Shown here one piece after another: positions 1 through 64,000 of a stretch of 64,000 nt of DNA (positions within the stretch are counted from its first letter, which is position 1; every line of letters begins with the position of its first letter). The notes beneath the pieces are model-generated. The model was given only the letters and a program-made list of their open reading frames with translations, was not told the origin of the DNA and made no database searches. This DNA comes from an uncultured Gemmatimonadales bacterium (GTDB lineage Bacteria > Gemmatimonadota > Gemmatimonadetes > Gemmatimonadales > GWC2-71-9), in contig CAVSQW010000011.1 of assembly GCA_963730185.1 (NCBI GenBank), positions 27,291 to 91,290 of the forward strand, read 5' to 3'. Made by a program: the position numbers and the translations under genes.

Positions 1-1
1 G

Positions 2-1369
2 GTCCGGCCCGGAGGGATCATCGTCGGGCGCCGGGAGGAGCACGAAGGGCTGGCGCCGGTGGTGCGGGGGGTGAACGGGCTCCTCGCGGAACGCGAAGCC
101 CGCAAGCCGCTCGGTGAGCTGGCCGCGGCGCGGACCACCTTCCAGGCCGCCGGGATCAAGACCACGCTGAACCTGGAGACGGGCAAGACCTACAACCGGG
201 TCGAGGGCCTGCCGATCGTCTTTGGCCCCACGTTCACCACCCAGGCCACGGTGGACGCCAAGGTCGACGTGCGGGGCATCTTCCGGCCGGCCACCGACCG
301 GACCAAGCTCCGGGACGACATCGGCTTTGTGGTGTCGACCGAGTTCTCCGGGGGCGGCCGGGCCCGCTGGCTGACCTTCGGCGGGCGCGGCTATCGCCAG
401 ATCGTGCCGATCGAGGACCAGCCGTTGGCCCGGGGTGAGGCGGGATGGTCGGCGTTCCTGCTGCAGCGCGACTACCGCGACCACTACGAAGCTCGGGGGA
501 TCGAGGGCTTCGCCTCGGCTCGACCGGCCAAGGGTGTCGCACTCGGCTTCTCGTTCCGGGGTGACCTGGAGCGATCGGTCCCGGCCAGCGACCCGATCTC
601 GATCTTCCGGAACAGCGACACCTGGCGCCCCAACCCGCTGATCGACGACGGGCACTACCGAACGGCCCGGTTCACCCTGGACCTCGACTCGCGGAACGAC
701 CAGCGGCGGCCGGCGGCCGGGTGGCTGATCCACGCCCAGCTGGAGCACTCGACCAGCAGCGACGCCTCGCCGGTGGCACTGCCGCCGGAGGTCCGGTCGC
801 CGCTGCCGCCGGGCGGGTTGGCCTTCTCGAAGCTCTGGTTCGACGCCCGGCGTTACGCCCGGTTCAATCCGACCAGCCTGGCGAGTCTTCGGGTCGTGGG
901 CGGTGGCTGGATCGGCGGCGACCCGCTGCCGGTCCAACGCCGGGTGTCTCTGGGCGGCCCCGACATTCTGCCGGGCTTCGGGTTCCGAGACCTGAACTGC
1001 GGCCCGGCCGGCTTCGTGGATCAGGCCCGCGCCTCACTGTGCGACCGGATGCTGGCGGTGCAACTGGAGGTGCGGACCAACTTCCCCGTCAAGCTCCCGT
1101 TCCGCCTGGTCCCGCCCGACGTGGCGGTGCTCCAGCAGGTGCTGGGCATCGAACAGGCGGAGCTGGTGATCTTCGGCGACGCCGGGAAGGCCTGGCTCAC
1201 CGGCGCCGGGCCGGGCCGGGTTCCCAACAACCGGATCCCGGTGTTGGGGGAGTGGGACGCCGACGCCGGGTTCGGGATCGACACCGGCGGGCTCGGCCTC
1301 TACGTGGCCAAGGCACTCACGGCCGACCAGCCGATCCGGTTCATCATCCGGCTGCAGCAGCGATTCTGA
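2..1369 (+). CDS. BamA/TamA (Omp85)-like outer-membrane beta-barrel protein, 5'-partial
   Basis: Frame is open back to the window start; YNRVEGL motif, LGGPDILPGFGFR lid-like segment, amphipathic strands, C-terminal Phe (IRLQQRF). Confidence 0.65.
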   Translation, partial: VRPGGIIVGRREEHEGLAPVVRGVNGLLAEREARKPLGELAAARTTFQAAGIKTTLNLETGKTYNRVEGLPIVFGPTFTTQATVDAKVDVRGIFRPATDRTKLRDDIGFVVSTEFSGGGRARWLTFGGRGYRQIVPIEDQPLARGEAGWSAFLLQRDYRDHYEARGIEGFASARPAKGVALGFSFRGDLERSVPASDPISIFRNSDTWRPNPLIDDGHYRTARFTLDLDSRNDQRRPAAGWLIHAQLEHSTSSDASPVALPPEVRSPLPPGGLAFSKLWFDARRYARFNPTSLASLRVVGGGWIGGDPLPVQRRVSLGGPDILPGFGFRDLNCGPAGFVDQARASLCDRMLAVQLEVRTNFPVKLPFRLVPPDVAVLQQVLGIEQAELVIFGDAGKAWLTGAGPGRVPNNRIPVLGEWDADAGFGIDTGGLGLYVAKALTADQPIRFIIRLQQRF

Positions 1370-2043
1370 TGCGCCGCCTCCTCCTCGCCGCGCTGGGGCT
1401 GGTGGGCCTGACCGGTCGGGCCCTGGCCCAGTCGTCGGACGATCGTCCGTCGGTCAGCATCTCGTTGGCCGCACCCGACGAGCGGACGGGCGCGAGGAAG
1501 CCGATCATCTACCTCCGCCACCTGATCGCCGACGCCCGGTGGGGCCAGGCGCTCGACAACTCGCTTCCCATCGTCCTCCACAACACGCTCGAGGTGTGGC
1601 GGTCGCGGGACGGCTGGATCGACGAGCTCCTGTTCGGGACCGAGTGGCAGGTGTACGTCACCAAGGAGCCGCTGGCGGACGAGTACGACGTGACGGTGGT
1701 GACCGGGAATCGGCCCCAACGACCCCAGCGCTTCGTGCAGCGCGACTCGGCCATCGCGTATCTGGAGCGCCCCAACCTAGTCGAGGTCGTGCCCAACCGG
1801 CCGGGCCGGTTCTACTACGTGCTCACCACCCGGATCACGGCGCTCACCGACGCAGACATGGATCAGCTGGAACGGTTCCTGGCGGGCGATCCCGACCTCG
1901 ACGTGTCGGGCCGGAGCGGGACGGTGCTGGGACGCGGGATCCGGCGTCTCCTCCTCAAGATCGCCGGGTTGCCGAGCGAGGTGCTGACGGCGCGCTCGGA
2001 GCGGTTCACCGTGACGGCGCCGCCCCAGAACGACGAGCGTTAG
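1369..2043 (+). CDS. Exported hypothetical protein (DUF4390-like)
   Basis: ATG overlaps the upstream TGA (TGATG); signal peptide MRRLLLAALGLVGLTGRALAQ. The true start lies inside the listed 721..2043 ORF. Confidence 0.6.
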   Translation: MRRLLLAALGLVGLTGRALAQSSDDRPSVSISLAAPDERTGARKPIIYLRHLIADARWGQALDNSLPIVLHNTLEVWRSRDGWIDELLFGTEWQVYVTKEPLADEYDVTVVTGNRPQRPQRFVQRDSAIAYLERPNLVEVVPNRPGRFYYVLTTRITALTDADMDQLERFLAGDPDLDVSGRSGTVLGRGIRRLLLKIAGLPSEVLTARSERFTVTAPPQNDER

Positions 2044-2621
2044 CCGCCGATCGCGCGGAGCGCCGCCTCCCCGTAGAACAGACGGATGTACTTGGCCTGG
2101 ATCGTGGTGAGCCGCCGGACGGCCCACGCGAGGTGCACGAAGTGCGGCTCCAGCGGCAGGGTCGCGGGGTGCATCCCGCACTCGTCAGGCAGGTGGTTAC
2201 CCTTTCGAGTGTTACAGGTGCTGCAGGCGGTGACGACGTTGTTCCATTCGTTGCCCCCGCCCCGGGAGATCGGGACCAGGTGATCGCGGGTCAGGCATTC
2301 CCGGTGGCGGAGCTCGAATTGGCGGCGGAGGCAATACTGGCAGGTGTATTCGTCGCGGGCGAACAGGAACGTGTTCGTTACCTGTCGTCTGAATTTTCGA
2401 GGCACGTGGACGAACCGGACCAGCCGGATGATGGCCGGTTTGGGAAGCGCGACCCGGGCGCTCCGGACCTGCTCACTGCCATCGGCTTCGACGATCTCGG
2501 CCTTACCGTCGATCACCAGCCGAAGGGCCCGACGGAGCGGGACCATCGTGAGCGGTTCGAACGAAGCATTGAGCGCGAGGCACCGCACGGCCCGTCTCCC
2601 GAGTCGAAAGGGACTCATCAT
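2040..2621 (-). CDS. HNH endonuclease (McrA/HNH_5-type)
   Basis: LALNASFEPL N-terminus; RDEYTCQYC...LTRDHLVPISRGG...WNNVVTACSTCNTRKGN. Start may be somewhat downstream. Confidence 0.9.
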   Translation of the reverse strand: MMSPFRLGRRAVRCLALNASFEPLTMVPLRRALRLVIDGKAEIVEADGSEQVRSARVALPKPAIIRLVRFVHVPRKFRRQVTNTFLFARDEYTCQYCLRRQFELRHRECLTRDHLVPISRGGGNEWNNVVTACSTCNTRKGNHLPDECGMHPATLPLEPHFVHLAWAVRRLTTIQAKYIRLFYGEAALRAIGG

Positions 2622-2645
2622 TCTAGAGGCGGCCCGGGATCGGAA

Positions 2646-3960
2646 TCAAGCCGGGCGACCCCGCCGGTACACGACCCGGCCCGAGGCGACGGTGAGCAGG
2701 ACCCGGTCGGGGGAGGCCCCGAGGGCCGCTTCCTCCGGGTCGCCGTCTCCGCGCGGAACGTCCAAGCCGATCAGATCGGCGTGGAACCCCGACGCCAGCC
2801 GGCCGACCTCGCCCCGGAGATCGAGCGCGGCGGCGGCCTCGTTGGTGGCCAGCGCCAGGGTGGTGCGGGCATCGAGCCCGGCCAGCTCCCGGGCCGCCCG
2901 GAGCTCGCCGAAGAGGTCGAGCGAGCCCACGCTGAGCACCGAATCGGTCCCGACCCCAAGCCGGACCCCGGCATCGAGCAGCTCCCGGAGGGGGGCCTGC
3001 CGGTGGCCGTGGCGCCGATTGGAGAGCGGGCAGTGGGCCACGGCCACCCGCCGGTCGGCCAGGACCCTGATGTCCGTCTGGTCCAGCTCGACGGTGTGGA
3101 TGCAGAGGGTCCGGGGCCCGAGGATCCCATGGCGCGTCGAGCCAGGCCACGGGCGAGCGGAGGGCATTCGGGCCGACGCCGGGGCCACGCTGCTGGGCCA
3201 GGGGCGGGATACCCCGCGCCTCCCAGGCCGCCGCGAAGGGGCCCGCATTCCGGGTTACGAATTCCCACTCCGCGGTCGATTCGGCCAAGTGGACCGCCAG
3301 CGGGCGGTCGATCAGATCGGAGAGCTCGCGGACCACCCGGTAGAGCGGTCCGCTCACGGTGTAGGGCGCGTGGGGCGAGAGTCCGAGCCGGACCCGAGGG
3401 GTCTCGAGCGGGAGCAGCTCGTCGATCCGCTTTCGGAGCGCCACCAGGCTCTCCTGGCGCTGGGACGGGTGAGGACCGAACACCTCCTGATAGACGATTC
3501 CCGACCCACCCGCCTCGACCAGGGCCCCGAGGACGGCCCCCGAATCGCCGGTGTCGGCGACGGTCGTGATCCCGGCCGCGAAGGCGTCCCGCACCCCTCG
3601 GCGGGCCGCCTCCCTGAACCAGTCCGGGGCCTGATCGGCCTTGGCCGCCCGGAGGGTCCGGATCCACCGGGGGAAATCGTCGGGGGGGGCGTCGCTCGCC
3701 AGGCCGGTCAGCTCGAGATGGGTGTGGAGGTTGACCAGCCCGGGCATCAAGAGACCCGGAACCGCCTCCCGGGCCACCCCCTCGAGGGACGCGAAGTCGG
3801 CCACCGGCCCCACGCCTTCGATCCGTCCCTCCGCGCCCACCAGCACGGCGCCATCGGTCAACGGTGGGCCCGCCATGGTAACGACCACGGGGGCGGTATA
3901 GAGGGTGGGACGAGCGGACGATCGGTCGGGCGGGTGGACGGGGGTTCGGGAACGGGTCTC
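2646..3960 (-). pseudogene. Metal-dependent amidohydrolase (MtaD/aminodeoxyfutalosine deaminase-like), frameshifted near 3133
   Basis: PGLVNLHTHLE, SPHAPYT and HLAES lie in one frame; HGILGPRTLCIH, HCPLSN, GTDS and G+LASGFHADL in another. One extra base at GAC-GCG-C-CAT. Start uncertain. Confidence 0.8.
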
Positions 3961-3962
3961 CG

Positions 3963-6101
3963 TCAGGGGGTCGCTCCGGTCGCGGGTTGAGGCCGGGTAT
4001 GGAACGGGCAGCGCCGGGTCGGTTCCGTTCCGGGATAGTAGTACTCGATCCCGAGCTTGTCCTTGGGACAGAACGGCGTGGGCAGATAGCCGGTCGACTG
4101 GTCGATCTCGTAGGCGAGGATGCCGTCGGGCATCGCCCATGGGGCGGGTGCCTTTCGGCGCTCGTAGATCTCGTTCATCATCGTGGCCCAGGCCGGGGCG
4201 GCCAGGAGCCCGCCCTGGGCGTTGCTCTTGATCACCTGCTTCTTGTCGAACCCCATCCAGACCCCGGCCACCAGGTCGGGGGTGAAGCCCACGAACCAGA
4301 CGTCCATGCCGTCGTTGGTCGTCCCGGTCTTGCCCGCGGCCGGGAGACCGAATCCCCCACGCGACACAATCGATCCATGCGCGGTTCCCCGCCGGACCAC
4401 GTCGCGCAGCCCGTCGAGGAGGAGCCAGGCATGTTCGGGGTCGATCACCCGTGACGACCGGATCTCGGGCTGCCAGACGATGTTGCCGTCCCGATCCTCG
4501 ACCCGGACGATCGCGTTGGGGCGCACCCGGACGCCGAGATTGGCGAACGTCCCGAAGGCGCTGGTCAGCTCCAGCGGGGTGACCTCGGCCGCGCCGATGA
4601 AGATCGATGGTACCCTGGGAATCTTGGTCGCGATGCCGTCGGCCGCCGCTTCACTGATCACGGCGTCGACCCCGACGTCGAGGCCGACCCGGACCGCGAC
4701 GGTATTCCGCGAGTCGTAGAGCCCTTCTCGCATGCTGAGCGGGCCCCGGTACTTGTTGTCGTAGTTCTTGGGGCTCCAGTCGGGCTGATCCTCCACCGGC
4801 ACGAAGACCGGGGCGTCATCGTACATCTGGCTCAGCGGGATCCCGGCCCGGATGGCGGCGGAGTAGACGAAGGGCTTGAAGGTGGAGCCGGCCTGCCGGA
4901 ACGCCTGGGTGGCCCGGTTGAACTTCGAATCCTCGAAATCGCGGCCCCCGACCAGGGCTCGGACGTAGCCGGTCTCGGGTTCGATCACCACCACCGCCCC
5001 CTGGAGGTAAGGGGAGAAGGGTCCGGTGTCGTCATCGGTCTCGTCACCGCCGTGGGCGTCGAGGTACTGCTGATACGTCTGGCGGTGGTAGGGACCGAAC
5101 TTGCCGTCCTCGATCGCGTCGAGCTGGGTTTGGAGGGCGCGCTCGGCCGCCTGCTGCATGTCGAGGTCGAGCGCGGTGTAGATCCGGAGGCCGGCCGTGT
5201 AGAGCTCCATCCCGAACCGGGCTTCGAGGATCTGCCGGACGTTCTCGACGTAGTAGTCCGCCATCCCAGCGTAGTCGGAGCGGGACGACAGGGCCAACGG
5301 GTAGGCCTTCCACGCCTCGGAGGACTCGCGGGAGAGCTTGCCGGTCTCCCGGAGCAGGCCGATCACCAGGTTCCGCCGCATCACGGCGAGATCCGGGTTA
5401 CGGCGGGGGTTGTAGCGGCTGGGCGCTTTGGGAAGCGCCGCCAGCATGGCCGCCTCGGCCACGTTCAGCTGACGGGCCGACTTGCCGAAATAGCGTTGGG
5501 CGGCCGCCTCCACCCCGAAGGCCCGGTTCCCGAGGTCGATCTGGTTGAGGTAGAGCTCGAGGATCTTGTCTTTGGGGTAGTTCCGCTCGATCTCCACGGC
5601 CATCCGCGCTTCGCGGAGCTTCCGGGTGATCCCGGCAAAGCCCCGCCGCTGACGGCGGTCGATCTGCTCGGGCCAGAGGTTGCCGGCCAGCTGCATGGTG
5701 ACAGTGGAGAAGCCGGTGACCCGGTGGCCGGTGAGGATGGCCTTGACCGAGCCGAAGAAGCGGATCCAGTCGATCCCATGATGCTCGTAGAACCGTCGGT
5801 CTTCCGTGCTCAAGAAGGCGGCGATCACCGCGGGGGACATCTGTTTCAGGGGGACCACGGTCCGCCGCTCGAGCCCCAGGTCGGTGACCAGTCGCCCGTC
5901 CGCCGCGTACACCTTGGAGGCCTGGTCGGGATCGTAGGAATCGAGACTCGCGATCGAGGGACAGGCGCCGACCGGCCGGCAGACGTTGAACCAGGCCCCG
6001 ACCAGGAGCGCGGCGCCGAACACCCCAAGGGCGCCGATCGTGAGGAGGACCCGAAAACGGATGGTGGGGGACCGCCACCACTTGAAGAGCGAAACGGCCA
6101 T
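3963..6101 (-). CDS. mrcA: Class A penicillin-binding protein (PBP1A family, transglycosylase + transpeptidase)
   Basis: N-terminal TM; EDRRFYEHHG, STVTMQL, RKLRE, KDKILELYLN; SxxK (STFK), SRN, KTGT. Confidence 0.93.
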   Translation of the reverse strand: MAVSLFKWWRSPTIRFRVLLTIGALGVFGAALLVGAWFNVCRPVGACPSIASLDSYDPDQASKVYAADGRLVTDLGLERRTVVPLKQMSPAVIAAFLSTEDRRFYEHHGIDWIRFFGSVKAILTGHRVTGFSTVTMQLAGNLWPEQIDRRQRRGFAGITRKLREARMAVEIERNYPKDKILELYLNQIDLGNRAFGVEAAAQRYFGKSARQLNVAEAAMLAALPKAPSRYNPRRNPDLAVMRRNLVIGLLRETGKLSRESSEAWKAYPLALSSRSDYAGMADYYVENVRQILEARFGMELYTAGLRIYTALDLDMQQAAERALQTQLDAIEDGKFGPYHRQTYQQYLDAHGGDETDDDTGPFSPYLQGAVVVIEPETGYVRALVGGRDFEDSKFNRATQAFRQAGSTFKPFVYSAAIRAGIPLSQMYDDAPVFVPVEDQPDWSPKNYDNKYRGPLSMREGLYDSRNTVAVRVGLDVGVDAVISEAAADGIATKIPRVPSIFIGAAEVTPLELTSAFGTFANLGVRVRPNAIVRVEDRDGNIVWQPEIRSSRVIDPEHAWLLLDGLRDVVRRGTAHGSIVSRGGFGLPAAGKTGTTNDGMDVWFVGFTPDLVAGVWMGFDKKQVIKSNAQGGLLAAPAWATMMNEIYERRKAPAPWAMPDGILAYEIDQSTGYLPTPFCPKDKLGIEYYYPGTEPTRRCPFHTRPQPATGATP

Positions 6102-6121
6102 GACGTAAACATAAGGGATTC

Positions 6122-6292
6122 GGGAGTTGTGAGTAGGGAATAGGGAGGGAGTAGAGAGTGGGCACTAGGGCGGGAGGAAAGGGGGATTGGGATGGGGCGG
6201 ATCGACGAGCGCCCTAGTGGCCCCGACTCACAACCACCTATTCCCTCCCCAGTCACTACTGACGACCCCCTCGTCCCTACTGTCGGCTCCCT
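6122..6292. repeat. Degenerate G-rich/C-rich ~7-bp tandem repeats in inverted arrangement (pbp1A-tyrS divergent intergenic region)
   Basis: GGGAGTT/GTGAGTA/GGGAATA-type units followed by complementary units such as GACTCACAACC and CTATTCCCT; motifs shared with 7570-7710. Confidence 0.65.
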
Positions 6293-6312
6293 CGTGACGA
6301 TATTCTTTCCTC

Positions 6313-7623
6313 ATGTCGACACTCCTGACTGAACTCGGTGCCCGGGGGCTCCTCCACGACGCCACGCCCGGCCTGGCCGACCGGCTCGCGCAGGGGCCGA
6401 TCACGGGATACGTCGGATTCGACCCGACGGCGGACTCGTTGCACGTCGGCAGCCTGGTGCCGGTCATGGCGCTGGTCTGGCTTCAGCGGACCGGCGGCCG
6501 TCCGATCGCGCTGGTCGGGGGCGGCACTGGGCTGGTCGGCGATCCGAGCGGCAAGCGGAGCGAGCGGCCGATGCTCACCCCGGAGCAGGTGGAGGCGAAC
6601 GTCGCCGGCATCCGGATGCAGCTGGAGCGCTTCCTCGACTTCGACGGCCCCCGGGGCGCCCGGCTCCTCAACAACCTGGCGTGGCTGGGCGAGCTCCGGC
6701 TGCTCGACTTCCTCCGCGACGTCGGGAAGCACTTCACCGTGAACTACATGCTGCAGAAGGACTCGGTGAAGAGCCGGCTCGAGGCCGGGATCTCCTTCAC
6801 CGAGTTCTCCTACATGCTGGTCCAGGCGTACGACTTCGCCCACCTGCACCGGACCGCCGGCTGCGAGATCCAGATGGGTGGGAGCGACCAGTGGGGCAAC
6901 ATCACGGCCGGAATCGAGCTGATCGGCCGGCGGACCGGTGCCGTGGCGCACGGCCTGGTAATGCCCCTCCTGACCCAGGCCAGCGGCGCCAAGTTCGGAA
7001 AGAGCGAGGAGGGCAACGTCTGGCTCGACCCGGCCCGGACCTCGCCCTACAAGTTCTATCAATTCTGGCTGAACTCGGCCGATGCCGACGTGGACCGGCT
7101 CCTCAAGACCTTCACCGTCCGCCCGGTCGACGAGCTCGCCGCGCTGATGGCCGAGCAGACCAAGAACCCGGCGCTCCGAACGGCGCAGCGCGAGCTGGCC
7201 CGGGACGTGACGGTCCGGGTCCACGGCGAGGACACCACGGCCAGGGTCATCGCCGCCAGCCAGGTGCTCTTCGGCGGCGCCGACCTCCGGGCCGTCGACC
7301 CCGAGACGTTCGCCCTGGTGGCGGGCGAGGTGACGACGGTCGCGGTCGCCGCGGACCGGCTCGACGCCGGGGTCAACGTGGTGGACGCGCTGCTGGAGAC
7401 CGGGCTCGTCTCGTCCAAGGCCGACGCTCGTCGAGGCATTCAAGGTGGCGGATTCTCGGTCAACGGTCAGAAAGTGACCGGGACCGACATCACGGTGACG
7501 AGGTCGGACCTGCTCGCAGGCCGCTACGTCGCGCTCCAGAAGGGGCGGAGAAACTTCGCCATGATGGTGGTGAGTGGTGAGTCGGGAGTCGTGACTAGGG
7601 AGGGAGTTGTGACTCGGGAGTAG
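6313..7623 (+). CDS. tyrS: Tyrosine--tRNA ligase
   Basis: [15 protein letters not shown] (HIGH-like), [23 protein letters not shown]-terminal S4-like domain. Confidence 0.98.
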
Positions 7624-7710
7624 GGCGGGAGTTGTGATCAGGGACTAGCTGCGACTCACGAGCCACCACTCACTCCCTGCTCACAACTCCCAAGTCACAA
7701 CTCACAACCT
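7570..7710. repeat. Degenerate heptamer repeats forming an inverted pair at the tyrS 3' end
   Basis: GGGAGTTGTGA at 7602 and 7627, reverse complement TCACAACTCCC at 7681; units GTGAGTG/GTGAGTC/GGGAGTC/GTGACTA. Confidence 0.7.
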
Positions 7711-9281
7711 CACCATCGGCTCCGTCGGGTCCCGCGCGAGGCCTTGCCGGTCAGGGCGCCCATCGCGGTCCGGGCCAACTGGCTGCCGAGCGTTCGCACG
7801 ACGGTCGTGGCGAAGGCGCCGAGGAGGCCGCCGAGGGCGAGCTTGCCGGCGGTTCCGGACCCGCGCTTGGCCGCCGGGGCCCGCTCCGTGAACGGCCCCC
7901 GCGGCTGAGGGGCCGGTGCCGGCGGGGCGGGCGCGCTCGCTGCCAGCCGACGGGCCAGCATCTCGAAGGCGCTGTCCCGGTTCACCGCAGTGCCGTATTC
8001 CCTGACCAGATCCGACTCGGCCAGCTCCTTCTGCATCTCGTCCGGCGTGAGCGGCGCCATCCGCGAGGTCGGCGGCACCAGGCGGGCGGCCACCACCGGC
8101 GTCGGAACGCCGCGCGGGTCGAGCCCTGTCACCACGGCTTCGCCGATGCCTAGCGACGTGAGCGTCTCCTCCAGATCGTAGTACTCGGTCTTCGGGAAGG
8201 TCCGGACGGTGGCTTTGAGGGCGGCATCGTCGTCGGGGGTGTGGGCCCGGAGGGCGTGCTGGACCCGGTTCCCGAGCTGGGCCAGGACCGCGTCGGGAAC
8301 GTCCTTCGGGGTCTGGGTCACGAAGAACACCCCCACGCCCTTGGAGCGGATCAGGCGGACCACCAGCTCCACCTGTTCCAGGAAGGCCTTGGACGCGCCC
8401 CGAAAGAGCAGGTGGGCCTCGTCGAAGAAGAACACCAGCTTCGGCTTCGCCAGGTCGCCCGCCTCGGGCAGGTTGGCGTAGAGCTCCGCCAGCATCCACA
8501 TCATGAAGGTGGAGAACAGGGCGGGCTTGTTCTGGCAGTCGGCCAGCTCGAGACAGGTGACCACCCCGCGCCCGTCGGGCGTCACGTGGAGCAGGTCGCG
8601 GATGTCGAACTCCGGCTCGCCGAAGAACTGCTTGGCGCCCTGGGTTTCGAGCTCGACCATCTCCCGGAGAAGGACGCCGACGGTGGCCGGCGACATTCCG
8701 CCGTACTCCTTGAGGAGCGCCTTGCCGTCGTCGCCGGCGAGGTACTTGAGCACGGCCCGGAGATCGTCGAAGTCGAGCAGCGGCAGCCCTTGGTCGTCGC
8801 AGATCTTGAAGACCATGGTCAGGACGCTGGCCTGGGTCTCGTTGAGATCGAGCACCTTGCCGAGGAGGAGCGGCCCGAACGACGTCACGGTGGCCCGGAG
8901 CTGCACCCCGTTCGTTCCGGTCAGACTCACGAACTCGACCGGGGCGGCCCGGGGCTCCCAGGGCGTCCCGACATCGGCCAGCCGCTGGTCGAGCTTGGGG
9001 CTCCGGACGCCCGCGGCGGCCAGCCCGGAGAGGTCGCCCTTCATGTCGGCGACGAAGACCGGCACGCCTTGAGCGGAGAGCTGGTCGGTCAAGAGCTGGA
9101 GGGTCTTGGTCTTGCCGGTCCCGGTGGCCCCGGCGATCAGGCCGTGCCGGTTCAGCATGGCCAGGGGCCACACGATCTTGGGCTCGGGGACCACGCGGGC
9201 CTGATCCAGGGCGGCACCGAGGGTCACCACCGGAGGCGCGAAGCCGTATCCCGCCTTCACCGCGTCGTCGAGCGTCGTCAT
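7710..9281 (-). CDS. DUF853 / HerA-like ATPase (YjgR family)
   Basis: NRHGLIAGATGTGKTKTLQ, PEAGDLAKPKLVFFFDEAHLLF, VRLIRSKGVGVFFVTQ, QLGNRVQHALRA. Confidence 0.92.
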   Translation of the reverse strand: MTTLDDAVKAGYGFAPPVVTLGAALDQARVVPEPKIVWPLAMLNRHGLIAGATGTGKTKTLQLLTDQLSAQGVPVFVADMKGDLSGLAAAGVRSPKLDQRLADVGTPWEPRAAPVEFVSLTGTNGVQLRATVTSFGPLLLGKVLDLNETQASVLTMVFKICDDQGLPLLDFDDLRAVLKYLAGDDGKALLKEYGGMSPATVGVLLREMVELETQGAKQFFGEPEFDIRDLLHVTPDGRGVVTCLELADCQNKPALFSTFMMWMLAELYANLPEAGDLAKPKLVFFFDEAHLLFRGASKAFLEQVELVVRLIRSKGVGVFFVTQTPKDVPDAVLAQLGNRVQHALRAHTPDDDAALKATVRTFPKTEYYDLEETLTSLGIGEAVVTGLDPRGVPTPVVAARLVPPTSRMAPLTPDEMQKELAESDLVREYGTAVNRDSAFEMLARRLAASAPAPPAPAPQPRGPFTERAPAAKRGSGTAGKLALGGLLGAFATTVVRTLGSQLARTAMGALTGKASRGTRRSRW

Positions 9282-10450
9282 CTGATCCTCTGGGACGCCG
9301 GGCCGGCCAGCACCCGGTCGATGATATCGGTCACCCGCTGCATCTCGTCCGCGGTATTATAGCAATGCGGCGAGAGCCGGATGCCGCCCTCCCGGAGACT
9401 CGCCACCACGCCAGCCTCGGCCAACGCGTGGTGCACCCGGGCCGCATCCGGCGGCACCAGGCAGACCATCCCGGGCGCCCGTGACGAGGCCGGCGCGGCC
9501 AGGGCGATGCCCCGGCGGTCGGCCCACGAGAGGACGGGCTCGGTGATCGTCACCAGGTGGCGCTCGATCTCGGCGGGCCCCAGCTCGAGCAGGAGCCCCG
9601 CGGCCTCGTTGAAGCCCACGAAGTCCTGGACCGGCAGGGTGATCATCTCGAACCGGCGGGCGTCCTCGTGCCAGGCGCGGGGATAATCGGTGAGCCGAGA
9701 GAAGTCCTCGGTGCCGGCGAAGGCCATCCACCCGGCGAAGGGCGGCTCCAGGGAGCGCACCAGATCGGGCCGCACCCAGGCGAAGCCGGTTCCCCAGGGC
9801 GAGAGCAGCCACTTCTGCGCCCCGGCCGACACGACCGCGGCCGGGGTCCGCCGCACGTCGAACGGCCGCTGGCCGAGGCTCTGGATGGCGTCCACCACCA
9901 GGAAGGTCCCGGTCGCGTCAGCCCGGCCGGCGAGCCGTTCGAGGTCCACCGCGTAGCCCGACTGGAACTGGACCGAGGAGACGGTCACCACCCGGACCCG
10001 CGGGTCGCCCATCCGCTCCAGCAGGCGAGGCTCGTCGGGCCAGCCCTCGGGCGTGCGGGGAAGCAGCTCGAATCGAATTCCCCGGCGCTCCAGGGCCCGC
10101 CAGGGCACCACGTTGGCCGGGAACTCCCCGTGGCTCGCGACCACGACGTCCCCGGGGTCGAGCGGGAGCATCAGCGCCGCGAGGTTCAAGCCGTAGCTGG
10201 TATTGGTGGCCAGGGCGATCTCGGACGGCTGGCCGCCGACCAGGCGGGCGGCCGTCTCCCGGGCCCGGGCCAGGATCGCCTGGAGCCGGGCGTCGGAGAT
10301 GGCACACCCCTCGGCCCGCTCCCGGTTGAAGGCCTCGACCGCCCGGCGGGCCCGTTCGGGCAGGGGGCCTGTGCTGGCGTGGTTGAGAAAGATCCGGCGA
10401 TCGGCCCAGGGGAACTCGTCCCGGCGGAGGGCGGCGACATCGTAGCTCAT
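9278..10450 (-). CDS. Class V PLP-dependent aminotransferase / desulfurase-like enzyme
   Basis: Start MSYDVAALRRDEFPW; FLNHASTGP, VDAIQSLG, AQKWLLSPWGTG, IRLSPHCYN. Lacks the SufS RxGHHCA motif. Confidence 0.88.
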   Translation of the reverse strand: MSYDVAALRRDEFPWADRRIFLNHASTGPLPERARRAVEAFNRERAEGCAISDARLQAILARARETAARLVGGQPSEIALATNTSYGLNLAALMLPLDPGDVVVASHGEFPANVVPWRALERRGIRFELLPRTPEGWPDEPRLLERMGDPRVRVVTVSSVQFQSGYAVDLERLAGRADATGTFLVVDAIQSLGQRPFDVRRTPAAVVSAGAQKWLLSPWGTGFAWVRPDLVRSLEPPFAGWMAFAGTEDFSRLTDYPRAWHEDARRFEMITLPVQDFVGFNEAAGLLLELGPAEIERHLVTITEPVLSWADRRGIALAAPASSRAPGMVCLVPPDAARVHHALAEAGVVASLREGGIRLSPHCYNTADEMQRVTDIIDRVLAGPASQRIR

Positions 10451-10489
10451 GCTGGTGACCTTCTCCCCGCCTGCCGATAACTTTCGATC

Positions 10490-11557
10490 ATGACCCTCGC
10501 TCCTCGGTTCAGCCTGGTCCTCGGCGGTGGCGGCCTCAAGGGGCTGGCCCACATCGGTGTGCTCCACGCCCTGGAGGAGCGGGGGATGATCCCGGATGCC
10601 GTGATCGGGACGAGCATCGGGTCCCTGATCGCGGCGGCCTGGGCAACCGGGATGCCGCTCCGGGAGATGGAGGATCGCGCCCTGGCGCTCAAGCGCAAGG
10701 ACGTGTTCCGGGTGGCCCATCTCGACATGGCGCTCAAGCGGATGCTCTCCCCCGCCGTGTACCGTCGCGATCCCCTGGAGCAGGTCCTGGCGGCGCTGGT
10801 GGGCGACCGGACCTTCGACGATCTGCCCCGAAAGCTGGTCATCAACACGATCGACCTCAACACCGGCCAACAGATCCTTTGGGGCCTCCCGGGACTGACC
10901 AAGGTCCGGGTCGCGGACGCGGTGTTCGCCGCCTGCGCCCTCCCCGGAATTCTGGCGCCCCGGCCGATCGACGGCCACGTCTGCGTCGACGGCGCCGTGG
11001 TCGAGAATCTGCCGGTCCGGGCCGCGATGGCCGTCGGCCGGGGACCGATCATCGCGGTGGACGTCGGCGGGACCGAGGGCGAGCGCCGGGGAATCGAGCG
11101 GCAGGGCTTCGCGGCGACCTACGCGCGGGGCCTCGAGATCGTGATGCAGACCCTGGCCGAGGAGATGCTCCGGGAGTGGACCGACCCGCCGATCGTGCTG
11201 GTCCGCCCCCGGGTCGAGAAGATCTCGATGTTCGCCTTCAACCGGACCCCCTATCTCATCGCCGAAGGCTTCCGGGCCCTGAACGCCACCCTCGACCGAC
11301 TCCCGGGCGACCTGACCCGGCTTCCCGCGGGGATCCACCCCCAGCGCGAGGTGGAGGTGAAGATCGACCCCGAGCGATGCACGGGCTGCGGCGTCTGCTA
11401 CGCCCGCGACCCCCAGCTCTTCGGCCGGGGCCAGGACGGCAAGGCGGTGGTCCGCCGGCCGCGCCAGTGGTGGTCGCCGCTGGGGCAGCGGGTCATGCGG
11501 TGGTGTCCGGTCCGGGCGATCGGCTACGAACAGGTGTGGCCAGCGCTCGACGACTGA
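10490..11557 (+). CDS. Patatin-like phospholipase with C-terminal ferredoxin-like domain
   Basis: LVLGGGGLKG, GTSIG nucleophile elbow, DGA; C-terminal CTGCGVC...WCPVRAI. Confidence 0.85.
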   Translation: MTLAPRFSLVLGGGGLKGLAHIGVLHALEERGMIPDAVIGTSIGSLIAAAWATGMPLREMEDRALALKRKDVFRVAHLDMALKRMLSPAVYRRDPLEQVLAALVGDRTFDDLPRKLVINTIDLNTGQQILWGLPGLTKVRVADAVFAACALPGILAPRPIDGHVCVDGAVVENLPVRAAMAVGRGPIIAVDVGGTEGERRGIERQGFAATYARGLEIVMQTLAEEMLREWTDPPIVLVRPRVEKISMFAFNRTPYLIAEGFRALNATLDRLPGDLTRLPAGIHPQREVEVKIDPERCTGCGVCYARDPQLFGRGQDGKAVVRRPRQWWSPLGQRVMRWCPVRAIGYEQVWPALDD

Positions 11558-12716
11558 GCGCCTGCAGGTCGCGGATCACCCGCTCCCAATTGAGCTCGGT
11601 TTCGACCCGCCGGCGGCCGGCCGTGCCGAGCGCCCGGCGGCGGGCCGGATCGCGGAGAAGGCCGCCTAACGCCTGGGCCACCTCGTCGCTCCGTTCCGGA
11701 TCCACGAGCAGGCCGGTAACCCCCTCCTCGACGGCGTCCGCCGTGCCGCCGCCCCGACCCGCGACCACCGCCACGCCGCTCGCCGCGGCGTCCGCGAGCG
11801 AGATGCCGAAGCCCTCGATCTCGACTCCGCTCGACCGGGAGAGCCCCAGATACAGGTCGGCCGCGGCGTGGAGGGCGGGCAGGTCGGCGTCCGGCACCCG
11901 CCCCAAGAACCTCACCCGCCCCGCCACGCCGAGCTCGGCCGCCAGCCCTTCGAGACGGGCCCGGTCGGGACCGGTGCCCGCGACCAGGTAGTGGAGGTCC
12001 GGCCAGTCGGTGGCCAGGCGGGCCAGGGCCCGGATCCCGGTGTCGACGCCCTTGTAGGCGACCAGCCGGGCCACGGTCAACAGCCGGGGTCCGGCCGGCA
12101 GGTCGTACCGGCCGAGCCCGGCGTCGGTGGCGGCATCGGGACGGAAGCGACTCGGATCGCTGCCCAACGGAACCCGGTGCACTCGGTCCCGGGCCGCCTC
12201 GAGCCCGAGGGCGCCGAGCACCGCGCGGGCCCGGTCGGCCGTCCAGCCGCTGTTGGCGGCGATGACCGACGCCCCGCCGAGGAGCCGCCGGGCGGCCCGC
12301 CGCTTCCAGGCCGAGCGCGACGCCTTGGCCGCCAGGGCGACGAGATCGTCGCCGTGCGCCAGAATCCCATAGGGAATGCCCGGTCGCTCCGCCAGCGCCC
12401 GTCCCACATACCCGGCCGGCCGCACCGTGTCGCACCAGGTGAACGCCACGCCGTGAGCGGCGGCCAGTCGGCGCGCCGCCCAGGTCCAGCGGAGCACGCC
12501 GGGCCAGGTGCGGAGCCGGGTGGCGCGAATCGCCAGCCGCTCGACCGTCAGGCCCAAGGCGGCGTCGCTCGCCTCGGCGCCGGGTACCGACCCGGTCGAG
12601 ACCACGATCCGATCGGCCGGGTAGCGCCGGGCCAACTGGCCGGTCCAGTGCGCGACGCCGCCGCCGCGAGGCGGAAAGTCCCAGGTGAGGAGCAGGGTGA
12701 CCGGGATGTCGCTCAT
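11493..12716 (-). CDS. Glycosyltransferase family 4 (PimB-like)
   Basis: DFPPRGGGV, LLTVARLVAYKGVD, EGFGISLADAAASG. Confidence 0.9.
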   Translation of the reverse strand: MSDIPVTLLLTWDFPPRGGGVAHWTGQLARRYPADRIVVSTGSVPGAEASDAALGLTVERLAIRATRLRTWPGVLRWTWAARRLAAAHGVAFTWCDTVRPAGYVGRALAERPGIPYGILAHGDDLVALAAKASRSAWKRRAARRLLGGASVIAANSGWTADRARAVLGALGLEAARDRVHRVPLGSDPSRFRPDAATDAGLGRYDLPAGPRLLTVARLVAYKGVDTGIRALARLATDWPDLHYLVAGTGPDRARLEGLAAELGVAGRVRFLGRVPDADLPALHAAADLYLGLSRSSGVEIEGFGISLADAAASGVAVVAGRGGGTADAVEEGVTGLLVDPERSDEVAQALGGLLRDPARRRALGTAGRRRVETELNWERVIRDLQALSRRALATPVRSRSPGPDTTA

Positions 12717-13660
12717 GCCAGCGTCCGGGTCAACAGCTCCTCGAGCCGGTGCCGCCAGGTGTGCTCCCGGAGCACCCGTTCCCGGGACCGCTCGCCAATG
12801 GCCTTGGCCCCGGCCGGGTCGGCCAGCAAGGCCCGGGCTCGCTCGACCAGCTCACCGGCCGTCCGGACCGTGACCAGCTCGCGGCCCTCCTCGAAGACGC
12901 GCGCCAGGTCCGCCTTGGCATCGACCAGCTGGCAGCAGCCGAGGGCCGCCAGCTCGAAAACCCGCTGGTTGGCGCCGGTGCCATACCGCCCCCGCTCGGG
13001 AGGGTCGCCAAAGAACTGATGGAGGTTGAGCCCGATCTCCGCCCGCGAGAGCGTCCGCACCAGCTCGGTCCCGTACAGCGGGCCGGCCGGCTGGCCCGGG
13101 CCCCAGATCCGGAGGCCGAGGGGCGCCAGGCGGGCGGCCGCCGCGTCGCGGAGCGGCTCGGTCGACCCCACGAAGACGATCGGGAGGCGGTCGCCCTGGA
13201 CCGGCAGCGGCCGCCAGACCGTCGGATCCACGCCGAGCGGCAGGAGCTCGGCCGCCCGGCCCAAGGCCCGGTGCCGCGCCACCATGGAGCTGTCGAACAG
13301 GAAGACCCGGTCGTAGCCCACGCCGATCCGGAGCGACAGATCGAGGAAATGGGGACCGTCGGGAAACCAGTTGGCCCATCGGGCGCGGGTCCGTTCGCGG
13401 GCGGCCGCGACGATCGCCGGCTCGAGCTCGGCGCCCTTGAACGAGAGAACGAGGTCGGTCGGCCGGTTGAGCGCGCGGGTCAGCCGCGCGGCGAGCGAGC
13501 GCCCCAGGACCGCGTCGAGCCCGCGGGGCCGGACGTCGAGGGTGACCACCTCGGCGCCGAGGGCCCGGAGGGCCGCGGCGATCGCGGGACCGGTATGGTG
13601 ATACCGGCGGTTGAAGCGGGCCACGAGCAGCACTCGGAGCCCCTGGAAGGTGGTTGCCAC
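12713..13660 (-). CDS. CgeB-like glycosyltransferase (Glyco_trans_1_2)
   Basis: WANWFPD, LPLGVDP, IVFVGS, IGLNLH, NQRVFELAALG; paralogous to 16575..17576. Confidence 0.8.
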   Translation of the reverse strand: MATTFQGLRVLLVARFNRRYHHTGPAIAAALRALGAEVVTLDVRPRGLDAVLGRSLAARLTRALNRPTDLVLSFKGAELEPAIVAAARERTRARWANWFPDGPHFLDLSLRIGVGYDRVFLFDSSMVARHRALGRAAELLPLGVDPTVWRPLPVQGDRLPIVFVGSTEPLRDAAAARLAPLGLRIWGPGQPAGPLYGTELVRTLSRAEIGLNLHQFFGDPPERGRYGTGANQRVFELAALGCCQLVDAKADLARVFEEGRELVTVRTAGELVERARALLADPAGAKAIGERSRERVLREHTWRHRLEELLTRTLA

Positions 13661-13750
13661 GGGACGGGAAGGCGGCCGCGAGGCTAACTCGCCCGGGGCC
13701 GAACGGTCGACCCGAACAGCCCGGCGTCGGGCCGGGCCCGCCGGAGCGGA

Positions 13751-14590
13751 TCAGTCGCGCTCACGGGAGTCGACGGGGACACACCACGCATCGTAGAGGT
13801 TCCAATCATCCATGTTCTGGCTGGTGAGCGGTTCGGCAAGAAACCGCCCCTCTCCCTCGTCGATTCGGTGGGCCTGATACCCCAAACGCTCGAGGAAGGC
13901 CAGGAGACTGCCTCGGTAGCCGGGCGGAGATTTTCTCAGATTGTGGAACTCCACCTGGAGGTAGGGGCGGACCTGGCGGATCAGACCCTCCAGCGACTGG
14001 AGCACCGCGAGGTCATGGCCCTCGGTATCGATCTTGATGAACCGGATCCTAGGCACGAGCTCCGGATACCGGGTCGCCAGCAACGAGTTCAGGTTGCGGC
14101 CCTTGGCCGTGACCTCGAAGGCACTGCCGTGCACCCACTTGCTGACCCCTTCGTGGATCCCGCCGTTGCAAAAGCCGTGATCGCCGTATTGCAGCTTGAC
14201 CGGCCCGTCCGCCATGGTGGCAGCGACGGCCAGCGGGATGATCCGGGCCTTGTCCTGGTTGAGCAGAGCGAGCTGCTCCAACACCGGGAAGACGAAGGGA
14301 TTCGGCTCCACCGCGATCACCACCCCGGCTGGGCCGACCGCCAGCGCCGTTGGCAGGACGCTGTCACCCGCATGGGCGCCGATGTCGACCGCCACGTCAC
14401 CCGGCCGGAGGTACCGCCGCAGGTTCGCGATCTGCCAGGCGGATGGCGTCGGGTCGTACGCGCCGGGATGCAGCCACCGGACGAAGTCAACCGTTCCGTC
14501 GCCCGGTAGGTCGATCGATTCCCGGACCGTGCCGTATTGGACCGGTTTGGGCTTCATCCCCATCAGATAGAGGAACTCACGAACCTTCAC
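13751..14590 (-). CDS. FkbM-family methyltransferase
   Basis: VDIGAHAGD, VIAVEPNP, FIKIDTEGHDLAVL. Confidence 0.9.
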   Translation of the reverse strand: MKVREFLYLMGMKPKPVQYGTVRESIDLPGDGTVDFVRWLHPGAYDPTPSAWQIANLRRYLRPGDVAVDIGAHAGDSVLPTALAVGPAGVVIAVEPNPFVFPVLEQLALLNQDKARIIPLAVAATMADGPVKLQYGDHGFCNGGIHEGVSKWVHGSAFEVTAKGRNLNSLLATRYPELVPRIRFIKIDTEGHDLAVLQSLEGLIRQVRPYLQVEFHNLRKSPPGYRGSLLAFLERLGYQAHRIDEGEGRFLAEPLTSQNMDDWNLYDAWCVPVDSRERD

Positions 14591-14667
14591 GGTCTCCGGC
14601 CTCCGCCCTGGGGCTGGGGATACTTCGGAGTCGTCGGGCCGCCCGACCGGTTCGGCGCTGGTCTGGC

Positions 14668-15564
14668 TCAGGTCCGAGTGTAGTTACGGTACTCGAACAA
14701 GCGCTGCCCGGTGAGCCGTTCCCACCAGTCGGAGGCTCGATACCGGAGGTGGCGCCACTCGAAGCGAGGCGCGCCGACCACCCGATCCGGATCCGAACGT
14801 TGCCGAGCGAGCCACTCGGAGGCAACCGCCGGGTGCGAGCCCCGAAAGGGGCGCAGTCCCGGGAACCAGGGAAGATGGGCGCCGTCCCTCGGGACCCCCA
14901 CGCGGCCGTAGAGCAGGCGGTCGTCGGCGCGGCGGGCGCGCAGCGCCCTCCCCGACCGGACCCATCCGTAGTGGTACACCTCAGCGTCGACTAAGCGGGC
15001 CCGAATGCGACGGTGGCGCTCACCAATCCGAAAGCCTTGGGCATCGCGGAACGGGCGGACGCCGAACGCGGCGCCCAGTTTCACGACCCGTACTTCGCGC
15101 CGATACCAGTGTCGCTGCACGGCCTCCAAGTCCGGGTTCCCGTAGAAATGACGGTATGGGAGGAGCAGGCCTTCGATCCGGCTCGAGTCGCGATGCTCGG
15201 CCATGGCCGCTCGCAGGGCCGGGAGACCGTTCTCGTGCAGCACCTCGTCGGCCTGGATGTACACCCCCCAGATCCCGCCACAGGCACGCATGGCCGCGGC
15301 GGTCTCCACTGCCAACAACGAGTGGCCCCGGGTCAGGTCCCACACGGACTCCATGATCCGAATCCGCGGATCGTCGATACTCCGCACCAGATCGAGGGTG
15401 CCGTCCGTTGACCGACCGACGTTGACGATCACTTCATCGCAGAGCGGCAGAATGGAGCGAATACTTTCGACCACGGGAAAGTCGAGACGCACCGCGTCCT
15501 TCACGATCGTGAAGCCCGAGACTCCACCGCGACTCGAATCGACTCTCGCTGGGGCATCGCTCAC
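14668..15564 (-). CDS. Glycosyltransferase family 2
   Basis: VSGFTIVKDAVRLDFPVVESIRSILPLCDEVIVNVGRSTDGT, YIQADEVLHE, YHYGWVR; probable GTG start at 15564. Confidence 0.85.
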   Translation of the reverse strand: MSDAPARVDSSRGGVSGFTIVKDAVRLDFPVVESIRSILPLCDEVIVNVGRSTDGTLDLVRSIDDPRIRIMESVWDLTRGHSLLAVETAAAMRACGGIWGVYIQADEVLHENGLPALRAAMAEHRDSSRIEGLLLPYRHFYGNPDLEAVQRHWYRREVRVVKLGAAFGVRPFRDAQGFRIGERHRRIRARLVDAEVYHYGWVRSGRALRARRADDRLLYGRVGVPRDGAHLPWFPGLRPFRGSHPAVASEWLARQRSDPDRVVGAPRFEWRHLRYRASDWWERLTGQRLFEYRNYTRT

Positions 15565-15597
15565 GCCGCAAAATACTCCCGTGTACATTTGACCGCC

Positions 15598-16578
15598 ATG
15601 CACATTGCAATGCTCTACCATGGTGTGGTTCCAGTGCGCGGCTACGGCGGCATCCCCAGGGTTGTCGTCTGGTTGGTCCGGGGGTTGGTGCAGCTGGGAC
15701 ACCGAGTCACCCTCATTGCCGGACCCAACTCCAAGATTCCGGAAGCGACCCTCGTTCCGGTCCGGCCCCGCACAATGGAGCGGAGCGAGTTCGACGTCCG
15801 ACCGTACCTGCCCGACGGGGCCGACGTCCTGCATTCCCACCGCCCGCTCGGGCCCATCGCGGGTCTCCCTACGCTCTGGACCCTCCACGGCAACCGCCGG
15901 CCCGGCGAGACGTCGCCACCCAACATGCTCTGTCTCAGCGCCGACCACGCCCGGCGCCACGGGACCGACGCCTTCGTCTACAACGGCCTCGATCCGGCCG
16001 AGTATCGATTCGAACCCCGCAAGCACGACTTCGATCTGTTCCTCGGCCGCCTCCACACGGTCAAGGGCTGGCGGTGGGCGATCGAGGGCGCCCGCCGGGC
16101 CGGCCGATCCCTGGTGATCGCGGGCGGCTGGCGGCCAACGCTCCGCCCCGGCCTCCGCTTCGCCGGCGAGGTGGGCGGCGAGAAGAAGCGTGACCTCCTG
16201 GCCGAGGCCGCCTGCCTCTGGATGCCGGCGCTCTGGGACGAGCCCTTCGGGCTCACCTTGATCGAGGCGCTGGCGAGCGGCACCCCGGTGCTGGGCACCC
16301 GGCAGGGGGCGCTGCCCGAGGTGATCAGCGACGAGGTGGGAGCGTTAGGCGACTCGCTGGACGAGCTGGTGACGCTCCGGGAACGCATCGCGACCCTCGA
16401 CCCCGAGGACTGCCGGAGCCGGGTGACGCGGCACTTCTCGCACCTGGCGATGGCGGAGGAACACCTCCGGGTGTACCAGGAGTTGATCGCGACGGGCAGG
16501 CTGGTGGCCGGGCGACGGGTGGATGGGGGGACGGCGGGAGACGGGGGGGGACGGGGTGAGGGGGGCGGCGGGGGTTAG
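15598..16578 (+). CDS. Glycosyltransferase family 4
   Basis: VPVRGYGGIPRVV, LFLGRL..VKG, WDEPFGLTLIEALASGTPV. Confidence 0.9.
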   Translation: MHIAMLYHGVVPVRGYGGIPRVVVWLVRGLVQLGHRVTLIAGPNSKIPEATLVPVRPRTMERSEFDVRPYLPDGADVLHSHRPLGPIAGLPTLWTLHGNRRPGETSPPNMLCLSADHARRHGTDAFVYNGLDPAEYRFEPRKHDFDLFLGRLHTVKGWRWAIEGARRAGRSLVIAGGWRPTLRPGLRFAGEVGGEKKRDLLAEAACLWMPALWDEPFGLTLIEALASGTPVLGTRQGALPEVISDEVGALGDSLDELVTLRERIATLDPEDCRSRVTRHFSHLAMAEEHLRVYQELIATGRLVAGRRVDGGTAGDGGGRGEGGGGG

Positions 16579-17576
16579 TCGGGGGGGCTCGGCGTCGCGG
16601 GCTGGGCGAAGCCGGTCGCCTCGAGGATTCGGCGGGCGCGGTGCATGTAGGTGTGGCGGGCCAGCGCATGGAGCCGGCCCTCGGTGGCCAGCTCTTCCGC
16701 CCGGGGTGGATCGTGGAGCAGGGCCTCGACCCCGACCTTGAGCTCGGCCGGGCTCGAGAAGGCGAGCAGGTGCCGGCCGGGCTCGAAGTAGCGGCGCAGA
16801 TCGGCGCGGTCGTCCACCACCTGGGGCACTCCCATGAGTGCCAGCTCGAAGACCCGCTGATTGCAGGAGGCCCGATCCTGGGGCGCCACCGCGGCCAGGT
16901 CGCGGTGGAGGTTCACCGCCACCGAGGCCCCGCCGTAGGCTCGGATGTACTCGCCGGTGTCCTTGATCTCGCCGCGGCAATAGTCGCGGAGGGTGGTCCG
17001 CCGCCAACCCGGACCCCATAGCGCCAGCCCGAACTCCAGCAGCTCGGTCAGATAGGCTTCGCGGGCGGGCGTCGCCCCGCCGGCGAACACCACGTTGGCG
17101 CGGTACTGGTCCTTCGATCGCATCGGACGGTAGACCGAGGGATCGGCCGCGAGCGGCAACACCTCGACCGGACGGCCGAGCTCGCCTTCCAGCCGGGCGG
17201 CCAGGTCGGAGCCGGCGACGAAGACCTGGTCGCAGGCCCGGGCGACACGCACCGCCTCGTCGACCTGGGTCAGATCGTCCGGAATCCAATTGACCCAGCG
17301 CACGCCGGGGCCGTTCCGCAAGCCGGCCACGGTCTCCTGATCCAGCTCGTACCCTCCGATCACCAGCACGAGGTTGGCTTCGGCCTCGCCGATGGCCTTC
17401 GCCAATCGGGACCGGAGGTCGGCACCGGTGAGCCGGCCGAGCAGCCCCGGCTTCTTGCCCAGGTCGAACGAGGTCACGTCGCAGCCGAGCCGCTCGAAGG
17501 CCCGCACCCGCTGGGCCGAATGGGCGTGCTCCGCATCGTCGAAGTGAGCCACCAACAGGACCGAGGGGACCGTCAC
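16575..17576 (-). CDS. CgeB-like glycosyltransferase
   Basis: WVNWIPDD, LPLAADP, VVFAG, VAVNLH, CNQRVFELALMG, HTYMHRA. Confidence 0.8.
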   Translation of the reverse strand: MTVPSVLLVAHFDDAEHAHSAQRVRAFERLGCDVTSFDLGKKPGLLGRLTGADLRSRLAKAIGEAEANLVLVIGGYELDQETVAGLRNGPGVRWVNWIPDDLTQVDEAVRVARACDQVFVAGSDLAARLEGELGRPVEVLPLAADPSVYRPMRSKDQYRANVVFAGGATPAREAYLTELLEFGLALWGPGWRRTTLRDYCRGEIKDTGEYIRAYGGASVAVNLHRDLAAVAPQDRASCNQRVFELALMGVPQVVDDRADLRRYFEPGRHLLAFSSPAELKVGVEALLHDPPRAEELATEGRLHALARHTYMHRARRILEATGFAQPATPSPPD

Positions 17577-19396
17577 GCCACTTCCTCCGTGGGGCGGAAT
17601 TGAAGATCGTGAAGCCGGCGATAAAGACCGCGGTCGGCCACGAGCACCGCGTGGGGGCCGCGCTCCACGATCCGACCCCGGTCGATCACCAGAATTTCAT
17701 CGGCATGGCGCACCGTCGCCAGTCGGTGCGCGACCACCAGCACGGTCCGATCCCGCATCAGCCGGTCGATCGCCTCCTGCACCTGACGTTCCGACTCGGG
17801 ATCGAGCGCGCTGGTGGCCTCGTCGAGAATCAGGATCGGCGGGTCGCGCAGCAGCGCCCGCGCGATGGCGATCCGTTGGCGCTGACCGCCCGAGAGCCGG
17901 GTCCCGCGCTCGCCCAGCAAAGTGTCGAACCCGAGCGGCAGGCCGCGGATGAATTCGTCCGCGTTGGCGGCCCGCGCCGCCTGCTCCACCTGGGCCGCCG
18001 TCGCCTCGGGCCGAGCGTACGCGATGTTGGCGAAGACGGTGTCGTTCAGGATCACCGTGTCCTGGCTCACGAGCCCCATCAGGTGGCGCACCGAGGCCCG
18101 GGAGACCTCTGGGAGCGGCGTGCCGTCGAGCCGGATCTGGCCGGAGGTGGGGTCGTAAAAGCGGGGGACCAGGTCGAGGAGCGTGGTCTTGCCCGCCCCG
18201 GACGGCCCAACGATCGCGACGATCTTGCCCTTGGGCACCGTAAACGAGAGTTCCTCGACCACCGGGCGCCCGGGCTCGTACTCGAACGACACGTCGTCGA
18301 ACACCAGGTCGCGCTCGAACCGGGCGGCCGGGAGCCGCTCGTCGTCGCCCTCGACCGACGGCCGGTCGAGCCAGTGGAACACCCGCTCGGCGCTGCCCAG
18401 CGCGATCGCCATGGAGGCCGGGAACTGGGAGAGCGACTTGATGGGCGACATCATCTTGAGCGCCACCGCCAGGAAGACGATCGTCACCTCGGGACCGAGC
18501 ACGACACCGCTGATGGTCGGATTGGCGGCCGCCCAGATGAGCAGGATCACCACCAACCCGCCGAACACCTCGCTCACCGGACTGGTGAGCGAGGCGAACC
18601 GCTGGGTTCGGATCGCCCATTTCCGGTAGAGGTCGGCCTGATTGGTGAACTTGGCGACCTCCTGCGCCTCGCCGCCGTAGCCTCGGATCAGCTTGATCGC
18701 CCCGAGCCGCTCGGTGGCGGTGGCGGTGAGGCGGCCGCGCTCGTCGGCCCATTCCCGGGCATGCCCGCGGAGGCGCTTCAGGAGCTGCCGGATCCCGAGC
18801 ACCAGCACGGGGGCCGAGGCCAGGGTGATCAGGGTGAGCCGCCCGGAGATGCTGGCCAGGATCACCAGCGAGCTCAGGATCAGGATCAGATTCTCGAAAA
18901 AGGCCGCCAGCGCCGCGGAGACCGCCTGCTTGCTCTGGTCGGCATCGGCGATGATCCCGGCGATCAGGTCTCCCTGGCGGGTGCTTTGAAAGAAGGCCAG
19001 GTCGATCGTGAGCAGATGGCGGTAGAGCGCGATCCGGAGATCGCGGACCAGCCCCTCCTGCACCGCGACGGTCAGCTGGTTCTTGGCGTAAACGAAGATG
19101 TTCTTGAGCACCAGGCCGATCAGCAGCACCACCACCAGCCGGGCCGCGGCCGCCCCCGCCGACCGGCCGGCCACCAGCGGCGACAGCACCGTGTGGATCA
19201 CCGCCTCGAGCTTGGTGCCGCCGGTGCCCGCCAGGGCCCCGGCCGTTCCGAAGAGGGTCTTGAGCAGCGGGACCAGCACCACCACCGTCACGCCGTCGAG
19301 AATCGACGCGAAGAACGCCGAGACCAGGCCGAGCACGAAGAGTCCGGTGTAGGGGCGGGCCGTCGCGAGGAGACGGCGCCCGACGGAGCGGGGCAT
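17573..19396 (-). CDS. msbA: MsbA-like ABC transporter (fused permease/ATPase)
   Basis: TM domain plus GPSGAGKTT, LSGGQRQRIAIARA, ILDEATSALD, VAHRL; located in an LPS cluster. Confidence 0.8.
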   Translation of the reverse strand: MPRSVGRRLLATARPYTGLFVLGLVSAFFASILDGVTVVVLVPLLKTLFGTAGALAGTGGTKLEAVIHTVLSPLVAGRSAGAAAARLVVVLLIGLVLKNIFVYAKNQLTVAVQEGLVRDLRIALYRHLLTIDLAFFQSTRQGDLIAGIIADADQSKQAVSAALAAFFENLILILSSLVILASISGRLTLITLASAPVLVLGIRQLLKRLRGHAREWADERGRLTATATERLGAIKLIRGYGGEAQEVAKFTNQADLYRKWAIRTQRFASLTSPVSEVFGGLVVILLIWAAANPTISGVVLGPEVTIVFLAVALKMMSPIKSLSQFPASMAIALGSAERVFHWLDRPSVEGDDERLPAARFERDLVFDDVSFEYEPGRPVVEELSFTVPKGKIVAIVGPSGAGKTTLLDLVPRFYDPTSGQIRLDGTPLPEVSRASVRHLMGLVSQDTVILNDTVFANIAYARPEATAAQVEQAARAANADEFIRGLPLGFDTLLGERGTRLSGGQRQRIAIARALLRDPPILILDEATSALDPESERQVQEAIDRLMRDRTVLVVAHRLATVRHADEILVIDRGRIVERGPHAVLVADRGLYRRLHDLQFRPTEEVA

Positions 19397-19428
19397 GGTG
19401 CCAAAGGTAATGGCATTACATTCCCGCG

Positions 19429-20448
19429 GTGCCCGCATCGGCCCCTCCCCGGATCGCGATCGTCCGCTTCAGCTCGATGGGGGACGTCATCCTCACCACG
19501 CCGCTGGTCCGCGCCCTGCGCCAGGCCCACCCAGAGGCCTGGATCAGCTACGTCACCAAGCGCCTCTACGCCCCGCTCCTGGCCCACAATCCGAGGGTGA
19601 ACGAGGTGATCGAGCTTCCGCCGGACGGCGGGCTCGGCGACCTCACCCGGACGCTGCGGGAGCGCCGCTTCACCCACGGGCTCGACCTGCACGGTAGCCT
19701 CCGGAGCCGGGCGCTCCGGTGGATGGTGGGGGGAAGGTGGCGAGGCTACCCGAAGCGGCGGCTGGCTCGCTCGATCTTGATCCGAACCAAGCGCGACGTC
19801 TTTCGCGACCACCGCCACGTGGTGGAGCGCTACTTCGACGCGGCGCGGGGCTTGGGCGTGGTGCCCGACGGGGCGCCGGCCGACCTTTTTCTTCCCCGCG
19901 TCAAGCAGGACGGCGCCCGGCGATTCCTGGTCTCGCAGTCGCTCGGAACGTCGCGGTCCCTGGTCGCCCTGGCACCCGGGGCGGCCCACTGGACCAAGCG
20001 CTGGCCGGTCCGCCACTGGCAGCGTCTGGCGACCCAGCTCACCCTGTCCGGCTACGACGTGGTCGTGCTGGGCGGACCGGCGGAACAGAACGTGGGCGAG
20101 GAGATCGCCGCCGCAGGCGACCAGCAGGCGGCCAGCGCGGCGGGACGGTTCGATCTGCTCGGCACCGCGGCGCTGCTCAAGGAGGCCCGCTGCGTGGTGG
20201 TGGGAGACACCGGCGTCATGCACATGGCGACCGCCATGGGCGTGCCGGTGGTGACCCTCTTCGGGCCGACGGTCCAAGCCTTCGGATTCACGCCCTACCG
20301 GGCCCGGGCCACCATTCTGGAAGAGGATCTTCCCTGCCGGCCGTGCAGCGCAATGGGCGGGCCCCGCTGCCCGCTCGGCCACCATCATTGCCTCGAGCAC
20401 CTCCTGCCCGACCGGGTGTTCCAGGCCGTCAGGCACCTGCCCCGATGA
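19429..20448 (+). CDS. waaF: GT9 lipopolysaccharide heptosyltransferase II
   Basis: RFSSMGDVILTTP, APGAAHWTKRWP, DTGVMHMATA, LFGPT, CRPCS...CPLGHHHC. Confidence 0.85.
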   Translation: MPASAPPRIAIVRFSSMGDVILTTPLVRALRQAHPEAWISYVTKRLYAPLLAHNPRVNEVIELPPDGGLGDLTRTLRERRFTHGLDLHGSLRSRALRWMVGGRWRGYPKRRLARSILIRTKRDVFRDHRHVVERYFDAARGLGVVPDGAPADLFLPRVKQDGARRFLVSQSLGTSRSLVALAPGAAHWTKRWPVRHWQRLATQLTLSGYDVVVLGGPAEQNVGEEIAAAGDQQAASAAGRFDLLGTAALLKEARCVVVGDTGVMHMATAMGVPVVTLFGPTVQAFGFTPYRARATILEEDLPCRPCSAMGGPRCPLGHHHCLEHLLPDRVFQAVRHLPR

Positions 20449-20828
20449 CGCCCGAGAGCCCAACCGCCCGCGTCCTGGTCGACCTGATGGCCGATGCCCC
20501 CAGGGGCCCGAAGCGGGACGGCCTGTTCGCGGTGTGGCTGACGCTTCGGGTGGTGGAGGACCTGGCCGTGGAGCCCCCGCACGCCGACCGGGCCGTCAAA
20601 CGGCGAGTGAGCCTGCTGACGAGACGCCTCGGCAGCCTCACGCTGCCGGGCGGCCTGCGACGCGGTTTGAACGGGGTGCTCGCCGCCCTGCCGGAGGCGG
20701 GAGCGGGAGAGGCGCCCCACCTGCTCGCCCAGCTCGCGATCGCCACCCGCGACGGGTTGGGGGCCGAGATCGCCGAGACCGTGTCACGCGGCCCACGGGG
20801 CGCCGCGCCGGAGAAACGGGCGGACTAG
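20445..20828 (+). CDS. Hypothetical protein
   Basis: ATGA overlap with the waaF stop; helical sequence MTPESPTARVLVDLMADAP...; high-GC codon pattern. Confidence 0.6.
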   Translation: MTPESPTARVLVDLMADAPRGPKRDGLFAVWLTLRVVEDLAVEPPHADRAVKRRVSLLTRRLGSLTLPGGLRRGLNGVLAALPEAGAGEAPHLLAQLAIATRDGLGAEIAETVSRGPRGAAPEKRAD

Positions 20829-21117
20829 GGAACGGATGCGGGTCGTCCGGCCCCCGGGCCCGTGCCTCGTCCTGGCGGCCCTCCCGGCCGGGTCAGGATG
20901 CGCACCTCCGGCCCCGAGGCTGCGGCCGGACCTGGAGCTCGACGGCTGGTGCCACGCCTCGCTCCTCAACGAATCGATCGAAACGGTGTTCGAGGCCGAC
21001 AGGGCATCCCCGGCGGTCGGTCGGAGCCTGTTGACTGGTCCGGTGGAGCCGCTGGCCCCCCCCGCCTACCCTCCTCCCCGCCGACCCAATAGTTTCTCCG
21101 GCAGGGGAGGTGCCACC

Positions 21118-21867
21118 ATGGCCGGTCACAGCAAGTGGAAGCAGATCAAGCGGAAGAAAGCGGTGACCGACTCGCGGCGGTCGTCCGTCTGGGCCAAGTG
21201 TATCCGCGAGATCATGGTGGCCGCCAAGGCCGGGGGCGGTGACCCCGGCGGCAATCCCCGGCTCCGGACCGCGATCGACGCAGCCCGGGCCGTGAACATG
21301 CCCAACGACAACATCGAACGGGCCATCCAGAAGGGCACCGGCAACCTCGAAGGGGCGGCGTACGAGGAGATCACCTACGAAGGCTACGGCCCGGGGGGGG
21401 CCGCGATCTTCATCGAGGCCACGACCGACAACGCCAACCGCACGGTGGCCGAAGTCCGCCATGCCCTCAGCCGGGCCGGCGGCAACCTCGGCGCCACGAA
21501 CTCGGTGGCGTGGATGTTCGATCGCAAGGGCCAGATCTTTCTCGACGCCACCAAGTCCAAGGAAGACCAGACCCTCGAGGCCGCGCTCGAGGCGGGGGCC
21601 GAGGATTTCGTCCGCGAGGGCGATCAGTACCTGATCAGCACGGCGCCGACCGATTTCCACGCGGTCCAGGACGGCCTCACGGCCGCCGGGTACACGATCG
21701 AATCGGCCGAGCTGGCGATGGTGCCCAAGAACACGGTGAAGGTGGAGGGTGCCGAGGCCGAGAAGCTGATCAAATTGGTGGAGACCCTCGACGAGCTGGA
21801 CGACGTCTCCAAGGTCTTTTCGAACTTCGACATCGACGCGGACTCGCTGGCCGAGACCGAGGCCTGA
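21118..21867 (+). CDS. yebC: YebC/PmpR family protein
   Basis: MAGHSKWKQIKRKK, NPRLR, YEGYGPGG, ELDDVSKVFSN; GGGAGG RBS. Confidence 0.97.
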   Translation: MAGHSKWKQIKRKKAVTDSRRSSVWAKCIREIMVAAKAGGGDPGGNPRLRTAIDAARAVNMPNDNIERAIQKGTGNLEGAAYEEITYEGYGPGGAAIFIEATTDNANRTVAEVRHALSRAGGNLGATNSVAWMFDRKGQIFLDATKSKEDQTLEAALEAGAEDFVREGDQYLISTAPTDFHAVQDGLTAAGYTIESAELAMVPKNTVKVEGAEAEKLIKLVETLDELDDVSKVFSNFDIDADSLAETEA

Positions 21868-21878
21868 CCACTCCCCCT

Positions 21879-22382
21879 ATGAAGGTGCTGGGGATCGATC
21901 CGGGCACCGCCACGGTGGGATTCGGCGTGCTAGCGACCGAGCCAGGACGACCGCCCCGACTGATCGAGTGCGGAGTGATCAGGACCCAAGCGCGGGCACC
22001 CCTTCCCCTCCGCCTCCAGGCCATCCACGAGGGGCTGAACGAGCTGTTCCAGCGCCACCATCCCGACGTGCTGGCCGTGGAGGACATCTTCTACGCCACC
22101 AATGCCCGGACCACGGCCGTACTGGGACACGCCCGCGGCGTGATCCTGCTCTCCGGCGCCCTGGCCGGCATCCCGGTCGCGGAGTACCCACCCGCCCGGA
22201 TCAAGAAGGCCATCGTCGGGCGGGGGGCCGCCCTCAAGCCGCAGGTCGGCTACATGGTCGCCAAGCTGCTGGGGCTCTCGGCCCCGCCCCGTCCCGCCGA
22301 CGCCGCCGACGGCGTGGCCGTCGCCCTGACCCACGTGATGATCGGCGGCCCCGTTCGGATCCGGACCGGGAGCGTCCGGTGA
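21879..22382 (+). CDS. ruvC: Holliday junction resolvase RuvC
   Basis: MKVLGIDPG, AVEDIF, LGHARGV, IKKAIVGRG, DAADGVAVALTH. Confidence 0.96.
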   Translation: MKVLGIDPGTATVGFGVLATEPGRPPRLIECGVIRTQARAPLPLRLQAIHEGLNELFQRHHPDVLAVEDIFYATNARTTAVLGHARGVILLSGALAGIPVAEYPPARIKKAIVGRGAALKPQVGYMVAKLLGLSAPPRPADAADGVAVALTHVMIGGPVRIRTGSVR

Positions 22383-22981
22383 TCGCGACGGTTTCGGGAA
22401 CGCTGGCCCACCGGGACGGCGACACCGTGCTGATCCAGACCGACGGTGGCGTCGGCTACGCGGTGACGGTGACCCTCGGCACGCTCGAGCGGCTTCCGGC
22501 CGTGGGCCAGCGGTGCTCGCTCTACACCGAGCTGGTGGTCCGGGAAGACGCCTGGACCCTCTTCGGCTTCGACCGGGCCGGCGACCGTGCCATCTTTGAG
22601 CGGCTCCTCGGCGCGAGCGGCTTCGGCCCCAAGCTGGCCATGGCCCTCCTCAGCACCCTGGGGCCGGCCCGGGCGGTCCGCTCGATTCAGAACAAGGACA
22701 TCGCGGCTCTGGCCACGGTGCCGGGGATCGGGAAGAAGAAGGCCGAGCGACTCGCGGTGGAGCTCCAGGACCGGTTCGGCGACGTCAAGCCCGAAGCCGG
22801 GGTCGCCACCAAGGGAACTACCGGCGAGGAAGCGGCCCGGGCGCTGGTGACACTGGGCTATCAACCGGCCCAGGCCGACGAGGCGGTCCGATCGGCGCTG
22901 GCCGGCGGGCCGACCGACGACGTGGCGGCGCTCATTCGCCGGGCGCTGCAGCAGCTGACCACCCCACGAGGAGGACGCTGA
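22379..22981 (+). CDS. ruvA: Holliday junction branch migration protein RuvA
   Basis: GTG start; GGVGYAV, VVREDAWTLFGF, GFGPKLA, VPGIGKKKAERLAVEL, ALVTLGY. Confidence 0.96.
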   Translation: MIATVSGTLAHRDGDTVLIQTDGGVGYAVTVTLGTLERLPAVGQRCSLYTELVVREDAWTLFGFDRAGDRAIFERLLGASGFGPKLAMALLSTLGPARAVRSIQNKDIAALATVPGIGKKKAERLAVELQDRFGDVKPEAGVATKGTTGEEAARALVTLGYQPAQADEAVRSALAGGPTDDVAALIRRALQQLTTPRGGR

Positions 22982-23170
22982 ATGACCGCGCCGACCGCGT
23001 CGCCGCGCTCCGTAACAGCGGAGTGGCAGTGCACCAAGTGCAACAGCACCAACCGGAAGCTGGTCCCCGCCGGCACCCCGGCCGCGCACGACCGGTGCGT
23101 CACCTGTCACACCAAGCACGTCGTCTGGCCGGGTGAGCGCCCGGTCCGGTGGCACGCCAAGGCGGCGTGA
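22982..23170 (+). CDS. 62-aa putative zinc-ribbon microprotein
   Basis: GAGGAGG RBS; starts immediately after the ruvA stop and its stop overlaps the ruvB GTG; WQCTKC...CVTC pairs. Confidence 0.75.
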
Positions 23171-24192
23171 GCCGGGTCGAGATCACCACGCCCGACCAGC
23201 TGCCCGACGAGGGCGGCTCCGACGCGGCGCTCCGTCCGTCGCGGCTGGACGAGTTCGTGGGACAGGACGCCGTCAAGGGATCGCTGCAGATCGCGATCGA
23301 CGCCGCCCGCGGCCGGGGCGAGCCGGTCGACCACATCCTGTTCTTCGGCCCGCCCGGACTCGGGAAGACCACCCTCGCGATGCTGATGGCCCGGGAGATG
23401 GGGGCCCAGATCCGGACCACCTCGGGCCCGGTGCTCGAGCGCCCCGGCGACCTGGTCGGCCTCCTGACCGGCCTGGCCCGGGGCGATATCCTCTTCATCG
23501 ACGAGATTCACCGGCTCCGGCCGGTGCTCGAAGAGTTCCTCTATCCCGCGATGGAGGACTACCGGGTCGACGTTCGGATTGCCGAAGGGCCGAACGCCCA
23601 GACCATCCCGATGGCCATCGAGCCGTTTACCCTGGTGGGCGCGACCACCCGGTTCGGTCAGCTCACCCCGCCGATGCGGGCCCGGTTCGGGATCGTGGAG
23701 CGGCTCAACTTCTACGACCCGGCCGAGCTGACCAAGATCGTCACCCGCTCGGCCGCGATCCTCGGGGTCGAGACCGCCCCGGACGGCGCCCTCGAGATCG
23801 CCCGGCGGAGCCGGGGCACTCCCCGGATCGCCAACCGACTGCTCCGCCGGGTCCGGGACTACGCCCAGGTCCGTGCCGACGGGGTGATCACGGCCCCGGT
23901 GGCCGCCGAAGCGCTGGCCCGGCTGAACGTCGACGAGTTCGGGCTCGACGACATGGATGCCCGGATCCTCACCACCATCATCGAGAAGTTCGGGGGCGGG
24001 CCGGTCGGGCTGGCTACCGTGGCAGCCGCGGTCGGCGAGGACAGCGGGACGCTCGAAGAGGTCTACGAGCCCTATCTCCTCCAACAGGGATTCCTGGAGC
24101 GCACTCCGCGCGGCCGGGTGGCCACCCCGAACGCTTACCGACGGTTCGGCTTCACCCCGCCGAGCGGCCAGGCCACCTTCTTCGACCGCTGA
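23167..24192 (+). CDS. ruvB: Holliday junction branch migration ATPase RuvB
   Basis: [52 protein letters not shown]. Confidence 0.98.
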
Positions 24193-24256
24193 CCGGGCCG
24201 CGTCGGCCGGTGGCGGAGCGCCAGCCGCGGCCGTCCAGTGTGATGGTGGACGAAGG

Positions 24257-26043
24257 CTACCGTTGCATCATGGTGCCGATCCCGGACCGGATCGACTTCC
24301 AGGTCAATCCCCAGAAACTGTCTCCGCTGGCGATGACATAGCTGATCGGCACCGAGGGCCGATAGCCCTTTTCCCCGGCAGGTTCTCGCCCCGGAGCAGC
24401 ATCCTGTTGGCGACGAAGCCCTTGAGTTTCTGCATCAGGCTCTGGGTGCGAGTGCCCTTGTCGATCGGTTCCACGTGCAGACTGTCGTACCTCGCCTGCA
24501 ATCGCCCGGTGGAGCGCCCATTGGCGGTGTGGAACTCGAAGGTGACCTCGGTCGCCCGGCCACTGGAAAGCCGAATCCCATCCGCGGTCATGACGAACTG
24601 GTTGACCTCCGGCATCGGAAAGTCCCTCAATTCCCCCTGCACGCTCATCGCGAAACCCCGGGGCCGGATCGGGACGACCATCCGGGCCCTAATCCTTCCG
24701 GCACCCATCAATCGGGCCGAGGCGTCCAGGACCGTCGGCTCGGGCGCCACGCCGGACGAGTCGCCGTTGGAGACGCCCGTCACCAGCGCCGCGATGTCGG
24801 AAAACCAGATGACGGCAGGCGTGGAGCGGGCGGGATGGATCTCCCCGTAGCGCACCAGGCCCTTCTTCACCCGGATCGAATCGATCCGCACCTTCCAGTC
24901 GAGCCGGGCCAGCGACTGGGGCCACAGGGTTCGCGTCCGCGGCGGAGTGAGCCCTCCCCGCTGATCGGTCAGCACATCCAGCCGGAAGTCCCTGATCTCG
25001 ACCCGGCCGATCTCAACCTCCTGGCGCAGGACCGAGGCAGGAGAGATCCGCGAGGCCACGATGCCACCGGCGTTGATCCGGAGCCGACTCCGCCGGCCTG
25101 GGCTCCGCCTGAGCCAGTCGTCGTCGCTCAACAGCGGCTCGAAGGCCAGCGTGTCCACTTGAAGCACGTGTTCCCGGTTCGACCGGCGCAGCCCACCGAG
25201 GTATAGCACCGCCCCACTGTCGACTGGGGTGCTGCGCATCTGGCGCACGGTGACGACCGTATCCGCCTGGTCCACCCGCACCGCGACGTCGTCGAACCGG
25301 AGGGAGTCAGGCCGGCCGTGCGCCACGTGCAGCCAGGTGCCCGCCAGGATCGCGGCGGACTCGAACACCCGCCGTTTCAGGCTGTCGAGAGCGAGGCCGC
25401 GGATCTCGAGGGACAGGTCTCCGATCGAATCCGTGGCGGTCTTGCCGCTCCGAATGGTGCTGGAGAGGACCGTGGCGCGCTCGAAGCCGATGAGATCCAC
25501 CCGCGCGTCCCGGAAGTCGTCTGGCAGCCACGCCGCCACCAGGTTGTAGACCAGGGAAGCGAGCGGGGGCGCGTCGAATTGCAGGGAGTCGGCGTCGCCG
25601 ATCGCCACCAGCGCCGCTACCGATGCCACGGTGTCCGGCAGTTCGCGCACCTGGCTCACCACCGGGGCTTCCAGGTGCACCGTGCTGAGCCGGAGGTTGC
25701 GATGCCACAGGATGTCGCTCAGGTCCAGGCCCTCGAGCGTGACCTTGGGTGTAGCAGCGTCGAACCGGACGGCGCGAGAGGAGTCACGGTGGTCGTAGCG
25801 GATCCTGAGGTCGTGGATGACCAGCTGGCGGTGAAACAGGCGCAGGTCCAGGGCGGGGAACGTGATGGTGAGGCCCTCCGTCTCCGTCTCGCTGAGCAGG
25901 GCGAGGGTCCGGTCGCGCAGGTAATCGTTGATCGGCGTACGCAACGCCTCCTCCAGGCCGCGCAGGAACACGGCGGTCCCTGCCACCGCAATCACCGCGG
26001 CGACGACCACGGCAACGCGCCACCGGCGACGGGGAAGTTTCAT
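24257..26043 (-). CDS. AsmA-like/DUF748-type membrane-anchored beta-rich protein, probable frameshift near 24368
   Basis: N-terminal TM and beta-rich repeats. A shift at the GGGGAAAAGGG run gives the plausible C-terminus KGYRPSVPISYVIASGDSFWGLTWKSIRSGIGTMMQR*. Confidence 0.6.
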
Positions 26044-26648
26044 CTGGAGAGGTGCCAGGCCGCGAGGATGGCCGGGGCTCCCGCTGTCCGCCGCTCAGGC
26101 TGCGGGCCGCATGCGGCCTCCGCGTCGCGTCGCGGCCCCGCGCCGGGCTCACCGGCCGAGAGGTCCAGCAGAACGCGGTGCAGCGGACTGGTCAAGGTTC
26201 GGTCATGCCCGCACGGGGATAACGCTGTGGGCTTCACGCGACTGATCGACACGGTCACGCTGGGCTCGCCGCATCCGAGGCGTGCCTGGAACAGATCGAT
26301 CATCCGCTTGAACAACCGCACCCATCCGCCGCTTTCGTGGCTCGGTCCCGATAGGCCGGGGGACGAGGTTGGCTTCCCCGGAGATCCTTATCGTCCGTGA
26401 ATAGAAAGGAACACCCGACCGCGACCTTCCGACATTCGTCGTACGATGGGCTCTCAGGTCGCTCGGAAGAGCGATGGCGGCCGCAGCCGCCCGCCCCGCA
26501 CTCCGTCCTTCGAACGAGGGTGTCAGCCCTCCGATCGATGGTGACGCCGGCCCCGGCGGCCTATGGTTCGGAGGACGTCTACCCGCCGGGCTCCGATGCC
26601 CCGCGCGACGAGCGCGACGCCAGCGTGGCACCGACCTTGGAGGCACCA

Positions 26649-26774
26649 ATGCAACACTCGATGAACGGCGTCAACGGCTACATGGGGGGGTACGGCCTCT
26701 GGACGATCCTCGGTGTCCTGGCAGCTATGTTTATCATTGTCGCCATCGTCAAGATGGTGCAGAAGAAGGCCTAG
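26649..26774 (+). CDS. 41-aa single-TM membrane microprotein
   Basis: GGAGG RBS; MQHSMNGVNGYMGGYGLWTILGVLAAMFIIVAIVKMVQKKA (Met/Gly-rich head, TM, basic tail). Confidence 0.65.
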   Translation: MQHSMNGVNGYMGGYGLWTILGVLAAMFIIVAIVKMVQKKA

Positions 26775-26791
26775 TCCGAGCAACCCGACCG

Positions 26792-29473
26792 TCAGTCCGA
26801 CCGCAACGCCTCCAACGGGTCGACCGCGCTCGCCCGACGGGCGGGTCCGAAGCTCCCGAGCCAGGCCACGACCAGAAAGATCAGGGCGGCGCCGCCGAAG
26901 CTCAGGGCGTCCGTCGAGCCCACTCCGTAGAGCAAGGTTCTGAGCGTCCGACTGGCAAGAACCGCGAGGCCGGTCCCGAGCGCGATCCCGAGCAGCGCCA
27001 ATCGAAGGCCGGCCCACGCCATCGCGCGGCGGATCCGGGCGGGCCGCTCCCCCAGGGCGAGCCGCACTCCGATCTCGTGGGTTCGCTGCGCCACCAGGAA
27101 CGACGTCATCGCATAGATCCCGCCGCTGGCGAGGAGCAGGGCCACCAGCGCGAACGCGCCCAGCAGGAAGGCGCTGAACCGGGGTGAGCCCACCGCCGTC
27201 GCGACGACGTCCTCCAACGTCCTCGTGCCTTGCACGGCGAGCAACGGATCGAGCCCGGCGACTTCACGGCGGAGCGGTTCGACCAACCCGTTCGGGTCGC
27301 CGACCGCGCGGACCACCACCCGCATCGTGCTCCAGGCCAGCTGATCGACCGGCTGGTAGTAGGCCGGGGCCGGCGGGGTCGACAAGTTCCGCTGCCGAAT
27401 GTCCCCGACCACGCCCACGATCAGGCGCCCCGCCTCACCGTCCCCGGAATCGATGTGGATCTCCTGTCCGATCGGATCGCGGTCGGCGAAGAACTGGCGC
27501 GCCAGCGTCTCGTTGATGATCGCCACCGGCGGCGAGCCCTGCCGGTCCTCGGTGCCGAAGGCCCGTCCCCGGAGGATCGGGATCCCCATCGTCGCGAAGT
27601 AGCCGCGCGAGACCAGGCGGAAGTCACCATTCGGGCGCTCCGAACGCGGCGGGGCCTCGTTCCCCACCCAGAAGCCGAAGCTGATGCCATACCCTTCGAG
27701 CGGGACCTGCAGGGCCACCGCTGCCGCCACCACGCCGGGCATCCGATCGAGACGGTCGATCAGCTCCCCCAGGAACCGGCTTCGAGCGGCTTGATCCGGA
27801 TAGCGGGTCTTCGGCAACGACAGCGAGGTCACCAGACCGTGCTCGGCCCGGAAGCCGGGATCAACGGCCACCAGCTTGGCGAGACTTCGCACCAGAAGGC
27901 CCGCCCCGACGGTGAGCACGAGGGCCAGCGTTACCTGGGCCACGACCAGCCCCTGCTGGAGGCGGTAGCGACCCGGCGTCGCGTCGGCCCCGAGACCGTC
28001 GCCTCGGAGCGAGGTCGAGGCGGGGGTCCGGGTCAAGCGGAGCGCCGACACCAGGCCAAGCCCGGCGCCAAGCAGCAGGGAAAGTCCGGCGGCAAAGCCC
28101 ATCGCGGTCCAGTCGAGCCGTACCGCGTCGAGCTGAGGCAGGGCGGCGGGGGCCAGCGCCATCACCGCCCGCAGCACGGCCCACCCCAGCGCGATGCCGC
28201 CCGCGCCCGCGGCCGCTGCGATCACCACGCCTTCGGTGACCAGCAGCCGGGTCAGGCGCCACCGATCGGCGCCGATCGCCGCCCGGACTGCCAGCTCGCG
28301 GCCGTGGGCCGACGCCCGCGCCGTGAGCAAGTTCGCGACGTTGACCCAGGCCACGACCAGCAGCAGACCAACGGCCGCCAGGAACAGCCAGAGCCGCGGG
28401 CCGAGGTCACCGAGCATCGCGTCCTTGAGCGGCTCGAGTCGCGCACCCCATCCGCGCATCTGATCGGGATAGGCCTCGCCGAGCCGGCCCATGAGGACGT
28501 CCATCCGGGACCCGGCGGAGGCCAGGGTCGCCTCAGGCGACAGCCGGCCGATGACGGACAGAAAGTGCGCCCCCCGACTGGTGCTCACGTCGAAGTGAAA
28601 GGACAGCGGCAGCCAGAGCGTCGTTTCGGCGCTCGGGAACCCGAAGTCCCGGGGCATCACCCCGACGATCGTGTAGGCCTCACCGTCGAGCGGGAGGGTC
28701 TGACCGACCACCCCCGAATCGCCGCCCAGCCGCTGGGTCCAGAAGGCATGACTCAGCACGACCACCCGGTCCCGGCCAGGCGTCTCGTCGTCTCGGCGAA
28801 AGCCGCGTCCCATCGCGGGCTTCACGCCCAACGTCGCGAGCCACCCGGCCGAGACCTGGGCCACCGGGATCGACTCCGCCGGGTCGGCCCCGGACCACGT
28901 CGCCCGGTCCTGCTGAAAAGCCGCCACTCCCGAGAACGCGTCGCGAAGCTGCTCCCGCCAATCGAGAAAGGTGGCCGGCGACGAGGGCCACAGGCCGGGG
29001 TGGTGCTCCGGGTCGGTGTCGTAGATCCGCACCAGGCGGCCCGGCTCCGGGAAGGGAAGCGACCGCAGGGCCACCTGATTCACCAAGCTGAACATCGCGC
29101 TGCTCGCCCCGATCCCGATGGCCAGGATGGCCACGGCAACCAGGGTGAACCCGGGGCGCCGGCGGAGCAGTCGGAGCCCGTAGCGAAGATCCATCAGCAG
29201 CTCGTCCATGGTAATCCTCTTCCCGGAGACCGACGACCCCTTCGCCGTAGACCGGCGGAAACGCTCGGCGAGGCCACTCACGATGACGTTGGCCACGACC
29301 CCGGCCAGATGACGCCGAGCGGCCGCCCGGCCCCGCTCCCGGGCGATCGTCGCGTAACGCTCGGAGGCGATGCCCAGCATCTCGCTCCCGTACCGCCGCC
29401 GGAACTCGCGCGGGAAGGCCCGGACCGCAGCCCGCACCACCGCCGGGACGCGGCTCCGAGGATCCGCCCTCAC
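26792..29473 (-). CDS. ADOP-type duplicated ABC permease (MacB/FtsX-like, no ATPase)
   Basis: [74 protein letters not shown]. Confidence 0.9.
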
Positions 29474-29823
29474 CGCGGCGTCTCCGTCCCCAGCAGCCGC
29501 CGCGATCGCGCCTGGCGGACCACGGCCGCCAGGCGCCGGGCCTCCGCCCGGGCGACCTCGCGGCCCAGCGCCGTGATCCGGTAGTTCCTCCGCCGGGACT
29601 CGTCCCCGATCGTCGCCGACCCCGAGTCCGCGATCAGGCCCTGCTCGGTCAGCCGGCCGATCAGCCGGTAGAGCGACCCGACCTCGAGGACCACCGCCCC
29701 GCCGGAGTCGGCCTCGACCCGCTGCATGATCCCATACCCGTGGAGGTCGCCTTCGAGCAGCACCATGAGGATCTGGAAATCGGCCGGCTTGAGCGGGAGG
29801 AACCGATCGGCGGAGGGTGGCAT
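29470..29823 (-). CDS. PadR-family transcriptional regulator
   Basis: FQILMVL...HGYGIMQRV...[10 protein letters not shown]...[10 protein letters not shown]; stop overlaps the permease start. Confidence 0.92.
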
Positions 29824-29841
29824 GAAGACCGTCTCTGCGAA

Positions 29842-29860
29842 TAGAAGTATTTTACTTATA
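29842..29860. promoter_or_regulatory. Putative PadR autoregulatory operator
   Basis: AT-rich imperfect palindrome TAGAAGTA-TTT-TACTTATA about 20 bp upstream of the padR ATG. Confidence 0.55.
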
Positions 29861-30014
29861 CCAACCGATCGGTCCCCTCGCAAGGGGCAGCCGGGACGCC
29901 AGTGAGACACCCGGCCCGCCGCGATCGTTGGCCGGGTCCCGGAGCGAGCGCGCGGTCTTGCCCCCGGGGACGGGCTCCCGGTTTCTTCCGGGCGATGACC
30001 GGTACCCGTCTCGC

Positions 30015-31062
30015 GTGAGCGACCCACCGTCCCCCGCCCTTCGCACGGCGGACTTCGACTACGCCCTGCCGCCGGAGCTCATCGCCCAGACGCCGAGCCC
30101 GATCCGGGGCGAGAGCCGCCTGCTGGTGGTCCGCCGGGAGGGCGCCCCGGCGCTGGAGGACCGTCGCTTCGGCGAGCTGGCCGACCTGATTCCATCAGGG
30201 GACCTGCGTGATCCTGAACCGGACCCGCGTCCGCCACGCTCGGCTGCTCGGCACCCGGCCGTCGGGCGCGCCGGCCGAGGTCCTGCTGCTCCACCCGGCA
30301 ACCGACGGGACCTGGGTCGCGATGGGCAAGCCCGGGAGCGCCCTCCGTCCCGGCCGGCGGATCAGGTTGGGTGCGAACGTCGAGGTGGAGACGCTCGAGG
30401 TGCTCGACGGCCCCAACCGCCGGGTCCGGTTCGTCGGGGCCACGGCGGAGGAGGCCATGGCGCGCTTCGGCCGACTCCCGCTCCCACCCTACATCGACCA
30501 CGATCCCACGGCGGTCGACGAAGACCGCTACCAGACCGTCTTCGCCGATCGGGAGTCGAGCGTGGCGGCGCCGACGGCGGGGCTCCACTTCACCGAGGCG
30601 CTTCTCACCGGCCTCGAGACCCGCGGCGTGGAGCTGGCCCGGCTGGAGCTCGAGGTCGGGCCGGGCACCTTTCGCCCGGTGGAGACCGACGACCCTCGCC
30701 ACCATCCGATGCATCGCGAGGGGTACGAGATCCCGCCCGAGCTGCCGGACGCGATCGCGCGGACCCGCGAGCGGGGCGGCCGGATCTGGGCGATCGGCAC
30801 GACGGTGGTGCGGGCCCTCGAGGCCGCGGCCGAGTCCGGCGAGGTCCGGGCGGGCCGGGCCGAAACGTCGCTCCTGATCCTCCCGGGATCCCGCTTTCGG
30901 GTCGTGGACCGGCTGGTCACCAACTTCCACCTGCCCCGGTCCACGCTCCTGATGCTGGTGAGCGCCCTGGGCGGCACCGAGCGGATCCGGGCCGCCTACC
31001 GCCACGCCGTCGAGGCGCGGTACCGGTTCTACAGCTACGGCGACGCGATGGCGATCCTCTAG
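30015..31062 (+). pseudogene. queA: SAM:tRNA ribosyltransferase-isomerase QueA, frameshifted near 30207
   Basis: DFDYALPPELIAQ..SRLL in one frame; ILNRTRV, PLPPYI, YQTVF, VAAPTAGLHFT, TNFHLPRSTLLMLV, YRFYSYGDAM in another. One extra base in GACCTG-C-GTGATC. Confidence 0.92.
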
Positions 31063-32261
31063 CCCCCGCCGCCGAACTCCACCCCGTGGCGCTCCCGCCC
31101 GAGCCACGCGGCGATCGCCGCCAGGACGAATACGGTCCCGGCGGTGAGCGCCATGGCGTTGGCGTACGAGGTTCGCTCGGCGAACACCGCCTCGAGGTAC
31201 GCCACGGTCCCCGCCAGGGCCACCCCGCACTGATAGGCGAAGCCGGGAAGGAAGCCCCGGACCGCATCGGGTGACATCTCGGTGATGTGGGCCGGGATCA
31301 CCCCCCAGGCGCCCTGGACCAGCATCTGAATCAGGAACGCGCCGGGCCAGAGCCAGATCAGCGACGGCGGATAGGCCCAGAGCGGGATCACCACCAAGGC
31401 GAGCACCAAGGCCAGCACGATCGTCTTCCGACGGCCCAACCGGTCCGACAGATGACCGAAGACCACCCCGCCGATCAGGGCGCCGACCATCGAGACGATG
31501 GTGATCAACATCCGCTCCCGCCCCGCGATCCCGAAGGAGCGCTGCAGGAAGGTCGGGTACATGTCCTGAGTGCTGTGGGCCACGAAGTTCATCGTCATCA
31601 GGAACACGACCAGGTACAGATAGAGCTTCCAGTTCGAGACGATCGCCCGGCCGAGCTGCCCCCAGTCGTGATGCCGGGTCTTCTGCCAGACCTCCGACTC
31701 GCTCACCCGGAAACGGACGAACACCGCCAGGAGCGCCGGCAGCCCGCCGATGAAGAAGAGCGGCCGCCAGCCGAACTTGGGGAACACGAAGAGGTAGCAG
31801 AGGGCCGCCAGGAGATAGCCGCAGGCGTATCCCTCCTGGAGGAGCCCGGAGAGAATCCCCCGGCGGGCGTGGGGTGCCTTTTCCATCGCCAGCGAGGCGC
31901 CGACCCCCCACTCGCCGCCCATCCCGATGCCGAAGAGCGCGCGGAGCACCAGGAAGGTCTCGTAGTTCGGCGCCAGCCCGGAGGCCACCTCGATGATGGA
32001 GAAGAACACCAGGTTCAGCATCAAGGGGAGGCGCCGCCCGTACCGGTCGGCCATCAGCCCGAAGATGAAGGCGCCGACCGGACGGAACGCCAAGGTGATC
32101 GTGATGGTGAGCGCGATGTCCCGGTCGGGGCGGCCGAATTCCTGCGCGATGGCGGTCAGCGAGACCACCACCAGGAAGTAGTCGAAGGCGTCGAGGGTCC
32201 AGCCCAGGAAGCTGGCCAGCACGGCGGCCCCGGCGGAGTCGTGACGGCGTGGTTTGCTCAT
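31059..32261 (-). CDS. MFS transporter, sialate/carboxylate:H+ symporter (NanT/Jen-like)
   Basis: LGWTLDAFDYF, MADRYGRR, GIGMGGEWG, SGLLQEGY, TQDMYPTFL, GAWGVIPAH. Confidence 0.88.
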   Translation of the reverse strand: MSKPRRHDSAGAAVLASFLGWTLDAFDYFLVVVSLTAIAQEFGRPDRDIALTITITLAFRPVGAFIFGLMADRYGRRLPLMLNLVFFSIIEVASGLAPNYETFLVLRALFGIGMGGEWGVGASLAMEKAPHARRGILSGLLQEGYACGYLLAALCYLFVFPKFGWRPLFFIGGLPALLAVFVRFRVSESEVWQKTRHHDWGQLGRAIVSNWKLYLYLVVFLMTMNFVAHSTQDMYPTFLQRSFGIAGRERMLITIVSMVGALIGGVVFGHLSDRLGRRKTIVLALVLALVVIPLWAYPPSLIWLWPGAFLIQMLVQGAWGVIPAHITEMSPDAVRGFLPGFAYQCGVALAGTVAYLEAVFAERTSYANAMALTAGTVFVLAAIAAWLGRERHGVEFGGGG

Positions 32262-32457
32262 GCGACCAAGTCGCCGGCGGGGGACGCCGGGTCGGGCGAG
32301 GTTGGCTGTGCGAGCGTGAGGCACCGCGAGCGGGCGCGCCGGGCCCAATCTGGGCTCTCCCGGACCGGACCGCCAGGGCGGCTGGCCGCGACGCTCCGCG
32401 GCGGAGATATTCCCAACCTTCCCGATCGACCCCACCCAAGCGAGGTCCTCGATCCCG

Positions 32458-33228
32458 ATGCTTCAGGCAAGCACCACGGGACCTGCGAACCGGTCCAGCG
32501 TCGTCTTCTTGCACGGCGCCGGCGTTGCCGGGTGGATGTGGCGTGACCAGGTTGCCGGTCTCGACCAATTCCGCTGCATCGTGCCCGACCTGCCGGGACA
32601 CGGGATGAGCCGCTCGACACCGTGGCAGGGGATCGACCGAGCCGCCGGCGAGGTCGCCGAGCTGATTCGGGCCCGGGCTCGAGAGGGACGCGCCCACGTG
32701 GTGGGGTTGAGCCTCGGGGGGCACGTCGCGCTCCAGTTGGTCGCCCACTACCCTGACCTGGTGGATCGGGTGCTGGTGAGCGGCACCTTGGTCACCGGGC
32801 TCACTGGAGCGCGAATCCTCGCCGGCCTGGCGGCGCTCACCCTCCCGTTGGGCCGGATCGGCTGGATGACGACCCTGAGCGCCCGGGCCCTGCACGTGCC
32901 GGCGCTCGATCGGGAGGCTCACCGCCAAGCAGCTCTGTCGCTCACCCCAGAGCTGCTTCGTCGGACGGTCCTGGACGTCGCCGAGTATCGTCCGCCACCG
33001 ATCCTCGCGAGCCGCCTCCACTCGGTCTTGGTGCTGGCCGGCACCCGAGAGCACCGTCGAATCCGCGCCAGCGTCGCGGTCCTCACGTCGCTCCTTCCCA
33101 ACGCCGTCGGCGGGCTCGTCCCCGGCGCGGCCCACACCTGGAACTGGCAGCGACCCGAGGCCTTCACCGGAACCGTCCGCGATTGGCTCGCGTCCGGCCA
33201 GACTCCCGCCGGCCTCAGGCCGGCGTGA
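32458..33228 (+). CDS. Alpha/beta hydrolase
   Basis: VFLHGAG, PDLPGHG, GLSLGG nucleophile, C-terminal His (AAHTW). Confidence 0.85.
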   Translation: MLQASTTGPANRSSVVFLHGAGVAGWMWRDQVAGLDQFRCIVPDLPGHGMSRSTPWQGIDRAAGEVAELIRARAREGRAHVVGLSLGGHVALQLVAHYPDLVDRVLVSGTLVTGLTGARILAGLAALTLPLGRIGWMTTLSARALHVPALDREAHRQAALSLTPELLRRTVLDVAEYRPPPILASRLHSVLVLAGTREHRRIRASVAVLTSLLPNAVGGLVPGAAHTWNWQRPEAFTGTVRDWLASGQTPAGLRPA

Positions 33229-33295
33229 CCCGCCCCTGGCCGGGAGCGTCCCCGGCCGACTAGGTTCGCGAGCGTCTCGACCGGGAGCGTCCTTC

Positions 33296-34024
33296 ATGTC
33301 CGAACGGCTCGCCATCGTCACGGGAACCAGTGCCGGCATCGGCCGGGCCCTCGCGGAGCTGCTCCTGAGTCGGCAGTGGTCGGTCGTCGGCATCAGCCGG
33401 AGCGGCGTCGACTTTCCCCGGCCAGGCTACCGACACCTGACTCATGACTTGAGCGACACGGCCGGGCTCGAATCGGCCCTTGGCCCCGCCCTGCTCGCCG
33501 AGCTGGCGGCGGCCCCGTGGCAACGAATCGGCTTGGTGAACAACGCGGCCGCGATCGGCCAGCTCCGGCCGATCGACCATTGGGAGCCGGCCAAGCAGCT
33601 CCGGGCCTACGCCACCAACGTGGTTGCCCCGACCTGGCTGATGGGGTGGCTGGGCCGGACCGTGCCGGCCGATCGGAGCCTCCGGATCGTCAACGTGTCG
33701 TCCGGCGCGTCCGGCCTCCCGATTCCCGGGCTGGGCGACTACGGCAGCAGCAAGGCGGCGCTCCGCCACGTGGGCGCGACCTTCGCGGCCGAGCACGAGG
33801 GCCGCGACCTGGCGGTGCTGAGCTACGAGCCCGGAGTGGTCGAGACGGCGATGCAGGAGACGGCCCGGGCCCAGTCGCCGGCCGACTTCCCGTCCCAGCC
33901 CCTGTTCATCGAGTTCGCCCGGTCGGGGCAGAGTGCCACCCCGGCCCAGGTGGTTCCGACGATCGCCGATTTCCTCGAAAAGGTGGAGACCCGGGGCTTC
34001 TCGGAGGCCCGCTTCGGCGGGTAG
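33296..34024 (+). CDS. Short-chain dehydrogenase (YueD/sepiapterin reductase-like)
   Basis: VTGTSAGIG, LVNNAA, VNVSSGA, YGSSK, PGVVETAMQ. Confidence 0.88.
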   Translation: MSERLAIVTGTSAGIGRALAELLLSRQWSVVGISRSGVDFPRPGYRHLTHDLSDTAGLESALGPALLAELAAAPWQRIGLVNNAAAIGQLRPIDHWEPAKQLRAYATNVVAPTWLMGWLGRTVPADRSLRIVNVSSGASGLPIPGLGDYGSSKAALRHVGATFAAEHEGRDLAVLSYEPGVVETAMQETARAQSPADFPSQPLFIEFARSGQSATPAQVVPTIADFLEKVETRGFSEARFGG

Positions 34025-34114
34025 CTCGGGGCGCGGGCGTCGGGGACCGGGCCGCATTACTTTCCGGGATCGTTTCCCGACTCTTTCGACCTCGACACGC
34101 ATCGGTCCGGTCCC

Positions 34115-34702
34115 ATGAGCCCTCAGTCCACCGCCCTGCCGCCTCTCGCGTCCCTCGACCCGCTCGCCGAGCGGCTCTATCAGGCCCGCACCATCCTGAT
34201 CAGCGGGGAGATCAACCAGGCCCTCGCCGCCGACGTCACGGCCCAGCTGCTGGCCATGAGCGCCGAGAGCGACGCCCCGATCACTCTCTACATCAACTCG
34301 CAGGGCGGCCACGTCGAGGCCGGTGACACCATCCACGACATGATCCGGTTCATTCGGCCGGAAGTGCGCGCCGTCGGGACGGGATGGGTCGCGAGCGCGG
34401 GCGCCTTGATCTACGTGGCGACGCCCCGCGAGCGTCGCTACTGCCTCCCCAACACCCGCTTCCTGTTGCACCAGCCGGCCGGCGGGGCGGGCGGCGCGGC
34501 GGCCGACATCGACATCGAGGCCCGGGAGATCATCCGGATGCGGGAGCGGTTGAACCGGATCTTTGCCGCGGCCACCGGACAGTCGGTGGAGCGGATCCAG
34601 GAGGACACCCACCGCAACTTCTGGCTCGACGCCGAGGCCGCGAAGAGCTACGGACTCGTGGGCCAGATCATCCAGACGTCGGCCGAGCTCCCCGCCGGCT
34701 GA
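34115..34702 (+). CDS. clpP: ATP-dependent Clp protease proteolytic subunit (paralog type)
   Basis: YINSQGG, WVASAG (Ser), FLLHQP (His), DTHRNFWL. Confidence 0.92.
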
Positions 34703-34746
34703 GCGCCATGGGCCCGGGCCCGGACCGGCGACGGGGGGCGCGGAGC

Positions 34747-36117
34747 ATGCACCGGCGGAGCTTCGTTCAGGCCGGGGTCCTGGCCGCTGGGGTGCCGGCA
34801 CTCCGGCTCTTCCCCAGACTCGTTCCCCCGGCCCCACGCGCCCTCCCCAGCCCCGCCCAGCTCCGGTGGCAGCGCGACGAGCTGGCCCTCTTCTGCCACG
34901 TCGGCGTCAACACCTTCACCGATCGCGAGTGGGGGGACGGCACCGAAAGCCCCGCGCTCTTTGATCCGCCGGCCCTCGACACCCGGCAATGGGCCCGCGC
35001 CGCAAGCCGCGGCGGCTTCCGCGCCATGATCCTCACCGCCAAGCACCACGACGGCTTTTGCCTCTGGCCCACCAGCACCACCGGGCATTCGGTCGCGGCC
35101 AGCCCGTGGCGCGGCGGGCAGGGCGACCTGGTCCGTGAATTCGTGGACGCCTGCCGGGCCGAAGGCCTTCGCGCGGGACTCTACCTCTCGCCCTGGGACC
35201 GGAACCATCCGGCCTACGGCGACTCGCCCCGCTACAACGACGTCTACGCCGAGCAGCTGACCGAGCTTCTGACCCGGTACGGCCCGATCGCCGAGATGTG
35301 GTTCGACGGCGCCAACGGCGAGGGTCCGAACGGGAAGCGGCAGGAGTACGACTGGCCCCGCTTCTTCGGCCTGGTCCGCCGCCACCAGCCGGAGGCCGTG
35401 ATCTTCTCCGACGCGGGGCCGGACGTGCGGTGGTGCGGGAACGAGCGGGGCGAGGCCGGTGACCCAAATTGGTCGCCGGTCGATCCGGCCGCCGTTCCAG
35501 CTCCCGGCGCCACCGGGGACGGCGTCGACGCCGCGCTCCAGCACGGCGACCCATCGGGGTCGGTCTGGCGCCCCGCCGAGTGCGATGTGTCGATCCGCCC
35601 GGGCTGGTTCCACCATCCGGCGGAGGACGACCAGGTCCGGCCGGTGGACGACCTGGTCCGGCTCTACCTCACCTCGGTCGGCCGGAACGCCAAGCTCCTC
35701 CTCAACGTGCCGCCGACCCGTCGGGGCCTCCTGGCCGACCCGGACGTCGCTCGCCTGGCGGCGTTTCACGACCGGCTGGCCGACCGCTTCGCGACCGACC
35801 TCGCGGGCGCAGGCCAGCTCCGCTGGCACCGGACCAGCGCCCGGACCGGGATCGCGGAGCTAACCCTGCCGAAGGCGGTGGCGGTCGATACCCTGCGGCT
35901 GGAAGAGCGAATCGAGCGGGGGCAGGCGGTCGCCCGATTCGTCGTGCAGGTGTCGACTGGGAGCGGCTGGACCACCCTGACCGGCGGCACGACCATCGGA
36001 TCCGCCCGATTGCTCGAGGTGCCCGCCACCCCGATCCGGCGGCTCCGGCTGGCCGTGATCGACGCCGCCTGGCCGCCGCTCGAGCCCCGGATCCGCCTCT
36101 ACGGTCCCGCCGCGTAG
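34747..36117 (+). CDS. Tat-exported alpha-L-fucosidase (GH29)
   Basis: MHRRSFVQ Tat motif; HVGVNTFTDREWG, TAKHHDGFCLWP, YLSPWDRN, WFDGANG, ECDVSIRPGWF, SVGRN..LLLNVPP. Confidence 0.92.
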   Translation: MHRRSFVQAGVLAAGVPALRLFPRLVPPAPRALPSPAQLRWQRDELALFCHVGVNTFTDREWGDGTESPALFDPPALDTRQWARAASRGGFRAMILTAKHHDGFCLWPTSTTGHSVAASPWRGGQGDLVREFVDACRAEGLRAGLYLSPWDRNHPAYGDSPRYNDVYAEQLTELLTRYGPIAEMWFDGANGEGPNGKRQEYDWPRFFGLVRRHQPEAVIFSDAGPDVRWCGNERGEAGDPNWSPVDPAAVPAPGATGDGVDAALQHGDPSGSVWRPAECDVSIRPGWFHHPAEDDQVRPVDDLVRLYLTSVGRNAKLLLNVPPTRRGLLADPDVARLAAFHDRLADRFATDLAGAGQLRWHRTSARTGIAELTLPKAVAVDTLRLEERIERGQAVARFVVQVSTGSGWTTLTGGTTIGSARLLEVPATPIRRLRLAVIDAAWPPLEPRIRLYGPAA

Positions 36118-36197
36118 TTGGTCCTGCTTGACCCAGCCCCGGCCCTCCCGCCATCCTCAACCATGATCATTCGTCCCGCCGAGGGCCCGGCCCGCCG

Positions 36198-36851
36198 ATG
36201 AGCGCCGTCTTCCTGATCGACGCCGTGCTGTTCGACATGGACGGGGTGTTGGTGGACTCACGGGCGGTGATCGAGCGCACCTGGCGCCGCTGGGCCGAGC
36301 GCCATGACCTCGACGCCGACCGGCTCTTCCGAGCCGTCCACGGCCGGCGGACCAGCGAGGCGCTGGCCGACATCGCGCCGGCGATGGACATCAAGGCCGA
36401 AACGGCCTGGCTCGACGCCGCCGAAGTCGACGATCTGGAAGGGATCACGGCGATTCCCGGTGCGCTCGACCTGGTCCGGGCGCTACCCGAGGACCGGTGG
36501 GGCGTGGTGACCTCGGCCGGGCTGGAGCTGGCCCGCCGACGGCTTCGGGCGGCCGGCCTCCCGACCGAGCCCGCGGTACTGATCACCAGTGCCGACGTCG
36601 AGCGCGGCAAGCCGGCGCCCGACGGCTACCTCCAGGCCGCCGGCGATCTCGGGGTTCGACCCGGCGACTGCCTCGTGTTCGAGGACGCCCGGCCGGGGAT
36701 TGCCGCCGCCAAGGCGGCCGGCGCGCAGGTCGTCGCGATCACCACCACGGCCCCCAGCGCCGAGCTCCGGGCCGCGGATGTGGTGATCGACGACCTCCGG
36801 CGGGTGAGGGTCGACCGCGAGGCCGACCAAATCGTGATCCGGATCAGGTAG
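36198..36851 (+). CDS. HAD-superfamily sugar phosphatase (YfbT-like)
   Basis: FDMDGVLVDS, VVTS, GKPAPDGY, VFED..PGI. Confidence 0.9.
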   Translation: MSAVFLIDAVLFDMDGVLVDSRAVIERTWRRWAERHDLDADRLFRAVHGRRTSEALADIAPAMDIKAETAWLDAAEVDDLEGITAIPGALDLVRALPEDRWGVVTSAGLELARRRLRAAGLPTEPAVLITSADVERGKPAPDGYLQAAGDLGVRPGDCLVFEDARPGIAAAKAAGAQVVAITTTAPSAELRAADVVIDDLRRVRVDREADQIVIRIR

Positions 36852-37015
36852 CCGAGGCCTACTCCACCACCGATCACCACCGCGACGACCCGACCGGGCT
36901 GATCCGCCTCTCCCGGCACGGGCGGGCCGAGTTGGCCGAGCTGCTGGAAGGTGCCTGGCGGCGGATCGCCTCGAAGCGACTCGTGGCTCGGCCAGATCGC
37001 CCCGACCCGGCCTAA
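36852..37015 (+). pseudogene. C-terminal remnant resembling an MmcQ/YjbR-family protein
   Basis: EAYSTTDHHRDDPTGLIRLSRHGRAELAELLEGAWRRIASKRLVA, with no start codon or N-terminal half. Confidence 0.5.
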
Positions 37016-37815
37016 CGACCGGCCGGCACCGGCGGACGGCGCCCCGGACGGGCGGCGAATCTCTCCGGCTGCCGGCGGAGGCTGGGCGGCAAGGCGACCA
37101 GCGTCGGCTCGACCCGCTCGACCGGCGCCACCAGCCCGGCGTGCCGGAGCGCAGCCTCCATCACCCACTCCCAGCCGAGCCGCGCCCGGAACCGGCGGAC
37201 GCTCACCCCCAGATACCGACGGGTCCACGATCGGAAGGTGCGGACGCCCACCCCGGCCCGCCAGGCGAGGACGTCGACCGATGCGTCGTCGATCGTCGCC
37301 GCCACCCGGGCCAGAGTCCCCACCGCCCGCCAGCAGTGCGCCGTGAGCGGTCCGAAACGACGGAGCCGATCCCGGATGGTCCGCCCGGGGATCGCCTCGC
37401 TGATCGGCACGTCGACCGGGCGGGCCATCAGCAACGCAAGCTCCGCGCGGATCTCGGCTCGCCCCGTTCGGCGAACCACGTAATCGGCCAGGTAGCCGCT
37501 CCCGGGGACCACCCGGGACCGGACCGCCGTCGTGACCCGATCGGTAAGCTGCCGGACCGCAATCGGGCCCGGGGTAAAGCACAGCTGCCCGGGAAGCGAA
37601 TGAATGGCGCTCAGAACGGCCGGGTCCGCGGTGCCGGCCGTGGCGACCAAGCAGAGCGTGCACCAGGGAGCCCGCCTGAGGAGCTGCGCCGACTCCCCCC
37701 CGATCGCCTCGACCGACTCGGCCTCGACCACCGCGATCGTTCCCAAGGGCGGAAGATCGTGGATGAGGCCATCGACCACGTGGTAGGGCGGGGTCAGCAA
37801 TCGGATCCGAGGCAT
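37012..37815 (-). CDS. Putative AraC-like HTH regulator, divergent from the lasso cluster
   Basis: Two HTH-like segments (IPGRTIRDRLRRFG; SVDVLAWRAGVGVRTFRSWTRRYLG) after a degenerate alpha/beta N-terminus. Confidence 0.5.
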   Translation of the reverse strand: MPRIRLLTPPYHVVDGLIHDLPPLGTIAVVEAESVEAIGGESAQLLRRAPWCTLCLVATAGTADPAVLSAIHSLPGQLCFTPGPIAVRQLTDRVTTAVRSRVVPGSGYLADYVVRRTGRAEIRAELALLMARPVDVPISEAIPGRTIRDRLRRFGPLTAHCWRAVGTLARVAATIDDASVDVLAWRAGVGVRTFRSWTRRYLGVSVRRFRARLGWEWVMEAALRHAGLVAPVERVEPTLVALPPSLRRQPERFAARPGRRPPVPAGR

Positions 37816-38124
37816 CGATTTGAGCGGGGTCCCGTGGATCGCAAGGCTCAGGCGTTTGGCGAGGATTGGCGTCGGATCCTGCGTCCCAGCCAGCGAGCGG
37901 AGAGGGTACGACTCGAGGGCCCTGCCGTCAAGGCGTAAGTCACGACAGCATCACACGATAGGGCCATTCGGCCCTGGTCGAAAAACGACCGGCGACAAAG
38001 GGAAGGAAACGGCAGGAACTCGCCCGAACGTGTCCTTTCGGCCGGGTCGTGCGTTTCGCAGGTTCAACCCACTCGAAGGGCGTCGGATCTTCGACCCAGT
38101 GGGGACTGAGGGGGGACAGCCGCG

Positions 38125-38436
38125 ATGCGATTTCCTTGGAGCAACACCCGAACCACGACGGTCCCGGACGCCCGCACCCGCTGGCAGCCCACCACCGACG
38201 TGACCAGCGCGGTCCACGGCGATCGGACCGTGCTGATGGATCTCCGGTCGGAACAGTTCTTCACCCTCGACGACGTCGGCGCGCGGATTTGGGAGAGCCT
38301 CGGTCGCACGGCGACGGTGGACGAGATCACCGCGTCCCTGGTCCAGATCTACGACGCCCCGGCCGCGGAGGTCCGCCGCGACGTCGAAGCCTTCGTCGCG
38401 GACCTGAGCCGCGACGGCCTGATCTGCGAGGCCTGA
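38125..38436 (+). CDS. Lasso peptide B1 protein (PqqD/RRE domain)
   Basis: VLMDLRSEQFFTLDDVGARIWESL...TVDEITASLVQIYDAPAAEVRRDVEAFVADLSRDGLI, the PqqD pattern. Confidence 0.92.
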   Translation: MRFPWSNTRTTTVPDARTRWQPTTDVTSAVHGDRTVLMDLRSEQFFTLDDVGARIWESLGRTATVDEITASLVQIYDAPAAEVRRDVEAFVADLSRDGLICEA

Positions 38437-38437
38437 G

Positions 38438-38827
38438 GTGAGTTCACGCGGTCCCGGTCCGGTGGTCGCCGTCGCGACCCTCGCCCTGACTCGGTCGAGC
38501 CTCCGCTTCCTCGGGTTCCGGCGGACCCTCCGTCTGGTGCGTTGGGCCGCCGGCCCGGCGACGAGGCCCCGGCGCGGCACGGTCGAGCGCGGCGCCCGCT
38601 CGGTCGCGGTGGCGGCGGCGTTCTTTCCCGGCCGAGCCGTCTGCCTGGAACAGTCCCTGGCGCTGTATCTCCTCCTCCGCCGCCGCGGGCATCCAGCCGT
38701 GCTCAAGATCGGGGTCCAGCCGTATCCCTTCGAGGCCCATGCCTGGGTGGAGATCGACGGCCGCCCCGTATTCGAGAACGAGGATGCGCTGAGCAAGTAC
38801 GTGCCCTTCCCGGGAGCGTTCGCGTGA
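38438..38827 (+). CDS. Lasso peptide B2 leader peptidase (transglutaminase-like)
   Basis: CLEQSLALYLLLRRRG...LKIGV...FEAHAWVEIDG, containing the catalytic Cys and His motifs. Confidence 0.93.
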   Translation: MSSRGPGPVVAVATLALTRSSLRFLGFRRTLRLVRWAAGPATRPRRGTVERGARSVAVAAAFFPGRAVCLEQSLALYLLLRRRGHPAVLKIGVQPYPFEAHAWVEIDGRPVFENEDALSKYVPFPGAFA

Positions 38828-40710
38828 ACCCGTTCGTCTGCGCCATCGACCTCCGGGGCGCCCCGATCGGCCTCTCGGCTCTGGATCCGGCGCTCCCCGG
38901 CCTGACCCGGGGCGACGGACGCCCCGAGCTCGTCCTGAACGGCTGCTGGGGAGGCGCCTGGGCGCCGTCGCCCCTTGGCCGTCCGCTGGCCACCCGACGG
39001 CAGGGCACCATCGCGATCGGTACCGCCCGGCTCTCCAATCGCGAGGCGCTGGCCGGTCTGCCGGCCGACCGGCTGGCCCCGCTCACCGACCTCGACCTGG
39101 TCGTCGAACGGTATCTCCGCCGTGGTCCCGAGGCCGTCGCGGATCTGGTCGGCGACTTCGCGTTCGTCCTCTGGGACGAGCAACAGGCCCTGCTCCTCGC
39201 GGCCCGCGACGCCCTCGGCGTCAAGCCGCTCTACTGGCAGCAGCGGGGCAGCACGCTGCTGGTGGCCTCCCACGTCGAGTGCCTGGATCAGGGCAGCTAC
39301 GACCGGAGCTACATAACCCGGTTCGCCATGGCCCAGGTCGGGCCCGCCGACGCGACGGTGTACACCAACGTCAAGCGGGTCGCCCCCGGCTCCTACCTCC
39401 TGGCACGGGGTCCCAAGGTGTCGACCGAGCAGTACTGGTCGCCCTGGACCTTCCGGGCGGGATCGGCCGGCGACGATGTCGAGGCCACGGTGGCCGAGTT
39501 CCGGGGCCGGTTCGACGAGGCAGTTCAGGCCCAGCTCGACGATCGACGCGACACCTGGGTGCTCCTCTCGGGCGGGCTCGATTCGTCAGCGGTGGTGGGC
39601 GCCGCGAGCCGGCTGGCCGAGCGGGACTTGGTTCGGCCGCTGGCGGGCACGGTGACCGTGGTCGACTCGCTCGCCGACGGTGACGAGACCCGTTACTCCG
39701 ACGCGGTGGCCCGGCGGTGGGACCTCCGGAACGAGCGGATCCACGACTTCTGGGCCTGGCAGCCCGACCCGGACGCCACCGTGGCACTGGCCGAGCCGCG
39801 CCACTTCCTCCCGTTCTTCGCCCGGGACCGCGCCCTTTGCGGTGCGGTGCGGAGCCAGGGCGGCCGCGTGCTCCTCAGCGGCTACGGCTCAGACCAGTAT
39901 CTGAGTGGCAGCTTCGACTATCTCGCCGACCTGGTCCGGACCCGGCGGACCCGGGAAGCCATGGCCGAACTGACCCGGCTGGCCGTTGCGACTCGACGCT
40001 CATTCTGGGGGCTGGGAATGACCCACGCGATCGCGCCGATTGCCCCGGGGTGGCTGGCCCGGCGGATCCAGGGCCCGGCCCAGCGGCCCGCCTGGGTGCT
40101 GGGCGACGTGCCTCCGGTGGTGTCCCCCGAGGACCTCCGCCGGCTCCGCGAGGAGCACGGGGTCTACGGGAGCCAGGTAGCGGCCGAGGTGGCCTGCACC
40201 GACCTGCTGCTCGAGCGAGGCGTATTCGAGCAGGGGCTCGAGATGCGCTACCCGTTCCTGCACCGGCCGCTGGTGGAGCTGGCACTCCAGCTCCCCGTGA
40301 ACCTCCGGATGCGCCCCGGCGCCAAGAAGTGGATTCTGCGGGAATCGTTGCGAGATGTCCTACCCGAGGCGATCCGCACCCGGCCGGGCAAAGGCGGGAT
40401 CGACGGCCGAGTCCTCTGGTCGCTCCACCACGAGCGCCGGCTGCTCCGCCGGCTGATCCTCGACTCCCATCTCGCCGACCTGGGCTGCGTCGACCGACAG
40501 GCGCTGGCCGAAGCCTTCGATCGGGCCGCCGCGGGACAGACGGGTGACGTCACCCGGCTCTTCTTCACCCTTTCTCTCGAAACCTGGCTGGCCGTCCGTT
40601 CCGGGTGGTGGGCGGCCAACGCTTCACGATTGCAGTCCCGGAGTACTCCGTCCTTCTCGTCGCAGTCAACTCAAAAGGAGCAGCACTATGTCGAAGCTTC
40701 AGTACACTAA
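38824..40710 (+). CDS. Lasso peptide cyclase (asparagine synthetase-like, C protein)
   Basis: GTGA overlap with B2; GDFAFVLWD, ARDALGVKPLY, LSGGLDSS ATP loop, SGYGSDQ, RYPFLHRPLVE, RPGKG; no N-terminal Cys1. Confidence 0.9.
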   Translation: MNPFVCAIDLRGAPIGLSALDPALPGLTRGDGRPELVLNGCWGGAWAPSPLGRPLATRRQGTIAIGTARLSNREALAGLPADRLAPLTDLDLVVERYLRRGPEAVADLVGDFAFVLWDEQQALLLAARDALGVKPLYWQQRGSTLLVASHVECLDQGSYDRSYITRFAMAQVGPADATVYTNVKRVAPGSYLLARGPKVSTEQYWSPWTFRAGSAGDDVEATVAEFRGRFDEAVQAQLDDRRDTWVLLSGGLDSSAVVGAASRLAERDLVRPLAGTVTVVDSLADGDETRYSDAVARRWDLRNERIHDFWAWQPDPDATVALAEPRHFLPFFARDRALCGAVRSQGGRVLLSGYGSDQYLSGSFDYLADLVRTRRTREAMAELTRLAVATRRSFWGLGMTHAIAPIAPGWLARRIQGPAQRPAWVLGDVPPVVSPEDLRRLREEHGVYGSQVAAEVACTDLLLERGVFEQGLEMRYPFLHRPLVELALQLPVNLRMRPGAKKWILRESLRDVLPEAIRTRPGKGGIDGRVLWSLHHERRLLRRLILDSHLADLGCVDRQALAEAFDRAAAGQTGDVTRLFFTLSLETWLAVRSGWWAANASRLQSRSTPSFSSQSTQKEQHYVEASVH

Positions 40711-40801
40711 GCCGAGCGTCACCAAGGTCGGCCCCGTGGTCGTCAAGACCGAGGGCTACTGGACCGGGTTCAACATGGAGCTCATGAGCCTCCGTCCGTA
40801 A
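40688..40801 (+). CDS. Lasso peptide precursor (A): 22-aa leader + core GYWTGFNMELMSLRP
   Basis: AAAAGGAG RBS; leader YTKPSVTKVG (YxxP..G), Thr at -2, core Gly1 with Glu9 acceptor. Confidence 0.9.
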   Translation: MSKLQYTKPSVTKVGPVVVKTEGYWTGFNMELMSLRP

Positions 40802-40841
40802 GCTGACCAAGGTTCGGGGGCGCACCAGCGCCCGCGGCCAC

Positions 40842-40887
40842 GACCCCCGTCCGCCTCCCAAAATGGCGGCCGGGGGTCCGTCGTTTG
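40842..40887 (+). terminator. GC-rich stem-loop after the lasso precursor
   Basis: GACCCCCGTCCGCC-loop-GGCGGCCGGGGGTC followed by only a short T tract (CGTCGTTT). Confidence 0.5.
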
Positions 40888-40944
40888 CATACCCGGTTGG
40901 CTCAGGAGATACCCTGAACCGATCGATTGTCCTAAATTCGAACA

Positions 40945-43545
40945 GTGGAATCCACCTCCCCACCCGACGCGGGGCCCGGGCCCCCTCCCGCCCTGGCTAT
41001 TCCTGAGGCGCCAACCGGCCGTTCCTGGCTGACCTACTGGTGGCGCCACGACGGCTGGGTCGCGGCGCTGGCCGTCGTGGTCGTGGCGATCGTCGAGTTG
41101 GTCCCGCGTCCTCTTGGTCGGCCGGGGCAGCGTCCCGGCCTGTTGGTGTACCTCGCGCCCGTCCTGACCGCGTTCGCCATCCTGATTTGCTGGTTGCGGG
41201 CCGCCCGCGCCGCCAAGGGCGATCGGGCCATCCGGCTGGTGACCCGCACCGGCGTGGTGACCACGGCGGCCGCCGCGGTCGGGGTGCTGCTGCTTCAGTC
41301 GCAGAACGTCGCGCTCGGCCTCGGTCGGCAGCCGGTCGGTGTGCTGATCCTGATCAGTTCGATCCTGATCCTCCTCGAAGGTCCGCTCTGGGTCGTCGCC
41401 ATCCTAGTGTGGCCTCCCCGCGAGCGGCAGCGTGAAACCGGCTGGTACGTCGCGTTGGACGTGGCGATCATGATCCTCGCGACCAGTGCCGTATTCTGGT
41501 ATGCCCAGGTCCGGATTACCCCAGACCCGACCAACGCACCGCCCAACATCCATGCCGTCGTCGTGATCTGGGCGATCATGCTGCTGGGCCTCAGCGTGGC
41601 CGTCCTCCGAGGCTCGATTGCCCGATACGAACTGGCATTCCGCCTCTTGGTCGGCGCGCTGGTGGCCACCTTTTTCGTCAACTTCGCCCTGACCGTCTTC
41701 AACGCTGCCACGGCACTGGAACTCGTCAATACGCCCGTCCTGGTAGCCGGCGTCGCCCTCCGCATCGCCGGCGCCGAGGCCATCCGGCTCCGCCTTCCAC
41801 TCCCGGGCGCCCCCGGCGAGGGCACCCACCGGAGCCCGCTCCCGTGGGTCGCCGTGCTGGCCATCGGCGTGCTCGCCTTCCGCCTGGCCATGACGGAGCA
41901 CGACAGCGGCCTCGGCCCGGTGGTGCTGATCACCCTCTGCATCACCGTCCTGCTCCTCCTTCGCCAGTCGGTGGTGATGCGCCAGAACGCCCGGCTCCTG
42001 GCCGAGCGGGCCCAGCACGAGGCCGACGCCCGGATCGCGGCCCTGGTCCGGCACACGTCCGACGTGATCCTGATCGCCGATCAGTCGCTCCGGGTCCGCT
42101 TCGCGTCACCGTCGGCGGAGGGACTCTGGGCCGGTGATCCGGCCCGGATCCTCGGGCTCGAGGTCGGCGAGCTGGTGGATCCCCTGCAGCGGGTCGAGGT
42201 CGAGCGAGCGCTCGCCGAGCGGCTGACCCGGCCCGGGCAGAGTGCCACCACCCGCTGGCGGATGCTCGGCGTCGAAGGCGACTGGCGGAAGATCGAAGCC
42301 GTCATCACCAACCTGTTGCATGAGCCGTCGGTCGGCGGGGTGGTGTTGACGCTCCGCGACCAGACCGAGCGCGCCGACCTCGAGGAACAGCTTCAGCAGG
42401 CCCAGAAGATGGAGGCGATCGGCCAGCTGGCCGGCGGGATCGCCCATGACTTCAACAACCTGCTCACGACCGTGTTGGGGCACAGCGAGCTCGGGCTCGA
42501 CTCCCTCGAAGCCGGTCATCCGGTCCGGGCTGATTTCGAGCAGATCAAGCGGGCGGCCGAGCTGGCCGCGGCGCTCACCAAGCAGCTGCTCGCCTTCAGC
42601 CGGAAGCAGCTGATCGAGCCCACCGCCATCGACGTGGCCGAGTCCATCCCCAAGATCGCCGGGTTGCTCAAGCGGCTGATCGAGGAGCGGATCCGGACGG
42701 TCATCGAGGTCGCGCCCGACGTGGGGATGGTCCAGATGGACCCGTCCCAGCTCGAGCAGGTCATCATCAACCTGGCCATCAACGCCCGCGACGCGATGCC
42801 GCACGGCGGCTCGCTCACCATCCGAGCCCGCCGCGAACAGGTGACGAGCGAGCTCACCGGCGTCGTGCCGGTCGCGCCGGGCGACTATCTGGTCATCGAC
42901 GTCGCCGATACCGGCGTCGGGATCGACGCCGCCACCCAGGCCCGGATCTTCGAGCCCTTCTTCACGACCAAGCCCCCCGGCCGGGGCACCGGCCTCGGGT
43001 TGGCGAGCGTCTATGGCGTGGTGAACCAGAACAAGGGCGGCCTCCGGCTGAAGAGCGCACTCGGCCAGGGCAGCACCTTCTCGGTGTACCTCCCGGCCCT
43101 CAAGGAAGGCGCCGATCTCCCGGCCGTCCCGACCGAGCCGCGACGCCCCGGCATGGCCGATGCGCTGGTGCTCCTGGTCGAGGACGAACCCTGGCTCCGC
43201 GACATCGCCTACAAGGTCCTGACCCGCGAAGGGTACCGGGTCATGGTGGCGGGCGACGCCGCAGAGGCCCTGGTCCAGGCCGCCCGCTCCACTGAGGCCA
43301 TCGACCTCCTGCTCACCGACGTGATCATGCCCGGGATGAGCGGCCCCAGCCTGGCCGCCCGGCTCCGAAGCGACCAGCCCAGCCTCCGAGTGCTCTTCAT
43401 GTCGGGCTACGTCGCCGCCGACCTCGGGGGCGAGCTGGGGCCCGCCGACCAGCTGCTCCGGAAGCCGTTTACACCTTACGTGATGCTCGAGGCCGTCCGG
43501 GCCACCCTCGACGCACCGACTCTGCCGGCCCCGCCCACGCCTTGA
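40945..43545 (+). CDS. Membrane hybrid sensor histidine kinase (multi-TM, PAS, HisKA, HATPase, REC)
   Basis: About 9 hydrophobic segments; [50 protein letters not shown]-terminal LLVEDE...[10 protein letters not shown]...KPF. Confidence 0.93.
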
Positions 43546-43629
43546 TCCTCCAGCAGGCCGAGCGGCGGCCTTGCCACTCGGAATTGGGCAAGGTGGCTCG
43601 GGTCGGCGCGGCCCTCGGCTCGGCCTGGC

Positions 43630-46098
43630 TCAGGAGGTCCGGAGCGCCTCCATCGGATCGACCCGGCTGGCCCGGCGGGCCGGGATCGCGCTCGCCACCA
43701 ACGACACGGCCAGCACCACGACCGCCACCGCCCCGAACACCAGCGGGTCGGTCGGGCTGGTTCCATGGAGCAGGTCTCGGATCAGCCCGGTCGCGAACCG
43801 GGCCCCGACGATCCCGAGCCCGAGGCCGATCGCCGTGAGGCGGACCGCGTCGCGGAGCACCATCCGACGGATCTCGGCCTGGCTCGCCCCTAACGCGCCG
43901 CGAATCCCGATCTCCCGGGTCCGCCGCCCGACGGCATACGCCAGCACGCCATGCACGCCAATCAGCGCCAGCAGGAACCCAACGACGGCGAAGCCCACGA
44001 TCTGCAACGTGGTCACCCGGACCCCGCCCAGCTGCTCCGCCACCCGGTCGGCCACCAGGCTGGCGAATACCGGTCGGTCGGGCACCGACCGGACCAGGAG
44101 GTCGCGCATCGGCTTGACCAATCCGCTCGGCGACCCCGCCGCGCGCACGAAGAAACTCGGAAAGGCCGACGGCGCCTGCTCGTAGGGCCGGTACACCTCG
44201 GGGCCGTCGTCCGCCAGAAGGAGGCTCCCCTGCGCCCCCTTGTGATCGTGGACCACCCCCACGACGGCGATCTCGGCCGGCCGGCCGGGCGCGGTGTCCA
44301 CCCGGAAGGTCTGGCCCACGGCGTCCTGACCCGGCCACCACCGCCGGGCCGCCCATTGGTTCACGATCGCGACCGGCGGGGTCCGCTCCAGGTCTCGGTC
44401 GGTGAACTCGCGGCCCTGGAGCACGGTGACGCCCAGGGTGGCGAAGAAACCCGGACTGACCGAAAACTCGACCGGCGGCACCAATGGGGGCGGCAACGGT
44501 CCCGCCCTCCCGGTCGGGGTAACTTCGGGCGATTTGCCTCGGGGGCCGAGCGGCACCGGCGCCTCGAGCGCCACGGACCGGGCGCCCGGCAACTCGCCCA
44601 GGTCGGCCAGGATCTGGCGGGTGACCGGGACATAAGTCTCCCTGACCCGCCAGGGATGAGGATAGCTCGGCGTCCCTTCGAGCAGCGTTGCCGGGCGGAA
44701 GCCCAGGTCGAGCTCCGACAGCCGGAGTGCGGTCCGGGTCATGAGCCCGGCCCCCACCAGCAGCACCACCGCCGAGGCGATCTGGGCGACCACGAAGGCC
44801 TGCTGCATCCGGTTCCCGAGTCGGCCACCACCCGACGAGGGCGCCCCCTCGCGCAGCACCAAGGCCACCTCGGCCCGGGCCGCCATCCGTCCCGGCAGCA
44901 GGCTCAACCCCACTCCGACGATCACCGCCAACACCGCCGTGAAGGCCACCACCGGCCCGTCGAGCCGGTATTCCATCCCGGCCGGCCGGATCGAGTCGAG
45001 CACGGTGAGCGACTGCAGCACGTTGAGGAACCATGACGCGAAGAGAAGACCGCCGACGAACGCCAAGGCCACCACGAAGGCGTACTGAACCAGCAGGTCG
45101 CCCGCCAAGCGGAGGGGCCGGGCGCCGAGCGCCGCGCGCACCCCGAACTCGCGTTGCTGATCGAGCGCCCGGACCAGAACCAGGTTGGCGAGATTGGCGC
45201 AGGCGATCAGCAGAATGCAGGCGACGATCGCGGCCAGGATCAGGTCGTGGGCCCGGGTCGAGGTGGTGTACCGGTCGCGAAGCGGCGCGGCCTCGAGGCG
45301 GAACCGGGGCGCGTTCGGCCCCGCGCTGGCCGGCACCGGCACCTCGATCGTGGCGAGCTCGGCCCGGAGCTGCTCGACGGTCCGCCCCGGCGCCAAGCGG
45401 CCGATCGCGGTGATCGACCGGATCGACGGCCGGGTGCTGGGATCGAGGGTCGGGACCGCCGGAAGCCAGAAGCGGTTCCCCACCTCGTGATGGAACCCGG
45501 GCGGCATCACCCCCACCACGACGTAGTGGCTGTCGCTCAGCTTGATGGTCTGACCGATGATGGCCGGATCACCGCCGAGCTCGTCCTTCCAGAGGTCGTG
45601 ACTGATCAGCACTACCAGCGGCACGTTGAGCCGATCGTCTTCCGCGGTGAAGAGCCGACCGAGCTCCGGTGTGACACCAAGCATCGAGAAGAGGCTCGGG
45701 GTGGCCACCCCGCCGAAGACGACGATCGGCTCGCCGCCCTTGTTCAGGGCTTTACCGCCCGAGGTATAGGCGGCCACCTGGTCCATGGTTTGGAAGTGAT
45801 GGACCGCGATCAGATCGGCGTAGGCCTCGTAGGCGACGTCGCAGGCGGAGCGGCACCCGGAGGGCGGCACCGCACCCGCGCCGTCGTCGATCGGAACCTC
45901 GCTCAAGAGCACCAACCGGTCGCCGTCCTTGAACGGGAGGGCCCGGAAGCGGACCGCGTCGACCACCGCGAACGCCGCCGCCGCGGCGCCCAGGGCAAGG
46001 GCCAGCGAGAGGACGGCGGTGACCAGGAAGCCGGGACTCCGGACCAGCGTTCGGATCCCGATCCGGGCATCACGGATGAACGAGGAGAACGATGCCAT
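43630..46098 (-). CDS. ADOP-type duplicated ABC permease
   Basis: RDARIGIRTLVRSPGF, LIACANLANL, REFGVRAALGA, RTREIGIRGALGA, PARRASRVDPMEALR. Confidence 0.9.
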   Translation of the reverse strand: MASFSSFIRDARIGIRTLVRSPGFLVTAVLSLALALGAAAAAFAVVDAVRFRALPFKDGDRLVLLSEVPIDDGAGAVPPSGCRSACDVAYEAYADLIAVHHFQTMDQVAAYTSGGKALNKGGEPIVVFGGVATPSLFSMLGVTPELGRLFTAEDDRLNVPLVVLISHDLWKDELGGDPAIIGQTIKLSDSHYVVVGVMPPGFHHEVGNRFWLPAVPTLDPSTRPSIRSITAIGRLAPGRTVEQLRAELATIEVPVPASAGPNAPRFRLEAAPLRDRYTTSTRAHDLILAAIVACILLIACANLANLVLVRALDQQREFGVRAALGARPLRLAGDLLVQYAFVVALAFVGGLLFASWFLNVLQSLTVLDSIRPAGMEYRLDGPVVAFTAVLAVIVGVGLSLLPGRMAARAEVALVLREGAPSSGGGRLGNRMQQAFVVAQIASAVVLLVGAGLMTRTALRLSELDLGFRPATLLEGTPSYPHPWRVRETYVPVTRQILADLGELPGARSVALEAPVPLGPRGKSPEVTPTGRAGPLPPPLVPPVEFSVSPGFFATLGVTVLQGREFTDRDLERTPPVAIVNQWAARRWWPGQDAVGQTFRVDTAPGRPAEIAVVGVVHDHKGAQGSLLLADDGPEVYRPYEQAPSAFPSFFVRAAGSPSGLVKPMRDLLVRSVPDRPVFASLVADRVAEQLGGVRVTTLQIVGFAVVGFLLALIGVHGVLAYAVGRRTREIGIRGALGASQAEIRRMVLRDAVRLTAIGLGLGIVGARFATGLIRDLLHGTSPTDPLVFGAVAVVVLAVSLVASAIPARRASRVDPMEALRTS

Positions 46099-46126
46099 GC
46101 GCGGACCTTCGGAAGCGAGTGGGAGG

Positions 46127-47599
46127 CTACCGCACGAACACGAGACCTCCGGCCTGGGTACGGGCCATCACCACAGGCACGGCGCTCTGATCCAGGGCCA
46201 GGGCGGCGTCGACGATGTCGGTCCCACCGGAGAAGGTACCCGCCACCCACTGAGTCGGCGACACGTCGCACGATACCGTGCATGACAGATAGCGCACCGC
46301 CCCCCCGCCGGTGGCGTACACGCCGTGGATCCGGCCGTTGGCGTCGACCGCCACCGAGGGCCGGGCGTCGTTCGCGATGTCGCTCAGCAGGGGGCCGAGC
46401 AGCGACCAGCTCGCGTCGGTGTTGCAGTTGGTCGAGACGCAGATCCCGATCGCGAGGAAGCTCGGCAGCCCGAACATCACGACCGGCCGGTCGGTCGGGG
46501 TCACGGCCAGCGCCACCCGGTCTGCCGCGCCCGCCGTAGAGACGAGGGCGGTGACGGTCCAGGACGCGAAGGTGGCGCAGCTGGCCGGGCAGAAGCCGTA
46601 CACCAGGAGCCCGTCCTGGTCGGAGACCCAGACGGCGTGGAGCCCCCCGGTCGACGTCACCCCCAGATCGCTGGCCCGCCCCCGTCCTACGCCGGCGTCG
46701 AGCGTGATCGCCGGGCTCCAGGACGCGGCGCTGCCACATCCCGTCGTGCAGGTGAGGTACCGGAGGTCCTCCACCCCGCGCTGCTGGTAGATCACGTGGA
46801 GCGTGCCGTCCGTCGCCCGGGCGATCGACGGCGCGTAGCCGGCGTCGCCGACCGCGTCGTCGAGCACGGCCGTCTGCCAACTCGCCGGGGTGGCGCAGCC
46901 CTGGGCGCAGGTGCTGACGCCGAGGGCCCCGATCCCGCCGATGTAGTAGGCCAGGGCCGCGCCACCGTCTGGCGCGATCGCGAGGTCGAGCCGGCTGTCG
47001 GTCCCGGCGTCGGTGGCGACGGTGACGACCGTCCAACCCGCCGTCTGATCGCACCCCGACCCGCACTCGGCGTACTTGACGGCGCCCGCCAAGCTATCGA
47101 GGTAGGCGACATGGATCACGCCGCCCGCATCCACCGCCACGACCGCACCCGACCCCGAGGCGTTGGCTGGGTCGACCACCTGGCGGGCCGTGTTCTTGGC
47201 GTGGAAGTCCCAGGTATAGTTGGAATCGAGGCCCTCGCCGTCGACGCTGCGCACGCTGATGGTCGCGATCCCCTGGTAGTCGACCCCCGGCGCGAGGGCG
47301 AGGTCGAGCACCGCCGCATGCCGGCTGTCGTCGTAAATCACCCGCCCCGGAATCGCGACCGAACCGACCACGACCCCCAGCGTCTGCTCGGTGACGGTGG
47401 TCGGATCGAGCGCCTTGTCGAAGTAGACGTACACCGGCCCGACGTAGGGCGCGTCGAGCGTGCCTGGGCTCGGAGTCACGGAATCCACCGCCAAGCCGCC
47501 GACGCCCGTCGGCGGCGGCGCCACCGGGTTCTGCTTGCAGCCTCCCGCCACCGCCGCCAGCGCCAAGGCGAGCGGTCCGACCCTCACGAGCGTGCCCAT
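46127..47599 (-). CDS. Lipoprotein with Ig-like domain and Cys-rich propeller-like repeats
   Basis: Lipobox VAGGC; Big_5-like VTPSPG...VYFDKALDPTTV...YTWDF; six C-x3/4-C-x5/6-W repeats. Confidence 0.7.
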   Translation of the reverse strand: MGTLVRVGPLALALAAVAGGCKQNPVAPPPTGVGGLAVDSVTPSPGTLDAPYVGPVYVYFDKALDPTTVTEQTLGVVVGSVAIPGRVIYDDSRHAAVLDLALAPGVDYQGIATISVRSVDGEGLDSNYTWDFHAKNTARQVVDPANASGSGAVVAVDAGGVIHVAYLDSLAGAVKYAECGSGCDQTAGWTVVTVATDAGTDSRLDLAIAPDGGAALAYYIGGIGALGVSTCAQGCATPASWQTAVLDDAVGDAGYAPSIARATDGTLHVIYQQRGVEDLRYLTCTTGCGSAASWSPAITLDAGVGRGRASDLGVTSTGGLHAVWVSDQDGLLVYGFCPASCATFASWTVTALVSTAGAADRVALAVTPTDRPVVMFGLPSFLAIGICVSTNCNTDASWSLLGPLLSDIANDARPSVAVDANGRIHGVYATGGGAVRYLSCTVSCDVSPTQWVAGTFSGGTDIVDAALALDQSAVPVVMARTQAGGLVFVR

Positions 47600-47610
47600 G
47601 GTATGCCCCC

Positions 47611-48222
47611 TTACCGCGACGACGCCGGGAGGTCCCGCCGCGCAAACTGGTATGGCCGCCCCGCCCGGGCGAGCAGATCGATCACGAGGCGGACCGGCAA
47701 CCCCATGACGCTGAAGAAATCGCCCTCGATCCGCTCCACCAACGCGGCACCGAAGCCCTGAATCCCGTACGCGCCGGCTTTGTCCATGGGTTCACCCGTC
47801 GCCACGTAGGCCGCGAGCCAGGCGTCGTCCGCCGGCCGGAAGGACACCACGGTGGTATCGGCCGCCTCGTACTCGGCGCCGTGAGCGACGAGGCACACCG
47901 CCGTGATCACCTCGTGCCGGCGACCTTGGAGCCGCCGCAGCATGGCCACCGCCTCCGCGGCGTCGCCCGGCTTCTCGAGAATCTCGCCGTCGACCACCAC
48001 GATGGTGTCGGCCCCGAGCACCAGCTCGCCGGGCACCGCCCGCGCCTTGTCGCGAGCCAGTCGGCGAGCGTAGGCGAGCGGCGCCTCTCGCGGCAGGGGG
48101 ATCTCCTGAACCGCACTAGGCTGGACCAGCACCGGGATCTCGAGCATCTCGAGCAGCTGGCGGCGCCGGGGCGAGCCCGAGGCGAGCACCAGCACTGCGT
48201 CCTCCCGATCGGCCGCCGTCAC
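47611..48222 (-). CDS. maf: Maf nucleotide pyrophosphatase (YhdE-type)
   Basis: [40 protein letters not shown]. Confidence 0.95.
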
Positions 48223-48683
48223 TCCTTGCCGCCTTCCGGACGCCGCTCCCGCTCGAGCATCAGGGTCACCGGTCCGTCGTTCAGGATCTCGACCTCCATC
48301 ATCGCGCCGAACTCGCCCGTGGCCACCGGCAAGCCGGTGCCCCGAAGCGCGGCGACGAACCGCTGGTAGAGCGGAATCGCGATCTCCGGGCGGGCTGCGT
48401 CGATGAACGACGGCCGCCGACCCTTCGCCGCGTCGCCGTAGAGCGTGAATTGCGACACCACCAGCAGGGACCCACCCACGTCGGCGAGCGCGAGGTTCAT
48501 CTTGCCTTCCGGATCGGTGAAGAGGCGGAGCCCCGCCACCTTCTCCGCCATCCAGTCGACGTCAGCCGCGGTGTCGGCATGGGTGAACCCGACCAGCAGG
48601 CAGAATCCGCGCTCGATCGCACCGGTGACCCGACCGTCGATCGTCACGGAGGCCCGGGAGACTCGCTGAAGCAATACGCGCAT
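48219..48683 (-). CDS. dtd: D-aminoacyl-tRNA deacylase
   Basis: [27 protein letters not shown]. Confidence 0.97.
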
Positions 48684-48791
48684 TGTTGCCAGGGGGCACG
48701 GGGGATCCGTATTCTTCGTGTTCCGTCGGGGGAACCTAATTCCCTACCCGACCACCGACCACCGACCCGCCCCTCACCGGAACGACGTTCG

Positions 48792-49352
48792 TTGCGCCTC
48801 ACCCTCGAAATCGACCGCTCGGCCAATCCGGCCTACGTCTTCGACGCCTCCTACCGGATTACCCACGTCAATCGGGGGTACGCCCGATTCGCACGGGACA
48901 ACGACGCCCCACCCGGATTTCTGGAGCGATGGGGGGCCGGCGCCAGCCTGTTCGACGCGGTGCCCGACTCGCTCGACAAGTTTTATCAGGCGCTCTTCGA
49001 CCGGGCCTTGGGCGGACAGCCGGCCGAGCACGATTTCGAGTGCCACAGCCCGGCCCGCTACCGGCTGTTCCGGATGCAGCTCTTCCCGCTGGCGGACCTG
49101 GCCGGGGTGCTGGTCGAGAATTCGTTGGTGGTGGACCGAGCGCTGGATCCGGTCAGACACGCGGTCGACCAGAGCGCCCTGACAGCCTACCGCTCGTCGG
49201 CAGGGCTGATCCGCCAGTGCGCGCATTGCCGCCGAGCCGAGGATCCTGCCACCGGCGAGTGGCACTGGGTGGCCGAGCTCATCGCCCAGCCCGCCCGTGA
49301 GGTTTCCCACGGGCTCTGCGCGGTCTGCCTGGAGCGCTACTACCCGGAATAG
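48792..49352 (+). CDS. PAS-like domain plus C-terminal CxxC...SHGLCxxC zinc-binding module
   Basis: ITHVNRGYARFA, FECHSP, IRQCAHCRR...W...VSHGLCAVC; start uncertain (TTG assumed). Confidence 0.65.
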   Translation: MRLTLEIDRSANPAYVFDASYRITHVNRGYARFARDNDAPPGFLERWGAGASLFDAVPDSLDKFYQALFDRALGGQPAEHDFECHSPARYRLFRMQLFPLADLAGVLVENSLVVDRALDPVRHAVDQSALTAYRSSAGLIRQCAHCRRAEDPATGEWHWVAELIAQPAREVSHGLCAVCLERYYPE

Positions 49353-49529
49353 CGGCCCGGCCGTCGGCGGTGCAGGGCCAGCGGTGCGGGCCACGTCGTC
49401 GGGCGGCGCCGCGGTCGTCGGAGCCGATCGACGCCGGCCCCGATCGGGCCGGGGACGGCCCAGGGCCTATTCCCAAGGGCAGACCCCGTCGATACCTTCC
49501 CGACCGTCCCTCAGGAACGATGACGCTCG

Positions 49530-50090
49530 ATGGTCTCGAAGAACCAACGCGGCACCCTGACACTCACCCTCCTGATCACCACCATCGGGGCCGTCTCGAG
49601 CAGCGCCCAGGCTCCCCATACCAAGGCCGACGTGGCCTTCATGCAAGGGATGATCGCTCATCACGCGCAAGCGATCTACATGAGCCAGATGGCCCGGGCC
49701 CACGGGGCCGGCCCCAAGCTGCTCACCTTCGCCCAGAAGATCGACCAGTCCCAGGCCGCCGAGATCCGCCTGATGCAGGGCTGGCTCCGCGCCAATGGGC
49801 AGTCGGCACCCGATACCTCGTCCTGGCGCACGATGATGATGCCCGGGATGCTCACGGCGGCCCAGCTCGACTCTCTCGACGCGGCGCGGGACGTCACCTT
49901 CGACCGCGAGTTCCTGACGATGATGATCCAGCACCACGAGGGCGCCCTCGCCATGGTGGACCACCTGTTCGCGTCACCGGGCGCCGGCCAGGACGTCGAC
50001 GTGAGCGTCTTCGCGAACGACGTCGTCACCGTCCAGACCGCCGAAATCGGCCTGATGCGCCGGATGCTGTCGCAGCTCCCCGGCAGCTGA
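49530..50090 (+). CDS. DUF305 (ferritin-like, CopM-like) exported protein
   Basis: Signal peptide; ADVAFMQGMIAHHAQAI, MPGMLT, FLTMMIQHHEGALAM, QTAEI. Confidence 0.9.
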   Translation: MVSKNQRGTLTLTLLITTIGAVSSSAQAPHTKADVAFMQGMIAHHAQAIYMSQMARAHGAGPKLLTFAQKIDQSQAAEIRLMQGWLRANGQSAPDTSSWRTMMMPGMLTAAQLDSLDAARDVTFDREFLTMMIQHHEGALAMVDHLFASPGAGQDVDVSVFANDVVTVQTAEIGLMRRMLSQLPGS

Positions 50091-50119
50091 GCCACACCTC
50101 TCACCGGAGTCTCCCACCG

Positions 50120-51931
50120 ATGCGTTTCGCCCGCACGCTGTTGATCCTGGTCGCGGCCGCGGCTCTCCCGTCGCTGGTAACGGCGCAGACATATCCGGCC
50201 GGCAACGACCCCCGCGACGGCCTCAAGCCCGGCCGGTTCGATGCCGGCACCGCGGCCAGCCATATGCGCCTCGTGTCGTTCTCGCCCAAGCCCGCCGAGT
50301 TCGACAGTGCCCGCGGTCTCGTCTTCATCAACTCCGATCTGGCCTTCCGCGATCATTACGTGTACCAGGGCAACTTTGCCGGGTTCACGATCTGGGACGT
50401 CGCCGATCCAACCCATCCCACGGTCGTCTCGGCGGTCTCCTGCATCACCTCGCAGGGCGACCCGTCGATCGTCGGCAATCTGCTCTTCCTCTCGGCCGAG
50501 GGTGGCGGGAATCGGACCGACTGCGCCAAAGGCGGTGTCCAGGACCCCAAGGACCACATGGCCGGCGTCCGGATCTACGACGTCTCCAACCCGGCCAGCC
50601 CGCGGCTGGTGAAGAACGTGCAGACCTGCAAGGGCTCCCACACCCATACCGTGATCCCGGACCCCAAGGACAAGGGCACGATCTACATCTACGTGTCGGG
50701 GAATCAGTCGGCCCGGCCTGATTCGGAGCTGGCCGGCTGTCAGAACGGCACCGATCCCGCCGACCCGACGAACTCGCTCTACCGGCTCGACGTGATCAAG
50801 GTGCCGCTCGCCCATCCCGAGCAGGCCGCGGTGGTCACGGGCGCCCGCATCTTCACCGGCCTCGACGCCGCGCCCCACGCGGCCGGCCGACCGGCCCGCC
50901 GCCCGCGCGGCGCCGATCCCTCGGCTCCGCCCCCTCCACCGACCGGTCCACGCAACTGCCACGACGTCACGGCCTACCCGGCGATCAACCGGCTGGCCGG
51001 CGCCTGCGCCAGCTACGGCCTGCTGGTGGACATCTCGAATCCGGAGAAGCCGGTTCGGCTCGACGCGGTCGCCGACACCAACTTCTCGCTCTGGCACACG
51101 GCCGTGTTCAGCAACGACGGCAAGTCGGTCGTCTTCACCGACGAGTGGGGCGGCGGCACCGGGCCGATGTGCCAGGCCACCAGCATGATGGAGATGGGCG
51201 GCGACGCGATCCTCACCATCGCCGACGGCAAGAAGTACACCCAGCACGCCTACTTCAAGATTCCCACCGCCCAGTCCGCGCAGGAGAACTGCGTGTCGCA
51301 CAACGGCGGGCTCCTGCCGGTCCCCGGCCGGGACATCATGGTCCAGGGTTGGTACCAGGGCGGCGTGGACCTGATCGACTTCACCGATCCCGACCATCCC
51401 AAGGAGCTGGCATTCTTCGATCGCGGGCCGATCGACCCGCCGACCAACGCCCAACCGGAGGCGCCGGCCGGTGAGGGACGGGGGCGGCGGCTCCGGGGCA
51501 CCATCGGCGGGTCGTGGGGCGCCTACTGGTGGAACGGCTACATCTACTCCTCCGAGCTGGACCGGGGGTTCGACGTCTTCGAGCTCGAGCCGAGCGACCA
51601 GCTGTCAGCCAACGAGATCGAGGCCGCGAAGCTGGTCAGGCTGACGGAATACAACCCCCAGAGCCAGCCGCGGTACGAATGGCCGGCCGGGTTCCCGGTA
51701 ATCCGCTCCTACCTCGACCAGCTGGTCCGGAACCAGGGTCTCGATGCCGCCCGCACCGCGGCGATCTCCAACGCCCTCGGTGCCGCGGAGCGGCAGTCCG
51801 GCGCGGCCCGCCGGACCGCCCTGACCGCGCTCGCGAAGCAGGTCGCCGCCGACGCGCGGGGCGCCCGCGACGGCACCCGGGTGAAAGCCATGGCGGAGGC
51901 GATCACCGCCCTGGCGAAGGCGACGAGCTAG
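50120..51931 (+). CDS. Secreted LVIVD-repeat protein
   Basis: Signal peptide; NSDLAF, GFTIWDV, GSHTHT, CHDVT, VFTDEWGGG, ENCVSHNG, WYQGGVDLIDFTD; pairing with DUF305. Confidence 0.8.
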   Translation: MRFARTLLILVAAAALPSLVTAQTYPAGNDPRDGLKPGRFDAGTAASHMRLVSFSPKPAEFDSARGLVFINSDLAFRDHYVYQGNFAGFTIWDVADPTHPTVVSAVSCITSQGDPSIVGNLLFLSAEGGGNRTDCAKGGVQDPKDHMAGVRIYDVSNPASPRLVKNVQTCKGSHTHTVIPDPKDKGTIYIYVSGNQSARPDSELAGCQNGTDPADPTNSLYRLDVIKVPLAHPEQAAVVTGARIFTGLDAAPHAAGRPARRPRGADPSAPPPPPTGPRNCHDVTAYPAINRLAGACASYGLLVDISNPEKPVRLDAVADTNFSLWHTAVFSNDGKSVVFTDEWGGGTGPMCQATSMMEMGGDAILTIADGKKYTQHAYFKIPTAQSAQENCVSHNGGLLPVPGRDIMVQGWYQGGVDLIDFTDPDHPKELAFFDRGPIDPPTNAQPEAPAGEGRGRRLRGTIGGSWGAYWWNGYIYSSELDRGFDVFELEPSDQLSANEIEAAKLVRLTEYNPQSQPRYEWPAGFPVIRSYLDQLVRNQGLDAARTAAISNALGAAERQSGAARRTALTALAKQVAADARGARDGTRVKAMAEAITALAKATS

Positions 51932-51953
51932 GGTTTCCGCTCCGGGGCCGAGC

Positions 51954-53531
51954 CTAACCGCGAGGCTCGGCCAGGAGCCGGCGATGAATCGCTTCCAGCG
52001 CCGCGCGAGCGACCGCTGGAAGTGGTGGCGCCGTGTCGACCTCGATCCTGCATTTGCTCGGCACCTCGGCGGGCGGCTGGTATTCCGCCCGCTGAGCGTC
52101 GACCAGCTCCACCCGGCCGTCGCTCGGACCCCCGTGGCGCCCGGCCAGCCGTTCCCGCACCAGCACCTCGGGACACACCGTCTCGAGCAGCAGAAAGTCG
52201 GCCCCGGCGTCGCGGGCAACGGCGCGGGCCTCATGCCGCCAGGCGGCGTCCCGATAAGAAGCGTCGAGAATCACGCACCGCCCCTGGCGGAGCTCGTTCC
52301 CCGCGCGGCGGTGGAGCTCGTCGTAGGTGCGTCGAGTGGCCGCCTCCCCGTAGATCCCGGCCCCCCACTGCTCCGGGTGCGGGGTGTCGGGATCGAGCCC
52401 CGCCACCTCCTTCCGGATCGGATCCGAATTGAAGGTCACGGCCGGGAGCCGCTCCGCCAGCGCCCGCGCGAGCGACGTCTTGCCGGTGCCCATCAGCCCG
52501 GTGATCACCAGCAGCGCCGGCCGCTCCGGGTGGGCATACCGCCCCGCGAGTTCGAAGTACCGGGCCGCCTGATCGATCACCGCCCGCCGATCGGCGTCGG
52601 TCAGCCCGGCCTGGCGAAGCCGGAAGCTCCGGACCTTGCCCCGGGTGAAGGCCCGGTAGCACTGGTAGAACGGCATCACCCCGAGGGCCCCGGGATCGGC
52701 GGCGTCGCGGACGTAGGCCTCGATCAGCTCCCGCGCCAGGAGCGGCGCGCCGTGGTACTCCACGTCCATCGCGGTAAAGGCGATGTCCGCGGCCACGTCG
52801 CCAAAGCGGAAGCGCTCGTTGAACTCGATACAGTCGATGAAGGCGATCCCGTTGGTGATCGAGATCTGATCGGCGTGGAGGTCGCCGTGACAGTCGCGGA
52901 TCCGGCCCTCGGCCTCCCGGCGCCGGAACACCGGCTCGCGCTCCGCCAGAAACGCCGCGGTCCAGGCGGCCACCCGGTCGTGGAGCGGCCGGGTCAGGGT
53001 CACCCCGATGTACGATTCCGCCTGGGCGAAGTTCTCGGCCGTGTTGCCCCGCACGGCGTCGAGGCCGCCGACCGCCGTGATCCGGTCGTCGGTGGCCGCG
53101 TCGCGATGAAACGCGGCCACCCGGGCGGCGATCCGGCGCATCAGTCCGGGGTCGGCCTCACCCCGGTCCAGAAGATCCGCGAGCCACCGGTCGGGCGGCA
53201 GGCGGCGCATCCGGACCGCGTACTCGACCGGCCGCCCCTCGCCCTCGACGCCGTACCGGCCGTCGCGCTCGCGGATCGTCACCACGCCGAGATAGATGTC
53301 GGGGGAGAGTCGACGGTTCAAGCGGACTTCGTCGTCGCAGAAGCGGCGTCGAAGGGCCAGGGTGGTGAAGTCGAGGAAGCCGTAGTCGACCGGCTTCTTC
53401 ACCTTGTAGACGAAGTCGCCCGCGAAGAACAGCCACGAGATGTGCGTCTCCGCCATCGTGACCGCGGTGGGCCGCTCGTCGGCCGGGTACGCGCCCGGGT
53501 CGAGCAGGGCGCCCACCAGATCGGTGGCCAT
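51954..53531 (-). CDS. Bifunctional aminoglycoside-phosphotransferase-like / AAA_33 kinase (Rv2004c-like)
   Basis: ETHISW, YKVKKPV..GFLDF, DCHGDLH, DCIEFN, GLMGTGKT P-loop. Confidence 0.88.
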   Translation of the reverse strand: MATDLVGALLDPGAYPADERPTAVTMAETHISWLFFAGDFVYKVKKPVDYGFLDFTTLALRRRFCDDEVRLNRRLSPDIYLGVVTIRERDGRYGVEGEGRPVEYAVRMRRLPPDRWLADLLDRGEADPGLMRRIAARVAAFHRDAATDDRITAVGGLDAVRGNTAENFAQAESYIGVTLTRPLHDRVAAWTAAFLAEREPVFRRREAEGRIRDCHGDLHADQISITNGIAFIDCIEFNERFRFGDVAADIAFTAMDVEYHGAPLLARELIEAYVRDAADPGALGVMPFYQCYRAFTRGKVRSFRLRQAGLTDADRRAVIDQAARYFELAGRYAHPERPALLVITGLMGTGKTSLARALAERLPAVTFNSDPIRKEVAGLDPDTPHPEQWGAGIYGEAATRRTYDELHRRAGNELRQGRCVILDASYRDAAWRHEARAVARDAGADFLLLETVCPEVLVRERLAGRHGGPSDGRVELVDAQRAEYQPPAEVPSKCRIEVDTAPPLPAVARAALEAIHRRLLAEPRG

Positions 53532-53624
53532 CGGTCCTCCTTCCCGGTGCGACGCATCGGAGGATACCCCAATCTATGTCTACCCGGGAAGGATGAACCG
53601 GATGTGAGGCCGGCGTGAATCCCC

Positions 53625-55451
<1,827 letters not shown>

Positions 55452-55455
55452 ATGC

Positions 55456-56850
55456 TCAGACCAGACTCCGGCAAGTGTCGATCAGATTTCGGGCCATCGC
55501 CTCGGTCGGTGCCTCGGCGATGTACCGAACGATGGGCTCCGTCCCCGACGGCCGGACGTGGACCCAGCGATCCGGCCAGGCCAGCCTGAGGCCGTCGCGC
55601 GAGTCAGCCTCAGCAGCGTCGAAGTGGCGGCGGAGCGCCGCGTAAAGGGACTCTAAGTTCGCCCCCCGTGGTGACTTGGACTTCACGATCCGGTACCGGG
55701 GCGCTCCCGCGACCACCTCGCTCGGCCGCTGTCCTGTCCGGGCCAGGTGCTGCAAAATAAGCGCCACGCCGAGAGGCGCGTCTCGGCCGATGTGTAGCGC
55801 CGGAAGGATGACACCCCCATTGCCCTCCCCCCCGATCACCGCCCCTTCCGCCTGGATCGCCTGCGCCACGTTGGCCTCGCCAACCGGGGCCCGGACGAAC
55901 CGAGCCCCCGACTGGCGGGCGGCATCTTCCACGACGAGGCTGGTCGAGAGGTTGGCGACGACGACGGGACGTCGGGCGGGACCAGGCGGGGCGGAACGAG
56001 ATGGGGTGGCCGCCCCACCCTCACCCAGCACCGCCCTCACCGCGAACGCCAGGGTGTAGTCCTCGCCGATCGGCGTCCCCGTCTCATCCACGATCGCCAG
56101 GCGATCTACGTCCGGATCCACGGCCAGGCCAACGTCCGCGCCCGATCCGCGAACCAGCTCGGCCAGCTGGCCCAGGTTCTCCGGGATCGGCTCCGGCTCG
56201 CGGGGAAACCGGCCGTCGGTCTCGAGGTTGATGCCGATCACCCGGGCGCCGAGCTGCTCCAGCAGGGTGGGAATCACGGTGCCCCCCGCCCCCCGCACGC
56301 AATCCAGCGCGACGGTGAAACGACGCTTCCGGATGAGGGGAACGTCGACCTCCGGCAGGGCCAGGATGGCGGCCAGGTGGCGGGCGATCGCTTCGCCGTC
56401 TTCCGTGACCGAGCCGATCTCGTCCCACCCGGTGCGAGCCGGGCCGGCCTCGGCCAGCTGCCGCACGTCGCCGCCCGCCTCGGCCCCGAGGAAGATGCCG
56501 TCCGGCCCCACGAACTTGAGGGCGTTCCACTCGATCGGGTTGTGGCTGGCGGTGAGGATCAGACCCGCGCCGGCGTGGTGGTGCTCTACCGCCAGCTGGA
56601 CCGTCGGGGTCGGCACGATCCCGAGGTCGATCACGTCGGCCCCGACCGACATCAGTCCGGCCGTCGCGGCCCGGGCGAACATCGCTCCACTGGTCCGGGC
56701 GTCGCGCCCGAGCACCACGGTGTCGGCCCCCCGGGCCCGGGCCCAGGCGCCAAGCGCGGCCGCGTGGCGGGCTACCAGCTCGGGGGTCAGGTCCTTGCCG
56801 ACGATGCCCCGCATGCCTGAGACGGAAATCATCAGGGTGGCGGAGCTCAT
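55456..56850 (-). CDS. glmM: Phosphoglucosamine mutase / phosphohexomutase
   Basis: TASHNP, DPDVDR, GGEGNGG, RPSGTEP; directly upstream of glmS. Confidence 0.8.
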   Translation of the reverse strand: MSSATLMISVSGMRGIVGKDLTPELVARHAAALGAWARARGADTVVLGRDARTSGAMFARAATAGLMSVGADVIDLGIVPTPTVQLAVEHHHAGAGLILTASHNPIEWNALKFVGPDGIFLGAEAGGDVRQLAEAGPARTGWDEIGSVTEDGEAIARHLAAILALPEVDVPLIRKRRFTVALDCVRGAGGTVIPTLLEQLGARVIGINLETDGRFPREPEPIPENLGQLAELVRGSGADVGLAVDPDVDRLAIVDETGTPIGEDYTLAFAVRAVLGEGGAATPSRSAPPGPARRPVVVANLSTSLVVEDAARQSGARFVRAPVGEANVAQAIQAEGAVIGGEGNGGVILPALHIGRDAPLGVALILQHLARTGQRPSEVVAGAPRYRIVKSKSPRGANLESLYAALRRHFDAAEADSRDGLRLAWPDRWVHVRPSGTEPIVRYIAEAPTEAMARNLIDTCRSLV

Positions 56851-57914
56851 TGGACCTCGATCGGGAGTCGGGAGACGTCGGGAAAGGCGCGGCGGAAGGC
56901 CATGACCACGTCGGGATCGAACTGGAGGCCGGCGCAACGCTGGAGCTCCTCCATGGCGTCGGCCGGATGACGCGAGGCCCGGTAAGCCCGGTTGGTCGTC
57001 ATGGCGTCGAAGGCGTCGACCACGCTCACCACCCGGGCGTGCATCGGGATCAACTCGCCACGGAGCGCGTCCGGAAAGCCGGACCCGTCCATCCGCTCGT
57101 GGTGGTGGCGGACGATCTCGAGCACCACCGGATTGTCGCGGCGGAGCGGCTCGAGGATCTCCTCGCCCTCGACCACGTGCTTCTTGATCTCGTCGAACTC
57201 CGCTGGCGTGAGCGGGCCCGGCTTGTTCAGGACCGCATCGCGAGTGCCGATCTTGCCGATGTCGTGCAGGTCACCCCCCAGGCGGATCTGGTTCAGGAGC
57301 TCGCCCGTGAAGCCCAGCATCACCGCGGTGCGAACGGCGTATCGACTCACCCGCTGGGAATGGCCCCGGGTATACACGTCCTTCTTCTCCAGCATCCGCA
57401 CGGCCATCTGAACCTGGCCGACGAACTGCTCCTTGTTCTTCAGATCGAGCTCGCGCACTTGGGCTTCGAGGCGTTCCTGGTAGCTGTGTTGGAGATAGCG
57501 GTTCTCAAGAATAAGGCGACGTTTCTCGAGGGCATTTTCAACACGCGCCCGAAATTCCTCGATCAGCACCGGCTTGGCGAGATAGTCGAATGCGCCGTGT
57601 TGCAGGGCTTCGACGGCGGTCGTGACCTCGGCGACTCCGGTGAGCATCAGCACGGCCGTATCCGGATAGCGACGCTGCACCTCCCGGAGGAGTGTCAGCC
57701 CGTCCATCTCGGGCATGTAGATGTCACTGATCACGAGGGGGAGCTCGCCGACCTCGTCCAACAGCGCGAGTCCCTCTCGCCCGTCGGCCGCCTCGATCGC
57801 GCTCACCCCGATGGCTTGCAGCACCCTGGCGAGGGTCCGGCGCACCTGGGCGTCGTCGTCCACCACCAAGGCGCGCGGCGCCTCGGCACCGGCGCCCGTC
57901 CGACCGGGTTCCAT
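56847..57914 (-). CDS. Response regulator with HD-GYP phosphodiesterase domain (RpfG-like)
   Basis: REC (VVDDD, SDIYMP, KP); YTRGHSQRV, HDIGK, HHERMDGSGFP, DAFDAMT. Confidence 0.92.
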   Translation of the reverse strand: MEPGRTGAGAEAPRALVVDDDAQVRRTLARVLQAIGVSAIEAADGREGLALLDEVGELPLVISDIYMPEMDGLTLLREVQRRYPDTAVLMLTGVAEVTTAVEALQHGAFDYLAKPVLIEEFRARVENALEKRRLILENRYLQHSYQERLEAQVRELDLKNKEQFVGQVQMAVRMLEKKDVYTRGHSQRVSRYAVRTAVMLGFTGELLNQIRLGGDLHDIGKIGTRDAVLNKPGPLTPAEFDEIKKHVVEGEEILEPLRRDNPVVLEIVRHHHERMDGSGFPDALRGELIPMHARVVSVVDAFDAMTTNRAYRASRHPADAMEELQRCAGLQFDPDVVMAFRRAFPDVSRLPIEVQ

Positions 57915-58021
57915 GACGGTGGAACGTATTGCAGGCGAACGACTTCTGCAACAGATGCTTGCCCGAAAAGCGGCCCGTCGCTTAGAGTTCTTCTCCCTCT
58001 TTCCGCCCGATCGGCGCCCCC

Positions 58022-59185
58022 ATGACCCAGATTCGTGACGAGGACCTCGTCCATCGCCCGGCCACTCGAGCCGTGCATGCCGGCCAGGTCGACGACCCGT
58101 TGGCCGGCGCGATCATGCCGCCGATCTACCAGACCTCCACCTACCGGCAGGAGGCGCTGGGACGCCACAAAGGGTACGAATACGGGCGAACCCAGAACCC
58201 GACCCGGGAGGCGCTCGAGCGGAACGTGGCCAGCCTCGAGGGTGGCCGGATGGGCTTTGCCTTCGCCTCGGGCCTGGCCGCCCTCGACGCCATCATGAAG
58301 CTCCTCAAACAGGGCGACCACGTGGTGTCGGGCGCCAACGTATACGGCGGGAGCCACCGCCTGATGGTTCGGATCTACGAGGCGATGGGCCTCTCCTTCT
58401 CCTTCGTCGACGCCCGCGATCCCGAGCAGATCGCCCGGGCCGTGACGCCGGCCACCCGGCTGGTCTACTGCGAGACCCCGACCAATCCGATGATGTTCCT
58501 CACCGACCTCCGGGCGGTGGGAGACGTCTGCCAGTCGCGCGGGCTCCTCTTCGTGGTCGACAACACCTTCGCGAGCCCGATCCTCCAGAATCCGCTCTCG
58601 TTCGGCGCCGACCTGGTCCTCCATTCGACCACCAAGTACATCAACGGCCACAGCGACATGGTGGGCGGGATGCTGGTGACCAGCCGCGACGACCTCGGCG
58701 AGCGGTTGGGCTTCATCCAGAACGCCAGCGGTGCCGTGCCCGGTCCAATGGACTGCTGGCTCGCGCTCCGGGGCGTCAAGACCCTGCCGCTCCGGATGAA
58801 ACAGCACGACCAGAGCGGCCGCCGGATCGCGGCCTGGCTGGTCGAGCAGCCCCAGGTCAAGAAGGTCTACTACCCCGGGCTTCCGTCCCACCCGCAACAC
58901 GCCCTGGCCAAGGAGCAGATGTGCGGCTTCGGGGGAATGATCTCCTTCGACGTGGGCGACGTGGCGGTGGCCAGGAAGATCCTGGCCGGCACCAAGATCT
59001 TCGCCCTGGCCGAATCCCTCGGCGGGGTCGAGAGTCTGATCGGCCACCCCGCGTCGCAGACCCACGCGTCGGTGCCCCCGGCAATGCGCCAGGAAATGGG
59101 GCTCACCGACAGCCTGGTCCGACTCTCGGTAGGCATCGAGGACGTCGAAGACCTGATCGAGGACCTGGCCCAGGCGATGGCCTAG
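58022..59185 (+). CDS. Cystathionine gamma-synthase/gamma-lyase
   Basis: PIYQTSTY, YEYGRTQNPTR, ETPTNP, DNTFASP, HSTTKYINGHSD, AESLGGVESL. Confidence 0.93.
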   Translation: MTQIRDEDLVHRPATRAVHAGQVDDPLAGAIMPPIYQTSTYRQEALGRHKGYEYGRTQNPTREALERNVASLEGGRMGFAFASGLAALDAIMKLLKQGDHVVSGANVYGGSHRLMVRIYEAMGLSFSFVDARDPEQIARAVTPATRLVYCETPTNPMMFLTDLRAVGDVCQSRGLLFVVDNTFASPILQNPLSFGADLVLHSTTKYINGHSDMVGGMLVTSRDDLGERLGFIQNASGAVPGPMDCWLALRGVKTLPLRMKQHDQSGRRIAAWLVEQPQVKKVYYPGLPSHPQHALAKEQMCGFGGMISFDVGDVAVARKILAGTKIFALAESLGGVESLIGHPASQTHASVPPAMRQEMGLTDSLVRLSVGIEDVEDLIEDLAQAMA

Positions 59186-59571
59186 TGTCCGCCGGCGAAG
59201 GCCTCCTGGGCTTCGTGACAGGACTGGGCCTGGGACTCCTGGTGGCCGCGGTGGTGCTGGTGGTGTGGAAGGCGCGCTACACCAAGGCGATCCGCCGCGA
59301 CGCGGTGGCCCGCAGTCAGGCAGTCACCGCCGGCAAGATTCAGGAGCAGCTCGTGCCCCACCTTCCCGGGTTCGCCTTCAACCCGCGGGACGCCCGCTTC
59401 CTCGGCTCGCCGATCGACTTCGTGATCTTCGACGGGCTCGCGGCGGGGCCGGTCGAGCGGGTGGTGTTCCTCGAGGTCAAGACCGGCGGCGCGACCTTGA
59501 GCGCCCGGGAACGGCAGGTCCGCGACGCCGTCCGCGCCGGCCGGGTGGAATGGCGCGAATGGCGGCCATGA
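59185..59571 (+). CDS. Membrane-anchored Holliday-junction-resolvase-like endonuclease (Endonuc_Holl-type)
   Basis: N-terminal TM; DAVARSQAV..GKIQEQLVP, DARFLGSPIDFVIFDGL, FLEVKTG. Confidence 0.85.
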   Translation: MSAGEGLLGFVTGLGLGLLVAAVVLVVWKARYTKAIRRDAVARSQAVTAGKIQEQLVPHLPGFAFNPRDARFLGSPIDFVIFDGLAAGPVERVVFLEVKTGGATLSARERQVRDAVRAGRVEWREWRP

Positions 59572-60407
59572 CCCCGCTCGAGTTCACCCTCCTCGTCTTT
59601 CTGATCTCGATCACGGCCGGAGTGGTCGGCTCCCTGCTTGGGCTGGGAGGGGGCATCATCGTGATCCCGGCCCTCACCCTGATCTTCAAGATCGACATCC
59701 GCTACGCGATCGGCGCCTCGATCGTGTCGGTGATCGCCACCTCGAGCGGCGCGGCGGCCGCCTACGTTCGCGAGCACCTCACCAACCTCAGGGTGGCGAT
59801 GGTGCTGGAGGTCGCCACCACGATCGGCGCCCTCACCGGCGCCGCGGTGGCGGGACTGGTCGACGGCCGCTGGCTCTACCTCGTCTTCGGGGTCGTGATG
59901 AGCTACTCGTCGTTGATGATGTTCCGGAACCGGCACGAGCGCGCGGCCGTACCCAACCGGCCGTCCCGCTGGGCCGACGCCCTCCGTCTCCACGGCGAGT
60001 ACTACGACCCGGCCTTGCAGCGGACGGTCCGTTACCGGGTCGCCAACACTCCGGTGGGCCTCGGGCTCATGTACGTCGCCGGCGTGGTGAGCGGGCTCCT
60101 GGGCATCGGATCCGGGGCGCTCAAGGTCCCGGCCATGGACCTGGCGATGCAGCTGCCGATCAAGGTCTCGACCGCCACCAGCAATTTCATGATCGGGGTG
60201 ACCGCGGCGGCCAGCGCCGGCGTGTATTTCGTCCGGGGCGACATCGACCCCTTCGTGGCCGCCCCGGTGGCGACCGGCGTGCTGGTCGGGGCCACGATCG
60301 GTTCCCGCCTGTTGGGCCGGCTCCACGGCACGACGGTGCGCCGGGTCTTCGTGGTCGTGCTCTTGGTCGTCTCGGCCGAGATGCTCTGGCGGGGGATCCG
60401 GGGATGA
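59568..60407 (+). CDS. TauE/SafE (TSUP) family transporter
   Basis: GSLLGLGGGIIVIP, AIGASIVSVIATSSG, SGLLGIGSGALKVPAMD, STATSNFMIGVT. Confidence 0.92.
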   Translation: MTPLEFTLLVFLISITAGVVGSLLGLGGGIIVIPALTLIFKIDIRYAIGASIVSVIATSSGAAAAYVREHLTNLRVAMVLEVATTIGALTGAAVAGLVDGRWLYLVFGVVMSYSSLMMFRNRHERAAVPNRPSRWADALRLHGEYYDPALQRTVRYRVANTPVGLGLMYVAGVVSGLLGIGSGALKVPAMDLAMQLPIKVSTATSNFMIGVTAAASAGVYFVRGDIDPFVAAPVATGVLVGATIGSRLLGRLHGTTVRRVFVVVLLVVSAEMLWRGIRG

Positions 60408-60778
60408 GCGTCGAGCTCCTGATCAGCCGGCTGCTCCGGATCGGGGTGGTGCTGAGCCTGGCGCTGGTGGTGACCGGGAGCGTGGTCCGCTTCGTCCATC
60501 ACCACGACTACGCCAGCTCGCCGGAGGAGCTCCACCGGCTCACCGCGCCGGGAGCGGCCTTCCCCCACACCCTGAGGGCCGTCGCCGACGGGTTACGGTC
60601 GGGACAGGGTCAGGCCATCGTCGCCGTGGGGTTGCTCCTGCTGATCCTCACCCCGGTGATGCGGGTGGGGGTGTCGATCGCCGCCTTCGCGCGGGAGCGG
60701 GACTGGGCCTTCGGGGCGATCACCACCCTGGTGTTCGCCCTGCTGATCCTCTCCTTCCTCCTGGGCAAGGCGGTCTGA
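60404..60778 (+). CDS. DUF1634 membrane protein
   Basis: ISRLLRIGV, GLLLLILTPVMRV; typical partner of this TauE subfamily. Confidence 0.85.
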   Translation: MSVELLISRLLRIGVVLSLALVVTGSVVRFVHHHDYASSPEELHRLTAPGAAFPHTLRAVADGLRSGQGQAIVAVGLLLLILTPVMRVGVSIAAFARERDWAFGAITTLVFALLILSFLLGKAV

Positions 60779-60945
60779 ACGGGCCCGCGGCCGCTCCGAT
60801 CGCCACCTCGGCGCTTCCCCACACCCGGCCCGGGGTATAGCCTTCGGGCCGTCCCGTCGCGGGAGCCCGATCACCCCGAATCGCGCTCTCGGCGGGAGCA
60901 CCCTCGGGAGCACGCCATGCACGAGCAGCCGGCGTCCACGCCGTC

Positions 60946-61254
60946 GTGACGCCTCCGGGCGACGACGAGGCCGGGTCCGTCAGGGACAACGCCCCGGCTC
61001 ATCGCTACGAGATCGACCTCGGCGGACCGCCGGCGGTGCTGGCGTATCGCCGGCGGCCGGGCGCGATCGAGCTCCTCCACACCGAGGTTCCACCGGCGCA
61101 TCGCGGTCGGGGCCTGGCGGAGCGGCTGGCCCGGCATGCGCTCGACGCGGCCCGGCGCGAAGGCCTCCGGGTCGTTCCGACCTGTCCGTTCGTACAGGCC
61201 TATCTCCGGCGACACCCCGAGGATCAGGCACTCACGGGCGGACCGACCGACTGA
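60946..61254 (+). CDS. Minimal GNAT acetyltransferase (YjdJ-like)
   Basis: RYEI, HTEVPPAHRGRGLA, VVPTCPFV..YLRRHPE. Confidence 0.88.
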   Translation: MTPPGDDEAGSVRDNAPAHRYEIDLGGPPAVLAYRRRPGAIELLHTEVPPAHRGRGLAERLARHALDAARREGLRVVPTCPFVQAYLRRHPEDQALTGGPTD

Positions 61255-61296
61255 CCGACCGGCCCCGGGCCGGGCTACCACGGGCGGAGCGGCACG

Positions 61297-61980
61297 ATGA
61301 CGACGACGTTCAGGGACCAACACGTGGTGATCACCGGCGGCGACGGCGGGCTGGGACACGCCGTCGTCCGGACCTTCGCGGCGGCGGGCGCGATCTGCCA
61401 CCTGCCCGTCCGGGGAGAGGCCACCGCCCCATCCGCCGAAGGCGTCCACCTCACCGGCGGCGTCGACCTGACCGACGAGCCGGCCGTGGAGCGGTACTAC
61501 GGTTCGCTCCCGCCCCTGGCGGCCTCGGTCCACCTGGCGGGGACCTTCGCGGCCAAGCCGATCGTCGAGACCACCCGTGCCGACCTGGAACGGCTCCTCT
61601 CGATCAACCTGCTCACGGCCTTCCTCTGCAGCCGGGAAGCGGTCAAGTCGATGCGGCGGCGGGGCGGAGGACGGATCGTAAACGTGGCCGCCCGGGTGGT
61701 GGAGGCGCCCGTGGCGGGGATGATCGCCTACACCGTCTCCAAGGCCGGGGTCGCGAGCCTGACCCGGAGCCTGGCCGAGGAGGTGAAGGCGGACGGCATC
61801 CTGGTGAACGCGGTCCTGCCGTCGATCATCGATACGCCCGCCAACCGGGCCGCGATGCCCAAGGCCGACCACAGCCGTTGGCCCCAGCCGGCCGAGCTCG
61901 CCCAGACCGTGCTCTGGCTGGCATCCGCCGAGAACGCCCTGACCTCGGGCGCCTTGGTGCCGGTGTACGGCCGGGCGTGA
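61297..61980 (+). CDS. Short-chain dehydrogenase/reductase
   Basis: ITGGDGGLG, YTVSK, VNAVLPSIIDTPANRAAMP. Confidence 0.9.
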   Translation: MTTTFRDQHVVITGGDGGLGHAVVRTFAAAGAICHLPVRGEATAPSAEGVHLTGGVDLTDEPAVERYYGSLPPLAASVHLAGTFAAKPIVETTRADLERLLSINLLTAFLCSREAVKSMRRRGGGRIVNVAARVVEAPVAGMIAYTVSKAGVASLTRSLAEEVKADGILVNAVLPSIIDTPANRAAMPKADHSRWPQPAELAQTVLWLASAENALTSGALVPVYGRA

Positions 61981-63360
61981 GCGCCCCGCCGTCCGGGCCG
62001 GAGGCGCCTCCGAGCCGGGTCGAGCGGCTGCTCGCCCGGGTGGTCGACGTCCGCGCCGACGAAGTCCGCCCGATGCTCCTGGCGGGCCTCTACTTCTTCT
62101 TTCTGCTGGCGAGCTACTTCGTGCTCCGCCCGATTCGGGACACCATGGGGGTCGCCGCCGGCGTGTCCCGGCTGCCCTTCCTGTTCGTGGGTACCCTCTC
62201 GGCCACCCTGGTATGCCAGCCCCTCTTCGCCGCGCTCGTGGCCCGGTTCCCCGCCCGCCGGTTCATCCCCTACACCTACCAGTTCTTCGCCCTGAACCTG
62301 ATCGGGTTCTGGCTGGCGTTTCACGAGTCGGGCACCAGCTTCGGGACCAGCGCGACCTTCGCCGGTGACGTCTGGCTGAGCCGGGTGTTCTTCGTCTGGA
62401 TCAGCGTCTTCAACCTGTTCGTGGTGTCGGTGTTCTGGTGCTTCATGGCCGACCTCTTCAAGAGCGAACAGGCCAAGCGACTGTTCGGCTTCATCGGCGT
62501 GGGGGGCACCTTGGGCGGAATCGTGGGCGCCGGGGTAACCGCCACGCTGGTGGAGCGGATCGGCACGGTGAACATGCTGCTGGTGTCGTTCACCCTGCTC
62601 GAGATCGCCACCCTGATCGTGATCCGGTTCCCGCGCCGGCCGGTCGTCCAGGGGCCTGAGCGGCTCGGGGCGGCTGGGGACCCGGACCCCGGAGACCATC
62701 GGCGGAGGGATCTGGGCCGGCATCACCAACTTCGTCAAGGCGCCGTATCTCCGGGGGATCGGCGCCTTCCTGATCCTCTACACGATGGGCTCGACCTTCC
62801 TCTACTTCCAGCAGGCCGACATCATCGGGCACTACCTCAGCCAGCCGGCCGCCCGGACCCGCCTTCTGGCCGAGATGGAGTTCGCCAGTCAGACGATCAC
62901 GATCCTGACCCAGATCTTCCTGACGGGTCGGGTCATCAAGACGATCGGTCTGGCGGCGACCCTCGCCCTGATGCCCGCCTTGAGCGTCTTCGGCTTTGCC
63001 GCCCTCGGCCTCAAGGGCCTCGGTCTGGTACCGGTGCTGGTGGTGTTCGTGGCCTTTAGCGTGCTCCGGAGGGGCTCCAATTTCGCCCTCACCAACCCGG
63101 CCATGGAGGTGCTCTACACGGTCGTCCGCCGGGAGGACAAGTACAAAGCCAAGAGCTTCATCGAGACCTTCGTCTACCGGGCCGGCGACCAGATCGCCGC
63201 CTGGAGCTATGCCGGGCTCGCCACCCTCGGCCTCTCCACCGCCGTGCTCGCCTGGCCCGGCGCCCTCCTCGGCGGGGTGTTCATGACGGTCGGCATCTGG
63301 CTGGGGCGGCGGCACTCCGAGCTCGCGGCCGAGGGCCCGGCGCCCGGATCCGCCGCCTGA
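61977..63360 (+). pseudogene. MFS transporter of the ADP/ATP-translocase-like (NTT/TLC-like) group, frameshifted near 62688
   Basis: YFVLRPIRD, FNLFVVSVFW, AKRLFGFI in frame 1; GGIWAGIT, STFLYFQQ, EVLYTVV..EDKYKAKSFIETFVYRAGD in frame 2. One extra C in GACCCCGGAG. Confidence 0.8.
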
Positions 63361-63386
63361 GTCGGGCCGGCCGCTCGCGAAACGAT

Positions 63387-63427
63387 TGTTGACAACAGAT
63401 CGTCATCTACGGTAGTTGTGTCAACTA
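63387..63427 (+). promoter_or_regulatory. Putative sigma70 promoter with palindromic operators
   Basis: TTGACA at 63389 inside TGTTG-A-CAACA; perfect TAGTTG-TGT-CAACTA at 63413-63427; GGAGG RBS downstream. Confidence 0.6.
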
Positions 63428-63459
63428 TCGTATCGAGACCCCGACTCCGGAGGTCGAGG

Positions 63460-64000
63460 ATGACGCCGCTCACGGTGCTGTGCTGGATCGGCGGGCTCCT
63501 GGCGGGTCCGCCACCCACCGCCGACACCCTGGCCCTGGCGCACGTGACCGTGCTTCCCATGAACGGGGACGGTTTGCTGCCTCACCGGACCGTCCTCGTC
63601 GCGGGCGGACGGATCGTCCGGATCGAGGCCGACTCGATCGCCCTTCCGGCCGGCGCCCGGGTGGTCGACGCCCGGGGCAAGTTCCTCCTGCCCGGGCTCG
63701 CCGACATGCATGTGCACCTGACCACCCGCGATGAGCTCCCGATGTTCGTGGGGAACGGGGTCCTCGTGGTGCGCGACCTCAACGGATCGCCGGAGACCCT
63801 GGCCTGGCGCGACTCGATCGCCACCGGGACATTGGAGGGCCCCCGCCTCTTCGTCAGCGGGCCCATGCTCGCCGGTGGCAGCATCCCGTGGCGCAACAAG
63901 GTGACCCCAACGACGGCGGCCGAGGCCGAGGCGGTCGTGCGAGCGCAGGCGAGCGCGGGGTACGACCAGATCAAGATCTACGACGGGATCTCGCGCGACG
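63460..64000 (+). CDS. Exported amidohydrolase, 3'-partial
   Basis: Not in the ORF track (runs off the window): MTPLTVLCWIGGLL..., VVDARGKFLLPGLADMHVHL, GPRLFVSGP, GYDQIKIY. Confidence 0.85.
   Translation, partial: MTPLTVLCWIGGLLAGPPPTADTLALAHVTVLPMNGDGLLPHRTVLVAGGRIVRIEADSIALPAGARVVDARGKFLLPGLADMHVHLTTRDELPMFVGNGVLVVRDLNGSPETLAWRDSIATGTLEGPRLFVSGPMLAGGSIPWRNKVTPTTAAEAEAVVRAQASAGYDQIKIYDGISRD

Follow-up and report, generated by a model that had tools for sequence, protein, structure and literature searches.

A conserved, predicted class II lasso peptide cluster next to a ten-helix hybrid histidine kinase in Gemmatimonadales: a possible peptide and receptor pair

In ComQXPA and in autoinduction via NisK, a peptide and its maturation genes are combined with a membrane kinase, and both peptide and sensor are variable. 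The agr system (AgrBDCA) likewise links the genes for a modified peptide, for its maturation and for a multi-helix membrane kinase, and AgrC/AgrD are described as variable in peptide and sensor domain with a conserved kinase core (PMC5007282). Among lasso peptides, most of which have a poorly known role for their producers (PMC11371967), sviceucin and siamycin I are inhibitors of foreign kinases (FsrC, VanS), where the evidence implicates the cytoplasmic ATPase domain (PMC11872507), while the morphosins were proposed as signals, in the account of PMC11371967 without an identified receptor. Lasso peptides of class II lack a disulfide bond (PMC13352647). Their fusilassin/fuscanodin type, with split B1 and B2, is made by a stand-alone RiPP recognition element (RRE), a B2 peptidase and an AsnB-like cyclase from a precursor with a YxxP leader, Thr at position -2, Gly1 and a Glu acceptor at position 9 (PMC6784204, section 5; PMC8498205).

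The locus presented here lies in a window of 64,000 nucleotides, which is the whole stretch of DNA analysed and to which all positions refer. It shares the enzymes and precursor features of the fusilassin/fuscanodin type, and differs from it in the gene order B1-B2-C-A, in the lack of an ABC exporter at the locus, in its single-copy, lineage-wide occurrence, and in belonging to a family with a fixed Glu9-x4-Arg14 frame, a freely varying ring and a constant ten-helix hybrid kinase alongside. With agr it has in common the linked genes and the pattern of variation; unlike agr, its kinase is a PAS-HisKA-receiver hybrid, neither a canonical response regulator nor an exporter is linked, the signalling function is putative, and the host is presumably diderm. 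As for sviceucin, siamycin I and the morphosins, an action on a histidine kinase or a signalling role is considered, the candidate target being in this case the producer's own linked membrane sensor.

The four open reading frames of the preliminary description, coding for an RRE, a B2 peptidase, a cyclase and a 37-aa peptide, were confirmed in place, all on the forward strand. B1 (38125..38436, 103 aa) is a stand-alone RRE of the PqqD family (PF05402, E-value 4.6e-19, 69 bits for a cut-off of 23.4) and the sole PqqD match in its genome; with the lasso-specific NCBIfam PqqD models, which are lineage-specific, it reached 49.5 bits, below the cut-off of 70. B2 (38438..38827, 129 aa), also single-copy in the genome, matches PF13471 and the lasso B2 model NF033537 (100.8 bits, cut-off 33), and displays the Cys69 and His101 of a transglutaminase-like leader peptidase. 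C (38824..40710, 628 aa; Asn_synthase, 144 bits) is a predicted ATP-dependent lasso cyclase, which starts with a GTG overlapping the stop codon of B2 and has kept the ATP-binding SGGLDS motif. In line with the earlier claim of a cyclase devoid of Cys1, an N-terminal Met-Cys-Gly is absent from C and from every member of the cyclase family having an N-terminus, and the position of the Glu in SGEGSD of 1CT9 is occupied by Tyr, Phe or Leu in the family. The best NCBIfam model for C was the lasso cyclase NF033535 (210.3 bits, against 165 for AsnB); both scores are below the cut-offs, the curated 525 bits of NF033535 being a model threshold and not a biochemical definition. In a tree built without any characterised lasso cyclase, C grouped apart from the two Met-Cys-Gly AsnB-like paralogues of its own genome. 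Considering the best model, the missing Met-Cys-Gly, the replaced Glu and the separate grouping, a true asparagine synthetase was rejected as the identity of C.

The precursor gene A (40688..40801, + strand, 37 aa) starts within the final 23 nt of C and encodes a leader of 22 aa (40688-40753) and a core of 15 aa (40754-40798). It has indeed its own ribosome-binding site, AAAAGGAG, at 40673-40680 (+ strand), 7 nt before the start, and a GGAG-type site is found ahead of all 18 genome-derived precursors. In the mechanical list of reading frames, A had no entry of its own but formed the end of an 85-aa frame from GTG 40544, which was rejected as a real gene because the homologues begin at the ATG after the ribosome-binding site. 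The G+C content by codon position in A is 0.89 at the third, 0.47 at the first and 0.39 at the second. A is not a chance reading frame: wherever a same-genus locus reaches beyond the cyclase end, the precursor comes after the cyclase. Conservation of the peptide beside homologous clusters was observed in 17 of the 22 genomes of the genus, always in single copy. Outside the genus only one strong match was obtained among 400 genomes of the family, and a scan of metagenomes gave only one close contig; the loci of the lasso family derive from one genus and one genome of a second genus.

A displays the features given for lasso precursors in section 5 of PMC6784204 (YxxP leader, Thr-2, Asp or Glu at core position 7-9). 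Alignment of 73 full precursors with distinct cores, from which one N-terminally truncated match was left out, revealed that Tyr-17, Pro-14, Gly-8 and Thr-2 of the leader and Gly1, Glu9 and Arg14 of the core are invariant (73/73), while ring positions 3-8 vary freely; across the cyclase family, 68 different rings occur on the fixed Glu9/Arg14 frame. The proposed leader/core boundary was upheld, and so was, as a prediction, the Gly1-Glu9 macrolactam: an acidic residue is found at position 8 in none of the cores and at position 7 in six. The leader model NF033521 gave 15.4 bits for the precursor, below its cut-off of 19. The core of the window contains no Cys, hence no disulfide and the assignment to class II. 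The calculated monoisotopic mass of the cyclised product (1782.822 Da; [M+2H]2+ at 892.418) agrees with the value computed earlier. Leu13 and Arg14 had both been named as candidate plugs. Its invariance makes Arg14 the probable steric lock beneath the ring; Leu13 was discarded as a required plug, as position 13 is variable (Lys 34, Leu 13, Arg 9, Tyr 5, Ser 3 and others). Judged from these genes, the locus is with high confidence a class II lasso peptide cluster with a predicted product of 15 residues and a Gly1-Glu9 ring.

The product had been called probably new. This holds for the exact core, which was not found in the literature searched, including supplement file 3 of LassoPred (bioRxiv supplements and subscription papers were outside reach), but does not extend to the family, as two of its members, MBM4187649.1 and MBX3145954.1, are listed in that file as unnamed predictions (PMC12214591). 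They share the leader, the Gly1/Glu9/Arg14 frame and a predicted ring of nine, and differ by their ring sequences; their rows have empty name and family cells and give no genomic context. A host of the Gemmatimonadales type, as suspected, is indicated by the titles of the closest B2 records; lasso clusters have already been reported in genomes of Gemmatimonadota (PMC11316326). Outside the family, the closest cyclases (44-45% identity) are those of Longimicrobium-type clusters (L025-L027, L244). Most cores of these clusters have an Arg five residues past the acceptor Glu (Glu8...Arg13), like the frame of the window. Their ring, in contrast, has eight residues and each cluster encodes several precursors, and one of them (L026) has an ABC exporter; L025-L027 have neither the ten-helix kinase nor the operator described below.

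The cluster had been regarded as complete with B1-B2-C-A. All four genes are present, but the conserved unit extends to a sensor kinase downstream and an operator upstream. The precursor stop codon is followed by two stem-loops (40811..40878, + strand; -53.9 kcal/mol, z -3.1, 1 of 200 shuffles equally stable), predicted to end or stabilise the transcript; they have no matching U-tail and were not among the predictions of a terminator scan. A -10-like hexamer (40933..40938, + strand) is predicted to be part of the kinase's own promoter: TA[ACG]ATT was found in 18/18 spacers downstream of the precursor for an expectation of 0.011 per 220 nt, the pattern having been defined on the same spacers. 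The hybrid histidine kinase itself (40945..43545, + strand, 866 aa) consists of a ten-helix membrane sensor, PAS, HisKA, HATPase and receiver domains, and is the candidate receptor. Its model (pLDDT 84) displays ten membrane helices, and the catalytic His, the N and G boxes and the receiver Asp/Lys motifs are conserved. For the sensor, neither a Pfam family nor a Foldseek match at E<=0.001 was obtained, and no relation in sequence or fold to AgrC or ComP was found. With VIA-align, seven-helix receptors and rhodopsins were the best hits (Z 9.9, rmsd 4.6, 190 aligned), a score below what counts for helical bundles, and this fold was set aside.

A divergent gene (37012..37815, - strand, 267 aa) encodes a regulator-like protein with a predicted receiver-like N-terminal fold and an AraC-type DNA-binding domain. 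Its neighbours in the ESM Atlas carry HTH_18/HTH_AraC, and its model (pLDDT 82) gave middling VIA-align scores with receiver domains (Z 5-6.6, residues 2-104) and AraC domains (Z 6-7.6, residues 114-213); Foldseek gave no match at E<=0.001, and no conserved phospho-acceptor Asp was seen in the alignment of these proteins. The gene is an optional part of the unit: it adjoins the cluster in G000, G023, G017 and G010 (where it is broken) and by inference in G019, hence in 4-5 loci in total, and a conventional response regulator is not among the conserved parts of the unit; most other genomes of the genus have a copy of 33-38% identity at another locus. The palindrome GGCRR-N4-YYGCC (38011..38024) precedes B1 in 14/14 loci with full upstream DNA, on which the motif was defined (Markov control: mean 0.22, maximum 2), and also in G001, G008 and the G013 remnant, none of which was used for the definition. 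Such a conserved operator-like site points to regulated expression. When the genome itself was scanned with the matrix, a single further site (C12, ahead of an unrelated gene) came up besides that of the lasso cluster, so that a wider regulon was rejected, and the palindrome was not found at the distant AraC-like loci. A sigma-54 promoter was rejected as the identity of the palindrome on its spacing (GG-N9-GC), the consensus needing N10. A second palindrome in the promoter region, TAGGGCC-N4-GGCCCT (37959..37976), is less conserved (6/14 genome loci with full upstream DNA, and one metagenome contig). Neither a sigma-70 site nor an Rfam match was obtained.

Peptide and sensor are the variable parts of the unit. 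Compared in pairs, the precursors have a mean identity of 0.18 at ring positions 3-8 and of 0.71 in the leader; the corresponding means are 0.34 for the sensor, 0.54 for the cyclase and 0.71 for the kinase core. In the close pairs G006-G021 and G003-G010 the sensor is 0.76-0.77 identical against 0.95-0.98 for the kinase core. Within the sensor, the outward half shows less conservation (0.24) than the inward one (0.40), in a topology backed by 17 vs 6 Lys/Arg; the outward half thus changes fastest, and AgrC/AgrD have been described with this pattern too (PMC5007282). With the kinase core controlled for, core and sensor distances are correlated (partial r 0.48-0.49, in 13 genomes that are kin and not independent); the core follows the cyclase equally well (0.49-0.50, same genomes), and the sensor is therefore not singled out. 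A variable peptide and sensor with a conserved kinase core is a pattern also seen outside pheromone systems, and fast divergence is common in membrane domains and RiPP cores generally.

Given a kinase adjacent throughout the genus and a ring that varies by species, the peptide may serve for signalling between cells, with a receptor of its own, and not simply as one more antibiotic. Our preferred reading, put forward tentatively, is that of a four-gene lasso cluster in a conserved unit with a sensor kinase that detects the peptide as a species-variable self-signal. By analogy with established lasso biochemistry, it is very likely that B1 binds the YxxP leader, B2 cuts after Thr-Glu, and C adenylates Glu9 and joins it to the amine of Gly1 around the tail, with Arg14 as the probable lock. 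A transporter encoded elsewhere in the genome would be needed, as no ABC exporter is encoded at the locus. The peptide may bind the outward half of the ten-helix domain and so switch His-to-Asp phosphotransfer within the hybrid kinase. The relay would possibly end at the operator before B1 via the receiver-like/AraC protein, closing a feedback loop. The fullest version, a species-specific pheromone of this Gemmatimonadales genus with a fixed Gly1-Glu9/Arg14 knot, a hypervariable ring, a dedicated kinase and operator feedback, is somewhat less probable. In addition, the peptide might have antibacterial activity, in the way that nisin is a bactericide as well as an inducer acting via NisK.

Alternatively, the kinase would be the regulator of the unit and sense another cue (envelope state, nutrient or another organism) in order to switch production on, the peptide acting on other cells or inside the producer. 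The linkage in 17/18 loci and the operator data fit this explanation as well, and lasso clusters are reported to have regulatory genes as frequent neighbours (PMC11371967). The sensor family is wide (453 representatives, also on GGDEF/EAL proteins and other kinases) and has no shown link to peptides; distant homologues in G028, G033 and G036 lie away from any lasso gene. The more distant lasso cluster L243 has two-component genes on both sides without the membrane sensor; the hybrid kinase that follows it is a soluble one lacking the membrane domain. What a different cue leaves unexplained is the variation of the outward sensor half between close species with 95-98% identical kinase cores, and we consider it somewhat unlikely.

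Slightly less probable is an ordinary lasso cluster with an unrelated kinase inherited vertically from one ancestral arrangement. The genomes are kin, all loci coming from one genus and one genome of a second, so that the adjacency may be one inherited event; the kinase appears to have a separate promoter located after a hairpin, and co-regulation is thus not a necessity. The kinase directly follows the precursor in 17 of the 18 precursor-bearing loci. The exception is G019, whose 87% complete assembly gave no kinase match, either in the 340 nt past the precursor or elsewhere; an insertion splits the kinase in G005, where the lasso genes are intact; and G015 has a diverged copy that has no receiver and is not near any lasso gene. 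Since the joint loss seen in G013 is a single event and possibly an assembly artefact, it was not counted as independent support for a link. The close sister pairs of RpoB reappear in the cyclase and kinase trees, with only moderate agreement in deeper branches (patristic Spearman 0.53-0.62); these were quick IQ-TREE and FastTree trees, and the RpoB rows of G002 and G022 were left out of the second as badly extracted or long-branched. Against a mere neighbour, the junction persists at RpoB identities down to 0.82-0.86 and cyclase identities near 0.5, whereas each of the two outer boundaries has undergone several rearrangements (differing upstream neighbours, at least five downstream contexts). 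Among the 21 same-genus genomes examined, 17 have the sensor domain, as has G023, each at a single locus, while it is present in 0/20 loci of a background set of other B2-bearing loci of the class; an ABC ATPase match was obtained in 0/19 family loci (3.4-19 kb, one query) vs 14/20 of that background set. Improbable is a product that is not a threaded lasso (branched-cyclic, trimmed further or otherwise modified) or a silent cluster, C being an AsnB-like amide ligase of a different sort: cyclase, leader and B1 score below the lasso-specific cut-offs, the cyclase tree held no characterised lasso cyclase, the nine-residue ring is large and 17/73 cores have a single residue after Arg14, yet B2 is above its cut-off, the leader and core residues are invariant, C lacks the Met-Cys-Gly start, and capistruin, also with a nine-residue ring, is listed with residue 14 on one side of the ring and residue 15, an Arg, on the other (PMC12214591, Table 1).

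Even without signalling, a cyclase family that takes 68 rings would be a useful, probably tolerant engineering scaffold, and with the kinase as a mere neighbour the locus would represent an ordinary new lasso family. The 17 natural peptide-kinase pairs make a signalling role directly testable without culturing the organism. If the fullest version, that of a species-specific pheromone, is true, the peptide would be a lasso with a cognate receptor in its own producer, a case for which no report was found in the literature searched. It would come with more than 70 natural ring variants, would provide a widespread orphan sensor domain of the membrane, with hundreds of members, with its first ligand, and would mean agr-like peptide communication in an abundant, mostly uncultured phylum.

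The four genes of the lasso peptide cluster were found within 38125–40801 as proposed in the preliminary description: B1 (38125–38436), B2 (38438–38827), C (38824–40710) and the precursor gene A (40688–40801). B1 matched the PqqD HMM and B2 scored above the cut-off of the NCBIfam lasso B2 model. A genome-wide search revealed one B2 and one PqqD, and the nearest B2 relatives in the database belong to Gemmatimonadota or Gemmatimonadales genomes. For the AsnB-like protein C, the top NCBIfam model was the lasso cyclase with 210 bits (cut-off of 525 not reached) versus 165 for AsnB. Cyclase orthologues with 45–54% identity are encoded in 17 of the 21 other genomes of the genus; G009, an 18th, has a C-terminal fragment only, and the related genome G023 has a complete orthologue. 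A function of C as asparagine synthetase was ruled out. The Met-Cys-Gly start is absent from every family member with N-terminus present, and where 1CT9 has the Glu of its SGEGSD motif, the family has Tyr, Phe or Leu. In a midpoint-rooted FastTree, which contained no characterised lasso cyclase, the family clustered with Longimicrobium-type lasso cyclases, apart from the genome's two Met-Cys-Gly paralogues.

Precursor A is a real gene. With the lasso leader model, the 37-aa ORF obtained a weak score (15.4, cut-off 19), and one homologue is annotated by NCBI as lasso leader-containing protein. Conservation of the peptide beside homologous clusters was confirmed, the precursor profile matching 17 of 22 genus genomes with one copy each. 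In two of the five remaining genomes (G002, G015) the clusters are interrupted by contig ends, and in the other three (G013, G014, G018) no cyclase orthologue was found. Among 400 genomes of the family, G023 gave the only strong match beyond the genus. Addition of 65 database matches resulted in 73 full precursors (one truncated match was left out), whose 73 cores all differ from one another and whose rings comprise 68 different sequences. Leader residues Tyr-17, Pro-14, Gly-8 and Thr-2 and core residues Gly1, Glu9 and Arg14 are invariant in this set, which is partly selected for since the search profile itself contains these positions; core positions 3–8 display an entropy of 2.3–3.3 bits. 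The same positions are invariant in 18 genome-derived precursors, picked by their place after the cyclase and by the leader pattern. Both Leu13 and Arg14 had been suggested as plugs. Position 13 is variable and includes Ser, so that Leu13 appears dispensable and the lock is likely to be the invariant Arg14. In 17 cores, residue 15 is the last, the rest carrying short, mostly Gly-rich tails. The cyclised mass, initially given as about 1782.8 Da, was recomputed as 1782.822.

Directly 3' of the precursor, and beyond the region first described, a hybrid histidine kinase gene (40945–43545, forward strand) was identified in 17 of 18 precursor-containing loci; in the 18th (G019), no kinase match was obtained in 340 nt of downstream DNA. 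Catalytic motifs are conserved in the alignment of the family kinases. The N-terminal 350 residues matched no Pfam family, were modelled with ten membrane helices (pLDDT 84) and gave no clear solved fold among the structure comparisons. This sensor domain family counts 453 representatives, on kinases and GGDEF/EAL proteins, and the lasso-linked sensors form a distinct branch of it (4 representatives at E≤1e-30). Of the 21 same-genus genomes, 17 carry the domain, each at a single locus, a count that takes in G015 (diverged, receiver-less copy located elsewhere), G002 (copy at a contig end) and G005. In the latter, an IS-like insertion of ~1.3 kb (L035:6450–7760) interrupts the kinase gene, the lasso genes being intact. 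Three related genomes encode another PAS kinase, together with a receiver protein, after the lasso-linked kinase (L036:13625–17409, also L035 and L037), a possible relay partner.

All 14 loci whose upstream DNA is complete carry a palindrome GGCRR-N4-YYGCC (38011–38024 in the window) ahead of B1 (control mean 0.22), and it was also found before B1 in three genomes outside its defining set. The genome contains only one further operator-like site with a high score (locus L167, G000:C12, about 325320, reverse strand), upstream of a Ser/Thr kinase region and of a 233-aa protein that is probably secreted. Stable hairpins are located 3' of the precursor (z -3.1) and a -10-like hexamer was detected in 18 of 18 spacers downstream of the precursor, so that the kinase is probably transcribed from a promoter of its own. 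The divergent ORF at 37012–37815 (reverse strand) was modelled with a receiver-like and an AraC domain, with middling Z scores, and its alignment, read by eye, showed no conserved phospho-Asp. This gene is adjacent in four loci, with adjacency inferred in G019; in most other genomes a more distantly related copy lies elsewhere, at a different conserved locus. These copies (L102–L109, 33–38% identity), found with the query used in the genus and G023 only, are usually downstream of a gene resembling an ABC substrate-binding protein.

The genes, their motifs, linkage and conservation are direct observations. Following established lasso biochemistry (PMC6784204, section 5; parts of PMC8498205 and PMC13381572), the leader would be bound and cut after Thr-Glu, and a Gly1–Glu9 macrolactam formed; from conservation, the tail would be threaded with Arg14 below the ring. 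The product is very probably a lasso peptide. By analogy with agr (PMC5007282), the exported peptide may bind the ten-helix sensor on its outer side and switch the kinase. The kinase is possibly the receptor for the lasso peptide, the likeliest of the readings considered; the full reading as species-specific pheromone is more doubtful. The unit resembles the layout of agr-type systems but lacks their linked canonical regulator and linked exporter, and is not classed with them. Mean identities are 0.18 for the ring, 0.34 for the sensor, 0.54 for the cyclase, 0.71 for both kinase core and leader, and 0.86 for RpoB; within the sensor, the outward half reaches 0.24 versus 0.40 for the inward half. 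Core distance correlated with sensor distance when kinase core was allowed for (partial r 0.48, 13 genomes; G001, G005 and G023 were left out because their kinases are partial, and G009 and G019 because one partner is absent), but this does not discriminate, because core distance follows cyclase distance equally. That the kinase is a regulator responding to another cue is considered less likely than the receptor role.

Somewhat less probable still is the kinase as an inherited neighbour. Upstream neighbours of the loci vary and at least five different downstream contexts were found; close sister pairs are common to the cyclase, kinase and RpoB trees, with overall distance correlations of 0.53–0.62. 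In genome G013, which the RpoB tree places within the carriers, B1 survives in truncated form and the kinase as its last 38 residues, either side of 8.5 kb of other DNA; this loss is a single event and possibly an assembly artefact. The 8.5 kb (L228:8356–16909, G013:C7) stand in place of B2, C, A and nearly the whole kinase, and comprise three genes and a low-G+C, ORF-poor stretch, rRNA-operon-like by eye; the remnant also retains the operator. A class-wide B2 search matched 110 of 401 genomes, counting the unpublished G394, and 20 other B2-bearing loci from its top served as background. None of these 20 carries the ten-helix sensor; a kinase core of some kind is close by in 2. An ABC ATPase was matched in 14 of them and, with the same query, in 0 of 19 family loci. 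A non-lasso product or a silent cluster is improbable.

In the window, a MacB/FtsX-type permease (43630–46098, reverse strand), convergent with the kinase and not a conserved neighbour, or an ABC exporter match 19 kb upstream (about 17612–19039, reverse strand) might conceivably provide an export route. Longimicrobium-type lasso clusters (L025, L026, L027, L244) contain 2–6 precursors each, with Glu8 and mostly Arg13 (Arg at acceptor+5, as in the genus family); in L026, an ABC exporter sits between the precursor groups. A lasso cluster of another family (L243, genome G149) is preceded by a sensor kinase paired with a response regulator, and followed by a soluble hybrid kinase and an ECF-sigma-like gene. 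A related B1-B2-C set (L047, genome G027) is accompanied by a precursor-like ORF whose core would carry Glu at position 8 and, unusually, Asp as its first residue. Other Gemmatimonadetes B2 loci (L231, L245, L246, L247, L248, L249) differ in their type of precursor, and some of them contain two genes resembling cyclases.

Lasso clusters were counted previously in 29 marine Gemmatimonadota genomes (PMC11316326). The core, initially regarded as probably new, was found nowhere searched: it is not in LassoPred supplement file 3 (term search of 4,750 rows, all 31 Gemmatimonadota rows checked), the readable LassoESM supplements gave 0 matches, and a search of openly available full texts with the core and three family motifs returned 0 papers. 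The family itself is not entirely new, as two unnamed members are listed in the LassoPred file. Among the matches listed for lasso peptides in connection with histidine kinases, quorum sensing, autoinducers, signalling or an ecological role, none presented a lasso together with its cognate receptor kinase, and the terms 'Gemmatimon' and 'quorum' are both absent from a 2026 review (PMC13352647). Some lassos are described as inhibiting foreign kinases (PMC11872507), and a speculative signalling role is proposed for morphosins (PMC11371967). In chemical terms, the peptide is a predicted new member of the class II lasso peptides, from a family that automated prediction had already reached. As a system, it represents a new variant, in which a lasso operon without a linked exporter occurs across the lineage in constant company of a membrane sensor kinase and shows a signature resembling that of peptide signalling.
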